A DNA stretch of 64,000 nucleotides, taken from contig CAWHXD010000019.1 in the NCBI GenBank assembly GCA_963833225.1, forward strand, positions 576,001 through 640,000. Direction: 5' to 3'. This DNA comes from an uncultured Chloroflexia bacterium (lineage in GTDB: Bacteria > Chloroflexota > Limnocylindria > Limnocylindrales > CSP1-4). A program made the position numbers and the translations under genes. The notes beneath the pieces were generated by a model. It did no database searches. It saw nothing but the letters and a program-made list of their open reading frames with translations, and was not told the DNA's origin. This document shows positions 1-64,000 of the stretch, piece by piece; the first letter of the stretch is position 1, and the number at the start of each line of letters is the position of its first letter.

Positions 1-145
1 TCTTGCCGCAGCCCGTCTCGCCGACCACGCCCAGGATCTCGCCACGGGTGACCTCCAGGCTGACGCCGTCCAGCCCCGTCGTCGTCCCATCGGGGGTGAC
101 GAACCGGACGCCGAGGTCCCTGACCTCGAGCAGCGGCGTGCTCAT
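1..145 (-). CDS. ABC transporter ATP-binding protein (DppD/OppD family), 5' part only, truncated by window edge
   Basis: Read manually from ATG at 145: MSTPLLEVRDLGVRF...GEILGVVGETGCGK (Walker A); start overlaps the upstream permease stop. Confidence 0.9.
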   Translation of the reverse strand, partial: MSTPLLEVRDLGVRFVTPDGTTTGLDGVSLEVTRGEILGVVGETGCGK

Positions 146-1032
146 CGCGTGCCCCGTGGGTCGAGCAGGTCGAGGAGCAGGTCCCCGACCAGGTTGAAGG
201 CGAGCACCGCCACGAAGATCGCGAGACCCGGGAAGGCGGACAGCCACCACTGGTCGAGGATGAACGTCCGGCCCTCCGCCACCATCAGGCCCCAGTCGGG
301 GGTGGGCGGCGAGGCTCCGAGGCCCAGGAACGCGAGCGAGCCCGCGGCCAGGATGACCGTCCCGACGTCGATCGTGGCCTGGACCAGGAGCGGCGCCAGC
401 GAGTTGGGGATGATGTGCCGCCCGAGGATGGTGAGGTCCCGAACGCCGATGGAGCGCGCCGCCTCCACGAACGGGCGCTCACGCAGGGAGGCCGCGGTGC
501 CGCGGGCGAGACGGGCGTACCACGGCCACCAGGAGATCGCGAGCGCCATTGCCGCGTGGTCGAGACCCGGACCCAGTGCCGCCACGATGGCCATCGCGAG
601 CAGCAGCGGGGGAAATGCGAGGAACAGGTCCGTGAGGCGCATGATCGCGGCATCGATCCGGCCGCGTCGGTAGCCCGCCAGGGCCCCGAGCGGGATGCCG
701 ATCAGCATCGCGAGCCCGACGACGACGAGCGAGACCGCCAGCGCCGAACGAGCCCCGATGATCACGCGGCTGAGCATGTCGCGCCCAAGGCCGTCGGTGC
801 CGAACCAGTGGCTGGCGCTCGGTGCGAGCATCCGCTCGGGGACGTTGCTCGCTCCCTCGCCCTGGTCCGGATAGGGCGCGATCCACGGACCCAGCACGGC
901 GAACACGACCAGCAGGGTGATGACCGCGACGCCGAACATTGCGAGGGGGTCCCGTCGCAGCGCCCGCCGGAACCGGCGCCAGAGGCCGGCGCGGGGCACC
1001 ATCGCTGTGGGACGGAGGACCTCGACCGCCAT
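142..1032 (-). CDS. ABC transporter permease (DppC/OppC family)
   Basis: HWFGTDGLGRD motif, EAA loop (FVEAARSIG), hydrophobic helices; ATG 1032 overlaps upstream TGA (TGATG). Confidence 0.93.
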   Translation of the reverse strand: MAVEVLRPTAMVPRAGLWRRFRRALRRDPLAMFGVAVITLLVVFAVLGPWIAPYPDQGEGASNVPERMLAPSASHWFGTDGLGRDMLSRVIIGARSALAVSLVVVGLAMLIGIPLGALAGYRRGRIDAAIMRLTDLFLAFPPLLLAMAIVAALGPGLDHAAMALAISWWPWYARLARGTAASLRERPFVEAARSIGVRDLTILGRHIIPNSLAPLLVQATIDVGTVILAAGSLAFLGLGASPPTPDWGLMVAEGRTFILDQWWLSAFPGLAIFVAVLAFNLVGDLLLDLLDPRGTR

Positions 1033-2048
1033 CAGGCCAGCCTCGTCCGCGGGTCCAGCCACGCCTGTACGAGGTCCACGGCGAGGTTGATGACGACATA
1101 CCCCACCGCCCCGAACAGGGTGATCCCCATGACCACCGGGTAGTCGAGGTTGAGCAGGCCCTTGACGGCGAACGTGCCCAGGCCCGGCCAATTGAACACG
1201 ACCTCGACGAAGAACGTCCCCGTAAGCGCGTACGCGAGCGTGAGGCCCACGACCGTGACCACCGGGATGAGCGCGTTCTTGAGCGCCAGCCGGTAGGTGA
1301 TCAGCCGCTCGCTGATCCCGGCCGCGCGCGCCGCGCGCACGTAGTCCTGGCCGAGGGCTTCGAGCATGGACGCTCGCGTCATCCGGGCGATCAGCCCGAT
1401 CGGGTACGCGGCCAGCGTGAGGGCAGGCAGCACGAGATGCCAGGCCACGTCCGAGAAGGCCGCCCAGTTGCCCGACACGACGGTGTCGAACAGGTAGAAG
1501 CCGGTCAGTTCCGTGATCGGGGACACGAACCGGAGGTCCGCGTCGACCCGACCCGTGAGCGGCAGCAGGTGGAGGTCTCGGAAGAACAGGACCTGGAGCA
1601 GCAGGCCGAGCCAGAACGCCGGCAGCGAGACGCCCACGATCGAGACGATCCGCACCACGAGGTCGGGCGGGCGCCGGCGCCAGCGGGCGGACAGGATGCC
1701 CAGCAGGACGCCCGCCGGGATTGCGATGACCATTGCCGCGACGATCAGCTCCAGGGTCGCTGGCAGCCGGCCGAGGATCTCCTCGAGGACCGGGCGTTTG
1801 GTCCCGATGGACGTGCCCCAGTCGCCGGTCAGCATGTCGCGCATGTACGTCAGGTACTGGATCGGGACGGGCTGGTTGAGGCCGAGCTGCTCGGTCACCC
1901 GGGCGATGTCCTCGGGCCGCGCCTTGGGGCCGATGTACACCGCAGCCGGGTTGGACGGGACCAGGCGCGCGAGCGCGAAGGTGATGATCGACAGTCCGAG
2001 CAGGACGGCAGCGGAGCCGGCGAGGCGGCGCGCGATGAACGAGATCAC
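1032..2048 (-). CDS. ABC transporter permease (DppB/OppB family)
   Basis: GLNQPVPIQY...GDWGTS, RLPATLEL, DYVRAARAAG, VEVVFNWPGLG, LDPR C-terminus. Confidence 0.95.
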   Translation of the reverse strand: MISFIARRLAGSAAVLLGLSIITFALARLVPSNPAAVYIGPKARPEDIARVTEQLGLNQPVPIQYLTYMRDMLTGDWGTSIGTKRPVLEEILGRLPATLELIVAAMVIAIPAGVLLGILSARWRRRPPDLVVRIVSIVGVSLPAFWLGLLLQVLFFRDLHLLPLTGRVDADLRFVSPITELTGFYLFDTVVSGNWAAFSDVAWHLVLPALTLAAYPIGLIARMTRASMLEALGQDYVRAARAAGISERLITYRLALKNALIPVVTVVGLTLAYALTGTFFVEVVFNWPGLGTFAVKGLLNLDYPVVMGITLFGAVGYVVINLAVDLVQAWLDPRTRLA

Positions 2049-2076
2049 GGCGGCGTCAGGGGGCCAGTGAGGGGGC

Positions 2077-2110
2077 GGGCACCCGGTCGAGGGACTCGCC
2101 CCGGGCGCCC
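2077..2110 (-). terminator. Intercistronic stem-loop between substrate-binding gene and permeases
   Basis: GGGCACCCGG (2077-2086) pairs with CCGGGCGCCC (2101-2110); typical mRNA-stabilising hairpin position in ABC operons. Confidence 0.5.
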
Positions 2111-2124
2111 GTTTGCGGTCCGGC

Positions 2125-3792
2125 TCAGCCGGCCGGGTACATCGGGTAGAAGAACTGGGCGAACGGGTAGTTGAGGTTGTACTCGAACCCGCCGACCCGG
2201 TTCGGGATCGCCGTCACGAAGCGGGTGTCGTAGAAGAACAGGCCCGGCGCCTGGTCGACGAGCACCTGCATGGCCTCGGTGTACTTCGCCTGGGCCTGGT
2301 CTCGCTGCGTCGCGGTGAGGCCGATGGCCTCGTCGACGAGGGAGTCGAACTGGGTGTTCTTCCAGTACGAGAGGTTGAAGAACGGATTCTCGCTGCTGTG
2401 GAACATCGACCACAGGTTATCCGAGCCGGCATCGCTGTAGGTCGGCCAGTAGAGCAGCAGGAACATGTCCTGGCGATCCTTGGGGTCGCCCTTGGCCTGC
2501 TCCCACTGCTGGTTGAACGCGATTGGTGTGATGGTGACGTCGATGCCCAGCGACCCATAGGCTTCCTGGATGAGGGGCGCGAACCGGGCCTCGTTCTGAT
2601 TCTCGGCAGCGTAGGTGAGGTTGAGCTTGAAGCCGCCGTTCTCGTACCCGGCATCCTTGAGCAGGGCCTTCGCCTTCTCGAGATCCTGCGTGTACTGAGG
2701 CACCTCCGCGGACCACGGGAACACGCCCTCCGGAACGGGACCGCGCGACTGCGTGCCGTACCCCTGGGCACCCACGGTGATGATGTCCGCATACGGGATG
2801 GCGTAGGACAGCGCCTGGCGGACCTTCACGTCGTCGAGCGGCTTGCGCGCCGTGTTGAAGAAGCCCACGTAGTTGAAGAAGGACGGCTGGTTGACGAAGG
2901 TGAAGTCGGGGTTGTCCTGGTAGGCGGCGACGTTCTCGAGCGGCAGTGACAGGGCGAGGTCGACCTCACCGCCATCGAGCATCTGCTGCTGGACCGCGGC
3001 CTCGGGCGTGATCGACACCAGCACCTTGTCGTAGTGCGGACCGTTCCAGCCGCCCCAGTAGCCGTCGTATTTCGTGAGCAGCACCTCCTTGTCGGGGGTG
3101 TACGACTCGAGGGTGTACGGGCCGGTGCCCGCCTCGATGCCCTGCTCGAAGTAGGTGTCGTCCGCCGCCGCTGCGGCCAGGGCCTTGGGGCTGACGATCC
3201 AGGCGCCATACAGCGACGAGGCGACGAGGTCCATCGGTGCGGCGTACGTGAGATTGAGCGCCACGGTGGAGGCATCGACAGCCGTGATCGAGTCCAGCGC
3301 GCCCCAGATGAAGGACGCGCCCCCGCGGCTGGCGGCGGCCTCGATTGACTGCTTCACGGCGTCTGCGGTGAGCGGCTCGCCATCGTGGAAGGTCACGCCA
3401 TCGCGCAGCTTGAAGGTCCACGTCAGGCCGTCCGGGCTGGCTTCCCATGAGGTGGCCAGGACGGGCGTGAACGGCTCGGCGGCGCCGGGCGGGTTGACCC
3501 GGAGCAAGGGCTCGTAGAGATTGGCCAGGTAGAGGGCCTCGGTGGAGAACGACTTCACCGGATCCCAGGTGGTGATGTTGGCGGTGGCGGCGACCTTGAG
3601 CACGGCGGGGCCCGCCGTGGTCGGCTCGGGCGTCGCCGGGGCAGCGGTGGAATCCGCAGAAGCCGCGGGGGCGCTGGCCGGTGCCTGGGTGGCGGCGCTC
3701 GAGCTGCAGGCGCCAACGAGCAGGGCGCCTGTGGCCATGAGTGCCAGGAGCCGTCGGGCTCCGGTGCGTCGCATGGACGGATCCGCGTGCAT
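2125..3792 (-). CDS. ABC transporter substrate-binding lipoprotein, family 5 (peptide/nickel)
   Basis: Lipobox LLVGAC, LATSWEASPDGLTWTFKLRDGVTFHDG signature, GTGPY; GAGGG RBS before ATG 3792. Confidence 0.93.
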   Translation of the reverse strand: MHADPSMRRTGARRLLALMATGALLVGACSSSAATQAPASAPAASADSTAAPATPEPTTAGPAVLKVAATANITTWDPVKSFSTEALYLANLYEPLLRVNPPGAAEPFTPVLATSWEASPDGLTWTFKLRDGVTFHDGEPLTADAVKQSIEAAASRGGASFIWGALDSITAVDASTVALNLTYAAPMDLVASSLYGAWIVSPKALAAAAADDTYFEQGIEAGTGPYTLESYTPDKEVLLTKYDGYWGGWNGPHYDKVLVSITPEAAVQQQMLDGGEVDLALSLPLENVAAYQDNPDFTFVNQPSFFNYVGFFNTARKPLDDVKVRQALSYAIPYADIITVGAQGYGTQSRGPVPEGVFPWSAEVPQYTQDLEKAKALLKDAGYENGGFKLNLTYAAENQNEARFAPLIQEAYGSLGIDVTITPIAFNQQWEQAKGDPKDRQDMFLLLYWPTYSDAGSDNLWSMFHSSENPFFNLSYWKNTQFDSLVDEAIGLTATQRDQAQAKYTEAMQVLVDQAPGLFFYDTRFVTAIPNRVGGFEYNLNYPFAQFFYPMYPAG

Positions 3793-3904
3793 GGGTGTCC
3801 CTCGATCCGGCTGTTCAGGGGGCTCACGACCGCGGCCCTCTTCCCGATGGTTCCGCAGTGTTGCCACATCGGGCGTCGGCGTCCAATACTTCGTTGGTCA
3901 CAGC

Positions 3905-3923
3905 CCATGCCCGAGAGGCATGG
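3905..3923. promoter_or_regulatory. Putative LysR binding site (T-N11-A palindrome)
   Basis: ccATGCCCGAGAGGCATgg between divergent ABC operon and LysR gene. Confidence 0.6.
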
Positions 3924-3939
3924 CCTTTGGGGAACACCC

Positions 3940-4932
3940 TTGGAAGTCAGGACGCTCCGCTACTTCCTTGCCGTGGTCGACGAGACGTCGCTCACGCGGG
4001 CCGCCGCGGTCGTCCGGGTCGCGCAGCCGTCGCTGTCGCGCCAGATCCGGGGACTTGAGCTGTCGCTTGGACAGAGCCTGTTCGATCGCTCGGACGGGCG
4101 CCTCCGGTTGACACCCGCTGGCCGCCAGTTCGTCCCGCTCGCGCGGGATCTCGTGGCCCGCGCCGATGCCGCCGAGGCGGCCATGCGAGACCTCGAGGCG
4201 GCGCGGGTGACGAACCTGAGCGTCGTGGCACCACACGTCACGATCGTGGATGTCATCGCGCCATATCTCGCGACCTTGGGCACGGAGGCACTGAAGGTCT
4301 CCGTCCGCGACGCCCCGTCGCTCACGGTGTTCCGGATCCTCCGCTCAGGGGATGCCGACCTGGGCGTCTCCGTCGGGCCGCCGCCGGGCGAGCTGGAGTC
4401 GCTGCCGGTGGCCAGGTTCTCGATCACGGCCCAGGTTCCGCCGGATCACCGGTGGGCGCGGCGCACCGACGTGACCCTGCTGGAGCTGACGCGCGAGCCG
4501 CTGGCGCTGCTCACGACCGAGCACGGGACGCGACGGGTGTTCGACCAGGCCGTGGCGGCGGCCGGCCTCTCGTATCACGCCGTTGGTGAGTCGAACCTGT
4601 CTGCCGTGGCCCAGACGCTCGCGGCCGGCGGCTCGGGCATCGCCATCGTCTCCGACGATGCGCGGTATGGGCTGCATCCGCTGACCATCGATGCGGGTGG
4701 GGCCGTCCTCGCGATCCCGATCGTGGCCGCCTGGGAGGGATCGCACTTCGCGGCGCCGATGATCGAGGCCTGGGCGAAGGGCCTGGCGGGGTACACGCTC
4801 GCACACTACGGTCCGGACATGGCGGGCGGGCTGGACGCCCCGACCGTGGTCAGGCACCCGCCGCCCCGCGACGGGCGAGCGAGCCGCGGCCGGACGCGGG
4901 CCGCCGGTCAGCCTAGAATCCCCCGGCCATGA
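3940..4932 (+). CDS. LysR-family transcriptional regulator
   Basis: TTG start; LRYFLAVVDETSLTRAA...AQPSLSRQIRGLE...LFDR...LTPAG HTH signature; LysR substrate domain. Confidence 0.93.
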   Translation: MEVRTLRYFLAVVDETSLTRAAAVVRVAQPSLSRQIRGLELSLGQSLFDRSDGRLRLTPAGRQFVPLARDLVARADAAEAAMRDLEAARVTNLSVVAPHVTIVDVIAPYLATLGTEALKVSVRDAPSLTVFRILRSGDADLGVSVGPPPGELESLPVARFSITAQVPPDHRWARRTDVTLLELTREPLALLTTEHGTRRVFDQAVAAAGLSYHAVGESNLSAVAQTLAAGGSGIAIVSDDARYGLHPLTIDAGGAVLAIPIVAAWEGSHFAAPMIEAWAKGLAGYTLAHYGPDMAGGLDAPTVVRHPPPRDGRASRGRTRAAGQPRIPRP

Positions 4933-5609
4933 CCACCCTCCGCCGATCCCTGTCCGAGACCGCCAGCCGTGCCATCGCCGCACGGACCGAGGTCCTGTTC
5001 CGTGCCAGCGGTGCCCTTCGCGAGGGGCACTTCACGCTCAAGAGCGGTCGCCACTCCGACGCGTACGTGGAGAAGTTCCAGGTGCTCCAGGACCCGGCCG
5101 CGACCAGCGAGCTGTGCGCCTTCTTCGCGGCCATCCACACGCGGCGCGACGGCACGGCGTCGGTCGACCTCGTGGCCGGCCCAACCACCGGGGGCGTGAT
5201 CCTGGCCTTTGAGACCGGCCGCCAGCTGGGGACGCGCGCGATCTTCGCGGAGGAGGTTGCCGCTGATGCCGGCCCACGTCGCGAGTTCCGGCGCGGCTTC
5301 GAGATCCGGCCCGGCGAGAAGGTCCTGCTGGTGGACGACATCCTCACGACCGGCGGGTCGCTGCTGGCGATGATCCCGGCGGTCGAGGCGCTTGGCGGGG
5401 AGATCGTCGAGTGCGTGGTCCTCGTGGATCGCTCGGGGGGCCTGTCCACGCTCACCTCGCCGGCGAGCGGCCGGGTGTACCCGCTGCGGGCCCTGTGGCG
5501 TCTCGAGCTGCCGACGTACGAGGCGGGTGTGGCGACCTGCCCGAGGTGCGCGGCCGGCGAGCCCGCGGTCAAGCCCGGCAGCAGCGGGACGGGAATGGCC
5601 CCGGCGTGA
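4929..5609 (+). CDS. pyrE: Orotate phosphoribosyltransferase
   Basis: GHFTLKSGRHSDAYVEK, PRPP-binding VLLVDDILTTGGS, C-terminal CPRC...KPGS. Confidence 0.95.
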   Translation: MTTLRRSLSETASRAIAARTEVLFRASGALREGHFTLKSGRHSDAYVEKFQVLQDPAATSELCAFFAAIHTRRDGTASVDLVAGPTTGGVILAFETGRQLGTRAIFAEEVAADAGPRREFRRGFEIRPGEKVLLVDDILTTGGSLLAMIPAVEALGGEIVECVVLVDRSGGLSTLTSPASGRVYPLRALWRLELPTYEAGVATCPRCAAGEPAVKPGSSGTGMAPA

Positions 5610-6011
5610 CGGCACCCTGGGCGCGGGTGGAGTGGCGGCTCCCGGCCCGTTGCCCTTGCCGTGCTGGCGGTCGTGCTCGCGGCCTGCGGGGGTACCACCG
5701 ATCCGACGCCGGGCCCCGTCGGCAGCGCCTCGCTGGGACCCGCGCTGAGTGGCAGCCCGGTCACGGTGGTCTCGCCGGTCGTGGGGCAGCTCGTCAAGCT
5801 CGACTCGGCGGGGCTCACGAAGGTAACGGGGTTCCGGCTTCGTACCGACGACGGGAAGGAACTGGACTTCCGGATCGGGATCCTGGACAACGGGGCGGCG
5901 TTCCCGCCGGGGCACCTCGCCGAGCACATGGCGCTCGGGACCCCAGTCCGGGTGTTCTTCCGGGACGAGGGCGGGGCGCGCGTGGTCTATCGCCTGGAGG
6001 ATGCCGGGTAG
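5606..6011 (+). CDS. Small lipoprotein, hypothetical; probable +1 frameshift near 5647 (intact ORF 5661-6011)
   Basis: Lipobox VLAAC; GHLAEHM motif; GTG 5606 overlaps pyrE stop and 5606-6011 is 3n+1 long. Confidence 0.65.
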
Positions 6012-6061
6012 GCGCTGCGCAGGACGGAGTGGGCCGGGGGCCGGCCCGGTCCGCGAGGCTG

Positions 6062-7027
6062 CTACGTGCCGGAGATCTGGGCGAACACGTCCTGGAGCTC
6101 GGCGTCGGTCACGATGCCCTCGTACGATCCCCGCACAATGCCCGTCCCGTCCACGGCGAACACCCACGGCTCGGACAGGATCTGCCATTGCTCGACGGCC
6201 AGGACCGGCTGGAGCTGGTTGTCCGCGTCCAGGATCGGCTGCAGCCGGCCTTCCTTGAACTCCATCTTGTACGGCTCGACGTTGATGAACGCGATGTCGT
6301 CGGGCGCCGTCGCCGCCACCTGCTTGATGTGATCGAGGGTTGGGCCGCATTGGGCGCTCTGGCAGAACGCCGGGGTCGCGAACACGAGGATGAACGGACG
6401 CCCCTCCGCGATCGCGTCCGCGACGGACAGCTCGTAGAACTTCGGGTCCGGGTTGGTGTCGGTGCTGATCTGCGCCAGGTCGCCCCCGACATCGGCGGCC
6501 GTGGGCGTCACAGACGCGGGCGCCGGCTGGCCGATACCGACCGTGGGCAGGTGGTCCTGGACATCGAACGAGACCCCGATCGACTCCTGGGGCGAGGCAG
6601 GAGACTGCGTGATGAAGATCGCCTTCCAGGCGCCGGCGGTCGGGAACTCCGTGTGCGCGATGTATTCGCCACGGCTGCCCTCGATGGCCCACACGAACTC
6701 CGCGGGCACCGGGGTCCCGGGCTCGGTCTCACCCGGGGCGACGAACGCGACCTGGGCGGTGCGATCGGGTGAGCCTGCGGGAAGGTTGCCGGCCGCGTCG
6801 AGGAACGAGAAGACGAAGCGCGCTGGCCCCTGCTGCAGCTGGCCGATGATCACCGGGATGACCGATGGCCCTGCCGACGAGGCCTCCGGGGAGGCACCGG
6901 TCTGGCCCGAGCCCGCGGGCGCCGCGGGCGTCGACGAGCCGGGTGTCCCGCCGCGCGACACGCACGCGGCGACGAGCGCCGCCGTGAGCACCCCGACGAG
7001 CAACAGCGAGAGGAGACGGGTCACCAT
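6062..7027 (-). CDS. Lipoprotein with C-terminal thioredoxin-like domain
   Basis: Lipobox LVAAC; FATPAFCQSAQCGP (CxxxxC), FINVEPY, SEPWVFAVDGTG. Confidence 0.8.
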   Translation of the reverse strand: MVTRLLSLLLVGVLTAALVAACVSRGGTPGSSTPAAPAGSGQTGASPEASSAGPSVIPVIIGQLQQGPARFVFSFLDAAGNLPAGSPDRTAQVAFVAPGETEPGTPVPAEFVWAIEGSRGEYIAHTEFPTAGAWKAIFITQSPASPQESIGVSFDVQDHLPTVGIGQPAPASVTPTAADVGGDLAQISTDTNPDPKFYELSVADAIAEGRPFILVFATPAFCQSAQCGPTLDHIKQVAATAPDDIAFINVEPYKMEFKEGRLQPILDADNQLQPVLAVEQWQILSEPWVFAVDGTGIVRGSYEGIVTDAELQDVFAQISGT

Positions 7028-7174
7028 CGAGCCAAAGCGTAGCCCCACCTCTCGGAGCGCGCAGGAATGCCCTCCGCGTCCCACGGGTGACCGCGGGTAG
7101 AATGCTGGCCTGCGTTCCCGGCCCGGTGCCGAGCGCCCCTGGTTCGCCCACCTCGAAGGACCTTCGAACCGCCC

Positions 7175-9121
7175 GTGACACGCTTCCAGAAGATCGCCGT
7201 CGCCACGGTCGTCGCGACGATCCTGCTCGTCACCGTGGGCGTCATCGTGCGGGCCACGGGCTCCGGGATGGGCTGTCCCGACTGGCCACTGTGCTACGGC
7301 CAGCTGCTCCCGCCCCTCGATGACTCCAAGGCGTGGTGGGAGTGGATCCACCGGACGATCGCGGCGGTCATCGGCTTCCTGATCCTGGGCGTCGCCTTCT
7401 TCGCCTGGAAGGACCATCGTGACCGCCGGTCCATCCTGTGGCCGAGCCTGGTGGCCGTGCTGCTCGTGGGCTTCCAGGCCTGGCTCGGCCGGGAGACGGT
7501 CCGCCTCAACAACTCCGGCGACTCGGTGACGGCGCACCTCGCGGCCGCGATGTCCCTGCTGGGGCTGCTCGTGTTCGTGACGGTCCGCGCGTTCTACCCG
7601 GCGCGCCTGCTGGCCCGGGGCCGCTCGCAGCGCTTCACCCTGCTCGCGGTCCTCACGTCGGCGGCGATGTTCGGCCTGCTGCTGTTCGGATCCAACGTGA
7701 CGGCGCAGGACGCCGGCCTCGTGTTCCCGGACTGGCCGCTGATGAACGGCAGCCTGATGCCGCTCCAGGCGGGGCTGGACCCGCAGGTTCGCGGCCTGTA
7801 CGAGGCCCACGTGCTGCACCGCTACGTGGCGGCGTTCGTGCTCGTGCTGGTGTGGACGACGGCCCTCGCCGCGTGGCGGACGCAGCGTTCCCGGCGCGCG
7901 GTCGTCATCCTGGCCGCCCTGATGGCGATCATCTACCCGGTCCAGGTCGGGATCGGTGGCCTCCAGGTGTTCACGCTCCTGGCCGACTGGACGCAGACCC
8001 TCCACGTCGCCCTCTCGGCGCTGCTCTGGGGGTTGTCCGTCGCACTGGCGATGACGGCGTACTACGAGGCGCGGATCGCGGCCCCGCCCGCGACCGGGTA
8101 CCCGGTCGCGGGTGACTCGGGCGGGTCGCCGGACGACGGCGGCTCGGGCGGCCCAGCGACCGGCGGCGGGGCATCGACCCGCAGCACGGGGAACGACGCC
8201 CCCACCGCATCCCGGAGCTCAACCGTTCGGGCGTACATCGCGCTGACCAAGCCCCGGATCATCGAGCTGCTGCTGATCACCACCATCCCGGCGATGGTCC
8301 TCGCGACCCGTGACCTGCCCGGCATGAACCTGCTCGAGTGGCTGCGGCTCGCCTTCTGGACCATGCTCGGTGGCTCCCTGGCGGCGGGCTCGGCCAATGC
8401 GATCAACCAGTACCTGGACCGCGACATCGACCTGCTCATGTCCCGTACCCGGCGCCGGCCGCTGCCCGCCCACGACGTGACGCCCGAGAACGCCGTCGTG
8501 TTCGGGATCGTGCTGGGCGTGATCTCGATCGCGCTGATGGCGATGTTCGTCAACCTCGTGTCGGCGTTCCTGACCCTGCTCGCGATCGCGTTCTACGTCG
8601 TGATCTACACGCTCCTGCTCAAGCGGACGACCCCCCAGAACATCGTCATCGGCGGGGCCGCCGGCGCCCTGCCGCCGGTCATCGGCTGGACCGCGGTCAC
8701 GGGCCGGATCGAGATCCCGGCGCTGATGCTGTTCTTCCTCGTCTTCTACTGGACGCCGCCCCATTTCTGGGCGCTCGCGTTGCGCATCCGCAAGGACTAC
8801 GAGACGGCCCGCGTGCCCATGCTCCCGGTGGTGAAGGGCGTCCCGGAAACCGCGCGGCAGATCGCGCTGTACACGATCCTGCTGGTGGCGATCAGCCTCA
8901 TCTTCTGGCCGGTGGCCACCATGGGCCCCGTCTACCTCGTCGCGGCGGTGGTGCTGGGCGCGCTGTTCCTGTGGCGAGCGTTCGTGCTGTGGCGGCAGGC
9001 GACGTCCCCCGAGGGGTCGCTCGCGCAGGCGATCCGCCTGTACCGCTACTCGATCTCCTACCTGACGCTGCTGTTCGCGGCGGTTGCGGTCGACGCCCTG
9101 CTCATGGGTCCCACGAGCTGA
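7175..9121 (+). CDS. ctaA-ctaB: Fused heme A synthase (CtaA/COX15) + protoheme IX farnesyltransferase (heme O synthase, CtaB)
   Basis: N-half GSGMGCPDWPLC, EWIHR, FPDWP, HVLHR; G/S linker; C-half LTKPRI, NQYLDRDID.LM.RT..RPLP, WTPPHFWAL; TAGAAT at 7098. Confidence 0.95.
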   Translation: MTRFQKIAVATVVATILLVTVGVIVRATGSGMGCPDWPLCYGQLLPPLDDSKAWWEWIHRTIAAVIGFLILGVAFFAWKDHRDRRSILWPSLVAVLLVGFQAWLGRETVRLNNSGDSVTAHLAAAMSLLGLLVFVTVRAFYPARLLARGRSQRFTLLAVLTSAAMFGLLLFGSNVTAQDAGLVFPDWPLMNGSLMPLQAGLDPQVRGLYEAHVLHRYVAAFVLVLVWTTALAAWRTQRSRRAVVILAALMAIIYPVQVGIGGLQVFTLLADWTQTLHVALSALLWGLSVALAMTAYYEARIAAPPATGYPVAGDSGGSPDDGGSGGPATGGGASTRSTGNDAPTASRSSTVRAYIALTKPRIIELLLITTIPAMVLATRDLPGMNLLEWLRLAFWTMLGGSLAAGSANAINQYLDRDIDLLMSRTRRRPLPAHDVTPENAVVFGIVLGVISIALMAMFVNLVSAFLTLLAIAFYVVIYTLLLKRTTPQNIVIGGAAGALPPVIGWTAVTGRIEIPALMLFFLVFYWTPPHFWALALRIRKDYETARVPMLPVVKGVPETARQIALYTILLVAISLIFWPVATMGPVYLVAAVVLGALFLWRAFVLWRQATSPEGSLAQAIRLYRYSISYLTLLFAAVAVDALLMGPTS

Positions 9122-9145
9122 CCCGGTAGCCACGGGGGACCCCCG

Positions 9146-9811
9146 TCAGTCGCCGATGTCGCCGCGGGCTTCGAGTACCGCCCGCCGGCGGCGCGAGACG
9201 CGCCCCTCGCGGTCGAACACACGCAGCGCGACCTGCACCAGCGGTCCGATGCCCAGCGCGAACACCACGGTTCCCAGGCCGATCGTGCCACCAGCGAGGA
9301 ACCCCGCGGCCAGCACGCTGAGCTCGATCCCGGTCCGGGCCCGCCGGATCGACCATCCGAAGCGCAGGTGGAGCCCGGTCATGAGGCCATCTCGCGGACC
9401 CGGACCGAGATCCGCGGCGAGGTACAGGCCGGATCCGATCGCGATGGTGACGACGCCGGCCAGCATCATCGCCATCTGCCCGGCGATGCCCGACGCCTCC
9501 GGAATGATGTCGAGCGCCACGTTGGTGGAGCTGCCGATGAGGACGATGTTGATGACCGTGCCCACGCCGGGCCGCTCCCCGAGGGGCCACCACGCCGCCA
9601 GCACGGGGATGCCGACGAGGATGCTCACCGTTCCGAGCGGGAGCCCGCTCAGCCGGCTGATGCCCTGGTGGAACACCTCCCACGGACCCAGGCCGATGCC
9701 CGCCTGCGCCATGGCGGCGATGCCCACGCCGAACAGGACGAGGCCGGCGAGGAGGCCTGGCAGCCGTGGCCGGACGACGGCGGGGGACCAGCGGGAGGCG
9801 GGATCAGGCAC
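9146..9811 (-). CDS. YczE/YyaS/YitT family membrane protein
   Basis: GLGPWEVFHQG, RPGVGT, LGPGPRDGLMTGL, GGTIGLGT; TACCAT 7 nt before GTG. Confidence 0.85.
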   Translation of the reverse strand: MPDPASRWSPAVVRPRLPGLLAGLVLFGVGIAAMAQAGIGLGPWEVFHQGISRLSGLPLGTVSILVGIPVLAAWWPLGERPGVGTVINIVLIGSSTNVALDIIPEASGIAGQMAMMLAGVVTIAIGSGLYLAADLGPGPRDGLMTGLHLRFGWSIRRARTGIELSVLAAGFLAGGTIGLGTVVFALGIGPLVQVALRVFDREGRVSRRRRAVLEARGDIGD

Positions 9812-9882
9812 CTGGCGAATGGTACCGGCGCGCCGGCGGGTCACGACCGTGGCCGGCCTGCGGTGCCGTGACCTGCGGTCGA

Positions 9883-11514
9883 TCAGCCCGCTGGCGTGCA
9901 CCGTGCGATCTCGGCCAAGAGGGCGTCGGCCGTGGGCGCATGGCCCAGCATCCCGCGGACGGCGTCCCCGGCCGGCCGCTCCCGGCCGAAGCGCAGGATC
10001 CGCTCCCGGAGCCACGCATACCAGCCGGGATCGCCGGCGGTCCAGTCGCCGCGCCCGGAGCTGATCGCGGCCCGCAGCCCCGCCGCCAGCACGGCACCCA
10101 CCGCGTAGTTGGCCATGTAGCCCGGCTCCTGGACCAGCTGTCCGCGGATCGCCCACCACGACCATTCCGGGTGGGCCGCGATCCCGAGCCACGTGCTGGT
10201 GAGGTCCGTCCAGACGTCGTTTGCCCGGCGGTCCGGATCGTCCAGCATCCGGATCTCGAACATGGCCCAGGCAGCGTCGATCACGACCGCCGCGTAGTGG
10301 CAACGAGCGGCGATCTGCGGCGAGACGACCGGAGGCCCCGGCAGCCAGTGGCGGAGCCAGGCGGGATCCGCCACGTTGAAGGCGACGATGTCCGCCAGGG
10401 CCTCGGTCAGCGCATCGGCATCCGGCCAGTCGGCGAACGCCGGCCGGGTGCGGATCCCGGCGAGGTGGATCGCGTGCCCCGTCTCGTGGACGAGCTCGGC
10501 GAGGTCGCCCAGGCCACCATCGGTGTAGCTGGCCAGGACGGTGGGGCGTCCCGGCGACCAGCTGCCGTCCGCCCGCCGGTGTGGCCGCCCATCGAAGGTC
10601 GTGAAGGCCACCGGGACCGGTGGCCGCCGAGGCCTGGGCGTGACATCGAGGTGGATCCCGAGCCCGTCGAGATCGGCGCCCAGCGCGGCGTAGACGGCAC
10701 GATTGACCGCGAGGACCTCCGGCACGGACATGGGCCCCACCGCGCGCTGGACGGCGCCGGCCTGCCACCACCAGTCCCATGGTTCGATCGCGGGCTCACC
10801 CGCGGCACGGGCCGGCTCGACGACCGCGATCCGCCAGGCCTCCAGCACGCCCTCGGCCCACGCCCGGATCTCCGCGGGAGCGACATCGAGGCCCGCCGCG
10901 TTGGCCGCCAGGCGCGAGCGTCCCAGGCGGGCCTCCTGCGATGCCTCACGGATCAGCGCCCGGTAGGGGGAGCCCCCCTCGTCGTCCCCGTTGACGACCC
11001 GCCACAGCGGCGCGAGGGCAAGGAACAGGTGGCGGCGGACCACCGGATCGGGCTCCGTGCCGAGTCGGGCCAGCACCTGCGGCCGGGACATCACCCTGCC
11101 CTCCGCCTCGAGCGCGTCGGCGGTCGTCCCGTAGCAGGCCTCCAGCCGGCGATGGAGCGGCTCCCCGCCGGCGGCGATGAGACGCTCCCAGGCGCGCGCA
11201 TCGCCGCAGCTTGCCTCCCGGGTGCCGGGTTCGACCCCGGGCGTGACGGGGAGGCTGTAGGCGTCCGCCTCGGCCATGCCCTCGAGCATGCGGTCGAAGG
11301 CCCGGCGATCCTCGCGGGTGAGCTCGCTCACGGCACGACGATCGAACGTGGCGAGCCCGGCGTGCACGGCTGCCGACGCTTCGGCCGCCTGGCGTTCCAG
11401 CCCGCGAACGTCCTGTGGCTCACCCGTCGCCCGGGCGACATCGAGCCGGTCGCGGGCACCCCGGGCAGCGAGGTACGCGGCCTCGAGCGCGGCCAGGCGT
11501 TCGGAAGGTGTCAC
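9883..11514 (-). CDS. Putative zinc metallopeptidase (gluzincin, M3/M2-like)
   Basis: LVHETGHAIH (HEXXH), downstream EALAD third ligand, PGYMANY. Confidence 0.7.
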   Translation of the reverse strand: MTPSERLAALEAAYLAARGARDRLDVARATGEPQDVRGLERQAAEASAAVHAGLATFDRRAVSELTREDRRAFDRMLEGMAEADAYSLPVTPGVEPGTREASCGDARAWERLIAAGGEPLHRRLEACYGTTADALEAEGRVMSRPQVLARLGTEPDPVVRRHLFLALAPLWRVVNGDDEGGSPYRALIREASQEARLGRSRLAANAAGLDVAPAEIRAWAEGVLEAWRIAVVEPARAAGEPAIEPWDWWWQAGAVQRAVGPMSVPEVLAVNRAVYAALGADLDGLGIHLDVTPRPRRPPVPVAFTTFDGRPHRRADGSWSPGRPTVLASYTDGGLGDLAELVHETGHAIHLAGIRTRPAFADWPDADALTEALADIVAFNVADPAWLRHWLPGPPVVSPQIAARCHYAAVVIDAAWAMFEIRMLDDPDRRANDVWTDLTSTWLGIAAHPEWSWWAIRGQLVQEPGYMANYAVGAVLAAGLRAAISSGRGDWTAGDPGWYAWLRERILRFGRERPAGDAVRGMLGHAPTADALLAEIARCTPAG

Positions 11515-11572
11515 CCGGTCATCGTCGCACGCGGCGGACTCGCGCCGGGGACCGGTGTGTCACGATCCATCC

Positions 11573-13130
11573 ATGGAGCTCACCTTTCTCGGCGGCGCCC
11601 GGACCGTGACCGGCTCCCGCCATCTCGTCGATACCGGGCACGCTCGCGTGCTCGTGGACTGCGGCATGTTCCAGGGGGGACCCGACGAATCGGTTCGCAA
11701 CCGCGTGCCGCTGGGCGTCGACCCGGCCACGCTGGACGCGGTCGTCCTCACCCACGCTCATCTCGACCACTGCGGCCTGCTGCCGCTCCTTGTGCGCGAG
11801 GGGTTCCGGGGCAGGATCTGGTGTACCGCGGCCACCGCGGAGCTCGCCCGGCTCGTCCTGCTCGACAGCGCCAAGCTCCAGGTGGAGTTCGCCAAGCGAT
11901 CCGCCCGACGCGAACGCCGCGATCCCGAGCGGGCCGCCGCCCGCGAAGCCCGTGACGAGCGGTTATTCGAGGAGGCCGTGGAGCTCGCGGCGACCGGTGC
12001 CGAGAGCCCGGGCGGCCCGGATCCCGAGGATCTGCTCCGTGCGGCCGGTCCGATCGTGGACGTGGGCCTGTCGGACCCGATCTACACGGAGGATGACGCC
12101 GGCGCCACGCTGCCCATGCTTCGCCACATCCCGTACGCGTCGGAGCACGAGGTGGCGCAGGGCGTTCACGTCACCCTGCTCGACGCAGGGCACATCCTCG
12201 GGTCATCGATCGTGCGGATGCGGATCGCGCGCCCGGGGGGCGGCCGCGACACGGTGGTCATCTTCTCGGGCGATCTTGGCCGCCCCGGCACGCCGATCCT
12301 GCGCGACCCCACCTCGGTGGGCGAGGCCGATGTCGTCGTGATGGAGTCGACGTATGGCGGGCGCGAGCACGAGGCGGCCGCGGTCGCGATCGACACGCTC
12401 GACATCGGTGGTCAACGACGCGGTCCGCCGGAAGGGCGTGCTGCTGATCCCCTCGTTTGCGATCGGGCGTACCCAGGAGCTCGTCTGGGAGCTCTCGCGC
12501 CTGGTGGAGGCGGGCCGGATCCCCCATCTGCCGCTGTACCTGGACTCGCCGATGGCCAAGGCGGCCTCGGACATCTACCGCGCCCATCCGGAGGCGTACG
12601 ACGCGGAGACGGCGGCGATCCTCCGCGAGCAGGGCGCGCCGCTCGACTACCCGGGCCAGCGCGTGGTCCAGAACGTCCAGGAGTCGATGAGGATCGAGCA
12701 CTCCAAGCCGCCGTACGTGATCATCGCGTCCAATGGGATGCTCACCGGCGGCCGATCCGTGGGTCACGCGGAGCGGTTGCTCGACGACCCGTCGGCGACG
12801 GTCCTGTTCGTCGGCTACCAGGGCGAGGGAACGCTCGGCGGGCACCTGATGCGGGGGGCCGATCGGGCGCGGATCGGCGGTCACGACATGCCCATTCGCG
12901 CCTCGATCCGGTCGCTCGACGGGTTCTCGGCCCACGCCGACGAGCCGGAGCTGCTCGACTGGGTGGGCGGGTTCATCCGCGGGCGCAAGGCGGGGGATCC
13001 GGGCGTCCCGGGGCACGTGTACCTGGTCCACGGGGACCCGCCGGCCCAGGAGGTGCTGGCGCCCAAGGTCACCGCCCTGGGGTTCGACGTGCAGGTTCCG
13101 TCATGGCACCAGACGGTGTCCCTGGACTAG
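11573..13130 (+). CDS. MBL-fold beta-CASP ribonuclease (TTHA0252/YSH1-like), +1 frameshift near 12401
   Basis: VTGSRH, VDCGMFQG, THAHLDHCG, DAGHILGS, SGDLG, MESTYG in frame 1; IPSFAIGRTQE, FSAHAD, LVHGD in frame 2; total length 3n+1. Confidence 0.9.
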
Positions 13131-13142
13131 GTCCGCCCGGGG

Positions 13143-14183
13143 TCAGTCGTCCCGACGCACAAGCCGGGTGAACCGCGGCAGGCCGGGCACGAGCGTGCCC
13201 TTGACGACGTCGAGGACGTCCGTGCCGCTGCCGATCCTGACCACGCGCAGCGTGTAGCGACGGCCCTCGAGCTGCGTGTTCCCGTGGAGGATCGTGCGGG
13301 CAGTGGTGTAGCCGGCCTCGCGGACGATGGCCTGCAGCGTGGCGTCGAACCCGCCGCCGACGTAGGCGATCGAGTCGGGCACGATTCCCAGGTGCGCCTC
13401 GATGATCGTTCGGGGCAGCGTGACCTCGCGGCGCATCACGGCTTCCGAGACGGCCGGGTGCTTGCCGCCGAGGCCGGCCAGCTGTCGATGGTGCAGACCA
13501 TGCGCGCCGATGCCCATGCCCGCGGCCGCCAGCTCGCGCAGCTCACGCCAGGTCATGCCGCCGCTGGGCAGCGACTGGAGCGTCACGTAGAACTCGGCCA
13601 CCATGCCCCGCTCCTGCAGCAGCGGCAGGACCGTGCTCGCCCAGTCGTGCGTGCCGTCGTCGAAGGTGATCATCACCGGCCGCTCGGGAAGGGGCACCCC
13701 GCTGTCCCAGAACGCGGCAAGGTCGCGAGGCAGGATCGTCGTGTAGCCGTGGGCCACCAGCCAGTCCAGCTGGGCCTCGAAGGCGGCGGGCACCACGTCG
13801 TAGGCGAGGAACCGCTCCCGCTGGGCACGGGTCCACTGCCGGAAGCCGCGCGGTGGCGCGATGATCCGGTGGTAGTAGAGGATCGGGACGGAGACGGCCA
13901 TCGACGTCGGAGCCGCGGGGTCCCCACCGGGCGGGCCGGGCGACGCGGGCGCGGGCGCGGCGGGCGGCGCGGCCGACGGTGCCGGTTCCGGATGGTCTCC
14001 GGCCGCCGGTTGCGAGATGGCCACGGGCGCCTGTGCGTCGGCCGGCGAGAGGACGGGCGGCTCGGGCGGGTAGATCCATGCGGGAGCCGCGGCTGCCTGG
14101 CAGCCGGCGGTGGCCACGGCCAGCACAACGACGACGATGGCGGCCAGCCACGTCCTCGCCTGCACTGCCGAGCCTCGACTCAC
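13143..14183 (-). CDS. Polysaccharide deacetylase family lipoprotein (CE4/NodB-like)
   Basis: Lipobox TAGC, Pro/Ala linker, VPILYYH, MITFDDG, IGAHGLHH. Confidence 0.85.
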   Translation of the reverse strand: MSRGSAVQARTWLAAIVVVVLAVATAGCQAAAAPAWIYPPEPPVLSPADAQAPVAISQPAAGDHPEPAPSAAPPAAPAPASPGPPGGDPAAPTSMAVSVPILYYHRIIAPPRGFRQWTRAQRERFLAYDVVPAAFEAQLDWLVAHGYTTILPRDLAAFWDSGVPLPERPVMITFDDGTHDWASTVLPLLQERGMVAEFYVTLQSLPSGGMTWRELRELAAAGMGIGAHGLHHRQLAGLGGKHPAVSEAVMRREVTLPRTIIEAHLGIVPDSIAYVGGGFDATLQAIVREAGYTTARTILHGNTQLEGRRYTLRVVRIGSGTDVLDVVKGTLVPGLPRFTRLVRRDD

Positions 14184-14285
14184 CTACAACCCCCGGGCCT
14201 GCGCTCCCGGGCTGCCGTCCTTGCTCCTGGTTGGTGGGCCGGCACCGGGTCGCCTATCGTGCCACCGATCCACGGATGTGGCCGC

Positions 14286-15953
14286 TCAATCCGCAGCCGG
14301 CTGGATCTGCTCTCGCGTCGTCGCCACCCGCTCTGCCAGGACGCTGGCCACGTCGTGCCCCGTGACCGCCTCGAGGAAGTCCACCCGCTCCAGCATCAGC
14401 AGCACACAGGCGGCGTTGGCGGTGACCGTAGCCGTCCGCGGCACACGGTGGAGGAGCGCGATCTCGCCGAACCCGGTGCCGCGTTCGTCAAGGCGGTTGA
14501 GGTCGTGGCCGCGCTGGGTGACGAGCAGGGAGCCGGTCTCGAGGACGTAGTACCGGTCGCCGGGGTCGCCCTCGCGAATCAGCACGTCGCCGCGCTCGGC
14601 CGTCAGCCACCGGGTGCGCCCTGCGACCGACTCGAGCTCGGGCGGGGCGAGCGGGGCAAACAGCTCTGAGTCGCGTAGCAGCGCAACCTCGCGAACCGGC
14701 ACGCGGACGCGGCGATCGATCGCGCGAAGGCCGACCCATGCGATCGCCACGCCGGCCGGCATCAACGCGCCGACAGCGACGATGGCGACCTCGGGTCCCC
14801 AGGCGCCGGCGAGCACCGGGACCAGCAACGAGCCCATCGCCAGGCCGGTCAGCCCGACTCCCTCGAGCGCCCCGAGCACGCGCGCGAGAGACCGGTCGTC
14901 GGTGACCCGCTGGAGGATCGTGCGGCCCGCCACATCGCAGGCCGCCAGGCCAACCCCGCCGAGGGCGATCACCGCCGGCGCGAGGAGTGCCGGCGTGATC
15001 GCACCCATCGCCACCAGGGCCAGTCCCCAGCCAAGCGCGCTCAGCGCCAGCGCCGGCGCCAGCCGCTGTCGGCCGACGAGCGCGAAGCTCACGGCCCCGC
15101 CCACGACAGTGCCCAGGCCGAGGGAGGCGTTGAGGATCCCGGCTCCCGACTCGCCCGTGCCAAAGACCTCCAGGGCCAGGAGCACCAGCAGCACGTCGAC
15201 GGCACCGACGGTGAGCATCCGGAGCCCGAGGAGCGCCACCACGAGTCCCGTGTCCTTGTTCGAGGCGAGGGCCCGCAGCCCGCCCACCATGAGCCAGGCC
15301 GGCGACCGGCGAATGCGCTGGCTCAAGTCTCCGGGCTCACCGCCCATCGTCCGGCGAACCGTCGCTGTCGGCCTCACCGGCAGCCCCACAACGGAGATCG
15401 CGGCCGCGAGGCTCGCCACGGCCCCCGCCGCGAACACGAGCCCGGGCGTGCCGACGGCCAGCAGTCCGGCCGCCGCGAGCGGTCCCAGCAGCACCCCCGC
15501 CCCTTCCACCGTGCCCGCGACCCCGTTTGCGGCCGTGAGCTCCTCGGGCGTCCGGGACAGGCTTGGCAACAGGGCGCCCTGGGTCGGCCGCGTGAACGTG
15601 AGCGCGACGGAGGCGGTCGCGGCGGCGAGCACCACGAACGCCGGGCTGGCATCGAGGAGCATCCCGGCCGCTGTCGCCCCAAGCCCCACGGTGAGCAGCA
15701 GGTAGCCGGTCACCAGCACGCGCTGGCGCGGGAAGCGGTCGGCGAGGGAGGCCGAGACCGGGGCGAAGGCGGCGGCCGGCGCCAGCTGGGCGAGCGCCAC
15801 GAGGCCGACGCTGGCGGCGCCGAGCGCGCTGTACGCGTAGAGGAGGATCGCGACCCAGGTGCCGTACTCGGCCGCGTTGAACAGCAGGAATGCGAGCTGG
15901 ACGCGGCGCAGCGCCGGGTTGCGCAACACGGCCCGGATGACCCGGACCGACAT
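14286..15953 (-). CDS. MFS transporter fused to C-terminal cyclic nucleotide-binding domain
   Basis: Multiple TM helices with ADRFPR motif; LIREGDPGDRYY...GFGEIALL...PRTATV cNMP signature. Confidence 0.88.
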   Translation of the reverse strand: MSVRVIRAVLRNPALRRVQLAFLLFNAAEYGTWVAILLYAYSALGAASVGLVALAQLAPAAAFAPVSASLADRFPRQRVLVTGYLLLTVGLGATAAGMLLDASPAFVVLAAATASVALTFTRPTQGALLPSLSRTPEELTAANGVAGTVEGAGVLLGPLAAAGLLAVGTPGLVFAAGAVASLAAAISVVGLPVRPTATVRRTMGGEPGDLSQRIRRSPAWLMVGGLRALASNKDTGLVVALLGLRMLTVGAVDVLLVLLALEVFGTGESGAGILNASLGLGTVVGGAVSFALVGRQRLAPALALSALGWGLALVAMGAITPALLAPAVIALGGVGLAACDVAGRTILQRVTDDRSLARVLGALEGVGLTGLAMGSLLVPVLAGAWGPEVAIVAVGALMPAGVAIAWVGLRAIDRRVRVPVREVALLRDSELFAPLAPPELESVAGRTRWLTAERGDVLIREGDPGDRYYVLETGSLLVTQRGHDLNRLDERGTGFGEIALLHRVPRTATVTANAACVLLMLERVDFLEAVTGHDVASVLAERVATTREQIQPAAD

Positions 15954-16170
15954 CCCGAGATGACCGCGCGCGCCTGCCAGGCGGTTCAACGGACGCGGAA
16001 CATCAGGCTGGGGGTCCAGAGCATGGGCGGCAGTCTACGGATACGGGACCGGCCGTGTATCGACCGCGTCGCGCTCCAGAGGACGATCGCTGGCCCGGAA
16101 CCTGGCCGTGGCGCAAGATGGGGGCGTCGGGCCAGCGTCCCAGATGCCCGGCGAACAGGAGAACAGCGAC

Positions 16171-17532
16171 ATGAGCGCGGCCATCCTCACCGCCGCCGAG
16201 CTGGCGAGCGTTCGACGCGAGTACCGTGCCGCGTCCCTCCTCCCCGCCCGCACCTACCACGACCCGGCCATCCTGGGCTGGGAGCGCGAGCACATCGCTC
16301 GACGGGACTGGGTCCTGGTCGCGCGCGAGGAGGACGTGCCGGAGCCCACCAGCTTCAAGCTCGTCGAGCTCGAAGGGGAGAACGTCATCGTGGTCCGCGG
16401 TCGCGACGGCGTGATCCGGGCGTTCTACAACGTGTGCCGCCACCGCGGAACCGCGGTCGAGGAGCGCGAGTGCGGCAAGGCGGTCCGGTTCCAATGCGTC
16501 TACCACGCCTGGATCTATGACCTCGAGGGTCATCTCGTTCGCGCCAAGCACACGGACGACCTCGAGGACTTCAGCTTCGAGACCTTCGGCCTGGCCCCGA
16601 TCCACCTCGAGACCTGGCAGGGCTTCGTGTTCCTCAACCTCTCCGATGGGGAGGTCGAGCCCCTCGGGTCGCAGCTGGGCGACCTGGTGGACCAGTTCGC
16701 GCGCTTCGACTTCACGAGCCTGCGCTCCGCGAAGCGGATCGAGTACGACGTTGCGGCCAACTGGAAGTTCATCGCCGAGAACTACAGCGAGTGCTACCAC
16801 TGCCCAGGTGTCCACCCCCAGCTCAACAGGCTCACCCCCTATGACCTGGGTGGCGAGTTCGAGCCCAACGGCGCCTGGCAGGGCGGCTACATGGAGCTGG
16901 TCGATGGCGCCGAGACCATGGCCCTCGACGGTGGCCACGGGTCGCGCGGCGGGCGGCCGCCGATGTGCGGGATCAACACCGAGGACGAGCTCCGGGTCTA
17001 CTACTACGTCGTCTGGCCGCTGGCGTTCCTGTCGATCCATCCCGACTACCTGCTCGTCCACCGCCTGGAGCCCATCGCGCCGGACCGGACGCGGGTCATC
17101 TGCGAGTGGCTGTTCGAGAAGGACACGATCGAGCAGCCGGACTTCGACCCCTCCGAGCCGATCGAGTTCTGGGACCTGACGAACCAGCAGGACTGGCACG
17201 TCTGCGAGCTCCAGCAGCGAGGCACCCGGTCTCGGACCTGGAAGGCCGGGCGGTACTCCAACGAGGAGCCGTCGGTCCAGGCGTTCGACCTGATGGTCGC
17301 GGCCCGCTACAACGGCGATCCGATCACGGGATGGAAGGCGACTCCCCGGCAGGACTACGCCCCGTCCCCGGCGCGGCCGTCGGGCGATGGCTCGAACGGG
17401 CACAGCTCGAACGGGCACAGCTCGAACGGGCGTGGCACGAACGGGCGCGGCTCGAGGCGCGACGCGATCGGATCGGGCGGGGCGACGGAGGGTCGCCGCA
17501 CCGCGCGCCCAAGGGCATCCGTCGGGGACTGA
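16171..17532 (+). CDS. Rieske aromatic-ring-hydroxylating oxygenase alpha subunit (GbcA/choline monooxygenase-like)
   Basis: NVCRHRG and CVYHAWIY Rieske ligands; NWK..ENYSECYHC..VH mononuclear Fe site; AGGAG RBS. Confidence 0.92.
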   Translation: MSAAILTAAELASVRREYRAASLLPARTYHDPAILGWEREHIARRDWVLVAREEDVPEPTSFKLVELEGENVIVVRGRDGVIRAFYNVCRHRGTAVEERECGKAVRFQCVYHAWIYDLEGHLVRAKHTDDLEDFSFETFGLAPIHLETWQGFVFLNLSDGEVEPLGSQLGDLVDQFARFDFTSLRSAKRIEYDVAANWKFIAENYSECYHCPGVHPQLNRLTPYDLGGEFEPNGAWQGGYMELVDGAETMALDGGHGSRGGRPPMCGINTEDELRVYYYVVWPLAFLSIHPDYLLVHRLEPIAPDRTRVICEWLFEKDTIEQPDFDPSEPIEFWDLTNQQDWHVCELQQRGTRSRTWKAGRYSNEEPSVQAFDLMVAARYNGDPITGWKATPRQDYAPSPARPSGDGSNGHSSNGHSSNGRGTNGRGSRRDAIGSGGATEGRRTARPRASVGD

Positions 17533-17539
17533 TCGCCGG

Positions 17540-18000
17540 ACCGCTGCCGCCGCCGACCGCTGCGGCCACCGACCGCCGCTGCTGACCGCCGACCGCCGTT
17601 GCTGACCGCCGACCGCCAGCCACCGCCGACCGCCGCTGCTGACCGCGAGGCGGTCATTCGGATGGCCCGATCATGCGGCGGCTCGCTCGGCGGGCCTGAG
17701 CATGGGCGGGCGGCGATCTCGTCGGGGATCCTGACCGCCGAGCGGGCATCTGGATGGGCGACCCATCGCAACGACCCGCCGGCGGGCACGAGCGAGAGCG
17801 CAGAGCGGGAGCACGATGGGCCGGGGCCCGAGCCGGAGTCGGCACCGGAGCCGGGGCCCGAGCACGAGGAGCCGGGATCCGAGCCGAAGCCGGGGCCCGA
17901 GCGGGCCCGAAGCCGAGCCGAAGCCGGCACCCGAGCCGAAGCCGGCACCCGAGTCCGAGACCGCTCGACTTGCCGCTCGACTGGCCGCTCGATCCGACGA
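17540..18000. repeat. Cluster of short degenerate tandem repeats in intergenic DNA
   Basis: CCGACCGCCG(C/T)TGCTGACCG x3, GAGCCGGGGCCCGAGC-like units, CCGAGCCGAAGCCGGCAC x2, GCTCGACT(T/G)GCC x2-3. Confidence 0.75.
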
Positions 18001-18139
18001 GGGTCCCGCCCGCAATGGGCCGGATGAACCATGACAGCCCGGGAGGCCCGAGCCACGCTGGCCCCACTCCGACCCGGACGCCGGCACGGCGCGTCCGGGC
18101 CTCGACCCGTTGCTGCGCCACCAGTCCCGGAGTCCGGCA

Positions 18140-19165
18140 ATGGCCCTCGACCTTGGTGCCGACCTGTTCGGGCGCTCCTTCCTCACGCTCCGCGACTTCT
18201 CCGCGGCCGAGATCGAGCACCTGTTGGCACTCGCCGCCCAGCTCAAGACGGAGAAGCGCGAGCATCGCGAGCATCGCCGGCTCGCCGGCCGGAGCATCGC
18301 CCTCATCTTCGAGAAGGACAGCACCCGGACCCGGATCGGGTTCGAGGTTGCCGCGTACGACCAGGGCGCCCACGTCACGTATCTCGGTCCGTCGGGCAGC
18401 CACGTGGGCAAGAAGGAGTCCGTCAAGGACACGGCCCGCGTTCTCGGCCGCGTGTACGACGCGATCGAGTTCCGAGGCTTTCGGCAGGCTGACGTCGAGG
18501 CGCTCGCGCAGCACTCCGGTGTCCCGGTCTACAACGGCCTCACCGACGAGGACCACCCGACGCAGGTCCTCGCCGATCTGCTCACCATCCGCGAACACGT
18601 CGGGAAGCCGCTCGACAAGGTCACGCTCGCCTACGTGGGTGACGCCCACAGCAACATGGGCGACGAGCTGCTGATCGGCTGCGCCACCATGGGCCTTGAC
18701 CTGCGGATCGTGGCCCCGGAGCCGGTCTGGCCCCGTGAGTCGTTCCTCGCCTGGGCGCGGGAGCACGCCGGGCCAAGCGGCGCCCGGATCACGGTGACCG
18801 ACGAGATCGCGGCTGGTGTCCATGGCGCCGACGTCGTGTACACGGATGTCTGGGTGTCGATGGGGGAGCCGGAGGCCGTATGGGACGAGCGGATCGCCAT
18901 GCTCCGGCCGTACCAGGTGGACGCCGCGATGATGGCCGCGACCGGCAACCCGGACGCGAGGTTCATGCACTGCCTGCCCGCGATCCACGATCTCGAGACC
19001 GAGGTCGGCCGCAGGATGTTCGAGCGCCACGGCCTGACGGCGATGGAGGTCACTGACGAGGTGTTCGAGTCGCCGGGATCGATCGTGTTCGACCAGGCCG
19101 AGAACCGGATGCACACGATCAAGGCGGTGCTGGTCGCGACGCTCTCGCGGGACGGGTTGCGCTGA
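18140..19165 (+). CDS. argF: Ornithine carbamoyltransferase (probably catabolic, ArcB-type)
   Basis: [51 protein letters not shown]. Confidence 0.96.
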
Positions 19166-20121
19166 TGCGCGTCGTCGCGGCGCTCGGCGGGAACGCGCTC
19201 CTCCGCCGGGGCGACCCGCTCACCGCGGAGAACCAGCGGGCAAACATCGCCATCGCGGCGCATGCCCTGCTGCCCATCGCCCTGGAGCACGACCTGATCC
19301 TCACCCACGGCAATGGCCCGCAGGTGGGCCTGCTGGCCCTCCAGAACCTTGCGTACCGCCCCGACGAGATCTACCCGCTCGACATCCTCGACGCCGAGAG
19401 CGAGGGGATGATCGGGTACCTCCTGGAGCAGGAGCTCGGCAACCTGCTCCCGGGCCGGCGGCTCGCGACCCTGCTCACGCGGATCGAGGTCGCCCGTGAC
19501 GACCCAGCGTTCATGCGCCCGACCAAGCCGATCGGCCCGGTGTACGAGCGCGAGGAGGCGGAGCGCCTGGCGGCGGAGCGGGACTGGACGATCGCGCCCG
19601 ACGGGGCGAAGTGGCGGCGCGTGGTGCCCTCGCCCGAGCCGCGCCGCATCCTGGAGATCGACGTGATCCGGCAGCTCGTCACGGCCGGCGTGGTGGTGGT
19701 CTGCGCGGGCGGCGGCGGGATCCCGGTGGTCGGCGGGCACGGGGGATACGGTGGCGTCGAGGCGGTGATCGACAAGGATCTCGCCGGCGCGCTGCTTGCG
19801 AGGTCGCTGAAGGCAGACGCGTTCCTGATGCTCACCGATGTCGACGGCGTGTACCGCGACTGGGGGACACCCGAGGCGCAGCTCATCGAGCGGATCGCAC
19901 CCGAGGATCTCGATCCCTCGCTGTTCGCGGCGGGCTCGATGGGCCCCAAGGTCGCCGCCGCGAAACGGTTCGCGGAGACGGATGGTGGGTTCGCCATGAT
20001 CGGGGCGCTCGTCGATGCGGCCCGGATGCTCGCAGGCGAGGCGGGGACGATGGTCACGCCGGCCCGCGCGCCGGTCGCCTGGGACGAGGCGATGATGACG
20101 GCCGCGAGGCGGGCAGGCTGA
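19165..20121 (+). CDS. arcC: Carbamate kinase
   Basis: ALGGNALL, THGNGPQVG, PTKPIGP, RRVVPSP, GGGGIPV, EAVIDKD, GSMGPKV. Confidence 0.96.
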   Translation: MRVVAALGGNALLRRGDPLTAENQRANIAIAAHALLPIALEHDLILTHGNGPQVGLLALQNLAYRPDEIYPLDILDAESEGMIGYLLEQELGNLLPGRRLATLLTRIEVARDDPAFMRPTKPIGPVYEREEAERLAAERDWTIAPDGAKWRRVVPSPEPRRILEIDVIRQLVTAGVVVVCAGGGGIPVVGGHGGYGGVEAVIDKDLAGALLARSLKADAFLMLTDVDGVYRDWGTPEAQLIERIAPEDLDPSLFAAGSMGPKVAAAKRFAETDGGFAMIGALVDAARMLAGEAGTMVTPARAPVAWDEAMMTAARRAG

Positions 20122-20178
20122 TCCCGCGCCGGAACCCAGATCCGCAGGCAGAGCGCCGGTCGCGCTAGCATTCGCCGC

Positions 20179-21066
20179 GTGAACACGCTGCCGACGCCCG
20201 ACGCCCTCGACCGCCCGCTTGTCGCCGACGGGGCGATGGGCACCATGCTGTTCGCCAATGGATTGCCCATCGGCGAGGCCCCCGAAGCCTGGCTGCTCAC
20301 CCCCGAGGGGGAGGCCGCGGTCGCCAACGTTCATCGTGGACACGTCGGTGGTGGCGCGGAGATCGTGCTGACATCCACGTTCGGCGCCAACTCGCTTCGC
20401 CTTGAGACCTCGGACGTGCCGGGTCGCTCCGTGGAGATCTGCCAAGCGGCGGTCGCCGCCGCTCGCGCCGGCGCGGGCCTGGACACGATCATCGCGGCCT
20501 CCATGGGGCCGACCGGCGGCCTGCTGATGCCGTACGGGCTGCTCGACGAGGGCGCGGTGCGGGCCACCTATGCCGAGCAGGCCGCGGCGTGCGCGGAGGC
20601 CGGCGTCGCCGTGCTCTGGATCGAGACCATGATGGATGTCAACGAAGCCGTTGCGGCCGTGGACGGGGCCCGCGAAGGGGCTCCCGGGCTGCCGGTCATC
20701 GCCACCATGACGTTCACGCCCCAGGGCCGGACGATGTTCGGCAACAAGCCCGAGGCGGTCGCGGCCGCGCTGGCGGAGCATGGCGTCGCGGGCGTCGGCG
20801 CCAACTGCGGGGAGGGGTTCGCACCCGTCGAGATGGTGATGGCGGCGATGCGCGATGCCGCGCCGGGCCTCCACCTGGTCGCCAAGGCCAACGCCGGGCT
20901 CCCCACCGTGGATGGCGACGGGGCCACCCACTACCCGGCGACGCCCGAGGAGGCGGCCGCATACGCAAGGGCGGTCGCTGACCTGGGCGCCACGATCATC
21001 GGCGGGTGCTGCGGGACCACGCCGGCCCACATCGCGGCGATCGCGAAGGCGGCTGGCGCCCGCTGA
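20179..21066 (+). CDS. Homocysteine S-methyltransferase family protein (stand-alone)
   Basis: DGAMGT, IETM, GANC and GGCCGT zinc ligands, NAGLP. Confidence 0.92.
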   Translation: MNTLPTPDALDRPLVADGAMGTMLFANGLPIGEAPEAWLLTPEGEAAVANVHRGHVGGGAEIVLTSTFGANSLRLETSDVPGRSVEICQAAVAAARAGAGLDTIIAASMGPTGGLLMPYGLLDEGAVRATYAEQAAACAEAGVAVLWIETMMDVNEAVAAVDGAREGAPGLPVIATMTFTPQGRTMFGNKPEAVAAALAEHGVAGVGANCGEGFAPVEMVMAAMRDAAPGLHLVAKANAGLPTVDGDGATHYPATPEEAAAYARAVADLGATIIGGCCGTTPAHIAAIAKAAGAR

Positions 21067-21234
21067 GTTCGGCAGCACGTGTAGGACCGTGCTGGCAGAC
21101 CGCGCCGTGACCAAGGACCACGGAAGCAGGCATTGGCCGGCCTTCGTTCCTGGACCGCCGGGCGGGGGTGGCGCAGCGCCGTCGGCTGGCGACGTGGAGC
21201 GAGGCAGCGCGAATCGGAGCATGGAGCGGGACCC

Positions 21235-21474
21235 ATGAGACTGATCACGATCGCGACCCTGCTCGTGCTGGTCGTGGCGGTCGTCCGCTGGGGCTACGCA
21301 CTTCGCGGGACCATTGGGAAGCCGCCCGAGTGGGAGCCGCCTCGCCTCCATGTCTGGCCGTTCAAGTTCAAGCGAGACGGGTACCGCCGCTACCTCGCCC
21401 TCTGGCTCGTGGCATTGCTGCTCATCATCGCTGCCATCCTCGTCGGTGCGTGGACGCCGTTCGACGTCCGATGA
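21235..21474 (+). CDS. Small hypothetical membrane protein (79 aa, two TM helices)
   Basis: GGAG RBS; two hydrophobic segments separated by a basic/Pro loop. Confidence 0.6.
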   Translation: MRLITIATLLVLVVAVVRWGYALRGTIGKPPEWEPPRLHVWPFKFKRDGYRRYLALWLVALLLIIAAILVGAWTPFDVR

Positions 21475-21736
21475 GTTCGCCAAGCTTGACTGGTAGGTCT
21501 GAGGTGGTTGCTCGGCAGGTCAGTGGGGGCCCGCGGTTCGATTGAGCAGCGATGACGCTCAGCCCACCGGTGCCCGTGCGCGGCCAGCCCGACCCCAATG
21601 TCGGCGACCGTTTCCTGGGCACTCTCCGTTCATCGTGTCGATCTGCGGCCGACGGCCCGATTTGACCGCCCATCCCTGCACCTCCTGCCGAACCCGAAGC
21701 CCGCTGAGGCGGTACTCGGCACCCGCTGACGGGCGC

Positions 21737-21850
21737 CAAGTCACTAGCGACTGTGGACCGCGACCACCGATCGGAGGTCCGCGCGGGGCCACGCTGAGGT
21801 GGGTGACCACCTCCTCGTGGCGATCGGGCTGGCCAGTCGCTGGTGACTTG
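21737..21850. repeat. 114-bp palindromic element, copy 1 (left of HTH-nuclease gene)
   Basis: Ends CAAGTCACTAGCGACTG ... CAGTCGCTGGTGACTTG (16/17 inverted match); reverse complement aligns ungapped to 22863-22976 at 87/114 by hand count. Confidence 0.85.
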
Positions 21851-21944
21851 TCGAGGGTTGGTGAGCGCCACCTCGGCTGCGCAACCCCGCAAGCCAGCGG
21901 CCCACCAAAGCCCGTGATAAGCGGGGCGGGCTATACCCCCGCGC

Positions 21945-22769
21945 ATGTCCGACCTCGTCGTGCCCCTCGGCAGCCATTCGCTCGCGATCCGCCTCGGTGA
22001 GCTCGTCCGGGACGCGCGGCGGCTCGCCGGCTGGACGCAATCAGAGCTGGCACGCCGGGCTGCCACGACCCAGTCGGCCATCAGCCGGCTCGAGCGCGGT
22101 GTCGCGCAGCCGCTCGACGTGCTCCTCGTCGATCGGGTGCTGGCAGCGCTTGGGTTCCGCGCCAGCCTCGACATCGAAGGTCGTCACCTTGCAGACCGGC
22201 GCCGGCAGCGCGAGCCCGTGCACGCGAGGATGAACGGATTCCTCGCGGCCAACTTGGAGCGGCGCGGGTTTCGGACCGCCCTCGAGGTCCCGGTCGGCGA
22301 CCCGTCACCACGCGGCTGGATCGACCTGCTCGCCTTCCGACCGGTCGACCGGGCGCTGCTCATGGACGAGACGAAGGGCGACCTCCCCGATGTCGGCGCG
22401 TTCCAGCGCAGCCTCGCCTTCTACGAGCGCAACGCCCGCGAGGCTGCGAATCGGCTGGGCTGGAGCGCGACACGGCTCGTGGTCCTGGGCACGATGCTGG
22501 ACAGCGCGACGATCGCCACGCGCCTGGCGGAGAACCGCGAGCTGCTCGGGAGGGCGTTTCCCTCGCCGGTGGACCGCCTGCTCGCGTGGATCGACGACCC
22601 ACAGGCCCCGGCCCCCTTTGCCTGGACGCTGGCGACATGCGATCCGGCGAGTCGTTCGGCGGCATGGCTGCGGCCACCCATGGTGGGGACGCGCCGGCGA
22701 CCCATCGCCTACGCCGACTATGCCGAAGCCGCCGCCCGCCTGCACCGGGCGGGTCGCCGTCGACGCTGA
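21945..22769 (+). CDS. XRE-family HTH protein fused to putative PD-(D/E)xK nuclease domain
   Basis: RDARRLAGWTQSELARRAATTQSAISRLERG HTH; ALEV...GWIDLLA...LLMDETK nuclease-like motif; TATACC 7 nt upstream. Confidence 0.8.
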   Translation: MSDLVVPLGSHSLAIRLGELVRDARRLAGWTQSELARRAATTQSAISRLERGVAQPLDVLLVDRVLAALGFRASLDIEGRHLADRRRQREPVHARMNGFLAANLERRGFRTALEVPVGDPSPRGWIDLLAFRPVDRALLMDETKGDLPDVGAFQRSLAFYERNAREAANRLGWSATRLVVLGTMLDSATIATRLAENRELLGRAFPSPVDRLLAWIDDPQAPAPFAWTLATCDPASRSAAWLRPPMVGTRRRPIAYADYAEAAARLHRAGRRRR

Positions 22770-22862
22770 GCACGTGGGACGCTGTGCCGATGGGCCCCCC
22801 TCGACACGGAACACGCAGGACGGTCTCTGCCGACAGGTCCCCCTCGATGCGGAGCACTGCCG

Positions 22863-22976
22863 CAAGTCATCAGTGACTGGCCAGCCCGACCACCACGAGG
22901 AGGTCGCCGCTGACCCAAGCGTGGTTGCGCGCGGAGCTCCGTTCAGTGGTCGTCGACGGCAGCCTGAGGTGACTTG
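22863..22976. repeat. 114-bp palindromic element, copy 2 (inverted relative to copy 1)
   Basis: Ends CAAGTCA ... TGACTTG; same length as copy 1, ~76% identical to its reverse complement. Confidence 0.85.
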
Positions 22977-22988
22977 ACGCGGCCTGAT

Positions 22989-23097
22989 CGCCACATGGCC
23001 CCGGAGCGCCACATGGCCCCGGGGCGCCACATGGCCCCGGGTCGACCTGGCCCCGGGTCACCACCTGACGCGGCCTGCTCGCCACCTGGCCCCGGGT
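22989..23097. repeat. 18-bp tandem repeat CGCCACATGGCCCCGG(AG/GG) x3 plus degenerate units
   Basis: Units start at 22989, 23007, 23025; further (C/G)ACCTGGCCCCGGGT copies to ~23097. Confidence 0.85.
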
Positions 23098-23109
23098 GGC
23101 AACCGGGGG

Positions 23110-24009
23110 CTACCCCCGCGGTCGTGACCTCGCCGCGATCCGCCCGAGCGCGCCCTCCCAGCCGGCGTCGAACGGCTTGCCGGGCTCGTCGAGGTCGATG
23201 ACCACGGGCGCGTGGTCGGACGGGGTGGGCGGACCCTTGCGCGCCTCGCGGTCGATCTCCGCCCACACAACCCGCGACGCCACCGGCGCCGTCGCATACA
23301 GCAGGTCGATGCGCATGCCCTCGTTCTTGTGGAACATTCCGGCCCGGTAGTCCCACCACGAGAAGCGTCCGCCATCCGGCTGGAACGCGCGGTAGGTGTC
23401 CACGAGGCCCCAGGACCGCAGCCGCGCGAGGGCCTCGCGCTCGGGCTCGGAGACGTGGGTGCCGCCGTGGGCCTTCGCCGGGCTCCAGACATCCAGGTCG
23501 GATGGCGTCACGTTGTAGTCGCCCCCGAGCACGAGCGGCGCGGTCGGCGACTGCGTCTCGGCCAGCCAGCGCGAGAGCCGCTCGAACCAGCGCAGCTTGC
23601 CCTCGTAGAACGGCGAGCCCACCACGCGTCCGTTGGGGGCGTACAGCGACGCGACCCGGACCCCGCCGCACACCGCCGACACCATGCGCGCCTCGTCGAA
23701 CGGGTCGAAGTCGTCCTCGCTCACCGCCACGGACGCCCCAGCGGAGGAATCCCGCACCGCCCCGTCGCCGAAGTTGGTGACCACGTCCTCGACCCTCACC
23801 CGGCTCAGGATCGCCACGCCGTTCCAGCGTCCTTCACCGTGGTGGGCCATCTCGTAGCCCAGCATCCGCATCGGCATCTCTGGCGCGTCGGCGTCGGACA
23901 GCTTCGTCTCCTGGATCAGCAGCACGTCCGGCTCGGCGCGCGCGAGCCACTTCTCGACGGCCTCCTGGCGGGCTTTGAGCGAGTTGACGTTCCAGGTCGC
24001 GATGCGCAT
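23110..24009 (-). CDS. xth: Exodeoxyribonuclease III
   Basis: MRIATWNVNS, LIQETK, NGVAILS, LYAPNG, GGDYN, FSWWDYR, RIDL, PSDHAPV. Confidence 0.96.
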   Translation of the reverse strand: MRIATWNVNSLKARQEAVEKWLARAEPDVLLIQETKLSDADAPEMPMRMLGYEMAHHGEGRWNGVAILSRVRVEDVVTNFGDGAVRDSSAGASVAVSEDDFDPFDEARMVSAVCGGVRVASLYAPNGRVVGSPFYEGKLRWFERLSRWLAETQSPTAPLVLGGDYNVTPSDLDVWSPAKAHGGTHVSEPEREALARLRSWGLVDTYRAFQPDGGRFSWWDYRAGMFHKNEGMRIDLLYATAPVASRVVWAEIDREARKGPPTPSDHAPVVIDLDEPGKPFDAGWEGALGRIAARSRPRG

Positions 24010-24049
24010 GAGACCCCTGACTGCGAGGCCCTGATCCTACCCGGCGACC

Positions 24050-24767
24050 CTACCGCTTGGGCGCCTTCACGACGATCGGCTCGTCGACCCTGCTGAACTC
24101 GTAGGTTGCCGTGAACGTCTCGCTGCTGGTCGCGAGCGTAGGGCCGGAGCCGGACAGCTCCATGCGCAGCGGCGTGCCGTCGGCCGCGATCACGAGCGTG
24201 AGCGACTCGATCCGGCCGACCTTCCCCTCCGCCCGCATCGTGAGCGACTGGTACGTGAACGGGCGGCCGCAGGCGAAGGCCAGCCCCTCGGGTGCGTCGG
24301 CGGCCGGCCCGGTGTACTCGAGGTCGTCCAGCCAGCACAGGAACAACCACGGGTTGGTCACCTCATCGAGCAGCCGCTCGTCCGCCGTGCCCGCCCGCCA
24401 CTTGCCGTTGCCGATCTTGACGAACGTCACCGCACCGACATGGCGCAGCTCGAACGGCTTGGTCCCAGGGCTCGTCACCTTCGCCGCGAAGCCGCTGCCG
24501 GCGACATCGAGGGTGATGGTCGCCTTGATGCCGCCGCCCGTGGTCGAGATCACCTCAACGACGTGGAAGGTGAGGTCCGTCGCGGGCGATGAGCGGTCCG
24601 AATGCCCGGAGGGCAAGGTCGGCCTCTGCGGCACCCGGCAGCGGACTGGCCGGCGGCTCCGGCGGCGGGTCCGTGTACGTCGCCGGCTGTGGGTTGCCGC
24701 CTGCGCCGCATCCGGCGAGCAGGAGCGCCGCAGCGAGGATGGGCGCGGCAGCGCGGGACCAGGCCAT
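24050..24767 (-). CDS. Hypothetical lipoprotein (LppX/LprAFG-like), +1 frameshift near 24582
   Basis: MAWSRAAAPILAAALLLAGC lipobox in one frame, beta-rich body ending EFSRVDEPIVVKAP in the next; length 3n+1. Confidence 0.65.
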
Positions 24768-24820
24768 CCGGGCCGGCAGTCGTGCGCCTGACTCCCAGGT
24801 CCGCGTGTCGGTGTGGAGGC

Positions 24821-24929
24821 GCTTGGCCTCCTGGATCCGCAGCACGTCCGGCTCGGTGCGGGCCAGCCACCCCTCGACGGCCTCCTGGCGGGCTTTGAGC
24901 GAGTTGACGTTCCAGGTCGCGATGCGCAT
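24821..24929 (-). pseudogene. xth: xth 5' fragment (about 36 codons)
   Basis: MRIATWNVNSLKARQEAVEGWLARTEPDVLRIQEAK, then similarity stops. Confidence 0.85.
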
Positions 24930-24934
24930 GCCGC

Positions 24935-26308
24935 TCAGTGCCCGCCACGCCGGAGCAAACGGCGCGCCCACCGCATCGGTTGGCTGGCGGGGTCAGACGT
25001 CGTCCGGCGGGCGCCGTGGCCTCCGTAGGTACCGAGCGCGGCGACCAGCTCCACCTGTGCCGCCTGGACTGCGGGGTCGGCCAAGATCGGGTGCAGGTCC
25101 CAGGCTCGCAGGCGGGCCTCGTCTTCCGGGCTCATGCGTTGCAGCCATGTGTCGAGACGCAGACGGACGTCGTCGCGGCAGCCGGCGGGCAGCAGGTCGG
25201 CGGACGGGCCGTACCAGCGCGTCAGCCAGTCGAGGTCGGCCGCCGCGGCTTCGGTGCGCGTTGCCAGGCGCCGGAGCACCGGGTGGTCGCCCGTGTATCG
25301 CGCCATCGTCCAGGCGATCACGTTCTCGTGCTTGATGGGGTAGGCCTCGAGCCGGTGCCGGACGCGCGCATCGCTGAGCATCGTGTCGACGACAGCACCG
25401 TCCGGCCAGATCCCCGTCTGAGCGGCGTCGAGCAGCAGCTTCCGAAAGCACTTCCAGCATCGGCCGCATGGCTCGCCGACCCGGCCCCTGATGCACGACT
25501 GCGAGATGGCGGCATACGGCGACCGTCGCACGATGTCCGCCGTTCCCACCTCGCTGACCCCGGCGACCGCCTGGCACATCGGGACCCCGACCGCGGCGAA
25601 CAGTGATCCCCACGACTTGCCCTTGTTGCCCCAGTCCGCGTAGACCTCGTGCCCGACGTCGTAGGCCGACTCGGCGATGAGCCCCCATGCCGCCCCGTTG
25701 AGGTGTTCGATGTCCGCGAGCAGCAGGAGCCCTGCCCCGTTCACCCAGTCGGTGGTGAACCCCACCGGCAGCCGGACATGCTCGACGTCCGATTCCACGA
25801 CGGTGACACGCCGGCCCTGTCGCTCGAGCTCGCGACAGGCATGGAGGGCCGCCTCATCCGAGTACCGCGAGCGATGGACCGCATCCGGCGCGTCGATCCG
25901 GCGCATGAATGATAGGAACGTTGTCTCTGGGAGGACCGCCAGGGCCGCTGTCGAGTCGGCTCCGGCACTGAATGCAAGGCCGACCACACCGTCGACCGGT
26001 GTCGGCCGGGCGGTGAGCGCAGGGTCGACAGGGCCGACGGTGACCCCGAGGACGTTTGCCACGCAGCCGGCAAACGCTTGACTCACACCGCGAGTGACCC
26101 TGAGCCCACTCGAGAACGGGGAGGCAACGAGGATCGCGACCAGCGCCTCCACGTCGGGATGAACATCGGCCGGCCGGATGCGGTCAGGGAGGCGGAACCG
26201 GGCCTGGTGCCGGGCGAGCCGGACCCCGCCAGCCGCGTCGCGATCCCCTGGTTCCGGACGGAGCGCCAGCGTGACCGTGCTCTCGGTGTAGGTCGTGGCG
26301 ACGTGCAC
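24935..26308 (-). CDS. DUF6395-like protein with PP-loop-like motif
   Basis: VHPDVEAL, LAFSAGADSTAAL, GVSEVGT, QSCIRG..PCGRCWKCFRK; family recalled from motif pattern, not searched. Confidence 0.7.
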   Translation of the reverse strand: MHVATTYTESTVTLALRPEPGDRDAAGGVRLARHQARFRLPDRIRPADVHPDVEALVAILVASPFSSGLRVTRGVSQAFAGCVANVLGVTVGPVDPALTARPTPVDGVVGLAFSAGADSTAALAVLPETTFLSFMRRIDAPDAVHRSRYSDEAALHACRELERQGRRVTVVESDVEHVRLPVGFTTDWVNGAGLLLLADIEHLNGAAWGLIAESAYDVGHEVYADWGNKGKSWGSLFAAVGVPMCQAVAGVSEVGTADIVRRSPYAAISQSCIRGRVGEPCGRCWKCFRKLLLDAAQTGIWPDGAVVDTMLSDARVRHRLEAYPIKHENVIAWTMARYTGDHPVLRRLATRTEAAAADLDWLTRWYGPSADLLPAGCRDDVRLRLDTWLQRMSPEDEARLRAWDLHPILADPAVQAAQVELVAALGTYGGHGARRTTSDPASQPMRWARRLLRRGGH

Positions 26309-26315
26309 GGATGGC

Positions 26316-27020
26316 TCAGTAGCGCCGGCCGCGTTGCTTGGCGAGGTCGAAGGTCGCCGTGTCGGCCACCGCCATGACCGCCATCGTGCCAGCCTGGACC
26401 GGGTCGCTGACGACGAGGTCCACGTGACCGGGGAGCGATCCGGCCATGTTGAGCGCGATGATCGGGATGCCGACAGCGCGCAGCTCGTCCGCGGCCTGGC
26501 TGATATCGCCGCCCATGATCGAGCCGGCAAGAACCAGCATCCGGGCTCGCTGCAGGTCGGCAACGGCGCGGACGGCGAAGGCGATGTTGTCCTCGCCAAC
26601 GAGCGGGATGGTGTCCACGGAGATCCGCTCGCCACGCAGGTTATGGCGATCGGCCTCGGTGACGGCGCCGAGCGCGACCTGGGCGACCTGCGCGCCCCCG
26701 CCCACGACGATGACGCGCTTGCCGAACACCTTGCCCAGGGGGCGGGTGAGCTTGAGCGCGATCACCTCGCGCAGCGGCTCGAGCGCGCCCACGATCGCGT
26801 GCTCGTCGACGCTCTCGACCTCCAGCTCCACCTCGACCGTGTCATGCGATTCGGGGGCGACCCCGGCAACGCCACCTCGGCGGACCGTGGCCAGGGTGCG
26901 GATCCGGCCGCCGACGGCACCGACCGCCGTCGCGATCGCGCCCAGCGCGCGTGGGTCGTCGACAACCTCGAGGCGGGCGGCGATGGCCGGCGGCAGGGGC
27001 TGGGGGTGCGAGCGCGCCAT
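26316..27020 (-). CDS. ACT domain + DUF5612-like protein
   Basis: KVFGKRVIVVGGGAQVAQVALGAVTEADRHNLRGERISVDTIPLVGE...LAGSIMGG...SDPVQAGTMAVM. Confidence 0.85.
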   Translation of the reverse strand: MARSHPQPLPPAIAARLEVVDDPRALGAIATAVGAVGGRIRTLATVRRGGVAGVAPESHDTVEVELEVESVDEHAIVGALEPLREVIALKLTRPLGKVFGKRVIVVGGGAQVAQVALGAVTEADRHNLRGERISVDTIPLVGEDNIAFAVRAVADLQRARMLVLAGSIMGGDISQAADELRAVGIPIIALNMAGSLPGHVDLVVSDPVQAGTMAVMAVADTATFDLAKQRGRRY

Positions 27021-27023
27021 GGG

Positions 27024-27296
27024 CTAGGAGGTGCGCCCGGCGACGATGTCGGAGATCGAGAGCCCCGTAGGCTCCGAGCTGGTGGTTGGATCGTGCTCGT
27101 CGAACGCGATGCCCAGGGCGGTGAACGCCTCGCGGGTTAGTGCGGCGTCGCTCGTGGTCAGCATCAGGGCTCCGTCCGTGTCCTCGGCCACACCCACGAT
27201 GCCCGTGATGTTGACGGCCCGATCAGCCAGGGCCTGGGCAACCGCGGCAAGCGCCCCGGGCCGGTCGTCGAGCTGCACGGTGAACCAGATCGTCAC
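27024..27296 (-). CDS. Small ACT domain protein
   Basis: VQLDDRPGALAAVAQALADRAVNI; AGGAGG RBS. Confidence 0.85.
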   Translation of the reverse strand: MTIWFTVQLDDRPGALAAVAQALADRAVNITGIVGVAEDTDGALMLTTSDAALTREAFTALGIAFDEHDPTTSSEPTGLSISDIVAGRTS

Positions 27297-27496
27297 GTGG
27301 AACCTCCTGGCCGCCCATGGTACGCGGGAGGCGCTCCATCCTGCGGTCCGCAGACGCCATCTGGTGGTTCGATGACGGCGACGCAACTCGTTGTCGCTTG
27401 CGCCGACACACGCTGTGTCGATGAGCGCAAGGTCGGCGTTCCCTGGAGGCCGGAGCGGTCGTTCGCAATGTCTCCCTCTCGGACCTCGATCTGATC

Positions 27497-28170
27497 GTGG
27501 GGCTGTTCCTACGAGGGCCTTGGGCGGGTGGAGGTCGTCGGTCAACGAGCCACCCCGCGTTCGTCCTCGGGTCAGGCAAGACGCAGACGCTCGACTTTCC
27601 AGCGCCGCGTTGGAAGTGTCGCGACGTTGGCGATGGCAGCTACCGCGTCGTCGCGCGCGCCGCCATCGGGGGAGGGCTGTGGTCGACCTGGTTCGGCGTC
27701 GGTGTCCGGGGGGCGAACCTCGTCAAGAGCATGTGGGGCCTCGACCGCTGGGTTGATGATCTCGACTACAAGTACGCCGTCGTGGCTCAGGTCCCGGTGA
27801 CGTGCGTGCCGCCGGAGTACGAGGCCAGCACCCGGAGTGCAGGCTCTCGGTCTCGGGCCGGGTGACCGACATCACGGCGCCGTTCACCTTGAAGGGCACC
27901 TTCCAGGGCGGGACCGCGACCCTCTCCTTCCAGCCGACCCACTCGGATACGAGTCTTGCTGTGGAGGGAAGACAGACTCCCTTCGTGGTCGGTGCCTACA
28001 CCTATGCCGGCGGCGGCAGCGGCGTCAAGGTCAGCGGCAGCGGCACCTTCTGGATCACCGGCGTTATCGGCCAGCCGCTCAGCCTCAAGTACACCGGCAA
28101 TGGCTGCGCGAACCCGGGAAAATGCATGAAGACGGACGCGGAGATCACCCTGACGCCCGTGAAGCAGTGA
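27497..28170 (+). CDS. Hypothetical protein, probably frameshifted or fragmented (ORFs 27497-27865 and 27802-28170)
   Basis: Non-shadow amino acid composition in both frames; frame switch near 27845; start uncertain. Confidence 0.45.
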
Positions 28171-28212
28171 CCGCCGCCTGAGCCTCTGGCGGTCGCGCTA
28201 CCCTGCGTCTCG

Positions 28213-28605
28213 ATGCCTGCGCCGCTCGGCAAGACGCCCACCAAGAAGATGCCCAACATCCAAGTGTTCGGGATGGAGGACAACAACGCCACGCGCGGCG
28301 CGCTCCGGTTCTTCCGCGAGCGGCGCATCGTCGTCCACTTCGTGGACCTGCGCACGAAGCCGATCGCGCCCGGTGAGCTGCGACGGTTCACGGACCGGCT
28401 GGGTGCGGCGGCGCTGCTGGACACGGAGAGCCGCCCGTACCGGGAGCAGGGCCTCGCCTATCTCTCGACGGACGCCACGGGTATCAACGCGCGACTGCTG
28501 GCCGATCCCCGGCTCATCCGGCTCCCGCTCGTGCGCTATGGCGACGAGGTCACGGCCGGCAAGGACGAGGCCGCCTGGAAGGCCTGGCTCGCGAAGCCGC
28601 GGTAG
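28213..28605 (+). CDS. ArsC/Spx/YffB-like protein
   Basis: IQVFG...ALRFFRERRI..HFVDL..KPIAPGEL...PRLIRLPLV; TACCCT 8 nt upstream. Confidence 0.8.
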   Translation: MPAPLGKTPTKKMPNIQVFGMEDNNATRGALRFFRERRIVVHFVDLRTKPIAPGELRRFTDRLGAAALLDTESRPYREQGLAYLSTDATGINARLLADPRLIRLPLVRYGDEVTAGKDEAAWKAWLAKPR

Positions 28606-28626
28606 CGACAGGCGGGATCGCCCGCC

Positions 28627-30483
28627 CTACGACCGCACCAGCGGGTTGGCGACGCGGCCCATGAACAGGATCGCCCCGGTCCCCGTATCGCGGAGCAGGA
28701 ACACGAACGGCTGGTCGAACCGGAGGGTCTTCACCGTCCGCGGGATCGGACCGCCGCAGCCGCCCGTCGTGTCCATTCCCACCGCGGTCGCCGCTGCGGC
28801 CTCGGTGCCCTCCTCGTCGACGTCGATGTTGGCCTGGTGGATGACGACGGCGATGCGCAGGCCGGCGTCGTTGATCCCGCTGAAGTCCGCGTTCGGCGAC
28901 ATCGGGATCCGCATCCCGGCAGCCCCGAGGGCGGGGACGAGATCGCCGCGGGTGTCGATACCGAACTTCGGCAGGAACAGGTTGGTGGCGTAGGCCACGC
29001 TGCCACACTCGGCCTCGGCGGTCTGGCCCGTGCCGCGGGTGACCTTGGTGACCCGCTTCCACTCGGTCTTGAGCTGGCTGTCGATCGCCGCGATCACGGA
29101 CGGCTCGAGCGATCGCTCGAAGGCGTCGATGTCGTCGGGCAGGATGAGGGTCATCGACAGTGGCGCGACGCCCTCGGGCGATGCGTACCTGAGCTCGGTT
29201 GCCCGCCACCCAGGCCCCTCGGCGACCGGGAGCGCCGCCTCGGGCTGGCGCATGGTAGGCACGGAGACGAGGTCTCCGTTCATCGTCGTGAACGGTCGGC
29301 TCTTCGTCTCGGACGCGAACGGCGTTGCCCACTCCGCCTTGAGGTAGACGGCGTTGACGAGGACCAGGCGCGTGCCTTCGTGAATGGTGGCCGGGGTCAG
29401 CAGCTTCGGGATCCGGCCCATCGTCTGCCGGCTGACCCAGCCGTTGATCGCGTCCAGGGCCCCCGCCGGGTCGTTGATGTAGTTGACCAGGGCGAGCGGC
29501 GACCCGAAGGCCGCGCCGATCCGGTCGAGGTACCTGGGCTCGACGGTGTCGCCCTGCTGCCCGAACGCCATGTTGGCCATCCTCAGCGCAAGCGCGTGCT
29601 GTTCGCCGCCCTGGTAGTCGCTCCATGTCGCATCCCGGGAGCGCAGCTCCTGGTCCAGCGCGGCGAGGGCCGTTGCGTACTTCGCCCAGCCATCGAGTCG
29701 CAGGACGTCGTCCATCTCGGCCGCGGTGTCGCCCTTCGCGCCCGCCCGCGCCATTCCCAGGGCCATCATGATGCTCGTCGGCGACATCACGACGCCCTTG
29801 CCGTTGAGCTCGAGCCCTGGATCGCGGAGCATCCGCCGGTACAGGTCGAGACCGAAGGCGTTCTGGGCCGCTGCCGCCGCGCGCGCGGCCGCGATCGTGG
29901 GCTTGCTGCGCGCGACGGTCGCGGCGGCCAGCTCGTAGCCCGGTGTCGGGTCCTTCGCCAGGCCAACCCACGGCGTGCCGTCATGGTCGGCGATGGCGAC
30001 CCATCCCTGGTCAACGGCCACGGCGCCCTTCCCGCTGCCGCCTTTCAGGTCCACCCCGATCGGGGCGACCTTGACCCAGCTGTAGCCGGACGCGCTCACG
30101 CGCCCGGCGATCACCACGAGCTCGGTGCCCTCGCCAAGCGTCGGGACGAACTTGACCGAGTCGTCCGCGACGCGCGGCTCGGAGCGGACGCGCAGGTTGC
30201 CGGTCACGGTCACGGCGAGGGTGCCCGGGAGCAGGCCGGTCCCATCGGCCGGCGGCGCGCTCGGTGGCACCTCGGTGGGAGCCGAGGTCGGCGAGGACGT
30301 GGCCGCGGGAAGCCCGGACGGTGCCCCGGCGGTTGGCGTGGCGCCGGGCGACCCGGAGGCGGTCGCGACCGAGCTGGGCGCGACATCGGTGCCGCACGCG
30401 CCCACGAGGACGAGCGACAGGAGGAGCACGGCGGTCGGAGTCTGGGCTCGGCGACGGTGTTCCCAAAGGGCCGTGGTGTGCAT
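28627..30483 (-). CDS. Serpin-family lipoprotein with N-terminal SH3-like domain
   Basis: Lipobox LVGAC; NAFGLDLY, SPTSI, INGWV..QTMGRIPKL, LVNAVYLKAEW, LPKF, VDEEGTEAAAAT, FDQPFVFLLRD..TGAILFMGRVANP. Confidence 0.95.
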   Translation of the reverse strand: MHTTALWEHRRRAQTPTAVLLLSLVLVGACGTDVAPSSVATASGSPGATPTAGAPSGLPAATSSPTSAPTEVPPSAPPADGTGLLPGTLAVTVTGNLRVRSEPRVADDSVKFVPTLGEGTELVVIAGRVSASGYSWVKVAPIGVDLKGGSGKGAVAVDQGWVAIADHDGTPWVGLAKDPTPGYELAAATVARSKPTIAAARAAAAAQNAFGLDLYRRMLRDPGLELNGKGVVMSPTSIMMALGMARAGAKGDTAAEMDDVLRLDGWAKYATALAALDQELRSRDATWSDYQGGEQHALALRMANMAFGQQGDTVEPRYLDRIGAAFGSPLALVNYINDPAGALDAINGWVSRQTMGRIPKLLTPATIHEGTRLVLVNAVYLKAEWATPFASETKSRPFTTMNGDLVSVPTMRQPEAALPVAEGPGWRATELRYASPEGVAPLSMTLILPDDIDAFERSLEPSVIAAIDSQLKTEWKRVTKVTRGTGQTAEAECGSVAYATNLFLPKFGIDTRGDLVPALGAAGMRIPMSPNADFSGINDAGLRIAVVIHQANIDVDEEGTEAAAATAVGMDTTGGCGGPIPRTVKTLRFDQPFVFLLRDTGTGAILFMGRVANPLVRS

Positions 30484-30608
30484 TGCGGATCACCTGCAAG
30501 CGGTTGATGCCGGCCACTGAGACGTTCCACCGACGGCTCGCGGGGCGCAAGTGGCGATCCGCCCGACTTCCGGCGCGCATTCAGCGCCGGAGTGGCATGC
30601 TCACCGCC

Positions 30609-31463
30609 ATGAGCGACCATGATCTTCCGGCAGGCAGGCCAGCCACAGACCCCGGCGGCAGCGCCGCCCGCGCCGGGGAGGACGCCTCCCACCACAATTC
30701 GCCGCGCACCATCCGCGGGGGCCGGGTCGCCATGCGGCCCGAGACCCACGAGCGGCTCGGCCGCACGGGGTCACGCCGCACCGAGGACGAGAAGCTGCTG
30801 GCCGGGCATCCCGGCCGCCCCGAGTTCCTCGAGACCGACACGTGGCGAGCCCTCCGGATCCTGTCCGAGTTCGTGGAGGGGTTCGAGGCGCTGGCCGGGG
30901 TCGGGCCGGCGGTGGCCGTGTTCGGGTCCGCGCGCACCCCGGAGGACAGCCCGGGCTACGAGGCGGCCCGGCGTGTCGGTGGCGAGCTGGCGAAGGCGGG
31001 CTTCGCCGTGATCACCGGTGGCGGCCCGGGCTCGATGGAGGCGGCCAACCGCGGCGCCCACGAGGAGGGCGGGCTGTCCATCGGCTGCAACATCGAGCTG
31101 CCGCATGAGCAGCACCTCAACCCGTACGTGGACCTCTCGATCGAGTTCCACTACTTCTTCGCCCGCAAGACGATGTTCGTGAAGTACGCCGACGCGTTCG
31201 TGATCATGCCGGGAGGGTTCGGGACGCTCGACGAGCTGTTCGAGTCGCTGACCCTGATCCAGACCGGCAAGATCCGCAACTTCCCGCTCGTGCTCGTCGG
31301 GCACGACTACTGGGACGGGCTCCTCACCTGGATGCGGGACGTCCAGCTGCCGGCCGGGGCGATCTCCCAGGCGGACATCGACCTGCTCACGGTGACCGAC
31401 GACCCGGCCGAGGCTGTCGCCATCATCACCGAGTACGCCAAGGCCAGCGGCCTCACCGCGTGA
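30609..31463 (+). CDS. LOG family protein (TIGR00730 Rossmann fold)
   Basis: VFGSAR, TGGGPGSMEAANRGA, FFARKTMF, PGGFGTLDEL. Confidence 0.93.
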   Translation: MSDHDLPAGRPATDPGGSAARAGEDASHHNSPRTIRGGRVAMRPETHERLGRTGSRRTEDEKLLAGHPGRPEFLETDTWRALRILSEFVEGFEALAGVGPAVAVFGSARTPEDSPGYEAARRVGGELAKAGFAVITGGGPGSMEAANRGAHEEGGLSIGCNIELPHEQHLNPYVDLSIEFHYFFARKTMFVKYADAFVIMPGGFGTLDELFESLTLIQTGKIRNFPLVLVGHDYWDGLLTWMRDVQLPAGAISQADIDLLTVTDDPAEAVAIITEYAKASGLTA

Positions 31464-31491
31464 CGCGGGCCCCGCGGCACCGCTCCTGTCC

Positions 31492-32451
31492 GTGACCCAC
31501 GTCGTCGAGCCGATCCCGGGGGTCGCCGCGGCACCCACCCGCCGCCCCGCCCGCGGCTACCTGCTGTATCTGGGTGCCGCCGCCCTGTTTGCCCTCAACG
31601 GCACCGTGGCCAAGTCCCTGTTGCTGGCCGGGATCGAGGCGACGCGCCTCTCCCAGTTCCGGGCAACCTTCGCGTTCCTCATCCTCCTGGGGGTCGTGGC
31701 CGTCACCAACCGTGGAGCTTTGCGGCTGCGACGCGCGGAGACGCCGCTCCTCCTCGTGTACGGGGTGCTCGGCATCGCGCTGACCCAGTTCCTGTACTAC
31801 CTCGCGATCGAACGGCTGCCGATCGGCATTACGCTGCTGATCGAGTTCACGGCGCCGCTGGTGATCGCGATCTGGTTCCGCTTCGGTCTCAAACACCCCA
31901 CCAGGTCCATCGTCTGGGCGGCGCTGGTGACGGCGATTGGTGGGCTGGCCATCGTCGCCGAAGCCTGGAAGGGGTTCACCCTGGACCCGCTCGGCGTGGT
32001 GTTCGCCATCGGGGCCATGGTGGCGCTCGTGATCTACTTCGTGACCGCCGATGTCCAGGTGCGACAGCCCGCGCCACGCGATCCCGTGTCGCTCACGATG
32101 TGGGGCATGGGGGCGGCGGCCCTTGCCTGGGCAGTCGTTGCCCCCTGGTGGTCGTTCCCATTCGACGACTTCACGGGTGGCGTCCAGCTGCTCGGGGCCG
32201 TGGGGCCGGTGGTGCCTGCCCTCGGCCTTGCGGGCTGGATGGTGGTGCTCGGCACAGTCGTGCCGTTCTCGTTGGTCGTGCTGTCGATGCAGCACCTGCG
32301 GGCGTCCCAGGCGTCGACAGTCGGCCTCACCGAGCCGATCTTCGCGACGGTCATCGCGTGGCTGGCCCTCGGGGAAGCCCTGTCGCCGGTGCAGATCGCC
32401 GGAGCGGCCGTCGTGCTCGCAAGCGTGCTTGTTGCTGAGCGCAACCGCTGA
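31492..32451 (+). CDS. EamA/DMT family transporter
   Basis: About 10 TM helices, two EamA repeats, EPIFATVIAWLALGE. Confidence 0.9.
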   Translation: MTHVVEPIPGVAAAPTRRPARGYLLYLGAAALFALNGTVAKSLLLAGIEATRLSQFRATFAFLILLGVVAVTNRGALRLRRAETPLLLVYGVLGIALTQFLYYLAIERLPIGITLLIEFTAPLVIAIWFRFGLKHPTRSIVWAALVTAIGGLAIVAEAWKGFTLDPLGVVFAIGAMVALVIYFVTADVQVRQPAPRDPVSLTMWGMGAAALAWAVVAPWWSFPFDDFTGGVQLLGAVGPVVPALGLAGWMVVLGTVVPFSLVVLSMQHLRASQASTVGLTEPIFATVIAWLALGEALSPVQIAGAAVVLASVLVAERNR

Positions 32452-32474
32452 GCGTCGGCCGAGCCCAGGCGCCG

Positions 32475-33668
32475 CTAGATCAGGCCCGCGCCGAGCTGCC
32501 CGGCCAGGGCCGCCAGCCCGACGACCACGATCGGGGGCACGCGGCCGGTGAGGAGGGCCGCGAGTCCGACGGCGGCAACCACGACATCGCCCATGCCCTC
32601 GATGGCACCAGTCCAGATGGGGGTGTACAGCGCCGCAAAGAGGATCCCGACCACGGCCGCGTTGGTGCCCAGCAGCGCCCGCCGGAACCGTGGGGCGGTG
32701 CGCATCCGATCCCAGAACGGCAAGGCGCCGAAGACCAGCAGGAACGATGGCAGGAAGATCGCCACCAGGGCGAGCAGCCCGCCCGCCACCCCATTGGGAG
32801 CGACGGTCGACACCGTGCCGAGGTAGCCCGCGAACGTGAACAACGGCCCCGGCACCGCCTGCGCGGCACCGTAGCCGGCGAGGAAGGCGCCATCGGACAC
32901 CCATCCGGGATCGACGACGTTTGCATGGAGCAGCGGGAGCACGACGTGACCGCCGCCGAACACGAGCGCGCCCGACCGGTAGAAGCTGTCGAACACCGCA
33001 GCGGCCTGACCCCCGGCCAGCCGCAGCACCGGCAATCCGACGAGCAGCACCGCAAAGGTCGCAAGCGCCACGGCGCCGACGCGGCGCCCGACGGGTGGCG
33101 GCTGCGGGCTGCGATCCGGGTGTGTCGGGGCGCGGAGCAGGATGACACCCACGGCGGCGCCCGCGCCGATGACCAGGACCTGCGACAGCGGCGACGCGAT
33201 CAGGAGTGACGCGGCGGCGGCCGCGGCGGCGATGAGACGTCGTCGCGCGTCCGGCGCGAGCGATCGAGCCATCAGGATCACGGCCTGTGCGACCACGGCG
33301 ACCGCCGCGAGCTTGAGCCCGTGGACCCAGCCCGCGGTCCCGAGGTCGGCCGGCGACGCGAGCAGGCCGAACGCGATCATCGCGATCGCCGACGGCGTCG
33401 TGAACCCGATCCAGGCGGCAATCCCGCCGAGGATCCCCGCGCGGCGGGTCCCGATCGCGATCCCCAGCTCGCTGCTGGCCGGGCCTGGCAGCATCTGGCT
33501 GAGCGCCACCAGGTCGGCGAACGCCGCCTCGTCCAGCCATCGCCTTCGCTCCACGTACTCGCGCCGGTAATAGCCGATGTGGGCGATCGGACCACCGAAG
33601 GACGTCAGCCCGAGGCGCAGCGCGGCGCCGAGGACCTCGAGGGGGGAGCCAGGTCGTGGTTCGCGCAC
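32475..33668 (-). CDS. chrA: Chromate efflux transporter
   Basis: LGLTSFGGP.AH, QMLPGPASS, GALVFGGGHVVLPLL, AQAVPGPLF. Confidence 0.95.
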   Translation of the reverse strand: MREPRPGSPLEVLGAALRLGLTSFGGPIAHIGYYRREYVERRRWLDEAAFADLVALSQMLPGPASSELGIAIGTRRAGILGGIAAWIGFTTPSAIAMIAFGLLASPADLGTAGWVHGLKLAAVAVVAQAVILMARSLAPDARRRLIAAAAAAASLLIASPLSQVLVIGAGAAVGVILLRAPTHPDRSPQPPPVGRRVGAVALATFAVLLVGLPVLRLAGGQAAAVFDSFYRSGALVFGGGHVVLPLLHANVVDPGWVSDGAFLAGYGAAQAVPGPLFTFAGYLGTVSTVAPNGVAGGLLALVAIFLPSFLLVFGALPFWDRMRTAPRFRRALLGTNAAVVGILFAALYTPIWTGAIEGMGDVVVAAVGLAALLTGRVPPIVVVGLAALAGQLGAGLI

Positions 33669-33696
33669 GTCAACAGGCTACGTGAGTGACCAGGTC

Positions 33697-33855
33697 GCTC
33701 GCGGTGCGCTCTCGCCTGGCTCGCGGTGCGCTCTCGCCTGGCTCGCGGCCCGCACCTGCCTGGCTCACTCAGCCCGCACCTGCCTGGCTCACTCGCCGGT
33801 CGTTGCGATGGCCCGCACCTGCCTGGCTCACTCGCCGGTCGTTGCGATGGCCCGC
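33697..33855. repeat. Nested tandem repeats (22-bp x2, 23-bp x3, 39-bp x2)
   Basis: GCTCGCGGTGCGCTCTCGCCTG at 33697 and 33719; GCCCGCACCTGCCTGGCTCACTC at 33748, 33772, 33811. Confidence 0.9.
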
Positions 33856-34060
33856 GAGGTCTCGTGCCCGCCGCGCGATCAAGAACGTGAACCACGAGGT
33901 CCGCGGTTCATGATCCGGCCCGCTGGCCGGGCACAACGCCGGTCGTGCCATCGCAGTGGTCGCTGGGCGGGCGGGATCGGGCGCCGGGCGGGACCGGGCG
34001 CCGGGCGGGACAGTGTCGCCCGGGCGGGCAGGGAGCGAGCAGGGGGTGGCATCGCGAGCT

Positions 34061-34110
34061 GGACCCTCGACCGCGGCGGCCGACCGGACCCTCGACCGCG
34101 GCGGCCGACC
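34061..34110. repeat. 25-bp perfect tandem duplication
   Basis: GGACCCTCGACCGCGGCGGCCGACC x2. Confidence 0.9.
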
Positions 34111-34127
34111 GCAGCCTCGCCACGGGC

Positions 34128-34604
34128 TCAGGCGGGGACGGCGACCTCGATGATGCCGTCGGTGACGCGCACCGGGTAGTAGCGGAAGCGTCGCACCCGG
34201 GTGAGCCGCCGGGCCTGGCTCTTGGTTCCGGGGGGATCATCCTTGGGCTCGCGTCCGGGCGGCGTCCACACCGGCTCGTAGGTGCCGTCCGGCCAGAGGC
34301 CGCCGGTGGTCGGCATCTGGACGGGGTCGCCAGTGGCCAGGTCGAAGCGGCCGGCGTGCAGCGGACAGGCAACGACGCACCCGTCGATCGACCCGATGGA
34401 CAGGGGAGCCGACATGTGGGGGCACCGGTCGTCCACCGCGCACAGTCCCAGCGACGAATGGGCGAGCAGGATGTCCGCCTCGCCCAGGGTCACCCGCCGG
34501 AGCGCGCCGGGTGGGAGCTCGTCGACGGCGATGGCCGCCCGGAACGGCGCATGGGCGGCACCCGGGGCGAGGAGCGACGGTGGGAACGGGAGGATCTCGA
34601 TCAC
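34128..34604 (-). CDS. Rieske 2Fe-2S ferredoxin
   Basis: DDRCPH and CPLHAGRFD ligands; TACGCT 6 nt before GTG. Confidence 0.9.
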   Translation of the reverse strand: MIEILPFPPSLLAPGAAHAPFRAAIAVDELPPGALRRVTLGEADILLAHSSLGLCAVDDRCPHMSAPLSIGSIDGCVVACPLHAGRFDLATGDPVQMPTTGGLWPDGTYEPVWTPPGREPKDDPPGTKSQARRLTRVRRFRYYPVRVTDGIIEVAVPA

Positions 34605-34721
34605 GGGGCTAGCGTAGCGCGGGACGGGCGCCGACCAGCTCGACGCGCTCACTTGACGCGGAGCAGCCCGACTCCCCAGGTGGGGCGTCGGGCTGCAGGC
34701 CGGGCCGTAACGAGCGGACGG

Positions 34722-36452
34722 TCAGTCGCTTGCGGGTGCGGGGACGGGCGGCTGGCCGACCGGCGCATCGTCCGCGGCCACGGTGGCGGTGGAGCCCGGT
34801 GCAGCCGACGGAACCGGCTCGCGCGCCCCGGCGGACGAACGGAGCGGAAGCTCCTTGAGGAACAGGGCCGCGGCGAAGGCCCCCACGGTGGCAAACGCGC
34901 CGATCAGGAACACCGTCGAGATCGCGAGGCTGAACGACTGCTGGATCGCGAACACGATGCCCGGGATGAGTGGCTCAACCGCGGCCCGGAACGCCTCCGG
35001 GACCCCGGCCAGGATCGTGGCCCCGAGGTCGCCGCCGACCCGGATCAGGCTGGTCGCGTTGCCATCGCCGGCGCTCGTGAACTGGGTGACCATCTGCTGT
35101 GGGACGCCGGCGGTCAGGAGCTGATGCGGCAGCTCCTCGGTCAGCCGGTTGCCGAACACGGTGCCCAGCAGCGCGAGCCCGATGGAGCCGCCGATCTGGC
35201 GGAAGAACGTGAGGTTGGACGTCGCGACGCCCAGCGCCCGGATCGGCACGGCGTTCTGGATGATGATCGTGAACACGGACAGCGTCGGGCCGATGCCCAG
35301 GCCGGCCACGAACATCCAGGCCCACAGGACGGGCAGCGGCGTGTCGGCGCGGATCTGGGTCAGCAGGAGCAGGCCCGCAACCATCAGGATGAGCCCGCCG
35401 AGGATCAGGGCCTTGTACTTGCCGGTTCGCGACACGAGGATCCCCGAGCCGACCGAGCTGATGATCAGTCCGGCGAGCAGCGCCAGCGAGTAGAGGCCCG
35501 AGTTCGTCGGCGTGGCGCCCTGCACGAACTGGAACCACTGCGGCAGGAACACGGCCGCCCCGAAGAAGCCGAACGAGATCAGGAAGGTCGCGATGATCGA
35601 GGCGGAGTAGGTCCGGATTCTCCACAGGTTGAGCGGGACGATCGGCTCCTTGGCACGCGACTCGACCAGCGTGAACACCGCGCCGAGCGCGAGGCCGATC
35701 AGGATCAGCCCGCCGACCTCGAACGTGTTCCAGTCACTGCTCTGCTTGTTGGTCAGGCCGATCAGGAGTGATCCGACGGCGACGATGAACACGCCGGCGC
35801 CCGCGAAGTCGAGGTTGCGGGACGCGTCAGGGCGCTTGACGGTCGGCAGCAGCCGCCAGATCACGGCCAGCGCGACGATGCCGATCGGCAGGTTGACGAA
35901 GAAGATCCAGTGCCAGCTGATCTGCTCGGTCAGGAACCCCCCGAGCAGTGGGCCGACGATCGACGACAGACCGAAGACCGCCCCGAACAGGCCCTGGTAC
36001 TTGCCGCGTTCGGCGGGGCTGAACAGGTCGCCGATGACGGCGAGGCTGATCGGGAACAGGGCGCCCGCGCCGAGGCCCTGGACGCCCCGGAAGATGATCA
36101 GCTGGGTCATGTTCCCGCTCAGGCCGGACAGGACCGAGCCGGTGAGGAACAGGGTGATGCCGATCATCAGCAGCGGCTTCCGGCCGTACAGGTCCGAGAG
36201 CTTCCCGTAGAACGGGACGGTGATCGTCGACGTCAGCAGGTAGATGGTGATCGTCCAGGTCAGCAGCTCCTGGCCACCGAGCTGGGTCACGATGGTGGGC
36301 AGCGCAACCGCGACGATCGTCTGGTCGAGCGCGCCCAGGAACAGCCCCATCATGATCGCGAACAGGATCTCCATCTTCGCGCGGTGGGACAGGTTCAGGG
36401 CGCCGAGACCGTGGGCGGGTTCAGCCTCGTGGGCCGAGGGCATCGCTTCCAA
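34722..36452 (-). CDS. MDR-family MFS efflux transporter (DHA2, EmrB/QacA-like)
   Basis: LDQTIV.VALP, GKLSDLYGRK, GPLLGG, WHWIFFVNLPIG. Confidence 0.93.
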   Translation of the reverse strand: MEAMPSAHEAEPAHGLGALNLSHRAKMEILFAIMMGLFLGALDQTIVAVALPTIVTQLGGQELLTWTITIYLLTSTITVPFYGKLSDLYGRKPLLMIGITLFLTGSVLSGLSGNMTQLIIFRGVQGLGAGALFPISLAVIGDLFSPAERGKYQGLFGAVFGLSSIVGPLLGGFLTEQISWHWIFFVNLPIGIVALAVIWRLLPTVKRPDASRNLDFAGAGVFIVAVGSLLIGLTNKQSSDWNTFEVGGLILIGLALGAVFTLVESRAKEPIVPLNLWRIRTYSASIIATFLISFGFFGAAVFLPQWFQFVQGATPTNSGLYSLALLAGLIISSVGSGILVSRTGKYKALILGGLILMVAGLLLLTQIRADTPLPVLWAWMFVAGLGIGPTLSVFTIIIQNAVPIRALGVATSNLTFFRQIGGSIGLALLGTVFGNRLTEELPHQLLTAGVPQQMVTQFTSAGDGNATSLIRVGGDLGATILAGVPEAFRAAVEPLIPGIVFAIQQSFSLAISTVFLIGAFATVGAFAAALFLKELPLRSSAGAREPVPSAAPGSTATVAADDAPVGQPPVPAPASD

Positions 36453-36463
36453 GAAGGTTCCTT

Positions 36464-36997
36464 TCAGGGGAGTTGGGGACGCAAGTGCGAACAGGGTGCG
36501 GCGCCGGCGTAGCGGTCCGGGGCCTCCGCGAGCTCGTGTTCGATGGCAGCGGCGATGTCCGCCGCCGCATGGGAGAGGCGCTCGACCTGCCTGAGGGTGA
36601 GCCGGCCGATCGCTGCCCGCATGACGTCGCTGCGGATCAGCTCCGCCTCGTCCACGAGCGCCTCACCGACCTCGGTGGGTCGGACGAGCACGACACGCCG
36701 GTCGTCCGGGACGCGAACCCGCTCGACGAGCCCGCGCTCCTCCATCCGGTCGATGATGCCGGTCGTGCTGGACATTGACGCGTCCAGGATCTCCGCCAGG
36801 TGGCCCATCGGCTGCTCGCCGTGGTGGCGGAGCAGCGTGAGCACATGGAAGTGGGTCATGCTGATCCCCAGCCGCACCATGTGCTGGGAGCCCGCACAGC
36901 GGAGCGACCCGACCGCCCGGCCAAGCCCGGCGATCGCGTCCTCGGCCGCGCGGACGCGGGCCTCGGCGCCGTCAGGGATCGGGGTCATGGTTCGCAT
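36464..36997 (-). CDS. MarR-family transcriptional regulator
   Basis: MSSTTGIIDRMEERGLVER...DDRRVVLV; directly upstream of the efflux gene. Confidence 0.93.
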   Translation of the reverse strand: MRTMTPIPDGAEARVRAAEDAIAGLGRAVGSLRCAGSQHMVRLGISMTHFHVLTLLRHHGEQPMGHLAEILDASMSSTTGIIDRMEERGLVERVRVPDDRRVVLVRPTEVGEALVDEAELIRSDVMRAAIGRLTLRQVERLSHAAADIAAAIEHELAEAPDRYAGAAPCSHLRPQLP

Positions 36998-37003
36998 GAG
37001 GTG

Positions 37004-37035
37004 AAGTATTTACGCCATTCGAACTATTCTGTCAA
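37004..37035 (-). promoter_or_regulatory. Sigma70-type promoter of marR-MFS with overlapping AT-rich imperfect palindrome (putative MarR operator)
   Basis: Minus strand TTGACA-N17-TAAATACT; AATAGTTCGaatggCGTAAATACT. Confidence 0.6.
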
Positions 37036-37068
37036 CCTGAACGTTCCATCCCGCACGGAGGATCTGGC

Positions 37069-38036
37069 GTGCGCTTCGCGCTGATGATCGAGCCCCAGAT
37101 GGGTCTCACCTACGACGAGCAGCTCGCGGTCGCCCGCCGGGCGGAGGCGGTCGGCTTTGAGACGCTGTTCCGGTCCGACCACTACGACGCGTTCCCGGGA
37201 CGCACCGACAACCCGACAACGGACGCGTGGACGGTGCTCGCCGGGCTGGCGCGCGAAACGACCAGCATCCGCCTGGGGTCGCTGGTGTCACCGGTGCTGT
37301 TCCGGGCGCCCGGCCACCTGGCCAAGGTGGTCGTCACCGTCGATGAGATGAGCGGCGGCCGGATCGAGGTCGGCCTGGGCGCCGGGTGGCACGAGCACGA
37401 GCACCGTGGTCACGGGATCCCGTTCCCGGAGATCGGGGAACGGGCCGACCGGCTCGAGGAGGCGCTCGAGATCCTGCACGGCCTCTGGGAGCAGCCGGAC
37501 GGCTGGTCATTCCTGGGTGCGCACTACGCGGTTGACGATGCGTTCTTCCGCCCCAGACCCGGCTCCCTGCCGTCCCGGGCCGGGGCACGTCCGACCATCA
37601 TCACCGGCGGCACGGGGACCGCCCGGGGATACCGGATCGCGGCCCGCCATGCGGATGAGTTCAACCTCTCGTCCACCAGCCCCGAGGGGGCCGTCGCCAA
37701 GTTCGCGCGCGCTCGACGACGCCTGCCTGCGCGATCGGGCGCGAGCCCGCCAGCCTCGTGCACTCGGCCATGTCGGGGCTCCTGATCGGGCGGGACGCGG
37801 CGGAGCTCCGGCGCCGCTCGGGTGAGCTCATGGCGGCGTTCGGTGGCTCGGACGATGAGTCCGAGACGTGGTTTGCCGCCCGGCGGCCGCGCTGGGTCTA
37901 CGGGACGCCGGACGAGGCCCGGGACGTGGTTCGGCGGTTTGCGGAGATCGGCGTGGAGCGGCTGATGCTCCAGGACTTCCTCGCGCGCGACCTGGACATG
38001 ATCGACCTGGCCGCCGAGGTGCTGTTCGACGCCTGA
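37069..38036 (+). CDS. LLM-class (probably F420-dependent) oxidoreductase, two +1 frameshifts at ~37707 and ~37730
   Basis: FRSDHY, TDAWTVLAGLARET..IRLG.LVSP, GGRIEVGLGAGW; removing two bases gives AKFAALDDACLAIGREPASL; length 3n+2. Confidence 0.88.
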
Positions 38037-38041
38037 CCGGG

Positions 38042-39308
38042 TCAGGACCGGGACGCGTCCGCCCTCGGAGGTCGCCCCGGGCGCGTCGGCCACGTCGGCA
38101 GCCCGCAGGTAGACGGGGTCGTCGCGGCGAATCGGGTCCGGGTTCGTGCCCCGCGCATGCGCGACGGCAAGGGTGACCAGCTGGAGCGGGCCGGCGGCGC
38201 CCAGCAGTGCCGCCGGTCCATTGGGCATCCCATCGTGGTCCGGCACGATGATTCGGCCCGCGGGCGTCAGCTCCGCGGGGATGCCAGCCGCTGCCGCCGC
38301 GCCGAGGATCGCCCCGACCCGGATCCCGGTGGCCGCCGCCGCCGCAAGCGCCTGCCGGGCGCGCCTCGTCCGCTTCTCGAGGGCGCCGCGCTCCAGCAGC
38401 ACCAGCACCAGCGCCGTCGACGGCCCGGTGGCCGGCAGGTGGCCATGGAGGAAGGTCTCGAGGTCGCGCATCGCAGAGGGGACGTAGGCGGCTTCCTCGA
38501 CCTTGAGCGTGAGCTCTCGCGCCGTGATCCGGTCCACGCCCGACGCCACGACCAGCAGGTGTGAAGCGGCCGCGATGTCCGCGCCGATCGCGGCGCCGGG
38601 GCGGGTGCCGTCGGGCCCGGCTGCGTGGGCTGCCTCGATGCCCGCGGCAAGCCGGTCCCGGATCCGGTCGGGGTTGGGCGTGCCGCCGGCGATGATCCCG
38701 GCCGTGACCGTGGCCGCGGCGATCGGCGACACGTAGCCCACGGTGTGGCACCAGGACTGGTCCAGCTCCACGGTCGCGAGGACGATCTCGGCTGCCGCCG
38801 ACGCCGGGGCGCCCGCCGACCCCGTGATCAGCGCCGTCCGGGCGCCATTGGCCCGCGCCGCCTCGAGCGCCGCGATCGTGGCCGCGGTGCCACCCTCATG
38901 GCTGATCCCGATGACCAGGCCCCGCGGCGGCGGGTCCTGGGCCAGCTCGAACGCCTGGACCGACACGGGTCCCCAGCCGGGCAGGCCGGCGGCCCGCCAG
39001 CCGTCGCGAAGGATTGCCGCCACGGCCATCGCCCCGTGCTCGGAGGTGCCGCAGCCCGTCACCACGACCGGGGCGCCATCCTCGCCCGCCGCACGCACCG
39101 CGCCGGCGAGAGCGGCGGCAGAGCCGTCGGCGACCAGCCGCCGCGCCACGCGAGCCCCCAGCGCGGGCTCCGCGGCGATCATCTCGGCCATCGCCCACGG
39201 AGGTCCAACACGAAGCGCGGGCATCGGCCCGTAGTCCCAGGGCTCGGGGGCGCCCGGGAGCGGATCGTCGGGTTGGAGGCCGGGCAGTGCGGCGAGCAGG
39301 TCGTCCAT
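38042..39308 (-). CDS. SIS domain protein (GlmS/AgaS-like sugar-phosphate isomerase); 3' end probably frameshifted
   Basis: VTGCGTSEH, GISHEGGT, WCHTVGY, ARELTLKVEE, ETFLHGH, GTNPDPIRR; annotated ORF runs antisense into the LLM gene, nearest plausible stop 38042 is +1. Confidence 0.8.
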
Positions 39309-39423
39309 GGCCGAGATCCTACGACCCGGCAGGCCCGCAGGCGTGGGTCGTTGCACGGCCCGCCCCGGCGGTGCTCGACGCGAGCCCAGCCCCAGTGCTG
39401 ACGCGCGCCGTGAGTTGGGGCCG

Positions 39424-39934
39424 CTATGGGGAGGGCATGGGTCCGGCCCGACCGCGCGCCAGCAGGTCTGCGCGTGCCGCCGCCGGCCGCCCGATCCGGC
39501 GCAGGGGCCCGTACCGGAACCACGCCCGGCCGAGGAGCGCGCTCACCGGAACCGGGCCGTACCGGCGTGAGTCGATTGCGGCCCCGTACCCGGCGGCCTC
39601 CAGGTCACGATCGTCGGCATCGCCAAGCAGCCAGGCTTCGTCGTCGGCCATCTGGAGCCAGCCGTCGGTGAACGGAACCCAGTCGCCCGGCCGCGCGGCG
39701 ACGCGTTTGATCGCGAGCACATCCGTGAACGGCTCGCGGACCACGACGATGCTGCCGCGCCGGGGCCAGCGGCGGATGGTCGGATCGACGAGCAGCCAGT
39801 CTCCGGGAACGATGGCGGGCGCCATGGATGCCCTCGGAAACGGTGACCCGCCACAAGCCACCGAGGGCGTCGCCGACCCAGTGCCCGGGGCGCGTCGCCC
39901 CACGAGCCACCCGTCTGGATCGAGCGCCCGCCAC
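39424..39934 (-). CDS. sodX: Nickel-SOD maturation protease (S26 family), +1 frameshift near 39829
   Basis: RVTVSEG/SMAPAI.PGDWLL, AIKRV, WLLGD, DSRRYGPV; directly downstream of sodN. Confidence 0.85.
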
Positions 39935-39947
39935 GCCCGCCTCACGA

Positions 39948-39975
39948 CGAGGCCCCGTCCATGGACGGGGCCTCG
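39948..39975. terminator. Perfect 28-bp palindrome between sodN and sodX
   Basis: CGAGGCCCCGTCCA|TGGACGGGGCCTCG. Confidence 0.7.
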
Positions 39976-40025
39976 GACTCTCCGAGCGCCGAGGCGACGC
40001 TCCCGCGAGCCATCGGCGCGAGGAT

Positions 40026-40457
40026 TCAGCCGGGGCGGCCGGCCACGCGGGTCTTGCCCAATCCGCCGGTCGCCTTCCAGGCCGCGTCGACGGCATCGAT
40101 CATGTCGAGCAGCACCTTGGCGTCGGCGAGGTCCGTGCTCGCCTTGACCTTGCTGACCTGCTTGTTGGCGTTCCAGAACAGCTCGTGGAGGTTGGGGACG
40201 GCCTCGAGATGCTCGGGCTTGAAGTAGTCGTGCCAGAGGACATCGAGGTGGTGCTTGACGAGCTCCGCCCGGTCCTCCTTGATCTTGATGGCGCGGGTCC
40301 GGAAGGTCGCGTCCTCGTTGGCCGCGTACTTCTCGATGATCCGGTAGCAGGACTCGGCCTCGATGCGGGCCTGCTCGGGGTCGTAGACCCCGCACGGCAG
40401 GTCGCAGTGCGCGTGGGCGGTGGCCCTGGGGGCGAGGATCCGGGAGACGAACGACAT
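40026..40457 (-). CDS. sodN: Nickel-containing superoxide dismutase
   Basis: Leader then nickel hook HCDLPCGVYDP; VKHHLDVLWHDYFKP. Confidence 0.97.
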   Translation of the reverse strand: MSFVSRILAPRATAHAHCDLPCGVYDPEQARIEAESCYRIIEKYAANEDATFRTRAIKIKEDRAELVKHHLDVLWHDYFKPEHLEAVPNLHELFWNANKQVSKVKASTDLADAKVLLDMIDAVDAAWKATGGLGKTRVAGRPG

Positions 40458-40612
40458 GTGAAGGTGACCTCCGGGCAGGGGCGGCAACGTGATCGCCGCG
40501 GGTCGTCGGGCCGGGCTGTGGCCCGCACCTGAAGTGTCCGCGCGACTGCCAAGGACTGTCAAACGCCGAACCCTCCGGGCTGGAGCGTCGATGGCCGGGT
40601 ATCATCGCGCCG

Positions 40613-41935
40613 ATGACCGAGCGAGGGATCCCCGCTGACGCCGCGCCGGCCTGCCCGTTCGTGGCGTTCGAGGACGACCGCGACGGTCGGGCCACCGCGC
40701 CGGATCACCGGCACCGCTGCTTCGCCGAGGCGCGGCCGGCGCCCCGTGCGCTGGCACACCAGGAGGCCTACTGCCTGTCGTCGGCCTTCCCCGTATGCCC
40801 GACGTTCCAGGACTGGGCCCGTCGCGAGGCCGCCGCCGCGAGGCCGGCGCCGCCAGACCTGCCGCCGTCCGATGAGCCACCCCGTGCCCGCCCGTCGGCT
40901 CCGGTCGAAGACGATCCGCGCCGCGCCCCCTGGGCCGACACGCCGCAGCCCATCCCGCCGCGGCGGACGCAGCAACGGGACTGGGCCGCGCCACCGCCGT
41001 GGGTGGGCGAGGACGCCGACCGCCCCGAGGTCGGGGCCACCTCGAGTGCCCTGTGGGGCCCCAACGCCGGGGCGGACGCCGGCGAAGTGCCCCCGCGCGT
41101 GTCGGATCGTGGCCCGGCGCGCGACTCCGCACCAGGGCCGGACGAATGGCGCAGCGGGGCCCGCGGCCTGGCCGGGAGCGCGGCCGACCGGCTTGCCGGG
41201 CCCGACCCGGATGAGCCACGCGCTGCGATCGCTGAGCCGTACGACCCCGAGATGACCCCTGCCCGTGCCCGGGACCGCGACGATGCCGAGTACGCGCGGG
41301 ACCGTGACGATGCCCAGTACCTTCCGCCCTCCCGCCGGTCTAGGCGTGGATCGCGTCCCGCCGACCCTCGCCGGGCCGCCCGCGGCGAACCCCGTCCGGA
41401 TCCGAGGCCCGGGAGGCGGGACCAGGTGCGTCCGCCGACCGCGCAGGATCCGCAGGAGCTGTTCGGGCCGGCGTGGGAGGCGCCACGCCGCTACGAGGCC
41501 TACCCGTCGCTGCGAACCCGGATGGGCCTGCCCCGCGTCGCGGGCCTTCCCAAGGTCGCGTTGTGGGGGATCCTGCTGCTCCTTGTCGCGCTCCTCCTGT
41601 TCCTGTTCGGGCCCAGCCTCCTGGGTCTCGCCGGCGGCGACGGCGGGGCTGCCTCGCCGACCCCGTCGGCCACGGTCGCGATCACGCCCACACCGGTGCC
41701 GACCGAGCCGCCCGCTCCGACGCCGCAGGTCTACGTCGTGGCGAAGGGAGACACGATGTCGAAGATCGCCAAGAAGTTCGGCGTGACCGTCGAGGAGATC
41801 ATGGCGGCCAACCCGAAGATCAAGAACCCCGACAAGATCGGGATCGGCGATGAGATCACGATCCCGCTGCCGGCCGACGAGAACGGGTTCGGGGCGGGCG
41901 ACGGGACGGTGGTGGGAGAGTCGGCCGCCCCCTGA
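40613..41935 (+). CDS. Membrane-anchored LysM protein with N-terminal Cys/His cluster
   Basis: CPF...HRC...HQEAYCL...CP, Pro/Arg-rich linker, TM helix, YVVAKGDTMSKIAKKFGV..EEIMAANP LysM. Confidence 0.88.
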   Translation: MTERGIPADAAPACPFVAFEDDRDGRATAPDHRHRCFAEARPAPRALAHQEAYCLSSAFPVCPTFQDWARREAAAARPAPPDLPPSDEPPRARPSAPVEDDPRRAPWADTPQPIPPRRTQQRDWAAPPPWVGEDADRPEVGATSSALWGPNAGADAGEVPPRVSDRGPARDSAPGPDEWRSGARGLAGSAADRLAGPDPDEPRAAIAEPYDPEMTPARARDRDDAEYARDRDDAQYLPPSRRSRRGSRPADPRRAARGEPRPDPRPGRRDQVRPPTAQDPQELFGPAWEAPRRYEAYPSLRTRMGLPRVAGLPKVALWGILLLLVALLLFLFGPSLLGLAGGDGGAASPTPSATVAITPTPVPTEPPAPTPQVYVVAKGDTMSKIAKKFGVTVEEIMAANPKIKNPDKIGIGDEITIPLPADENGFGAGDGTVVGESAAP

Positions 41936-41976
41936 CGCGCGCGGCGACGACCGCGAGACCCGCTCGCGCGAGACCG

Positions 41977-42312
41977 TTACCGCGAGAAGGGCGTCAGGTT
42001 GATCGACGTGATCTTGCCGGTCTCGACCCGGAACTGGGCATCGAGGTGCTGGCTGGGAGCGCCCGGTCGGACGACGATGATGTCCGCCTGGTAGGTGTTG
42101 CCGATGTCCCGTACGTCCCCGGGGACCATCTTGAGCCCCTTGTCGGCTCGCAGGAACCAGCCACCCACCTGCTCCAGCCCGCGCAGCGTCCGGGCGTTGT
42201 CACCGACATGGATGCGCATCTCCACGCGCTCGTCCATCAGGGCCACGGCGGCGTCGATCTCGCCCGCGTTGAGCTGCTCGAAGAAGATCTCCATGGTGTC
42301 GGCGGCTCCCAT
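41977..42312 (-). CDS. SnoaL-like/NTF2-family protein
   Basis: FFEQLNAGEIDAAVALMDE...FRVETGKITSI; TACACT 6 nt upstream. Confidence 0.75.
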   Translation of the reverse strand: MGAADTMEIFFEQLNAGEIDAAVALMDERVEMRIHVGDNARTLRGLEQVGGWFLRADKGLKMVPGDVRDIGNTYQADIIVVRPGAPSQHLDAQFRVETGKITSINLTPFSR

Positions 42313-42375
42313 GGCCGGAGTGTACCCCGAGCGGCCTCCCCGGCCTGTTGCCCGCCGGCCGCCGCCGGGACGGTC

Positions 42376-44070
42376 CTAGAAGCCGCCGCCCGCCCCGCCT
42401 CCGCCGCCCCCGGAGCTGCCGCCGGAGAAGCCGCCGCCGCCGGATCCGGACGAGGACGGCGAGTTCCCGATGGTGCCCAGGGCGGCCATCATGCCGCCGA
42501 AGTTGGGGATCGGGGAGGAGCTCATCATCCCTGGTGCCCAGCCGCCGCCACCGTGGCCATCGCCCCACGAGCCAGACCCGCTCGAATACCAGAGCGGGAA
42601 GTATCCGCTGCGTGAGCGTCCGGCGGAGAAGTCCTCGGCCGACCGCTGGAGGACTCGCTCGACATCCTCCTGGAGGCCGAGGGCCGTGCCCCAGACGACG
42701 GCGTCATCGGGGTCCTCGATGAGCGGGATCGCGGACTCCTCCACGACCTGGCCCATCGACCGGGCCTGCGCCATCGTCTTCTCGAGGGTCCGCCGGTAGG
42801 CCTCGAGCATGGCCACGACCACGGCGCCGGCCTGCGTTCGCGCCGGCATGACGGTCGAGATGATGAACAGCCAGACGGCCGAAGCGATCAGCGAGAGGCC
42901 GATCAGGACCAAGCCCGAGGACGGCAGGTTGGCACCCAGGATGATCGAGCCGATGGCCAGCACGAACGCGACCACGCCGAGCGCGGCCCAGCGTCCGGAC
43001 GTCCGCGTCGGCGGCTCGCGATACCACCCCTCCTGCACCAGGTGCTTCTCCAGGTTCGAGTTGAAGCTGGAGACGTAGGTTCCGAGCTTGAGGATGTCGT
43101 CGGGCTCGATCCAGCCGTCCGAGCCCCCCACGCTGTGCAGCCGGCCCAGCAGGTAGGCCGTGCCCTCGTCCAGCGGCCGCCGCCGGACGCGCGCGAGGCG
43201 AGCCTGCTCCACCGGGTCCTGCGTCATCGAATCCCGGGTGTAGATCCCGAGCTCCTGCTTGCCGCTCCCGAACAGGTGCGGCTTCTCGATGTTCTGGAAC
43301 GCGATCCGGCCGCGAGCGGCCAGATCCAGGCTGGCCGCCGTGAGCGCCCGGCGGGTGACGCTGCCGTCACGCATGGCGGCGCCGGCGGCGGGCGTGAGCC
43401 CCGGGGGCGGCGCAGGCATCAGGATCGAGGGGTCGTCGAGATAGACCGGATCCCGCCCGGCGCGGAACCAGCGGAACAGGGAGTAGGCGACGGCCAGGAG
43501 CAGGATGGCGGGCGCCAGGAGCAGCCCCAGCACCGCGTTGAGCTGCCTGGCGCCGGGGACCGCGCTGATCTTGTCAATCGCCGTGAGCAGCGCCCCGTTG
43601 ATGTCGCAGTTCCGGAGATGCGGCAGCATGTCGTTCTCGAAGATCCGCTGCCGGTCGTCGTTGGACAGCCACGCCTCGCGGTACCCGGACCCGGCGTACA
43701 GCTGGACCTGCCCGTGGCACGGGTCGTCCCCGTAGAGGTCGAACAGGATCACGAGGCCGTCGTTGATCCCGGCGCGCCCAACGCCCCACTGGTCCATCAG
43801 CGCGATCGCGTGCTGCTCCGCCTCGACGTAGTCGACGCCGCGGTCGACGAGCTGGGTGTAGACCACGATCTCGGCGCCGGTGTCGGCCTCGATCTTGTCG
43901 ATCTGGGCCTCCACCGTCGCGATCGTCGAGGCCTCGAGCACGCCCGCGGTGTCGTACACCGCCTGGTTGTTGACGGGATCCGGGAACGGGGGTCCGGCCC
44001 CGAGCGCGAGTGCGGGGGCGAGCCCGATGGCCGTGAGCGCGGCGGCCAACGCGAGTCGGACGGTGGACAT
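42376..44070 (-). CDS. TPM domain + DUF2207-like membrane protein
   Basis: VYDTAGVL, GAEIVVYT, WGVGRAGINDGLVIL; PPPGLTPA, LDLAARG; Gly-rich GGGGGGAGGGF tail. Confidence 0.85.
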   Translation of the reverse strand: MSTVRLALAAALTAIGLAPALALGAGPPFPDPVNNQAVYDTAGVLEASTIATVEAQIDKIEADTGAEIVVYTQLVDRGVDYVEAEQHAIALMDQWGVGRAGINDGLVILFDLYGDDPCHGQVQLYAGSGYREAWLSNDDRQRIFENDMLPHLRNCDINGALLTAIDKISAVPGARQLNAVLGLLLAPAILLLAVAYSLFRWFRAGRDPVYLDDPSILMPAPPPGLTPAAGAAMRDGSVTRRALTAASLDLAARGRIAFQNIEKPHLFGSGKQELGIYTRDSMTQDPVEQARLARVRRRPLDEGTAYLLGRLHSVGGSDGWIEPDDILKLGTYVSSFNSNLEKHLVQEGWYREPPTRTSGRWAALGVVAFVLAIGSIILGANLPSSGLVLIGLSLIASAVWLFIISTVMPARTQAGAVVVAMLEAYRRTLEKTMAQARSMGQVVEESAIPLIEDPDDAVVWGTALGLQEDVERVLQRSAEDFSAGRSRSGYFPLWYSSGSGSWGDGHGGGGWAPGMMSSSPIPNFGGMMAALGTIGNSPSSSGSGGGGFSGGSSGGGGGGAGGGF

Positions 44071-44106
44071 GCGGGAATCCTCCGCTGCCGGGGATCGGCG
44101 CAATCG

Positions 44107-44506
44107 TCAGTCGCGGACGAACATGCCGATCACCGCCGTGATGATCGACAGCAGCACCGACGCGATCAGGGCACCGACCACGGTGTCGGAGCTGAGATCC
44201 GCGACTGGCCAGCCGCCGATCGTGAACTTGACGGCCGTGAACAGGTGGATCCCATAGGCGATCGCCAGCAGCAGCGCCGCGTTGATCGCGAACCCGGAGA
44301 GGCCCATCGTCAGCAGCGACACCGGGAAGGACAGTCGCCTGCACGATCGGCTTGATCGTGGAGTTGACGACGCCGATCACGATCGCGACCAGGATCTGGT
44401 TGGGCCACAGGTCGCCCTTGATCTGGATCAGCGACGCCGGCAGGATCTGGAGCAGGAGCAGGAATGCGATCGCGCCCGCCGCGATTGCCAGGATGAAGCC
44501 TTTCAC
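44107..44506 (-). CDS. 4-TM phage holin family membrane protein (YvlD-like), +1 frameshift near 44335
   Basis: AIVIGVVNSTIKPIVQA/LSFPVSLLTMGL.GFAINA; GGAGG RBS; length 3n+1. Confidence 0.8.
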
Positions 44507-44681
44507 GACAGCCCTCCGTGCGATGGAACGACACGGCGGCCGAAGCCGATGTGCCGGACGCCGTGTCCGATGATGGCAGATAGAGCCACACGGTCGCACG
44601 CCCGGATCTCGCAGCCTCGCCGAGGCCTGGTCCAGCGTGACCGGGCTATCCTCGGTGGACCGAATCCCCTGGAGGTGTCCG

Positions 44682-46442
44682 TTGTCCGCCTTCGACGACC
44701 TCGTTTCCGGTCTGCTCGAGGAGCTGTTCGCGCTCCAGCCGGAGCTCGCAACCGCCATCGGCGACCACCGGTACGACGACCAGTGGTCGGACATGAGCGA
44801 GTCCGGCCGACGGGCGCGTCTTGCGTTCGCCGACCGCTGGGAGGACACGCTCGAACGCCTCGATGAGGCGCGGCTGTCCGCCGATGAGCGGATCGACGCC
44901 GACCTGCTCCGGGGCGAGCTGGCGGCGCTCCGGTTTGCCGAGGCCGAGCTCATCGAGGAGGCATGGAGCCCGCTCGCCTGGGTGTACCTGCTTGGTGGTG
45001 GCCTCCATCCGCTGCTGACCCGCGAGTTCGCCCCCCTTGCCGTCCGACTGGCATCGGTCCTGGGGCGGCTTGAGGGGATCCCGCGGCTGCTCGACCAGGC
45101 GCGGCAGGTCGTGGGCACCCACCCCACGCGCCCGGTGGCGCGACTCCATGCCGAGGCGGCCGCCCGACGGATCGGTGGCGTCGGGGAGCTCGCCCGAGAC
45201 GCGGTGGCCCAGGCCGAGGCGGCTGCCGCCGACGACCCCGACGTGGCCCTGCTCCTTCCGGAGCTGACCCGGGCCGCGGACGAGGCCGTCGCCGCGATCG
45301 AGGCGATGGCGCGCCACCTGGCCGACGAGGTCGTCCCCAACGTCAGCGGGCCCTCCGAGCTCGGCGAGCCGCTCTACACGCGGAAGCTCCGCCACACGCT
45401 CCGTGACCCGGCGATCACCGCCGCCGACGTCCTCGCCAGGGCAGAGGCGGAGTACGCGGTGGTGCGCGCGGAGATGGTCCGGATCGCCCGCGACATCTGG
45501 CCGCGGTGGCGGCCCGGCGAGGTGGCCCCCACGGACGAGGGCGACCTGGTCCGTGGCACGCTCGACGCCATCGCGGCCGAGCACCCCGGCGCCGATGAGC
45601 TGGTGGCCGCCTGTACGGCAGAGCTCGCCCGCATCGAGGCCTTCTGCCGGGAACGCGGGATCATCACCCTCGCCGAGGAGCCTCTCCAGATCGACTGGAC
45701 GCCGGAGTTCATGCGCTCGTTCGGCGGTGCGATGCTGGACTCGCCGGGGCCGCTCGATGCGGGCCAACGGGCGTTCTTCTCGATCACGCCGGTCCGCGAC
45801 GAGTGGTCGCCGGACGAGGTGGAGTCCTACCTGCGCGAGATGAGCTCGCGGCAGATCAAGCTGCTCACGATCCACGAGGCGGTCCCCGGCCACTACCTCC
45901 AGGGCGCCCACGGCAACCGCGGCACGTCGCTCGTCCGGCGCGTGTTCGGGTCGGGGCTGTTCGCCGAGGGCTGGGCGGTGTACGTGACCCAGATCATGCT
46001 CGACCGTGGATACGCCGATGATGATCCCGCGCTCTGGCTTGTCCACTGGAAGTTCTACCTGCGGGCCGTCATCAACGCCATCATCGACGTCCGGATCCAC
46101 ACCGCCGGGATGGCGTCCGATGAGGCGATCGCGCTCATGGTCGACGGCGGGTTCCAGGAGCGTGCCGAAGCCCTCGCCAAGGACGAGCGGGCGCGCCTCT
46201 CGTCCACCCAGCTCGTGACGTACTTCATGGGCTCGGTCGGGATGTGGGACATCGAGGACGCGGCCCGCCGCAGGGCGGCCGCAGCTGCCGGGGCGGGCGA
46301 GGATGCCGTGCCGTCCCCCAGGGTCGTGGGCGGCTACCCGGCGACCCCCGGGTTCGATGAACGGGCGCACCTCGAGGCGATCATCGCCAACGGCGAGCCA
46401 CCGATCCCGATCCTGCGGCGGATCATGCTCGGGGACGGCTGA
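44682..46442 (+). CDS. DUF885 domain-containing protein
   Basis: PELATAIGDHRYD, TIHEAVPGHYLQ, FAEGWAVY, TQLVTYF.G. Confidence 0.92.
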   Translation: MSAFDDLVSGLLEELFALQPELATAIGDHRYDDQWSDMSESGRRARLAFADRWEDTLERLDEARLSADERIDADLLRGELAALRFAEAELIEEAWSPLAWVYLLGGGLHPLLTREFAPLAVRLASVLGRLEGIPRLLDQARQVVGTHPTRPVARLHAEAAARRIGGVGELARDAVAQAEAAAADDPDVALLLPELTRAADEAVAAIEAMARHLADEVVPNVSGPSELGEPLYTRKLRHTLRDPAITAADVLARAEAEYAVVRAEMVRIARDIWPRWRPGEVAPTDEGDLVRGTLDAIAAEHPGADELVAACTAELARIEAFCRERGIITLAEEPLQIDWTPEFMRSFGGAMLDSPGPLDAGQRAFFSITPVRDEWSPDEVESYLREMSSRQIKLLTIHEAVPGHYLQGAHGNRGTSLVRRVFGSGLFAEGWAVYVTQIMLDRGYADDDPALWLVHWKFYLRAVINAIIDVRIHTAGMASDEAIALMVDGGFQERAEALAKDERARLSSTQLVTYFMGSVGMWDIEDAARRRAAAAAGAGEDAVPSPRVVGGYPATPGFDERAHLEAIIANGEPPIPILRRIMLGDG

Positions 46443-46445
46443 CGG

Positions 46446-49400
46446 CTACCTGTCCGTTCGAGGCTTCTTGCTTCGAGCGGCCCTGGCGCGCTTCTTCGTG
46501 GGCTTGACGCCCTGCGCTGCCGCCGCGCGGCCGCCGGCGGACGACGCGCCCAGCGAAGCTCGCAGGAGGTCCACCCGGTAACCGGAGGTCTCGGCCGCGC
46601 TGGCCAGCTTCCGCTCGAGCACCGACCGCCCGGGAGCTCGCCCGCCGCCCCCGGCGGGGGCTGCCACGACCTGATCTAGCCGGGCCATCCACGCGAGCAG
46701 CTCGACCCAGGATTCCCGGTGGAACCACTCGACGCCATCCCAGGCGTTGACCCGGATGAACGGACGAACGGCCGGGTGCGCCAGCCAGGCGTCGACCAGT
46801 CGGAGGGGGAGCGTTCCGGCCGGTCCTCCGATCGCCGACGGGAGTGGCAGGTCCAGCAGGGTTCGAACGCGCTCCGCCGCCCACCACGCCGCGCCCTCGT
46901 CCAGGCCCCGGCCCCGGAGGGCATCGGCCACGACCGGCGCCAGCCGCAGCTCCTCGTACCAGGCCCGGCTCGTCGGCCCGACCGGTGCGCCCTCGGGCAG
47001 CGACCCGAGCGGCGAGAGCAGCGTCCAGACCAGCAGCGCGGCCGCCTGCGACGGGTCCTCGATGGCGTCCGCCTGGCGCTGTGAGGCCTCCCAGCGGGCG
47101 ACGACCCGCTCGACCACGGCCCCGCGGTCGCCCAGGGTGCCGGTCGCCTCGGCGACCGCGTCCACGACCCGCCATGCGGCGTCGCGCGACGGCTCGGCGA
47201 TCGCGGCCCGCAGGGCGTCGTGGACTGGCCCGAGCTGCTGGTTGCGCAGCTCATCCTCGAGCGACGGCACCCCGCGCTCGCCGATCCGCTCCGCCAGACG
47301 GCGCCAGATCCCGGCCCCGTCGTGGAGCTCGCGCATGTCCCAGAACACCCGGCTCTCATAGGCGTGGAGCCCGACGTGCAGGCCGCGCTCGCGGATCTCC
47401 GCCACGGATCGCAGGTACTCCAGCGACGAGCGCTGCTCGCGGAACGCCAGCCAGCGGTCGTCCGCTGGGCCGTCGCCCAGGCCCAGGCCGTCCGCCAGCG
47501 TCCGGGTCACGACCCGCTTTGACCCGTCCTCGCTCTTGACCGCGAACGGCACCGAGGTGTGGATCCAGCCCGACGTGTCGCCGTACCGGTTGTGGTAGAC
47601 CACCAGCGACCGGGATCCGCCCGACCCGTTCGAATACGCGTACACGTTCTCGTCCACGCCGCCCGCGTCGTGGCCAACGTCGTACAGGGTGAAGTTCCGC
47701 GCCTCGGCGAAGTCGCCGCGCCGGTGGAGCAGCGGCACGATGTCGTGCTCGTGGCGCGCCACCAGCCATTCGTCCGGTCGCTCGTCCAGCGTGGCGCGCC
47801 GGAACTCCATGCCGTACTTCTCGGCGTAGCCCTCGAACTGGCCGTGCCCGAACATCGGCAGTCCCGGCAGCGTCGCGAGGAGCGTGGTCACGCCGAAGGA
47901 CTTGTCGCCCTTCCCGAACTGCTCGACGGTGGTCTTCTCGTCGGGGTTGTTCATGAAGTTGACATAGCGCTGGAGGATCTCGGGGTCGAACTCCAGGGTC
48001 TCCTTGATGACCCGGCGGTAGCCCGCGTTGTCCTCGTCCCGGAGCATGTGCATGAACGCGCTGTTGTAGACGCGGTGCATGCCCAGGGTGCGGACGAAGT
48101 AGCCCTCGAGGAGCCAGAAGGCCTCCGCGAGGAGCAACGTGTCGGGCACCTCGGCCGCCACCCGGTCCACGACCTCGCGCCAGAACTCGACGGGCATCGC
48201 CGCGTCGAACTGGGCCTGGGTCATCGTCCCGAACTCGGCGCGCGAGGGGATGGCGCCGCCACCCTCGCCGGGGCCAGGGAACCACAGCCGCCGGACGTGC
48301 TTCTTCGCGAGCACCATCGCGGCGTCGAAGCGGATGACCGGGAACCGGCGCGCGACCGCGAGGATCGTCTGGATCACCTGCTCGCGGACGGCCGCCGACG
48401 AGAAGTCGAGCTGCGCCGTGTCGTTCCACGGGAAGCTCGTGCCGTCGTTGCCGTGGTAGATGTAGCGCCGCTCGCCGGACCAGCGGTCGCGCCACTCGAA
48501 GGTGACGGCGGCGTCGCTGTTGTCCCAGTAGTGATCCTCGAGGCGGACATCCACCCGGTCGTGCTCGGCCAGGTTCTCGCCGCTGAACGTGTAGCCGGGG
48601 TATGGCGGCTCGGGGAGCGACAGGAACCAGTCGGGATGGTCCGTGACCCACCGCGAGTCGATCCCCATGTGGTTGGGCACCATGTCCGACGCCAGCCGGA
48701 CGCCCCGCTGCCACGCCCGGTGGCGCAGGTTCGCCCACGCGTCCTCGCCCCCGAGGTCACCCGCGATGACGTAGTCGTCGAGGGAGTAGGCCGATGCCGC
48801 CGCGTCCGGGTTGCCGCGCCAGATCTTGATCCGCTGCGAGGCCTTGCTCCGCTCCCAGAGCCCGATCAGCCACAGGCCCGTGATGCCCAGGCGGGCGAGC
48901 CGGTCGAGCTCCTCGTCCGGGATGGCGTCGAGGGTGCGGATGTCCCGCCCGTACGCGCGCGACAGCTGGTCCAGCCAGACGTGGGTGCTCTTGGCGATCA
49001 GCACCAGCCGCGGCATCCAGGCGGAGTCGCTGGAGAACCGCTCGGGCTCCGCCTCGAGGCCCGACAGGTCCGGCGCCTCGCCGTGATCGGCACCGCCCCC
49101 GCCCCCGCCGCCACCACCGCCGAAGCGCAGGTGGAGCCCGCGCTCCTCCTCGCCGATCACGTCCAGGGTGAGCAGCATCCGGTCCAGCAGCGAGTCGAGC
49201 GCGCCGCCGAGGAGCGCGCCCCAGTGCTCCTTCACGTAGCGCAGCTGCCCGGCCAGCGACGTGGGGTGCGCACGGGCCGGCGCCCGAAGCAGCTCCACCA
49301 GCGTCTCGCCGTTGGGACCGACCGGGGGCAGGGAACCCTGGTACGCCTCGAGCGCGGCCATCGCGGCGGTGCGCTCGGGCCGGGGGAGGGGAGTGTCGTC

Positions 49401-49916
49401 CACGAGGATGCGGAGCGGCCGCGCGGCTGGGTTCTCGTTGGCCACCCGGATGAGCAGCAGCTCCTCGAGCCGGGCCGGGGATGGGGCGTCCGCCACGTCG
49501 GGGAACTCACCGCCAACCGCGCCCAGGAGGCGTTCCGCCCGTTTCGTGCCCAGGGCCTGTCCAATGGCGTCCGTCGTGACGGTCATCGACGTCAGCGGTT
49601 GGAGCTCCGCCGCTCGCCGGACCAAGAGGTGCGAGATCTCGTGGAGCAGCTCGAGGGCCGCGAGATCACCCGCTTGCGCACTCGGCTCGCCAGCCTGTCT
49701 CGTGGCGTTGACCGCCGCGGCGACCCGGCGTGCGACCGGGAGGTTGGCGGCCAGCCTGGTCGTGGGGGCCGACGTCGCGGTGGCGGGGGCCGCGGCGGGG
49801 ATGGGCGCGGCCGTGGCGGGGAGGGGCGCGGCCACGGTGGTGGCTGGCGCGGCCGCGGTGAGGGCTTCCAGCGAGAAGCGCGTCCTGGCGGTGCGCGAGA
49901 TGGGCAGGGCTCGCAT
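46446..49916 (-). CDS. Large GH13 alpha-amylase family glycoside hydrolase
   Basis: ASAYSLDDY, DMVPNHMG, WNDTAQLD, IRFDAAM, LLAEAFW, NFMNNPDE. Confidence 0.92.
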   Translation of the reverse strand: MRALPISRTARTRFSLEALTAAAPATTVAAPLPATAAPIPAAAPATATSAPTTRLAANLPVARRVAAAVNATRQAGEPSAQAGDLAALELLHEISHLLVRRAAELQPLTSMTVTTDAIGQALGTKRAERLLGAVGGEFPDVADAPSPARLEELLLIRVANENPAARPLRILVDDTPLPRPERTAAMAALEAYQGSLPPVGPNGETLVELLRAPARAHPTSLAGQLRYVKEHWGALLGGALDSLLDRMLLTLDVIGEEERGLHLRFGGGGGGGGGGADHGEAPDLSGLEAEPERFSSDSAWMPRLVLIAKSTHVWLDQLSRAYGRDIRTLDAIPDEELDRLARLGITGLWLIGLWERSKASQRIKIWRGNPDAAASAYSLDDYVIAGDLGGEDAWANLRHRAWQRGVRLASDMVPNHMGIDSRWVTDHPDWFLSLPEPPYPGYTFSGENLAEHDRVDVRLEDHYWDNSDAAVTFEWRDRWSGERRYIYHGNDGTSFPWNDTAQLDFSSAAVREQVIQTILAVARRFPVIRFDAAMVLAKKHVRRLWFPGPGEGGGAIPSRAEFGTMTQAQFDAAMPVEFWREVVDRVAAEVPDTLLLAEAFWLLEGYFVRTLGMHRVYNSAFMHMLRDEDNAGYRRVIKETLEFDPEILQRYVNFMNNPDEKTTVEQFGKGDKSFGVTTLLATLPGLPMFGHGQFEGYAEKYGMEFRRATLDERPDEWLVARHEHDIVPLLHRRGDFAEARNFTLYDVGHDAGGVDENVYAYSNGSGGSRSLVVYHNRYGDTSGWIHTSVPFAVKSEDGSKRVVTRTLADGLGLGDGPADDRWLAFREQRSSLEYLRSVAEIRERGLHVGLHAYESRVFWDMRELHDGAGIWRRLAERIGERGVPSLEDELRNQQLGPVHDALRAAIAEPSRDAAWRVVDAVAEATGTLGDRGAVVERVVARWEASQRQADAIEDPSQAAALLVWTLLSPLGSLPEGAPVGPTSRAWYEELRLAPVVADALRGRGLDEGAAWWAAERVRTLLDLPLPSAIGGPAGTLPLRLVDAWLAHPAVRPFIRVNAWDGVEWFHRESWVELLAWMARLDQVVAAPAGGGGRAPGRSVLERKLASAAETSGYRVDLLRASLGASSAGGRAAAAQGVKPTKKRARAARSKKPRTDR

Positions 49917-50031
49917 ACCTCAAGTGTCGCACCTCGGCGCCACCGGGGCCGGTGAGACGACGGCACCGGTAGCGGCGCGCGGGCCCCGGCCATGGCACCG
50001 GTCGCGGCGCCCGCCACCGGGCGAGGCGGGA

Positions 50032-51063
50032 TCAGGCCAGGACGGGACCCTGGGCGGCCGCGCGCTCGATGGCTCGGCGGAGGAGCTCGAAGGCGGCCGG
50101 GTCGAACTCGTAGCTCCACTCCCGGAAGCGGTCGGGCCGCTCAAAGCGGGACTCCAGCCCGAGGGCGATGGCCTCACGCGACAGCAGTACCAGGTCCGCC
50201 TCCCGGTCCACGCGATCCAGCTCCTCCTCGGTGTGGGCCACGGCGCTGATGAGCTCGACGCTGGTGTTGTCGGCGAGCTGCAGGGCTTCGGCGATGTTCT
50301 CCACCCCGCGCTGTGATCCGCACACGACACCCAGCTTCGAGCCGGCCGCCAGCCCGCCGATCTCGTGGATCAGCGACATGTAGGCCGGCCCCACCAGCAT
50401 CGCCACCACGGGGACCTGCCCGGCGACGATGGCCTGCGCCTCGTCCGCGTGGAACGTGGTGGTCGCCACCAGGTCGTAGTGGTAGCGATCCAGGCGTTCG
50501 GCGAGGTCGTCGAGCAGCACCGGGATGACCTCGACCTGCTCCGGGAAGGCCTCCGTGATGCGCTCAGCGTCAAACGTCGCGTCGGCGGACGTGCACTCCG
50601 CGAACAGGACGCGGATGTGCAGGCCGGGCCGCTTTCGTCCCGTAGCCGCGGTGAACGTCGCCTGCGCCACCTCGTCCGGTGTGAATCCAAGCGATACGGC
50701 CCGGCGCAGCGTCTCGGCGACGATCCCCGCAAGCGCCTCCGACCCGCGTCGGACGGGCGGCCGGTCCACGACATGCGTCCCGGCCCCATGCCGCCCAACC
50801 ACGTACCCGGAATCGGCCAGCCGGCGGTACACCGCACGGACCGTGTTGGGGTTGACCCGTAGCGCCGCGCCAAGCTCCCGGACGGGCGGCAGACGGGTGC
50901 CCGGCTGCATCCGCCCCGACTCGATCTGGTAGGCGAGCTGCCAGTAGATCTGGGTCGAGATCGGCACGTCCAAATCGCGCTCGATGTCGAGGTCGTGGCC
51001 ACCGGGACCGTTCAGGGCGGGCCGTTCGGCCGGTGAGGAGGGGCCATTCCGGCTACTTGACAT
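50032..51063 (-). CDS. GntR-family transcriptional regulator
   Basis: PISTQIYWQL...PGTRLPPVRELG..LRVNPNTVRAVYRRL...G.GT.V; extended C-terminal effector region. Confidence 0.92.
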   Translation of the reverse strand: MSSSRNGPSSPAERPALNGPGGHDLDIERDLDVPISTQIYWQLAYQIESGRMQPGTRLPPVRELGAALRVNPNTVRAVYRRLADSGYVVGRHGAGTHVVDRPPVRRGSEALAGIVAETLRRAVSLGFTPDEVAQATFTAATGRKRPGLHIRVLFAECTSADATFDAERITEAFPEQVEVIPVLLDDLAERLDRYHYDLVATTTFHADEAQAIVAGQVPVVAMLVGPAYMSLIHEIGGLAAGSKLGVVCGSQRGVENIAEALQLADNTSVELISAVAHTEEELDRVDREADLVLLSREAIALGLESRFERPDRFREWSYEFDPAAFELLRRAIERAAAQGPVLA

Positions 51064-51112
51064 AGTGGACTAGTCCAACTATCGTTCGACTTGGCCTAGT
51101 TGACTATATCAA
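51062..51112. promoter_or_regulatory. Putative GntR operator pair
   Basis: TGGACTAGTCCA (51066-51077, perfect palindrome) and TTGACTATATCAA (51100-51112) in an AT-rich divergent gap. Confidence 0.65.
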
Positions 51113-51152
51113 TGACGGGCACCCCGCCCGAGAAGATCTTGAGCGTACCCAC

Positions 51153-51287
51153 ATGGAATTCCTCCTCATCGCGATCATGCTGGTGATCCTCGCCGCATTC
51201 GCCGTGACCGCGAACGAGCTCGGGGTCGACTCCCGTGAGGGCTTCGACGACCCGCATCGCCCCAACTCCCCGGTCGGCCTCGCGTAG
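51153..51287 (+). CDS. 44-aa single-TM small protein (not in ORF track)
   Basis: MEFLLIAIMLVILAAFAVTANELGVDSREGFDDPHRPNSPVGLA*; followed by two hairpins. Confidence 0.75.
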   Translation: MEFLLIAIMLVILAAFAVTANELGVDSREGFDDPHRPNSPVGLA

Positions 51288-51305
51288 CCGACCCACCACA
51301 TTCGC

Positions 51306-51378
51306 CTCGAGCGCCGACCCGACCCCTCCTTCCGGCGCTCGAGCCCCAGCCGACCCCCGGCCGGACAACCGGGGGTCG
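51306..51378. terminator. Two GC hairpins between convergent genes
   Basis: CTCGAGCGCCG/CGGCGCTCGAG and CGACCCCCGG/CCGGGGGTCG. Confidence 0.6.
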
Positions 51379-51406
51379 CTGGATTCCCGGGACCCGTCGT
51401 GATCGC

Positions 51407-52867
51407 CTACCGGGAATGCGGCAGGCGGCGCTCGTGTGACGTCCGGGGCGGAGGCTGGCCGATCTCGCTGAGGGCTCGTCGGTAGAGCATCGCCCCGTCG
51501 ACGCCGGCCTCCGGCGACTGCACCGTCCCGAGATCCGCCACGAGTCGAGACTCCAGGTCCGTGCCGGCCAGCCCATCGATGATCCGCACCGCCCGCGCCG
51601 CCGCACGCAGGACCTGCCGCGTCTCGATCCGGAGCGGGTCGCCCCAGAACCACCCACACGAGGCGAACATGCCCAGTCGCCAGCGCTGCGCGTCGAGCAC
51701 CCCCAGCAGCCGCCCTCGCTCCTCGGCTGACGCCCGCCCGCCAAGCACGTCGACCGCGAAGGCTTCCGGGGCCCGGGCACCGATCACCACGTCGACGTAG
51801 CGGTCGCGCGCGGACCAGATGCCGTCGCGGCCGGTGAGCCCGCGGGTGAACGTCTCGGTCACCGTGTCGATGCCGCCGGCGAGGCGGTCGAGGGCGGCCT
51901 TGAGCGGCGCCTTCCAGCGCCCGTCGACGGCGCACGGGCACTCGCCGGACCAGCGAAGCACACCGTGATGGCAGCTCCATGACGTGCGGTCGCGGATGTG
52001 GATCTCGGGATGCCGGCGGCCCTCTCGCTCCCGCGTCATGTCGGCCAGCGTGACCACGTCGTAGCCCCGGTTTGGCGCATCTTCGGAGTGGGCGACGAGG
52101 CGGTTGAGGAACAGGTCGCGGAACGACTGGTGGTGCCCGTACAGCTCACCGTCGCTGGCCAGCACGATCGTCGGCGCGCCCCCGTCGAGCAGTGACCCGG
52201 CCAGCCGCGGCAGCACTCGCTCGCGCGCGAAGCGGTCGGCATCCGCCGTCACGCCCGGGTCGAACGAGATCGAGGCCGACAGGTCGCCGTCGTAGAACAC
52301 CACCGCGACATGGCGACCGCCCCCCGTGTCGACGCGATAGGGGAGCCGGTTGTCGATGTGGGCCGTCTCGGCCTGCCAGGGGGCGAGGATGGTGGACTCC
52401 ACGCCGGCCTCGGCCATCAGCGCCAGCGTCGACAGGTCCACGGCGGTCTCCGGCAGCCACATGCCTCTCGCGGGCCGCCCGAACCGGAACTCGAAGTCCC
52501 GGAGGCCCCACAGGATCTCCGTCCGGCGGTCGTGGTGCGCCAGGAGCGGCAGGATCGAGTGATGGAAGGGCTGGGCGATCCCCGGACCGTTGACGGCGCC
52601 GCCGCCTCTGCGGTCCGCCTCGGCGAAGCCCGCGAGGACGTCGGGCTTGGCATCGGCGAGGTAACCGGTCAGCGTCGGTCCCAGGTTCCAGCTGGCGCGC
52701 TCGAGGGTGCCCAGCTCGGCATTCGGGCGATAGCACTCCTCGGTGATCCGCTCGTTCCAGTCCCGGAACGGCGCCGCGGACGGGTCCGGCGGCACGCGAC
52801 CCGTGAACGGGTCGGTCCGGAACGGCTGGTAGAAGTGCGCGTGGACGACCAGTCGGGGGCGGCTCAT
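51407..52867 (-). CDS. GH57 family / DUF3536 glycoside hydrolase
   Basis: HAHFYQPFR, DWNERITEECY, GMWLPETAVD, DGELYGHH, SWSCHHGV.RW, MFASCGWF. Confidence 0.92.
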   Translation of the reverse strand: MSRPRLVVHAHFYQPFRTDPFTGRVPPDPSAAPFRDWNERITEECYRPNAELGTLERASWNLGPTLTGYLADAKPDVLAGFAEADRRGGGAVNGPGIAQPFHHSILPLLAHHDRRTEILWGLRDFEFRFGRPARGMWLPETAVDLSTLALMAEAGVESTILAPWQAETAHIDNRLPYRVDTGGGRHVAVVFYDGDLSASISFDPGVTADADRFARERVLPRLAGSLLDGGAPTIVLASDGELYGHHQSFRDLFLNRLVAHSEDAPNRGYDVVTLADMTREREGRRHPEIHIRDRTSWSCHHGVLRWSGECPCAVDGRWKAPLKAALDRLAGGIDTVTETFTRGLTGRDGIWSARDRYVDVVIGARAPEAFAVDVLGGRASAEERGRLLGVLDAQRWRLGMFASCGWFWGDPLRIETRQVLRAAARAVRIIDGLAGTDLESRLVADLGTVQSPEAGVDGAMLYRRALSEIGQPPPRTSHERRLPHSR

Positions 52868-52904
52868 GCCCGAGGTGCGAGCGCCGGGCCGCGCCCTTGA
52901 GGGA

Positions 52905-55052
52905 TCACGATCGAGCGCGTTCCTCCTCGGCCCGGTCCCGCGCCACGGCCACTCTCGAGGTGACGGCATACCGGCATGTGGCACCCGGCTCGATCCTGGC
53001 GGGCCAGGACAGGAGCAGGGTACTGCCCTGGTAGACGCGCTCGAAGCCAGATTCCGAGTTGCTGACGGTCTCGATGGGACTCCACCACGCGTCCGCGACG
53101 GGATCCGGCCGGGTCTCAACCGCGATCCCGATCCAGTCGTTGCCATACCCGATGGCATCCAGGTCGCGGGCTTGCCCGGATCCGTCGTGGGCGGAGCGGA
53201 TGCCGTGGACGTCGTACCACGCCGACGGGTTGCCGCCGCCGCCGAGCATGTGGAGGGAGAGCTCGAGGCCAAGCCGGGTCTCAACGGCGGTGTCGCCGCG
53301 GTGCCGCACCTCGAGCTCGACCACGAGCTCCGGGTCCAGGCGCCCGCCGCCCAGGCGGATCGTCTTGGAGATCGCCAGCGGCTGGCCTAGCGCGGTGCCG
53401 TTGCGCGAGAGCGAGACCTGGCCGGGCGCGAGATGGTCCACCAGCCAGTCGCCGTCGCGGAAGTCGCCCAGCTCGGCCGCTGAGGCCACGGCAACCGACT
53501 CCGGCGTGACATCGGGTGCCAGGAAGCGGACGAGACCGTTGCGCCGTTCGTGGTCGTCGTAGTGGAGATGGTCGGAGAGGCCTTCCTCCTTGACCATCAC
53601 GATGTCGTGGATCGACGCGGCACCCGTCCCGTCGACCGTCCCGTCGCCGGCTCGAGCCGCGTGCGCGCGCAATGTCTCGTGGTAGGCCTCCGGCCGACGG
53701 CGCAGCACCGACGCCAGCGCGTGCCGCGCGGCGCGCACGTCCCAGCTGCCGATCCCGGCACCCTCGGCGGGCTTGACGGTCACGACCTGGCCCGGCTCGG
53801 CGAGCCGCACCTCGTCCCGGCCGTCCATGTCCAGGTCCAGGCGCTCCGCCGAGCGGGCCATCCCCAGCATGGCGTCGGCGGCGTCCTCCGCGGCGATCAG
53901 GTGCTCGCACGTGGCCAGGCGCATGTGGCTGATGTAGATCCCGCCGAACAGGCCGTGCCAGTAGCAGTCGTTGGACTGGCCGCGATGGAGGTGGTCGACG
54001 GCAGCGGTCCGCTCAGGACCGGCCGGCATCGCCGCCACCTTGGCCGACGTGCGCAGCATCTGCTTGTGGAGGTCGTTGATCTCCCGGTACCGGACCTGGA
54101 AGTTGCGCCAGAACCCGCCGCGCAGCCAGCGCGCCGCCGGATCGTGGTTCGCCCGGGCGTCGTGGAGCAGCCGCGTGAACACCACCGCCTCGTCCGCGGG
54201 AAGCGCCCATCCGCCCATCTCGGAATAGGAGCTGGTGGGCAGGTAGGCCCGGCCGATCGGTGGCTCACGTTCGAGCCACTGCGACGGCGTGACGGTCGAC
54301 AGCCAGTCCTCGTTGGCCTCGAGGGCCGTGAAGAACCGCTCGACCCAGCGTCCCTCACCCCAGCAATGCGCGTGGGTGGTGGGCCAGGCGCCGAACTTCT
54401 CGCCGTCGTCGCCCATCGTCCCCACCCGCTTCCCGTCCTCGGTTGCGTGGACGCGGAGATAGTCGATCACGTCCTCCACGCCGCCGAAGGGGATCCGGTA
54501 GCGGAGGCCCTGCTCGGTCCCGAAGACGGTCAGCAGGTTGCCCTGGTCCTCCGTGGTGTAGGCACCCCAGAGGTTCTCCTCCGGGATCGCGGCGGCCCGG
54601 AAGTGCTGGTCGTCCAGGATCGTCCAGCGGTAGCCGGCGCTCGTCAGCGCGGTCGGCAGGTCGGGCTCCCAGACCCGCTCCGCGAGCCATGCGCCCTGCG
54701 GCCGGCGGCCCGTGATCGCCTCCACCGTCGCCGTCATCCGGTTCAGCTGGTCGATGCGGTCGCGTTCATGGAGCGAGGCCAGGATCGGTTCGTAGAGGCC
54801 GCCGCCCAGCAGCTCCACCTGGTCGCGCGCCACCAGGGTCGCCAGTCTGGCCAGGAACTCCGGCCGCTCCGCCCCCAGCCACTCCAGCAGCGGCCCGGTG
54901 TAGTGAAGCGACAGGCGGACCCCCGGATGGCGCTCCAGCGCCTCGAGCATCGGCAGGTAGGCGCGGGCGTAGACCTCCGCGAACACCCACCCGAAGTTGC
55001 CCACGGGCTGGTGATTGTGGATCGCCAGCGCCAGCGAGATGCGGGGAGCCAA
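52905..55052 (-). CDS. GH57 alpha-amylase/4-alpha-glucanotransferase (DUF1925/DUF1926)
   Basis: HNHQPVGNF, GAWLAERVWEP, DDGEKFGAWP, QSNDCYWHGLFGG, ETVSNSESGFERVYQG. Confidence 0.94.
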   Translation of the reverse strand: MAPRISLALAIHNHQPVGNFGWVFAEVYARAYLPMLEALERHPGVRLSLHYTGPLLEWLGAERPEFLARLATLVARDQVELLGGGLYEPILASLHERDRIDQLNRMTATVEAITGRRPQGAWLAERVWEPDLPTALTSAGYRWTILDDQHFRAAAIPEENLWGAYTTEDQGNLLTVFGTEQGLRYRIPFGGVEDVIDYLRVHATEDGKRVGTMGDDGEKFGAWPTTHAHCWGEGRWVERFFTALEANEDWLSTVTPSQWLEREPPIGRAYLPTSSYSEMGGWALPADEAVVFTRLLHDARANHDPAARWLRGGFWRNFQVRYREINDLHKQMLRTSAKVAAMPAGPERTAAVDHLHRGQSNDCYWHGLFGGIYISHMRLATCEHLIAAEDAADAMLGMARSAERLDLDMDGRDEVRLAEPGQVVTVKPAEGAGIGSWDVRAARHALASVLRRRPEAYHETLRAHAARAGDGTVDGTGAASIHDIVMVKEEGLSDHLHYDDHERRNGLVRFLAPDVTPESVAVASAAELGDFRDGDWLVDHLAPGQVSLSRNGTALGQPLAISKTIRLGGGRLDPELVVELEVRHRGDTAVETRLGLELSLHMLGGGGNPSAWYDVHGIRSAHDGSGQARDLDAIGYGNDWIGIAVETRPDPVADAWWSPIETVSNSESGFERVYQGSTLLLSWPARIEPGATCRYAVTSRVAVARDRAEEERARS

Positions 55053-55108
55053 GAATGCGGTCCTCTGTGTGACGGGAGGGGCGTGCCGTGCCGTGCCGCT
55101 GGGCGCGG

Positions 55109-57295
55109 CTAGGGCTTGGCCGCAACCCGGTCCGGGGTGTCGCCGCCCGCTGCCGGCAGGTACAGCTGCTCCACGTACTCGTGGAGCATCCGGGTCGAGG
55201 AGAAGCGCCAGATCGCGCCCGCGATGGAGTTGCGCATCAGCTGCGCCCAGTGGGTCGGCAGCCCGTCGGCGTCGCGCTCGTAGTACGCGGGCACGAGCTC
55301 CTCCTCCAGGATCCGGTAGAGGTCCTGCGCATCGGCCCAGTCCTGTGCACCCTCATCCGGGTTGGTCTCGCGCCCGCCGATGGCCCAGCCGTTGTCACCG
55401 ACGAAACCCTCATCCCACCAGCCGTCGAGCACGCTCACGTTGAGCACGCCGTTGGCGGCGGCCTTCATCCCGGAGGTGCCGGATGCCTCGAGCGGGCGGC
55501 GCGGGTTGTTGAGCCAGACGTCCACGCCCTGGACCAGGAAGCGGGCGATCCGGATGTCGTAGTCCTCGAGGATGAACACGCGACCGCGCAGCTTGGGGCT
55601 GCGGGAGCGCTCGAAGATGTCCTGGATCACGCCCTGTCCCGGCCTGTCCGCCGGGTGGGCCTTGCCGGCGAACACGATCTGGACCGGCCGCTCCGCGTCC
55701 CAGATGAGCCGGGCCAGGCGATCGAGGTCGCTGAACAGCAGCGCGGCCCGCTTGTAGGTGGCGAACCGGCGCGCGAACCCGATGGTCAGGATCCCCGGGT
55801 CGAGGACCTCCTCGAGCTCCTCGAGGGTCGCCGGCGCCTCCCCGTGACGGGCGAACTGGTTGCGCAGCCGGCCACGCGCGAAGATCGCGAAGTCCAGCTT
55901 CTGGCGCTGGTGGGCCTCCCACAGCTCCGCCGTGGGGATCTCGCCCGTGCGCTCCCAGAAGCGGCGTGCCTCGGGCTCGTCGTCCATGGCGTCGAGGGTG
56001 GCGTCCGTGTAGTGGTCCAGCACGTCCCGCATCGGCTGGCCGACCCACGTCGGGGTGTGGATGCCGTTCGTGACGCCCAGGATCTCGCGGGGGGTCACGC
56101 CATACCAGGTGCCGTTGGCGGTGTGCGCGTGGAGCTGGGAGACGGCGTTCGCGCCGTTGGTCAGCCGCAGCGAGAACGCCGTGAGGTCGAACTGGCCACT
56201 GTCGCCGTCCACGCCGAGGCCCAGCTCCAGCAGCCGGTCCATGGGGATGCCGCCGGTGCCCGGCCGGCCATCACCGTCGAACAGCGGTCCGGCCACCCGG
56301 CGGACGAGCGCCGTGTTGAATCGCTCGTTGCCGGCCGCGACCGGCGTGTGGATGGTGAACACGCTGTTGCGCCGGACCGTCGCCCAGGCCTCCTCGAGCG
56401 TCGCGCCGTCGGCGACCTGCTCTCGCGCCCGCTCCGCGAGGAGCAGCGCGGAGTGGCCCTCGTTGAGGTGCCAGGCGGCGGGGGTCAGCTCCAGCGCCCG
56501 CAGCGCGCGCACGCCGCCGACGCCCAGGAGCAGCTCCTGGTGGAGCCGCATCTCGCGACCGCGCACGTACAGGATGTGGGTGATCGGCCGGTCCGAGTCA
56601 TCGTTGTCCGGCAGGTCCGTGTCCAGCAGGAGGACTGGCACCCGGCCGACCTGTGCCAGCCACACGGCCGCGAACAGCTCCCTGCCCGGAAGCTGAACGC
56701 TGATGGTGAGCGGACGTCCGAGCCTGTCCAGCACGCGCATGATCGGCAGCCGGTTGAGCTCGTAGTCCGGGTACGCGTGCTCCTGGTGGCCATCCGCGTC
56801 GATGGTCTGGCGGAAGAACCCACGGCGGTACATGAGGCCCACGCCCACGAGTGGCAGCGCCATGTCCGAGGCCGCCTTCATGTGATCGCCAGCCAGGACG
56901 CCCAGGCCACCCGAGTAGATGCCCAGCGACTCTTGGAAGCCGTACTCGGCGCAGAAGTAGGCGATCGGGCCGGAGAGAGCGTCCGCGTGGTTGCGTTGGA
57001 ACCAGTGATCCGCGCCGTTGGCCATGTACGCGTCGAACTCCCGGAGGATGTCCTCGTACTCGGCCATGAACCGGGAGTTGTCCAGCAGCTGCGACCAGTT
57101 CACCTCACCCGCAAGCACGGGGATCGGATTCCGGTAGCGGGCCCAGCCGCCGGGATCGATCCGCGAGAACAGGACCCGCGCTCTTGGGTGCCAGCTCCAC
57201 CACAGGTTGTAGGCGAGGCGGCGCAGGCCCTCGAGCCTCGGCGGCAGGGAGAACGCGGCACCGGGTGCGGACGGGATCTCGACGAGGGGTTCCAT
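55109..57295 (-). CDS. glgP: Alpha-glucan (glycogen) phosphorylase
   Basis: LAYNLWWSW, YSGGLGVLAGD, NEGH, FARRFATYKR, GKAHPAD, EASGTSGMK. Confidence 0.96.
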   Translation of the reverse strand: MEPLVEIPSAPGAAFSLPPRLEGLRRLAYNLWWSWHPRARVLFSRIDPGGWARYRNPIPVLAGEVNWSQLLDNSRFMAEYEDILREFDAYMANGADHWFQRNHADALSGPIAYFCAEYGFQESLGIYSGGLGVLAGDHMKAASDMALPLVGVGLMYRRGFFRQTIDADGHQEHAYPDYELNRLPIMRVLDRLGRPLTISVQLPGRELFAAVWLAQVGRVPVLLLDTDLPDNDDSDRPITHILYVRGREMRLHQELLLGVGGVRALRALELTPAAWHLNEGHSALLLAERAREQVADGATLEEAWATVRRNSVFTIHTPVAAGNERFNTALVRRVAGPLFDGDGRPGTGGIPMDRLLELGLGVDGDSGQFDLTAFSLRLTNGANAVSQLHAHTANGTWYGVTPREILGVTNGIHTPTWVGQPMRDVLDHYTDATLDAMDDEPEARRFWERTGEIPTAELWEAHQRQKLDFAIFARGRLRNQFARHGEAPATLEELEEVLDPGILTIGFARRFATYKRAALLFSDLDRLARLIWDAERPVQIVFAGKAHPADRPGQGVIQDIFERSRSPKLRGRVFILEDYDIRIARFLVQGVDVWLNNPRRPLEASGTSGMKAAANGVLNVSVLDGWWDEGFVGDNGWAIGGRETNPDEGAQDWADAQDLYRILEEELVPAYYERDADGLPTHWAQLMRNSIAGAIWRFSSTRMLHEYVEQLYLPAAGGDTPDRVAAKP

Positions 57296-57490
57296 GAGCG
57301 GGACATGATAGTCGGCATGCCGTGTCCTGTGGACCGGTTTGACCGCGTGGCGGTCGTGGGGCCGGGCACCCGCCAGCCTGCGGCCCGAGCAAGCCCGAGG
57401 CGAACAACCGGACCGGCGTCACTCGCCTGCGCGTAGAATCGCGTCCTCGTCCCGCTCCTAGCCCGCGGCACCCGCCGCCCGGAGGCACCG

Positions 57491-57877
57491 ATGCCCAGGC
57501 AATTCGTCGTCCAGGTCGATAACAAGCCCGGTGAGATGGCCAGGCTCGCCGAGCACATGGCCGCAGCTGGCGTCGACCTGCGCGCGATCGGCGGCGGTGG
57601 GCTCGGCGACTTCGGGCACTTCATCATGACGACGGCCGACGATGACACCGCCCGAGCCGTGCTCCAGGATGGCGCCTGGGTGTTCTACGAAGGCGAGTCG
57701 CTGCTGGCCGAGGTGGACGACCGTCCGGGCGGGATGGCACGGATCGCCCGCGAGCTCGCGGACGCCGGCGTCAATGTGCTCGGTCACCTGTTCATCGGCC
57801 GCTGGAGCGATCGGGCGACGTTCGCGTTCGTCGTGGACGATCCCGAGAAGGCACGCCCGATCCTCGAGCGCCGCTGA
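57491..57877 (+). CDS. Tandem ACT domain protein
   Basis: DNKPGEMARL..GVDL and DDRPGGMARIA..GVNV; GGAGG RBS. Confidence 0.88.
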   Translation: MPRQFVVQVDNKPGEMARLAEHMAAAGVDLRAIGGGGLGDFGHFIMTTADDDTARAVLQDGAWVFYEGESLLAEVDDRPGGMARIARELADAGVNVLGHLFIGRWSDRATFAFVVDDPEKARPILERR

Positions 57878-58024
57878 CGGCCGCGGACCCGGCCCTTTGG
57901 CGCCGGGTGGTGCGCTGCCGCACCGGAACAGGACCTTGGTGGGGTGGCCAGAACCCGTACACATGGGGCATGCTGGAGTCCGACGGCACGACCTCGCCGC
58001 CCGCAACCCGGAGATTCCCTGCCC

Positions 58025-58909
58025 GTGCGCCGATCGATCCCGCTTTTCGCCGCCCTCCTGATGGCCGTGGTCCTGGCCGCCCCCGCGCAGGCCGCAACGG
58101 TTCACCGAACCTTCACTGCCAAGGTTGCCAGCGGTGGCACCAGCGGCACCGCCGCGATCACGGCCTTCACGGACGGCTCGGGCCACCTGACCTATGCCCT
58201 CAAGAAGTTCCGCAAGAGCGCCACCTACAAGGTGGAGATCCGCAACGGCAAGTGCGGCCATCTGGGCAAGGTCGTGACGCACCTCGCCAAGTTCAAGACG
58301 TCCTCAAGGGGCACCTACTCCACCAGCCGCTCGCTCTCGGTCAACAAGATGTTCACGATCTGGGAGGCCAACTGGTCGCACAAGCTGGCCATCCGGTTCG
58401 TCTCCGGCGGCAGCGTCCGCTGCGGGAACCTCAACTTCCCGCACGCGACGCGCGTCCGGATCACCAAGCAGGGCGTGCTCAATCACGGCATCGACCTCGC
58501 CGTGGTGCGCGGCCCGAACGGCTACCCGTACTGCAACGTGGCGATGTACCAGGGGGCGCTCAACCAGCCCACGGAGCCCGGCGTCTCGTTCATCTTCGCC
58601 CATGCGCGGAAGGGCATGTTCCTGCCGTTGCTTGACCAGTGGCTGAAGAACCGCGGCGCGGACCTGGTCGGCATGCGCGTCAGCGTGTACACCTCGGACA
58701 ACATGAAGTACACGTATGTCATCGACAAGGCCTGGAAGTCCAAGACGCTCAACGGCGCTTACAAGACCGACGAGAAGCTCTGGCTCCAGACGTCGACCGG
58801 CCCCAACTACACGTATCCCAAGCTGTTCCTCGAGGCGAGCCGGGTGAGCGGCGTGGCCGTCCCCTGGTCCGAGGCGCACCCCGCGGCGCACAAGGTCAAG
58901 TGCGGGTGA
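58025..58909 (+). CDS. Secreted protein with C-terminal sortase-like domain (catalytic Cys replaced by Ser)
   Basis: Signal peptide ending AQA; RVRI..GIDLAVV, P.EPG.SFIFAHAR, VYTSD...YVI, LWLQTSTG...PKLFLEA. Confidence 0.75.
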   Translation: MRRSIPLFAALLMAVVLAAPAQAATVHRTFTAKVASGGTSGTAAITAFTDGSGHLTYALKKFRKSATYKVEIRNGKCGHLGKVVTHLAKFKTSSRGTYSTSRSLSVNKMFTIWEANWSHKLAIRFVSGGSVRCGNLNFPHATRVRITKQGVLNHGIDLAVVRGPNGYPYCNVAMYQGALNQPTEPGVSFIFAHARKGMFLPLLDQWLKNRGADLVGMRVSVYTSDNMKYTYVIDKAWKSKTLNGAYKTDEKLWLQTSTGPNYTYPKLFLEASRVSGVAVPWSEAHPAAHKVKCG

Positions 58910-58935
58910 CCCACCGCGCCACCTGACACCGGCTT

Positions 58936-59823
58936 ATGCGCGTCGGGATCATCGTTCCCCAGGGTTGGACCGGGGAGTATGACGCCTGGGACGCGGCCCG
59001 AGCGTGGGCGCGCACCGTGGCGGTGGCGCACGAGGCTGAGACCCTCGGGTTCGATTCTCTCTGGATGTTCGATCACCTCCAGACCGAGCCGGTCCCCACC
59101 GACGAGATCACCTTCGAGGCCTTCACCGGGATCAGCGCCCTGGCGGTGGAGACCGCTCGCGTGCGCCTCGGTCATCTCGTCCTGTGCGCCGGCTACCGCA
59201 ACCCGGCCCTGGTGGCCAAGATGATCTCCACGCTCGATGTCGTCTCCGGCGGCCGCGCGGAGCTTGGGCTCGGCGCCGGCTGGAAGGAGGACGAGTTCGC
59301 CGCCTACGGCTTTGGCTTCCCGCCCCTCCGTGACCGGATGGCCCTGCTCGAGGACTCGCTGGAGATCGTCTCCCGAATGCTGGCCGCCGGGCGTTCCACG
59401 TACGCCGGCCCGATGGCGTCCGTGCAGGAGGCGATCAACGTCCCGCGCGGGCTCCAGGAGCCGCGGGTCCCGATCATGGTCGGCGGCAACGGGCCCAACC
59501 GCACCTGGCGGCTCGCTGCTCGGTTCGCCGACGAGCTCAATCTCGACTGGTTCAGCCCCGAGGAGCTCACCGCGAACCGGCCGGTCATCGAGTCTCGCTG
59601 CGAGGAGATCGGGCGGGACCCGGCGACCCTGCGGCTCTCGGTCAACATCGGGCGGTCCGACTCAGCACCCGAGGGGGCGGCACGGGTCGATCTGCTGCGG
59701 CGATATCGGGAGGCCGGCGCGGACCGGGTCATGACGCTGATCCGTGCGTGTGCCACGGACGATGGAGCGCTCGAGCGGTTTGCCGAGGACTGCCACGCGG
59801 CGGGCTGCGAGCTGGACGCGTAG
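58936..59823 (+). CDS. LLM-class F420-dependent oxidoreductase
   Basis: PQGW, DSLWMFDH, YRNPALVAKM.STLDVVSGGR.ELGLGAGW, IMVGGNG. Confidence 0.92.
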   Translation: MRVGIIVPQGWTGEYDAWDAARAWARTVAVAHEAETLGFDSLWMFDHLQTEPVPTDEITFEAFTGISALAVETARVRLGHLVLCAGYRNPALVAKMISTLDVVSGGRAELGLGAGWKEDEFAAYGFGFPPLRDRMALLEDSLEIVSRMLAAGRSTYAGPMASVQEAINVPRGLQEPRVPIMVGGNGPNRTWRLAARFADELNLDWFSPEELTANRPVIESRCEEIGRDPATLRLSVNIGRSDSAPEGAARVDLLRRYREAGADRVMTLIRACATDDGALERFAEDCHAAGCELDA

Positions 59824-59834
59824 CCGCCGCGGTC

Positions 59835-60680
59835 TCAGGGGGCGTCGAAGGTGTAGGCGTCCACATCCCGGACCGGGTCGTAGCCGATCTCCTGGTAGAT
59901 GTGGTTCGAGGTGGGGTTGGCGAGGTCCGTGAACAGGAAGCAGAAGCGGCGCCCGGCATCCAGCTCCGCCTGGCTCACGGCGGCCACGAGGGCGCTGGCG
60001 TAGCCCCTGCGGCGGGCCTCGGGGGGCGTGTAGACCGGCCCGATCCGGATCCCGTTCGGCGTCGGGCCCCCGACACCCGCGAGCGACGTGGCCTCGCCGT
60101 CGATCCACAGGTAGAGCGTCCGCTCCGACCCGGACATCCAGCGGTCGGCGGTCGACTCGACCTCGGCCGGGTCCGCCTCGCCGAACGCGTCCAGGATGAA
60201 GCCCTCGGTCCAGGCGACGACGAGGTCGCGATCCTCGGGCGTGGCGACACGCACGCCACCTGGCACCGGGCGCGGCGGCCGGACCGCCGTGAGCCGGTAG
60301 ATCCGCTCGGACACGGCGAGGCGTGCCGGCGGGCCACCGGTCGCGGTCCATGCGTCGGCAAAGGCCCGCGCGTGCTCGGACGGACCAAGGACGCCGGACA
60401 GGCCCCGCTGCCGCGAATCCGCGACGAGATGATCGATGGCGCGTGGGTCGTCGATCTCCGACAGGATGAGCCGGTGCGGCCGCGTCTGGAGTGCCGCGGC
60501 CACGACACGACCCCCGTCGGTCACCGCCGCGAGGTAGGGCGGACCGGCGTACATCCCCGGTGTCGTGCGCAGGCTGGAGCAGATGCCGAAGATCAGGTTG
60601 TGCTCGGCCTCGCGTTCGCCGAGGAAGTCGCCGGCCGCGTCCAGGAATTCCCCGACGTCGGCGAATCGCCGAAGCTCCAT
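59835..60680 (-). CDS. GNAT family N-acetyltransferase
   Basis: EAEHNLIFG, RIGPVYTPPEARRRGYASALV, FLFTDLANPTSNHIYQEIGY; GGAGG RBS. Confidence 0.93.
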   Translation of the reverse strand: MELRRFADVGEFLDAAGDFLGEREAEHNLIFGICSSLRTTPGMYAGPPYLAAVTDGGRVVAAALQTRPHRLILSEIDDPRAIDHLVADSRQRGLSGVLGPSEHARAFADAWTATGGPPARLAVSERIYRLTAVRPPRPVPGGVRVATPEDRDLVVAWTEGFILDAFGEADPAEVESTADRWMSGSERTLYLWIDGEATSLAGVGGPTPNGIRIGPVYTPPEARRRGYASALVAAVSQAELDAGRRFCFLFTDLANPTSNHIYQEIGYDPVRDVDAYTFDAP

Positions 60681-60803
60681 GCCGCTCCTCCCCTGGGAAT
60701 CGAGCCCGGAGTATGGCATTGACGGCCGGGCGGCTCGGCGGGATGCGCCTGCCGACGCGCGGCACGGCCGGGTCCGGGACCTGCATGGTACGGTTTCGGC
60801 CAC

Positions 60804-60879
60804 GCGGGAGTAGCTCAGCTGGCAGAGCGGCAGCCTTCCAAGCTGCATGTCGCGGGTTCGATCCCCGTCTCCCGCTCCA
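60804..60879 (+). tRNA. tRNA-Gly (anticodon TCC)
   Basis: GCGGGAG/CTCCCGC acceptor stem, GCAGC-CTTCCAA-GCTGC anticodon arm, GGTTCGATCC T-loop, encoded CCA, 76 nt. Confidence 0.98.
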
Positions 60880-60914
60880 TTCCCTCCCTTGGACGCACGT
60901 TGCGGACGAACGCG

Positions 60915-60941
60915 GACCCGGCCGGAAGGCCCGGCCGGGTC
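60915..60941. terminator. 11-bp stem hairpin after tRNA, between convergent transcripts
   Basis: GACCCGGCCGG-aaggc-CCGGCCGGGTC. Confidence 0.7.
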
Positions 60942-60969
60942 GTGGTTGGATCGCCGAGGTTTCGTCGGA

Positions 60970-61536
60970 CTACGGGCCGGCGACCGACAGCTGCACGGCT
61001 GGATGCCCTGCCGGCGTCACGCACATGACCTGGTAGCCGCCGACGGCGTAGTCGACGAGGTCCTTGCCCAGCTTCACGCTCTCGATCTTGTAGAGGAGCG
61101 TGCTGGCTGCCTGGACCCAGCCAAGAGTCGGCTGGTACACCCAGTCGGGAGCGTCGGTTGTCACGTCGCCATCGTCGTTCGCGAGCACTTCGACGAGATC
61201 TTCGTAGGTCGTTCCCGGCTTGACGCCATAGATCCAGAGATACGAACCCGAGACCGCCTTCTCAGGCGCGAACTCCATCTGCAGCATGGTGCCGTCGAGG
61301 ATCACTGACGGCCCGAGGTAGGTGCATGTCTCGCCGTCGAAGGTGACCTTGACCTTGAGCACCGACGTCGTCGCGGTTGGCGCCGGAGCCTCCGGTGGTT
61401 GGGTGCTGGGCGACGGCGCCGGGGCCTCCGGTGGTTGGGCGTTGGGCCCGGCGGTCGCCGACGGGTTCGCGCCGGACGTGCAGGCGGCCAGCACCACCGA
61501 GAGAAGCGCTGTGAGGAGATACCTGGTGCGCATCAT
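60970..61536 (-). CDS. Hypothetical lipoprotein
   Basis: Lipobox VLAAC, QPPEAPAP x2 linker, VTFDGETCTY.GP ... GGYQVMC; GAGG RBS. Confidence 0.8.
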   Translation of the reverse strand: MMRTRYLLTALLSVVLAACTSGANPSATAGPNAQPPEAPAPSPSTQPPEAPAPTATTSVLKVKVTFDGETCTYLGPSVILDGTMLQMEFAPEKAVSGSYLWIYGVKPGTTYEDLVEVLANDDGDVTTDAPDWVYQPTLGWVQAASTLLYKIESVKLGKDLVDYAVGGYQVMCVTPAGHPAVQLSVAGP

Positions 61537-61590
61537 GGGGCCTCTTCCCGACTCGCCATCCGGGCCCCTGGTGGCCGGATCGGCGTCGCC

Positions 61591-61644
61591 ACGATGCGAT
61601 CTGCCGATGAGCCGCCGGTGAGCAGCGTTTGAGGGGGCGATGAG
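61591..61644 (-). promoter_or_regulatory. Four direct repeats at 11-bp period plus putative -10 (SARP-box-like promoter)
   Basis: TGAG at 61608, 61619, 61630, 61641 (CTCA on minus strand); CATCGT at 61596-61591. Confidence 0.65.
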
Positions 61645-61670
61645 CGGCCGGAACGGCCTGCTCGGCGGGT

Positions 61671-64000
61671 TCATGGCGGCGCTGCGGTGCGGACCTGTTC
61701 GATCACGTCGACCTCGCGAAGGATGGAAGCGATCGCAGAGCCCGCCGGCGCCTCCGCGACTCGAAGGGCCGACTCCGGAAAGGCGATCGTGCCGAGGCTC
61801 CGTGGCATCCGGTCTGAGGCGTCCGGACGGAACTCCCCTGCGCTGATCGCGGACGCCACGAGGCTCGCGGGGATCCGCTCGCCGGCTGGCCGGTCCACCA
61901 GCGTGCCCAGGGAGACGGTCGGGACTAGTCCGCTCCCCAAATCGTGAGCGACGAGTAGGGACGCGAACTCGGCGCCGAGGAGGTGACGCACAAGCGCCCG
62001 GACCTCAGGCCGATCCCGGAGGACCACCAGCATGTACACGCGACCACGGAGCTGCTGCGAGCCTTCCCCACCGATGGGGAACTTGATCGGCGTCAGGTCT
62101 TCCCGGACGGCACCTGCCCACTGGGCCCGTTGATCTCCGCTTGCATGGATGAGCCAGCAGGCAGGGAGCTCATCGGAGCCCATTTCGAGGGCGACCCATG
62201 CTGCAGGCGTCCGGACCGCCGCATCCGGGCCGCCCTGAATGGCGCCGTCGAGGTGGATCAGGGCGTGGTACTGCTCGTACGCTCCCACGACCAGCGGATG
62301 ATTGAAGCTGAACAGGCCCGACGCCCACCTGTCGTACCACTCCGTCGTCAGGCGATCGAGGACAAGATCCTCGATGAGGTCCGCGCCGTTGGCCCCGTCG
62401 TGCTCCCCCCCAACCAGGCCCAGGCACCACGGCGTACGCCCGTCGGCGATCATCCGCTCGACGAGCCGCTCCAGGTCGGGCCAGGTTGCCGGAGGTTCGT
62501 AGCCGGCCTTCGCGAACGCCTCGGCCGGGTACCACAGCAGGCTTGAGGCCGTGGCCGCGATCGGTGCGCCGACGAAGCTGGTCCCATCGCCAGTCGAGCC
62601 AGCGCCGCGCGATCCGACCCAGCTCAGGTCGGCCAACGGGCCCGCTGCGAGCGTCGCCACCTCGGCCGGCGACAGGATGTCGTCGAGGGCGATCAGCGAT
62701 CCGGCCCGGTCGAGATCGGTGATGTCACCGGGTCGAGCAAGGATGGCGACGTCTGCCTGCTCGACGGCCGGTCCTGGGTCAGTGGCGCCGACGTCCGACG
62801 TGATGGCGATGGTTGGCCCCTCTGCCGCGTAGTTGACGAGCGCGTTGCTCAGGTCGGCGGGCAGCTGCGAGAAGACCCGCACGTTCGCTCCCGGGCTGCC
62901 AGCGTCCGCCAGCTCATCCATTGCCACCGGGCCGTCGGCCGTCATGACCCTCAGGTCGCTGTCGCTTCAAGTCCCCGCCCGCGACCGGACAGGCCGGCTG
63001 GTGGAGGTAGACCCGGCATTCGGCGGTCGTCAGGACCCGCCCGGCACCCGTCGTCGCGACCTCGATGAGGTCCGCACCGCGCAGCAGGTACACCCCTCGA
63101 GGACCGTTCCGGGCGATGCGGATGGCGCTCGGTGCGGCCTCGATCGGATAGGGGATCCGGGTCTCTTGGATCGCCCAGTGGAGTGCGTCGAGCGCCTCCT
63201 CCGTGATCCAGCCTCGATCGGCCGTGGCCCGTGCCGCCTCGACGGCGAGGAGCAGTGACAGGGTGGGATCCACGTCCAGCCGCCCATTCGCGGCGACCGC
63301 CAGCTCGCGTGCCGTGGCGATCGCCCGATCCTCGCGGGCGCCCTCCGCCTGGCGCCAGACGACGGCGAGCAGCCCCGAAGCGCCGACGACCGCCACGAGC
63401 AGCACCGCCACGAGCGCCCGGAGCCACGTCGCGGCCCGTCGCTCCAGCCGGCGCTCCTGGTCTCGGCGATCTCGCTCGGCCAATTCGATGCGTCGACGCT
63501 CGGCCAGGCTCGCGTCGAGCAGCTCGCGCTCCGGAGCGTCGAGGCGGATGTCGGTTGCGGCGCTCCAGGCCTCGAACAGGTCGAGGCGGCTGCCGGACAG
63601 GAGGAAGCCCGGATCCCGGTGCGCGGCCTCCCATTCGGTGGCCGTGGCCTTCAGCCGCGTCTCCATCCAGAGGGCCTCCTCCGCCTCCTGGATCCACCCC
63701 GCGAGGCGCGGCCAGTGCGTGAGCAACGCCTCGTGGGCCAGCTCGACCGTTGCTCGGCCGGTGCGGGGGTCGCGGTCGAAGCCAAGCAGTCGCCATCGAC
63801 CAAACGCCTCGAGCAGGTCGTCGATGCGCTCTGGCGCCGGCTCGATCGACCGCAGGTCGTCCATGACGACCCGCCGGGCAGCGACGCTCCGCCCTTCGCC
63901 GACGGCGGCCAGGCGCAGGAACAGCTGGCGAGCGACATCGCGCGACGGCTGGTCGAGCGACGCGAAGACCGTCTCCGCGCGCCGACCGACAGCACCGGCG
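61671..64000 (-). CDS. nSTAND1-type NTPase/regulator C-terminal part with TM helix, fused (via +1 frameshift near 62968) to sugar-binding SBP domain; 5' end outside window
   Basis: LFLRL..., RWRLLGFDRDP.T...TVELAHEALL.HWPRL.GWI, FLLSGSRL, TM, ARELA.AA...DP.LSLLLAVEA, LT.AECRVYLH..ACP; then SLLWYP..F...GYEPPATW..L...GRTPWCLG...EDLVL, FRPDASDRMP (AglE/GgtB-like). Confidence 0.8.

Follow-up and report, generated by a model that had tools for sequence, protein, structure and literature searches.

The locus occupies a small part of a window of 64,000 nucleotides (the whole stretch of DNA that was analysed) and consists of a gene for a 274-aa protein that lies between two copies, e1 and e2, of a 114-nt repeat (Table 1). 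The distance from the gene to the upstream copy is 94 bp and to the downstream copy 93 bp; these gaps, the inverted orientation of the copies, their identity of 87/114 and the pairing of 16/17 terminal positions in copy 1 had been given in an earlier note on this DNA, and a recount returned exactly the same values. The identity was counted without gaps in the inverted comparison; the direct comparison of the two copies gives 69/114, and random 114-mers of the window give a mean of 33/114. A repeat search over a 2.8-kb region detects the pair as a single long inverted repeat with arms of 118 nt (21733-21850 and 22863-22980) that are 76% complementary, the second-longest inverted repeat in the same region being only 42 nt long.

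Table 1. Features of the locus (positions are those of the window)
Feature	Position	Strand	Remarks
e1, element copy 1	21737..21850	+	e-type 114-nt repeat with paired ends CAAGTCAC...GTGACTTG; long hairpin; best match of model R2
Spacer between e1 and promoter block	21851..21898	.	poorly conserved; alignment to G204 gapped
Putative promoter/operator block	21899..21944	+	
AAAGCC box	21907-21912	+	inside the promoter/operator block
TAAGCG box	21918-21923	+	within GATAAGCG (21916-21923), promoter/operator block
-10-like CTATAC	21931-21936	+	8 nt upstream of ATG
Gene for the 274-aa protein	21945..22769	+	XRE-type HTH at about aa 12-76; PD-(D/E)xK nuclease domain at about aa 90-250
Spacer between stop codon and e2	22770..22862	.	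19 gapped columns against G204
e2, element copy 2	22863..22976	-	e-type repeat inverted relative to e1; hairpin degraded; R2 match of 108.7 bits on the - strand
18-bp tandem repeat, 3.9 copies	22989..23057	.	intergenic, between e2 and the 3' end of xth; outside the conserved unit

The suggestion that each copy folds into a hairpin holds for copy 1, whose predicted fold of -75.3 kcal/mol is not equalled by any of 200 shuffles (z -5.5 on the + strand and -6.1 on the - strand), but not for copy 2, where only 12/17 terminal positions pair and the fold does not stand out from shuffled sequences (z -1.75 and -1.52). Both elements are nevertheless selectively conserved. Against the closest orthologous locus, which is found in genome G204, e1 is 85% and e2 87% identical, the putative promoter block 93% and the gene 91% at the nucleotide level, while the upstream and downstream spacers retain 54% and 44% identity and the outer flank past e2 retains 32%. 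Tandem repeats similar to those beyond e2 are also present in G204, where they are not alignable with those of the window.

Searches for other recognizable features returned little. Rfam, searched at E <= 1 over positions 21000-23800, gave nothing relevant, its sole match being a chance similarity to a miRNA; a simple sigma-70 consensus scan was empty; T-tract terminators are absent at the locus; and the neighbourhood of the 274-aa gene contains no methyltransferase or kinase partner gene.

The HTH-nuclease protein and its putative promoter

The XRE-type HTH proposed for the N-terminal part of the protein is recovered by Pfam as HTH_3 (E 3.3e-8, 33.9 bits against a cut-off of 23, aa 21-56) and HTH_31 (E 2.9e-7, 31.1 bits against a cut-off of 27), and its structure resembles HipB and C.AhdI with Z of 10-11. 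The E...ID...ExK motif that had been pointed out in the C-terminal part corresponds to E114, D127, E142 and K144, which are invariant in 37 homologues and likewise in a 23-sequence alignment of the domain. In a model of the nuclease domain alone (pLDDT 92.4, pTM 0.88) this part of the protein has a PD-(D/E)xK nuclease fold, with the alpha/beta core of restriction endonucleases, and is predicted to cleave DNA: nearly all of its best 50 structural neighbours are PD-(D/E)xK nucleases, headed by XisH (2okf, Z 8.9 with 117 aligned residues), Upx (Z 8.7) and NucS (Z 8.3). Its neighbours in the structure searches also include Can2, Hjc, FokI, McrC and TnsA. Foldseek returns the same kinds of nucleases with weak E-values.

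Searches at the sequence level reach the HTH and no further: Pfam reports HTH families only in the 274-aa protein, with no HUH/Y1 domain, a sequence-profile search of the PDB gives HTH proteins only, the matches of PADLOC and NCBIfam are confined to the HTH, and an Atlas search gives only unnamed Chloroflexota clusters. The absence of an HUH motif, noted earlier for the protein, extends to this 86%-complete genome, which has no match to PF01797 (Y1/HUH), while 6/14 control genomes have one. The gene diverges much faster than the neighbouring xth (75% against 93% identity in G221 and 58% against 87% in G032), and genes of the family are often pseudogenised, with stops in many of the matches.

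The layout of boxes in the promoter block recurs upstream of paralogues and distant homologues, and of 82 distinct upstream regions 38 contain one sense box or more, the background rate being 0.002 per 90 nt. The HTH region and the promoter-proximal box are conserved even among paralogues with unrelated element ends. Because the binding domain and the boxes stay constant while the ends of the elements differ, the DNA-binding domain does not evidently co-vary with the element, and the HTH probably autoregulates its own gene, as judged from these sequences; a reading of the element termini by the HTH is less likely.

Repeats and gene lineages in related genomes

The protein belongs to an unnamed multi-copy family that comprises 1,462 representative clusters or more and is present in 144/158 sampled genomes of one Chloroflexota family, with 2-10 matches per genome, though each lineage may be single-copy. 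A metagenome scan with the single protein as query found no confirmed relative, and the same scan with an alignment as query found 80 loci, all at <=60% identity. The lineage is contained in 14 listed sequencing runs, all with small shares and none of them an RNA run.

Elements are enriched next to genes of this family. A strict scan for paired ends within 260 bp of the gene at non-redundant loci finds an element upstream at 12/75 loci and downstream at 7/72, while far flanks give a background of 0.0185 per 260 bp and the genome as a whole one of 0.0167. The upstream and downstream flanks of the same gene resemble each other at 18/62 loci and at 1/104 controls, while the remaining 44/62 loci of the wider family lack bracketing similarity by the criteria used. 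The expectation that homologues carry flanking elements of about 114 nt is thus borne out as an enrichment, but the inverted arrangement seen in the window is that of a minority: the bracketing copies are inverted at 4/18 loci and direct at 14/18. Within the genus, covariance models run with filters off at E <= 0.01 find at least one flanking element at 10/11 loci and elements on both sides at 5/11; for the eight loci left out of model building the numbers are 7/8 and 3/8.

Three paralogues in this genome each have an element type of their own; the 114-nt core is found throughout, and the sequences are unrelated. For the P7-type, there is only slight compensatory change (paired cells make up 79.9%, as against 78.8% in shuffles; covariation score 0.140 against 0.125, a score reached by 14/500 shuffles) and RNAalifold gives no consensus structure for the alignment, and the fold of the consensus sequence was used in its place to describe the hairpin. 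The bottom strand is the more stable one in 25/35 P7-type copies, with no consistent relation to the orientation of the gene. There is some polarity of the elements relative to the gene, as CACGCT occurs in 12/36 elements and its complement in 5/36.

In addition to the flanking copies, the repeats occur as free-standing solo copies at about 3 to 27 loci per genome, and they are kept at orthologous sites between species. The P7-type model has 21 matches in G000, 53 in G202 and 36 in G204; since both strands were counted, the number of loci is about half of that. Gene remnants or promoter boxes were found near 0/9 solo copies in G000 and at 3/3 control units. Across 61 genomes, the occurrence of two element families follows that of the gene lineage to which each belongs, in counts that are confounded by kinship, by a model sensitivity that falls with distance and by the incompleteness of many genomes. 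All eight genomes with at least 10 P7-type matches have a P7-like gene at >=61% identity, and of the 31 genomes without a homologue at E <= 1e-40, 28 have no P7-type match and three have 2-7. High e-type numbers are seen in G204 (34 matches), G208 (29) and G221 (12) alone, and these three, unlike all the other genomes, carry an orthologue of the 274-aa protein at >=75%. The two families dissociate in both directions, G202 having 53 P7-type and 4 e-type matches and G208 having 2 and 29, respectively. G193 and G237 are exceptions to the co-occurrence; G193 has a 71% P7 homologue yet no model match. The REPIN-like dispersal anticipated from the single locus is present, both in the existence of solo copies and in an abundance that follows the cognate gene lineage.

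Direct traces of movement were sought in comparisons of filled and empty sites with relatives, which yielded neither a target-site duplication nor a clean 114-bp insertion. At two sites with exact adjacency of the flanks, in genomes that are 10-15% diverged, the extra DNA amounts to 232 and 379 bp and so exceeds the element, and no duplication is seen; at the c3 site and the C8 solo site the intergenic flanks are too diverged for an empty-site comparison. With both signs absent from the comparisons, the mobilisation of the elements by the enzyme, which had been proposed in the earlier note, is still a candidate only. Downstream of xth, genes of the family or their remains occupy the same site in several genomes. 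A replacement hotspot at this site was considered and rejected: the G032 and G227 genes are unresolved in the tree, and the AU test keeps the xth-adjacent genes, a group named after the tree had been seen, compatible with one vertical lineage (p = 0.11).

Possible relations between the nuclease and the repeats

We give a probability of roughly one half to what we regard as the best reading of these data, namely that the locus represents a partnership of the REPIN/RAYT kind between a repeat and an enzyme, in which the enzyme is a non-HUH nuclease. The locus would then belong to a family of compact modules, probably selfish, in which an autoregulated HTH-PD-(D/E)xK gene lies between two copies of its cognate 114-nt hairpin repeat. 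The HTH would repress its own promoter through the conserved TAAGCG-type boxes, and the nuclease would act on the repeats of its own family in their folded or cruciform state, an action that, with the assistance of host repair, would lead to copying or relocation of the repeats. Binding or cutting of the elements by the protein, their multiplication as its consequence and the autoregulation are inferences. The partnership is supported by the fold and its active site, the frequency of elements next to genes of the family, the separate 114-nt element type of each of three paralogues, the solo copies, the parallel occurrence of element families and gene lineages, the conservation of both elements beside decayed spacers, and the lack of matches to a Y1/HUH transposase, and of above-cut-off matches to an integron integrase, in the 86%-complete genome. 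Counting against it are the missing traces of movement, the constancy of the HTH and the boxes where element ends differ, the weak compensatory change, the many wider-family loci without bracketing similarity, the lack of P7-type matches in G193, the weak elements beside the family genes of G202, a pair of e-type copies around a lipoprotein gene in G204 and the confounding of the genome counts. The mechanism is incomplete, because PD-(D/E)xK enzymes cut DNA and are not known to join it on their own. The bolder proposal that the hairpins form a previously unrecognised class of mobile DNA, 114 nt long and multiplied by a dedicated HTH-PD-(D/E)xK nuclease, perhaps by an action on cruciform or hairpin DNA like that of junction-resolving members of the fold, would make them REPIN-like replicators within the genome whose origin was independent of HUH transposases; it is made tentatively, and we think it more likely to be wrong than right.

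The same elements might instead delimit small mobile cassettes as their sites of recombination, with the HTH-nuclease gene as no more than the commonest, and a selfish, cargo. A circle of the gene and one element would enter a resident element, which yields the element-gene-element order in direct orientation. Later the two copies would recombine with each other, so that the gene is deleted and a clean solo element is left in the manner of solo LTRs; the recombination would be the work of the host's homologous system or of an unlinked recombinase. The prevalence of direct pairs among the bracketed loci agrees with such a cycle, and so do the shared site downstream of xth and the solo copies of G000, which are as free of gene and promoter remnants as clean recombination footprints would be. 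It is also favoured by a pair of e-type copies on contig C10 of G204 that differ at 6/122 printed positions (about 95% identity) and bracket an unrelated lipoprotein gene, although this is the single non-family cargo seen. An identity of that cargo with the lipoprotein encoded in the window was considered and rejected, the two being unrelated. The inverted pair of the window itself would be flipped and not deleted by recombination, and an integron integrase above the cut-off is absent (the best match to TIGR02249 in the 86%-complete genome scores 83.6 bits against a cut-off of 265), and the element ends CAAGTCA/TGACTTG and TGATCGC/GCGATCA do not match the attC core. A further difficulty lies in G202, where many near-identical solo copies of an amplified subfamily score 110-130 bits and differ in type from the flanks of all family genes assembled in that genome, which have only weak flanking elements (15-28 bits), since every such copy would require the insertion of a whole unit followed by its deletion. 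We therefore consider the cassette cycle unlikely, at perhaps half the weight of the partnership with a nuclease.

A more sedentary role of the repeats is less likely still. The nuclease could be a potentially toxic enzyme of defence, addiction or a restriction-like function kept under tight autorepression by its HTH, with the hairpins serving as terminators, insulators or mRNA stabilisers against read-through and the dispersed copies being a host REP-like family with a similar housekeeping role that the enzyme does not move. The position of the conserved putative promoter/operator between the upstream element and the gene fits such an arrangement, as do the resemblance of the HTH to controllers of restriction-modification systems and HipB antitoxins, the polarity of the elements relative to the gene, and the fast evolution relative to xth and frequent pseudogenisation that are also seen in conflict genes. 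It leaves unexplained why each gene lineage has a repeat family of its own and why the abundance of that family follows the lineage; moreover, terminators of the T-tract type are lacking and the defence-system match does not extend beyond the HTH. Far less probable than this is that the two have no functional link, so that ordinary paralogous regulators lie in intergenic DNA that is rich in repeats, and the association stems from common descent and from the preference of an unrelated MITE for certain insertion sites. The majority of wider-family loci without an element and the kinship behind the genome counts are what one would then expect, but the scarcity of similar flanks among controls, the conservation of both elements beside decayed spacers and the recurrence of the architecture at three paralogues of one genome with unrelated element sequences are not, and no DDE or HUH transposase was identified whose ends match.

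Should the partnership with a restriction-like nuclease in the role of RAYT be true, partnerships between repeats and enzymes evolved more than once, and a novel chemistry would be needed for an enzyme that only cuts to multiply hairpin elements; the small size of the protein and the 114-nt length of its substrate make this chemistry open to testing. The analysis also gives a first functional handle on this unnamed family in an abundant uncultured lineage of soil and freshwater, in whose genomes the element families can serve as a marker of genome dynamics. No description of this pairing of a nuclease with a repeat was found in the openly accessible literature searched, PMC11602168 included, and the earlier note likewise knew of none.

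Comparison with known systems

Several known systems share one or another property with this locus. XRE-type controllers and antitoxins such as C.BclI, C.AhdI and HipB match the N-terminal domain in sequence and structure, and direct or inverted boxes overlapping their own promoter are typical of XRE autoregulators; here, in contrast to them, the HTH is fused to a nuclease and stands without an adjacent methyltransferase or kinase gene. XisH, the excision-controlling factor of the fdxN element (2okf and 2inb), comes closest in structure to the nuclease domain and, going by the title of the entry, is a PD-(D/E)xK-fold protein linked to the excision of a DNA element. It has no HTH fusion and is only 11-13% identical in sequence, and Z values near 8-9 indicate a match at the level of the fold only.

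Integron attC sites are imperfect palindromes of about 60-140 nt in which structure is conserved rather than sequence, and, like them, the elements flank genes in direct orientation and occur as solitary sites. Unlike integron cassettes, they go with one gene family instead of diverse cargo and form no arrays. MITEs such as Correia/NEMIS, ERIC and RUP are comparable in their length of about 100-150 bp, their terminal inverted repeats, their intergenic location and their dispersed copies at the level of families. However, a MITE derives from an IS element by internal deletion, and in the parent IS the repeats are confined to the outer ends, whereas here the gene has a complete element on either side, mostly in direct orientation, with no DDE transposase; nor is a target duplication, which would be expected around each MITE insertion, seen at the two adjacency sites, where the extra DNA is longer than the element and the genomes compared are 10-15% diverged.

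The closest parallel is that with REPIN-RAYT systems, the textbook case of short repeats that are kept and copied by a domesticated enzyme, all known examples of which have an HUH/Y1 transposase. These systems consist of REP doublets and REP-associated tyrosine transposases (PMC3337134, PMC3116915, PMC5581495 and bioRxiv 2022.05.22.493013). The present enzyme differs in being an HTH-PD-(D/E)xK nuclease and not an HUH/Y1 transposase of the IS200/IS605 type, the elements are longer and have a fixed 114-nt core, and the copy number is lower (about 3 to 27 loci) in a gene family that is multi-copy as a whole (2-10 matches per genome), although each of its lineages may be single-copy, as would be expected of a vertically inherited RAYT gene. 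Both systems have a short hairpin repeat made of two inverted ends and dispersed in intergenic DNA, a cognate enzyme gene that is itself flanked by copies of the repeat, a separate repeat family for each gene lineage within one genome, and repeats that persist at orthologous sites. In REPIN-RAYT systems the repeats are expected to decay or disappear where the enzyme gene is missing, and here their abundance tends to follow the presence of the gene, in counts with the exceptions and confounders given above.

The element pair and its gene

The inverted pair of 114-nt elements that the earlier note had described around the gene of a 274-aa protein was recovered: copies e1 and e2 agree at 87/114 positions when inverted versus 69/114 when direct, against a mean of 33/114 for 114-mers taken at random from the window, and a repeat search returned 118-nt arms with 76% complementarity. 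The inverted repeat is real and far above chance. The gaps of 94 and 93 bp between gene and elements were also recovered, and on recounting, the ends pair at 16/17 positions in e1 and at 12/17 in e2. Of the two hairpins that had been proposed, that of e1 stands (-75.3 kcal/mol, z -5.5, 0/200 shuffles as good), but in folding e2 cannot be told apart from its shuffles (z -1.75 and -1.52).

Coordinates of the features (window positions unless a contig is named)
Feature	Position	Strand
Small ORF between mmuM and e1	21133-21474	
Element e1	21737-21850	+
Inverted-repeat arms	21733-21850 / 22863-22980	
Gene of the 274-aa protein	21945-22769	
Element e2	22863-22976	-
18-bp tandem repeat immediately outside e2	22989-23057	
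Copies of the first 128 bp of xth	23883-24010; 24803-24930	
Lipoprotein gene bracketed by the xth copies	24050-24634	-
ORF of the distal xth-start copy	24555-24971	
Shorter paralogues in the window's genome	G000:C4:565-1344; C8:631288-631866; C6:366595-367251	
Lipoprotein locus L208	G204:C10:13000-15800	
e-type elements within L208	759-880; 1882-2003	

At the orthologous locus of another sampled genome, G204, the conserved block is exactly e1, gene and e2, identity being 85% in e1, 54% in the spacer, 93% in the promoter block, 91% in the gene, 44% in the second spacer, 87% in e2 and 32% in the right flank; further to the left the two genomes carry unrelated DNA. The promoter block contains between one and three [AT]AAG[CT]G boxes in direct orientation, spaced by about 11 nt, and, 7-12 nt ahead of the start codon, a -10-like GCTATAC or GCTACAA. 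One or more sense boxes occur in 38 of 82 distinct upstream regions (43 boxes, 1 antisense; background 0.002 per 90 nt), and the box layout is common to the paralogues on contigs C7 and C17. Because boxes and HTH are conserved while the element ends differ, we infer that the HTH autoregulates the gene and does not read the element termini.

The tandem repeat outside e2 has 3.9 copies with 90% matches, and a 33-nt stretch that begins at the e2 end is found again, with 91% identity, 91 bp beyond. The small ORF, an apparent two-helix membrane protein, is missing at this place in G204, where tandem GGCACCCG-type repeats stand instead, and the mmuM-xth gap is about 50-110 bp in G114, G219 and G228. 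The start of xth (- strand) is duplicated about 0.8 kb upstream, with 88% identity between the copies, and an in-frame fusion joins the distal copy to a lipoprotein-like signal sequence, an arrangement also found in G202.

The HTH-nuclease protein and its family

An XRE-type HTH (about aa 12-76) was the sole domain detected by Pfam, NCBIfam, PADLOC and PDB sequence searches, and the protein is, as had been claimed, without an HUH motif or domain. The predicted full-length model has a pLDDT of 89.7 and the domain-only model a pLDDT of 92.4 and a pTM of 0.88. A structure search with the latter returned almost exclusively PD-(D/E)xK nucleases, among them XisH (Z 8.9, rmsd 3.5, 117 aligned), Upx (Z 8.7), NucS (Z 8.3), Can2, Hjc, FokI, McrC and TnsA, Z values of about 8-9 denoting a match at the level of the fold and no closer; Foldseek gave the same kinds of nuclease with weak E-values (best 2e-3). 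Residues H93, A94, E114, G124, D127, E142, K144, D149, G172 and W173 are invariant among 37 aligned homologues. Fold-level Z values and invariant motif, taken together, make the PD-(D/E)xK assignment sound and support the C-terminal fold predicted in the earlier note.

Of 201 genomes from the order, 145 have homologues (E <= 1e-10), which are confined to one of its families (144/158 genomes, versus 0/42 in the other), with 1-10 matches per genome and internal stops in many hits. Databases name them solely as HTH regulators of Candidatus Limnocylindrales/Chloroflexota, and the Atlas holds unnamed clusters only. The nuclease-domain profile matches 1,462 representative clusters (E <= 1e-3), and in most of the listed members the domain begins about 75-100 residues in, which leaves space for an N-terminal domain resembling the HTH of the window protein. 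The window's genome has paralogues on C7 (59%) and C17 (47%), plus three more distant ones. A shorter, more distant subfamily, matching about aa 12-230 at 28-35% identity, was found in most genomes of the Chloroflexota family sampled.

Elements beside family genes and dispersed copies

The prediction that homologues would be flanked by inverted elements was borne out as an enrichment of elements beside family genes, in pairs that are mostly direct. The locus set comprised 110 loci from genomes and metagenomes, reduced to 86 by dropping genes more than 95% identical. A strict scan (14/16 end pairs, total length 100-130 nt, within 260 bp of the gene) finds an element upstream in 12/75 loci and downstream in 7/72, the background per 260 bp being 0.0185 in the far flanks (13 hits over 182,505 bp) and 0.0167 genome-wide (250 hits); since it misses the window's own e2, it undercounts. 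In a second, independent test, the 300 bp upstream of each gene resembled its own downstream 300 bp in 18/62 family loci versus 1/104 controls. In 8 of these 18 loci the common stretch is 115-125 bp long (overall 50-181 bp), and most such stretches fold into terminally paired hairpins; 4 pairs are inverted and 14 direct, a call that is uncertain for weakly asymmetric copies. Covariance models (filters off, E <= 0.01) detect at least one flanking element in 10/11 genus loci and both in 5; among the 8 genus loci outside the training alignments, the counts are 7 and 3.

The C7 paralogue has elements on both flanks; the C17 paralogue is preceded, at a distance of 78 bp, by a 114-nt element whose paired ends are different. 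This C17 element, although unrelated in sequence, is detected (40.5 bits) by the model of the P7-type, a second 114-nt family with its own gene lineage. In 36 elements from the 18 bracketed loci, the strand-specific 6-mers CGATTC (12/36, 1.5 expected) and CACGCT (12/36, 2.4 expected) are enriched across otherwise unrelated families, and AGCGTG, the complement of CACGCT, occurs in 5/36, which hints at a common core with a polarity relative to the gene.

Both P7-type and e-type (e1/e2-like) repeats are dispersed beyond gene-flanking sites, as the copy count proposed earlier revealed. In an alignment of 35 P7-type copies the core has a constant length of 114 nt, with inverted repeats of 19-20 nt at its termini and a palindrome at its centre (consensus fold -78.8 kcal/mol). 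Among 61 genus genomes, P7-type hits number 53 in G202, 46 in G032, 36 in G204, 27 in G243, 22 in G197, 21 in G000 (the window's own), 19 in G209 and 14 in G221, with zero in 38; e-type hits number 34 in G204, 29 in G208, 12 in G221, 7 in G197, 6 in G000 and 4 in G202, with zero in 51. Hits count both strands, so loci are about half as many. Around nine solo copies in G000, no remnant of a family gene was seen out to 1.3 kb and no promoter box out to 200 bp, and the control units were positive in 3/3; two of three G000 solo sites are also occupied in G204, so copies can persist across species.

In many P7-type copies of G202 (L172-L191) the similarity extends about 30 bp beyond the core on either side, and some of these copies lie in a still larger repeated unit that is alike between loci in its outer flanks too, a sign of nested or composite repeats. 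A solo element of 110 nt whose ends pair (L145, G200:C13) lies some 110 bp from the xth 3' end, at the site of the nuclease gene in other genomes; there G095 keeps only a gene remnant (aa 216-269), and the G227 copy has internal stops.

Abundance tends to follow gene lineage, with counts weakened by kinship, by model sensitivity that falls with distance and by incomplete assemblies. A P7-like gene at >=61% identity is present in each of the eight genomes where the P7-type scores 10 hits or more, and of 31 genomes without a homologue at E <= 1e-40, 28 have no P7-type hits and 3 have 2-7. The e-type is numerous solely where an orthologue of the window protein of at least 75% exists (G204, 93%; G208, 86-87%, in two frames; G221, 75%), and G202 and G208 have opposite patterns for the two families. 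At 86-87% xth identity, G032 and G209 have both gene and elements; in G121, G058 and G123 both are missing, or no more than a partial gene or a single model-hit locus is present. Exceptions are G193, where a 71% homologue goes with 0 hits, and G237, where 7 hits go with no homologue.

Explanations and known systems

All evidence is comparative, and the majority of the genomes, which come from uncultured organisms, are incompletely assembled. We give roughly even odds (about 0.5) to a repeat-enzyme partnership working like REPIN/RAYT, in which the nuclease would recognise repeats of its own family when they are folded or form a cruciform, its cut would let host repair copy or relocate them, and the HTH would hold the gene repressed. 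Several findings sit badly with a simple mobile-element account, among them a lipoprotein gene bracketed by e-type copies (below). The comparison of empty and filled sites in relatives gave neither a target duplication nor a clean 114-bp insertion. Compensatory change within an element family is weak, which suits decaying copies of a hairpin-shaped master and is no proof of structural selection. For the genes next to xth in six genomes, a tree and an AU test (p = 0.11) allow a single vertical lineage that evolves fast, and flanking elements of the assembled family genes in G202 are weak, unlike the amplified solo subfamily there.

The elements might instead be recombination sites bounding mobile cassettes, the HTH-nuclease gene being the commonest cargo. 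At L208 two direct e-type elements, differing at 6 of the 122 positions printed (identity about 95%), enclose an unrelated lipoprotein gene in place of a family nuclease gene. Such cargo and direct orientation are better explained by cassettes than by the REPIN/RAYT-like reading; cassettes account less well for the window's inverted pair and for the burst of nearly identical solo copies, and we consider them rather doubtful. Less likely still, the elements would shield an autorepressed, potentially toxic nuclease gene from read-through, the dispersed copies being REP-like repeats of the host, which accounts for the promoter and the fast evolution and leaves the lineage-specific repeat families unexplained.

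In the portions of the literature that it covered, our search turned up no account of palindromic repeats partnered with an HTH-PD-(D/E)xK gene, which is weak evidence of absence. A MITE/IS pair was rejected because whole elements flank the gene. Neither an HUH transposase nor an integron integrase was found in the window's genome, which is 86% complete. The system is not a member of REPIN/RAYT, because its enzyme is not of the HUH/Y1 kind that defines the latter; in behaviour the two are alike.

Follow-up and report, generated by a model that had tools for sequence, protein, structure and literature searches.

Do the two overlapping open reading frames at the end of this stretch, one for a regulator and the other for a solute-binding domain, encode two separate proteins, are they the remains of a recently inactivated gene, or do they derive from one receptor gene whose frame is broken only in the assembly? 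The window, by which we mean the whole stretch of 64,000 nucleotides that was analysed, contains the following parts of this gene, listed in the direction of reading:

62914..64000, (-) strand: regulator ORF; the C-terminal 361 codons, within the window, of an 897-codon SARP-nSTAND1-TM-cap ORF
63610..64000, (-) strand: end of the nSTAND1 NTPase module (residues 537-666), including the VELAHEALL..WPRL..WI motifs
63355..63423, (-) strand: transmembrane helix LRALVAVLLVAVVGASGLLAVVW (residues 729-751), preceded by an Arg-rich cytoplasmic flank
62974..63354, (-) strand: small, predicted extracytoplasmic cap domain (residues 752-878) with pre-WD40 and post-WD40 motifs and two short strands
62967, (-) strand: extra base, one A of the AA in GAC TTG A AGC; dropping the neighbouring base restores the frame equally well
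61671..62966, (-) strand: frame of the SBP_bac_1 ectodomain, open from 62966, with an ORF of 424 codons at 61671-62945

Read beyond the window end at 64000, the regulator ORF begins with a TTG at window-equivalent position 65607, and its 897 codons match, in order, the Pfam families Trans_reg_C (residues 22-76; 37.8 bits, cut-off 26.2), BTAD (106-250; 156.6 bits, cut-off 22.1) and nSTAND1 (PF20703; 268-666; E 1.3e-104, 351.3 bits, cut-off 27.1). The first two matches, at window-equivalent 64858-65544 and hence outside the window, give the winged helix followed by BTAD that makes the protein a SARP; the SARP/BTAD head that the earlier note had predicted upstream of the window is therefore there. 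The nSTAND1 match extends over profile positions 1-378 of 379, which assigns the module to that family, and both a Walker A (GPSGSGKSS) and a Walker B motif (LLLVIDQLEE) occur in it; the motifs following the NTPase and the one membrane helix that had been noticed previously were also recovered. This helix (residues 729-751) is the sole 19-residue Kyte-Doolittle window scoring at least 1.6 in the 897-codon ORF, with six Lys or Arg among the 15 residues before it and three among the 15 after it. Because the DNA-binding and ATPase domains are cytoplasmic and precede this single helix, whose N-terminal flank is rich in Lys and Arg, the solute-binding (SBP) domain falls outside the cell in the predicted topology, as had been supposed.

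The 424-codon ORF matches SBP_bac_1 (PF01547; E 3.7e-9, 37.5 bits, cut-off 26), and has no signal peptide, lipobox or hydrophobic stretch, in agreement with its previous description as a binding domain of 424 aa without a signal peptide of its own. In the model of a homologue, P0011 (pLDDT 89.4, pTM 0.77), the membrane helix is part of one continuous helix spanning residues 97-181, and the C-terminal domain has a two-lobe fold resembling those of carbohydrate-binding proteins (TM-score 0.70-0.78 normalised to the target, at 12-17% identity), namely ppGBP (5xpj/5dvf), Oant_3817 (4r2b), NagB2 (7ehu), AcbH (3oo6), BxlE (3vxc) and RafE (2hq0). The Pfam match and this modelled fold place the domain in the carbohydrate cluster of SBP_bac_1. 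Ligands of the matched proteins are glucose, chitin-oligosaccharide, xylo-oligosaccharide and raffinose and, judging by likeness of fold, the ligand here may be a sugar too. Residues that are invariant across 49 homologues include two aromatic motifs in the core of the SBP domain, WY and PWC (W1027, Y1028 and W1062 in P0003 numbering).

That the two frames belong to one chain is apparent from their relatives. At least 58 of 120 homologues among the matches listed carry nSTAND1 and a solute-binding domain in a single chain, most of about 1300 aa, and three of 18 genomes of the same genus have an intact open frame (1331, 1342 and 1350 aa; two close copies and one more distant), the other 15 yielding no comparable intact copy. 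Full-length nSTAND1-TM-SBP homologues, for which the earlier note had asked that a search be made, thus exist in number and are intact in relatives, and its reading of the locus as a one-component receptor gains support in that the fused chain is real at the level of the family. The window gene itself does not form the single ORF of about 1300 aa of that family, its frame being broken at 62967 while those of its relatives are intact; it is a member of the fused SARP-nSTAND1-TM-SBP family by descent, not an intact gene. The same nSTAND1-TM-SBP body is also found behind other heads, namely TIR_2 (P0145), kinases and cyclases. A search of genome contigs with the SBP ORF alone confirmed no relative, and a second contig scan, with alignment A1 and SARP/nSTAND patterns, returned mostly other SARPs, the SBP part being present only in L002, L003 and L043 of 80 loci.

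A possible origin of this architecture is suggested by the segment between the membrane helix and the binding domain. A helix motif that precedes WD40 repeats in related proteins, ARELAVAANGRLDVDPTLSLLLAVEAA (residues 766-792; 63232-63312, (-) strand), and the post-WD40 motif LT..EC..YLH...CP, LTTAECRVYLHQPACP (residues 859-874; 62986-63033, (-) strand), indeed lie close together, as had been claimed, although the gap between them is 66 residues and not about 55. In P0075, a cyclase-nSTAND1-TM-WD40 protein, the same two segments flank a whole propeller according to BLASTP: query residues 267-854 correspond to P0075 216-804 at 48% identity, a region that runs from the P-loop, includes the membrane helix and reaches the first helix of the ectodomain, and query residues 822-873 correspond to P0075 1343-1397 (E 9e-7). 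The window protein thus has the C-terminal LT..EC..YLH..C motif in common with nSTAND1-TM-WD40 proteins, but P0075 has about 650 residues of WD40 repeats between the motifs, versus 66 residues here, and lacks the SBP domain that follows the second motif. Of 48 WD40-type hits, 35 have this motif, in the form LT..EC..YL...C, at 1-8 residues from the C-terminus; in the SBP-type hits with a pattern match (42 of 70), it lies a median of 437 residues before the end. For the first motif, the search pattern proved overly strict (it matched six and then eight of the 48 WD40-type hits) and was dropped as a count; the placement of that motif comes from the P0075 alignment. At the level of sequence, the bringing together of the motif pair fits a loss of the propeller and the addition of an SBP domain, and we propose, as the best explanation, that the cap domain is what remains of the segments flanking a former WD40 propeller.

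The frame break consists of a single base. The regulator and SBP ORFs are in different frames and share 32 nt, the SBP frame being open directly after the TGA at 62969-62967, and the last 17 codons of the regulator ORF (62965-62917) and its stop are an out-of-frame read-through past the extra base. If one base is dropped at 62967, the junction (DL.D.DLRVMTA) has the length found in relatives, and a related public contig (29,105 bases, run X2, about 90% alike) is without exactly one base at this position; the earlier claim that removing one base at about 62968 joins the frames is upheld by the sequence, by the relatives' junction and by this contig. It is very improbable that each ORF is meant to stand alone or that programmed +1 frameshifting links them. 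A GAGGG does stand 2 nt before the ATG at 62945, but this ATG is an internal Met codon of the fused family, whose members read through it and its surroundings as normal coding sequence (DLRVM); moreover, P0001-P0005, G009, G010 and the run X2 contig are all in frame at the junction, and an SBP ORF on its own would be without an export signal. We rejected a programmed frameshift on account of these in-frame relatives and of the absence of any slippery or stop-codon context at the junction.

There are then two ways to account for the extra base: an indel introduced in assembly, or a real and very recent frameshift that has inactivated the gene in the source lineage and would leave a SARP-STAND-TM protein without its sensor, together with an SBP fragment that stays untargeted in the cytoplasm, if that fragment is produced at all. 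The base is present in the assembly, and its site, an AA, is no long homopolymer and so not the most typical site of a consensus error; furthermore, the gene is accessory, and its loss is plausible because an intact copy occurs in only three of the 18 same-genus genomes. The close ENA proteins P0001 (95%) and P0002 (89%) are also frame-broken, at other places, but breaks at different sites in different assemblies would equally be expected from errors. Against inactivation, there is no further lesion in the 3.9 kb of the window gene. Of the columns with at least 90% conservation among 49 fused homologues, this gene keeps 251 of 252 (the nSTAND1 module) and 43 of 44, or 294 of 296. In addition, five of 97 testable same-strand overlapping ORF pairs in the same assembly look like split genes by a paralogue test, which covers genes with paralogues only (97 of 353 pairs) and replaced a screen of gene-start context that had flagged 230 and then 353 pairs and was too unspecific. 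Pfam detects a single domain that is cut in two or truncated in four candidate split genes (ABC_tran 1-91 + 101-137; GFO_IDH_MocA_C3 2-44 + 49-123; P-type ATPase Hydrolase from position 72 only; GGDEF 1-130 of 161), a pattern that fits consensus indels, although split genes elsewhere in the genome could also be real pseudogenes. Because the 294 of 296 conserved positions are kept and there are at least five other candidate split genes, we consider an assembly indel the likely source of the extra base, and a real frameshift an unlikely, though by no means negligible, alternative. One other candidate split gene is situated just 6 kb from the regulator gene.

No public run was found that covers the junction with DNA of the window itself, the largest share of sampled words in any run being 0.15; two 151-base records in run X3 are identical to the window and cover 62324-62640 only, and no RNA run is listed as containing this DNA. 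As assembled, the window copy is split and would not make a receptor, and automatic annotation of such a gene would yield two unrelated proteins.

Downstream of the regulator gene is a second conserved gene, with a candidate promoter:

61602..61645, (-) strand: four 11-nt direct repeats, GCTCATCGCCC CCTCAAACGCT GCTCACCGGCG GCTCATCGGCA, the proposed SARP box
61591..61596, (-) strand: putative -10 element CATCGT, 8 nt past the conserved 8-mer of the last repeat
60970..61536, (-) strand: conserved downstream lipoprotein gene (188 aa), with MMRTRYLLTALLSVVLAAC lipobox, Pro-rich linker and beta-sandwich domain

This lipoprotein is the only conserved neighbour of the regulator: a match to its profile lies directly downstream in six of seven distinct loci fetched by the regulator, and the SBP end of a regulator lies directly upstream in all five lipoprotein-fetched metagenome loci with enough upstream DNA. 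At L043, an SBP-bearing regulator occurs without the lipoprotein gene. No Pfam or NCBIfam family was found for the lipoprotein or for two upstream ORFs. We do not regard the lipoprotein as a cupredoxin or blue copper protein, a class of beta-sandwich proteins with conserved His, Cys, His and Met copper ligands, since its fold is only loosely alike (auracyanin 2aan, TM-score 0.52 normalised to the target; small laccases, 0.24) and the position of the His ligand is H, F or Y among six close homologues, in which the Cys is conserved. Atlas leads for the lipoprotein score 0.90-0.93.

The spacer that precedes the lipoprotein gene is 134 nt long and contains the repeat array, and in six close loci the four repeats are at the same distance from the ATG and the putative -10 reads CAT[C/G]GT (6 of 6). 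The four-unit pattern occurs once in the window, a count reached by none of 100 shuffles, and once in the 3.89-Mb genome, where about 0.002 would be expected, in a test that is post hoc because the pattern was written after the sequences were seen. A distant clade (L099, L100, L003) has a different motif, CAAACCG, which is found twice at 11 nt in L099 only. In the available portion of PMC10936776, the rule for SARPs is that the direct repeats are 11 or 22 bp apart, that their first 8 bp are contacted and that the 3' repeat is 8 bp from the -10, and the arrangement of the repeats and the putative -10 at the proposed target promoter would match the rule as given there. The lipoprotein gene thus appears to be a target of the adjacent regulator, as we propose.

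The lipoprotein is also a predicted binder of the regulator ectodomain. In a complex model, the G010 ectodomain with its own lipoprotein scored 0.85, as against 0.00 for the best of three controls, this being a score for G010's pair, not the window's, and not a measure of binding. Of solved complexes, 116 of 157 attain this score mark, as do two of 215 mismatched pairs; these counts hold only roughly because our own alignments were used. At least 78% of contacts agree among complex runs, and the partner has a pLDDT of at least 81. The predicted interface (regulator 825-835, 900-936 and 949) lies outside the inter-lobe cleft, on the cap and along the outer rim of the N-lobe, with predicted pairing of strands 931-936 of the regulator and 148-153 of the lipoprotein (G010 numbering).

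On balance, then, the locus is probably a gene for a regulator that spans the membrane as one chain of about 1310 aa, in a copy that a single extra base interrupts; how the regulator would work we infer from domain order and models. Such a chain would consist of an OmpR-type winged helix and BTAD, an nSTAND1 P-loop switch, a transmembrane helix, the cap and, outside, an SBP of the sugar-ABC type. A ligand would close the binding domain, and the STAND module would receive the change by way of the cap and the continuous helix that crosses the membrane; the nucleotide state of this module would then free or assemble the SARP heads. These heads would bind the four 11-nt-phased repeats upstream of the lipoprotein -10 and activate the lipoprotein gene, whose product may in turn serve as a feedback partner or co-receptor by docking onto the ectodomain at its cap and N-lobe. 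In the assembly, this chain would be cut between the cap and the binding domain by the extra base at 62967.

It is conceivable, if rather unlikely, that the ectodomain is a docking platform for the lipoprotein that takes no free solute and reports the state of the lipoprotein or envelope instead of a sugar. The contrast between the complex model and its controls, the status of the lipoprotein as the only conserved neighbour, the lack of a conserved ABC permease or ATPase beside the gene and the mere 12-17% identity to sugar-binding proteins of known ligand all agree with such a role; however, the predicted interface lies off the inter-lobe cleft, the aromatic motifs of the SBP core are invariant, and the same SBP module is joined to other effectors. 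That last feature, in the form of TIR_2, kinase and cyclase heads, would also suit a conflict or immune STAND system whose ectodomain detects an invader- or kin-derived surface molecule and not a nutrient, and nSTAND1 is named in the context of counter-invader systems in the accessible part of PMC8195603. Yet the protein bears a transcription-activator head with a dedicated single putative promoter target and no death effector, and no defence genes are conserved around the regulator gene in relatives, which makes an immune function improbable.

The known role of STAND/NLR-type switches is that of sensors in the cytoplasm, and SARPs are known to activate antibiotic clusters as soluble proteins. 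If the regulator works in the ligand-driven manner preferred here, a STAND switch driven externally, via one helix, by a transporter-type domain would be a new form of kinase-free transmembrane signalling; the family would be a compact, portable ligand-to-promoter device of one protein and one 44-bp operator; and the predicted docking of a putatively regulated lipoprotein on its sensor provides a concrete model of feedback or co-reception. More tentatively, and with somewhat less than even confidence, we suggest that Chloroflexota and Actinomycetota may possess 'surface NLRs', i.e., membrane-threaded STAND switches that read an extracytoplasmic binding-protein domain. If so, receptor, single promoter target and docking lipoprotein would constitute a closed two-gene sensing circuit in the SARP branch, and TIR, kinase and cyclase outputs on the same body would make trans-membrane STAND signalling a general, so far undescribed bacterial mode. 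The fused gene family is so far unstudied and unnamed: the accessible parts of the nSTAND1, SARP and STAND literature contain no description of a SARP-nSTAND1-TM-SBP architecture that we could find, and supplementary architecture tables could list such proteins. New here are the conserved downstream lipoprotein gene, the genome-unique putative SARP-type repeats and the modelled docking of the lipoprotein on the ectodomain.

Several known systems resemble parts of this regulator. AfsR and other 'large' SARPs of Streptomyces join a SARP head to an NB-ARC/NOD ATPase and TPR, and have in common with the regulator an N-terminal Trans_reg_C and BTAD followed by a STAND-class P-loop module; unlike AfsR, the regulator has nSTAND1 and not NOD as its ATPase, no TPR sensor, and a transmembrane helix with a predicted extracytoplasmic sensor. 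Because it reaches only 185.9 bits against a cut-off of 1430 for the full-length NCBIfam AfsR equivalog (NF053617; residues 3-301 align), we rejected its identification as AfsR (SARP + NOD + TPR). The carbohydrate-binding proteins of ABC importers are alike in the modelled fold of the ectodomain and in the Pfam match to SBP_bac_1, but the SBP domain here is tethered to a regulator and does not serve a transporter: it has no export signal or lipobox of its own, and no cognate permease and ATPase, nor any other transporter gene, are conserved beside the regulator gene in relatives. ABC ATPase ORFs 6-9 kb away in the source genome are not syntenic in G009 or G010. ToxR/CadC-type one-component activators, like the regulator, have an N-terminal winged helix, a single membrane helix and a sensor outside; they are not known to have a BTAD, an NTPase switch or an SBP-fold sensor, and we claim homology for the winged helix only. 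ToxR works with an accessory partner, ToxS, and the regulator described here has a predicted partner in its lipoprotein.

The regulator occupies two overlapping reading frames on the minus strand of a 3.89-Mb assembly (20 contigs, 71% G+C, 86% completeness, 3% contamination), in which the window is C19:576001-640000, and this copy in two pieces is the only one in that genome. The first ORF, of 897 codons, extends another 1.6 kb past the window end to a TTG start, and its N-terminus, MEIRVLGPLE, is that of its homologues. The SARP/BTAD head that the earlier note had suggested outside the window was found in this upstream DNA, and the features of the locus are:

Residues 22-76 of the 897-codon ORF, minus strand: Trans_reg_C (Pfam)
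Residues 106-250 of the 897-codon ORF, minus strand: BTAD (Pfam)
Residues 268-666 of the 897-codon ORF, minus strand: nSTAND1 (Pfam, E 1.3e-104)
Residues 729-751 of the 897-codon ORF, minus strand: single hydrophobic helix, preceded by an Arg-rich stretch
61671-62945, minus strand: SBP_bac_1 ORF of 424 codons (Pfam, E 3.7e-9)
60970-61536, minus strand: lipoprotein gene of 188 aa, with a lipobox (LAAC), a Pro-rich linker and a folded domain

The NCBIfam model for AfsR aligns to the SARP head only (185.9 bits vs. a cut-off of 1430). Beyond the helix, the first ORF continues for about 125 residues and then 17 out-of-frame codons to a stop at 62914, overlapping by 32 nt the SBP_bac_1 ORF, which is in a different frame and in which no hydrophobic N-terminus was found. 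The SBP frame has a TGA at 62969-62967, and omitting one base there joins the frames of both ORFs.

In the family, the fusion of nSTAND1, membrane helix and binding protein proposed in the earlier note is real. With the C-terminal 238 residues of the first ORF as query, at least 58 of the 120 proteins listed carried nSTAND1 and an SBP family in one chain (a table count from precomputed domains); the full-length homologues sought were found, the majority of 1290-1330 aa with Trans_reg_C and BTAD. The closest complete homologue among the matches listed, P0003 (1313 aa), is 86% identical, and the five homologues P0001-P0005 all read in frame across the junction (...ACP....DL.D.DLRVMTA...), with a junction length equal to that of the window minus one base. 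Of 18 same-genus genomes, 3 contain an unbroken frame (1331, 1342 or 1350 aa); the remaining 15 yielded only partial SARP or SBP matches and no intact regulator frame. A contig of the public sequencing run X2 (29,105 bases, depth 128) covers 62000-64000 and lacks exactly one base, at 62967; it differs from the window at 96 of 1148 bases in the STAND part and at 127 of 782 in the SBP part, and the window's own DNA at the junction occurs in none of the public runs searched. The observation is confirmed, and its interpretation is supported at the level of the family. The regulator of P0001 and P0002, from other public assemblies, is likewise broken by frame changes, each elsewhere.

Whether the extra base reflects a real frameshift or an error of assembly can be approached both from the gene and from the rest of the genome. 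Of the columns conserved at 90% or more across 49 fused homologues, 251 of 252 and 43 of 44 are retained in the window copy, which hence shows no sign of decay. Genome-wide, with ORFs called by third-position G+C, 353 same-strand overlapping neighbours were flagged, of which 97 pairs had a paralogue for both members; in 5 of these 97 testable pairs both members match consecutive parts of one paralogue, and Pfam backs the split in 4 of the 5:

C19:644558-646421 (L001 14558-16421), about 6 kb beyond the window end: ABC ATPase, ABC_tran profile 1-91 / 101-137
Elsewhere in the genome: GFO_IDH_MocA_C3, profile 2-44 / 49-123
Elsewhere in the genome: P-type ATPase, its Hydrolase domain starting at profile position 72 in the second ORF
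Elsewhere in the genome: GGDEF, cut at position 130 of 161, with an HD-GYP ORF next
Elsewhere in the genome: fifth pair, ABC plus ABC-permease, less clear

The ABC_tran split is a one-base frame change in mid-domain, at ...GAGCTCGGCTGATGCC..., and the other four pairs are at L106-L109. Because one-base frame changes interrupt several conserved genes of this highly contiguous, metagenome-type assembly, the extra base at the junction is probably an indel in the assembly consensus; that these broken genes are instead real pseudogenes is the less likely reading. For the window copy, broken by one base, an assembly artefact is accordingly more likely than biology. Beyond the window end, a 691-codon ORF (L001 17461-19536, minus strand) joins a T2SSE secretion ATPase (119-398) to RidA/L-PSP (507-589), and could represent a genuine fusion or a pair of genes merged by another indel.

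The stretch from the membrane-proximal end of nSTAND1 to the binding domain was modelled with AlphaFold2 on a 718-aa homologue, P0011, comprising the nSTAND1 end, helix, cap (the small domain between helix and SBP) and SBP, from a 71-row alignment (pLDDT 89.4, pTM 0.77). A continuous helix (97-181) leads from a charged cytoplasmic segment through the membrane to the cap, which consists of two short strands and three helices. The C-terminal domain resembles carbohydrate-binding proteins of ABC importers (TM-score 0.70-0.78 per target, 12-17% identity), including ppGBP, glucose-bound Oant_3817, the chitin-oligosaccharide binder NagB2, AcbH, BxlE and RafE, and weak agreement comes from searching solved structures by sequence (best E 1e-5); these matches suggest carbohydrate as the ligand class. 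Four invariant cysteines (C866, C875, C1063 and C1152 in P0003) would fit extracellular disulfides.

The lipoprotein gene directly downstream is the regulator's sole conserved neighbour. Its profile matches directly 3' of the regulator in 6 of 7 distinct regulator-fetched loci (the window, G009, G010, G018, L002 and L003), with no match at L043. Conversely, the SBP end of a regulator lies directly upstream in the lipoprotein-fetched loci L095, L096/L097, L098, L099 and L100; it is absent upstream of the weak matches L102-L105, and L101 has too little upstream DNA to show it. At L043 (126-7919), a regulator fragment bearing the SBP is followed, in the lipoprotein's place, by a second large SARP-nSTAND1 ORF (1757 codons). 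In L002 (9951-10894) and L003 (10026-11030) the lipoprotein gene is broken by frame changes at differing sites. A tRNA-Gly(TCC) gene (window 60804-60879, plus strand) lies about 90 nt past the end of the lipoprotein gene. Since the surroundings differ in each relative examined, the pair may move as a two-gene cassette. The modelled lipoprotein (mean pLDDT 72.9, folded part mostly 80-94) is a beta-sandwich loosely like cupredoxins (TM-score per target 0.52 for auracyanin, 0.24 for small laccases); a language-model atlas returns cupredoxin-like lipoproteins at 0.90-0.93, as a lead only, and since the copper ligands are not conserved, the lipoprotein is not classed here as a copper protein.

A model of the G010 ectodomain (residues 750-1309) with that genome's own lipoprotein (residues 55-192) scored 0.85, vs. 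0.00 for the best of three controls; among solved complexes 116 of 157 reach this mark, among mismatched pairs 2 of 215, a calibration that applies only roughly because the model was built on our own alignments. At least 78% of contacts agree among runs, and partner pLDDT is at least 81. On the regulator side, the predicted interface comprises the cap (825-835) and the N-lobe of the SBP along its outer edge (900-936, 949); on the lipoprotein side, it comprises strands 139-154 and 159-164. It leaves the inter-lobe cleft free, and the modelling supports a putative binding of the lipoprotein to the regulator ectodomain. The window's frame break falls between the cap and N-lobe halves of this interface.

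The spacer between the two genes (133-134 nt, conserved in six close loci) contains four 11-nt units, [G/C]CT[C/G]A..., at constant distance to the ATG, and a proposed -10, CAT[C/G]GT, 8 nt downstream of the last unit's conserved 8-mer. In a post hoc test, this four-unit pattern occurred once in the window and in none of 100 shuffles, and once in the genome vs. about 0.002 expected. In the more distant clade the motif is a different one, CAAACCG, which recurs at 11-nt spacing in L099 only. An inverted repeat, GATCCGG...CCGGATGG (window 61556-61581, minus strand), lies between the proposed -10 and the lipoprotein ribosome-binding site; kept in the six close loci, some with G-U for A-U, it could form a hairpin in the 5'-UTR or serve as a second operator. 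The layout of the spacer agrees with the promoter rule in the AfsR paper (PMC10936776), by which SARP promoters have repeats 11 or 22 bp apart, with 8 bp contacted at the start of each, and a weak -10 that lies 8 bp from the 3' repeat.

Weaker matches in the homologue search are nSTAND1 proteins with WD40 repeats. By BLASTP, residues 267-854 of the window ORF align at 48% identity to 216-804 of one of these, P0075 (complete, 1401 aa, cyclase-nSTAND1-TM-WD40), across the membrane helix and the ARELA...DP.LS.LLA.EA helix, and a second segment pairs 822-873 with P0075 1343-1397, i.e., the last blade strand plus LTDDECRQYLHVPTC at the extreme C-terminus. In 35 of 48 WD40-type matches this C-terminal motif sits 1-8 residues short of the protein end; in the 42 of 70 SBP-type matches where it was recognised, it precedes the end by a median of 437 residues. 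The flanks of a propeller of about 650 residues are thus brought to 66 residues apart here, with the binding-protein domain next, and the earlier picture of a swapped WD40 sensor is right. The WD40 form would, we infer, have come first and the SBP form later.

Scored against 1.84 billion representative proteins, the SBP ORF matched 1249 at E <=0.001 and 48 at E <=1e-30, the best mostly as C-terminal domains of long proteins; nSTAND1 and SBP_bac_1 occur together in 15 of 24 matches scanned with Pfam. The heads on such proteins are SARP, SARP plus protein kinase (about 1580 aa), kinase alone or TIR_2, and cyclase heads occur among matches listed from the first-ORF query. Because the heads vary, the nSTAND1-TM-SBP body is, judged by domain architecture, a module serving several outputs. 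By source names, members come from Chloroflexota and Actinomycetota. Individual examples with TIR_2, SARP plus kinase or class 3 cyclase heads are P0145, P0137, P0146, P0198, P0035, P0045 and P0063, and in P0207 an Hsp70/MreB-like ATPase is joined to an SBP domain. In the literature searched, we found no SARP or STAND protein described that spans the membrane and carries a binding-protein ectodomain. The regulator is a variation on known kinds: large SARPs, STAND switches and membrane-bound one-component activators.
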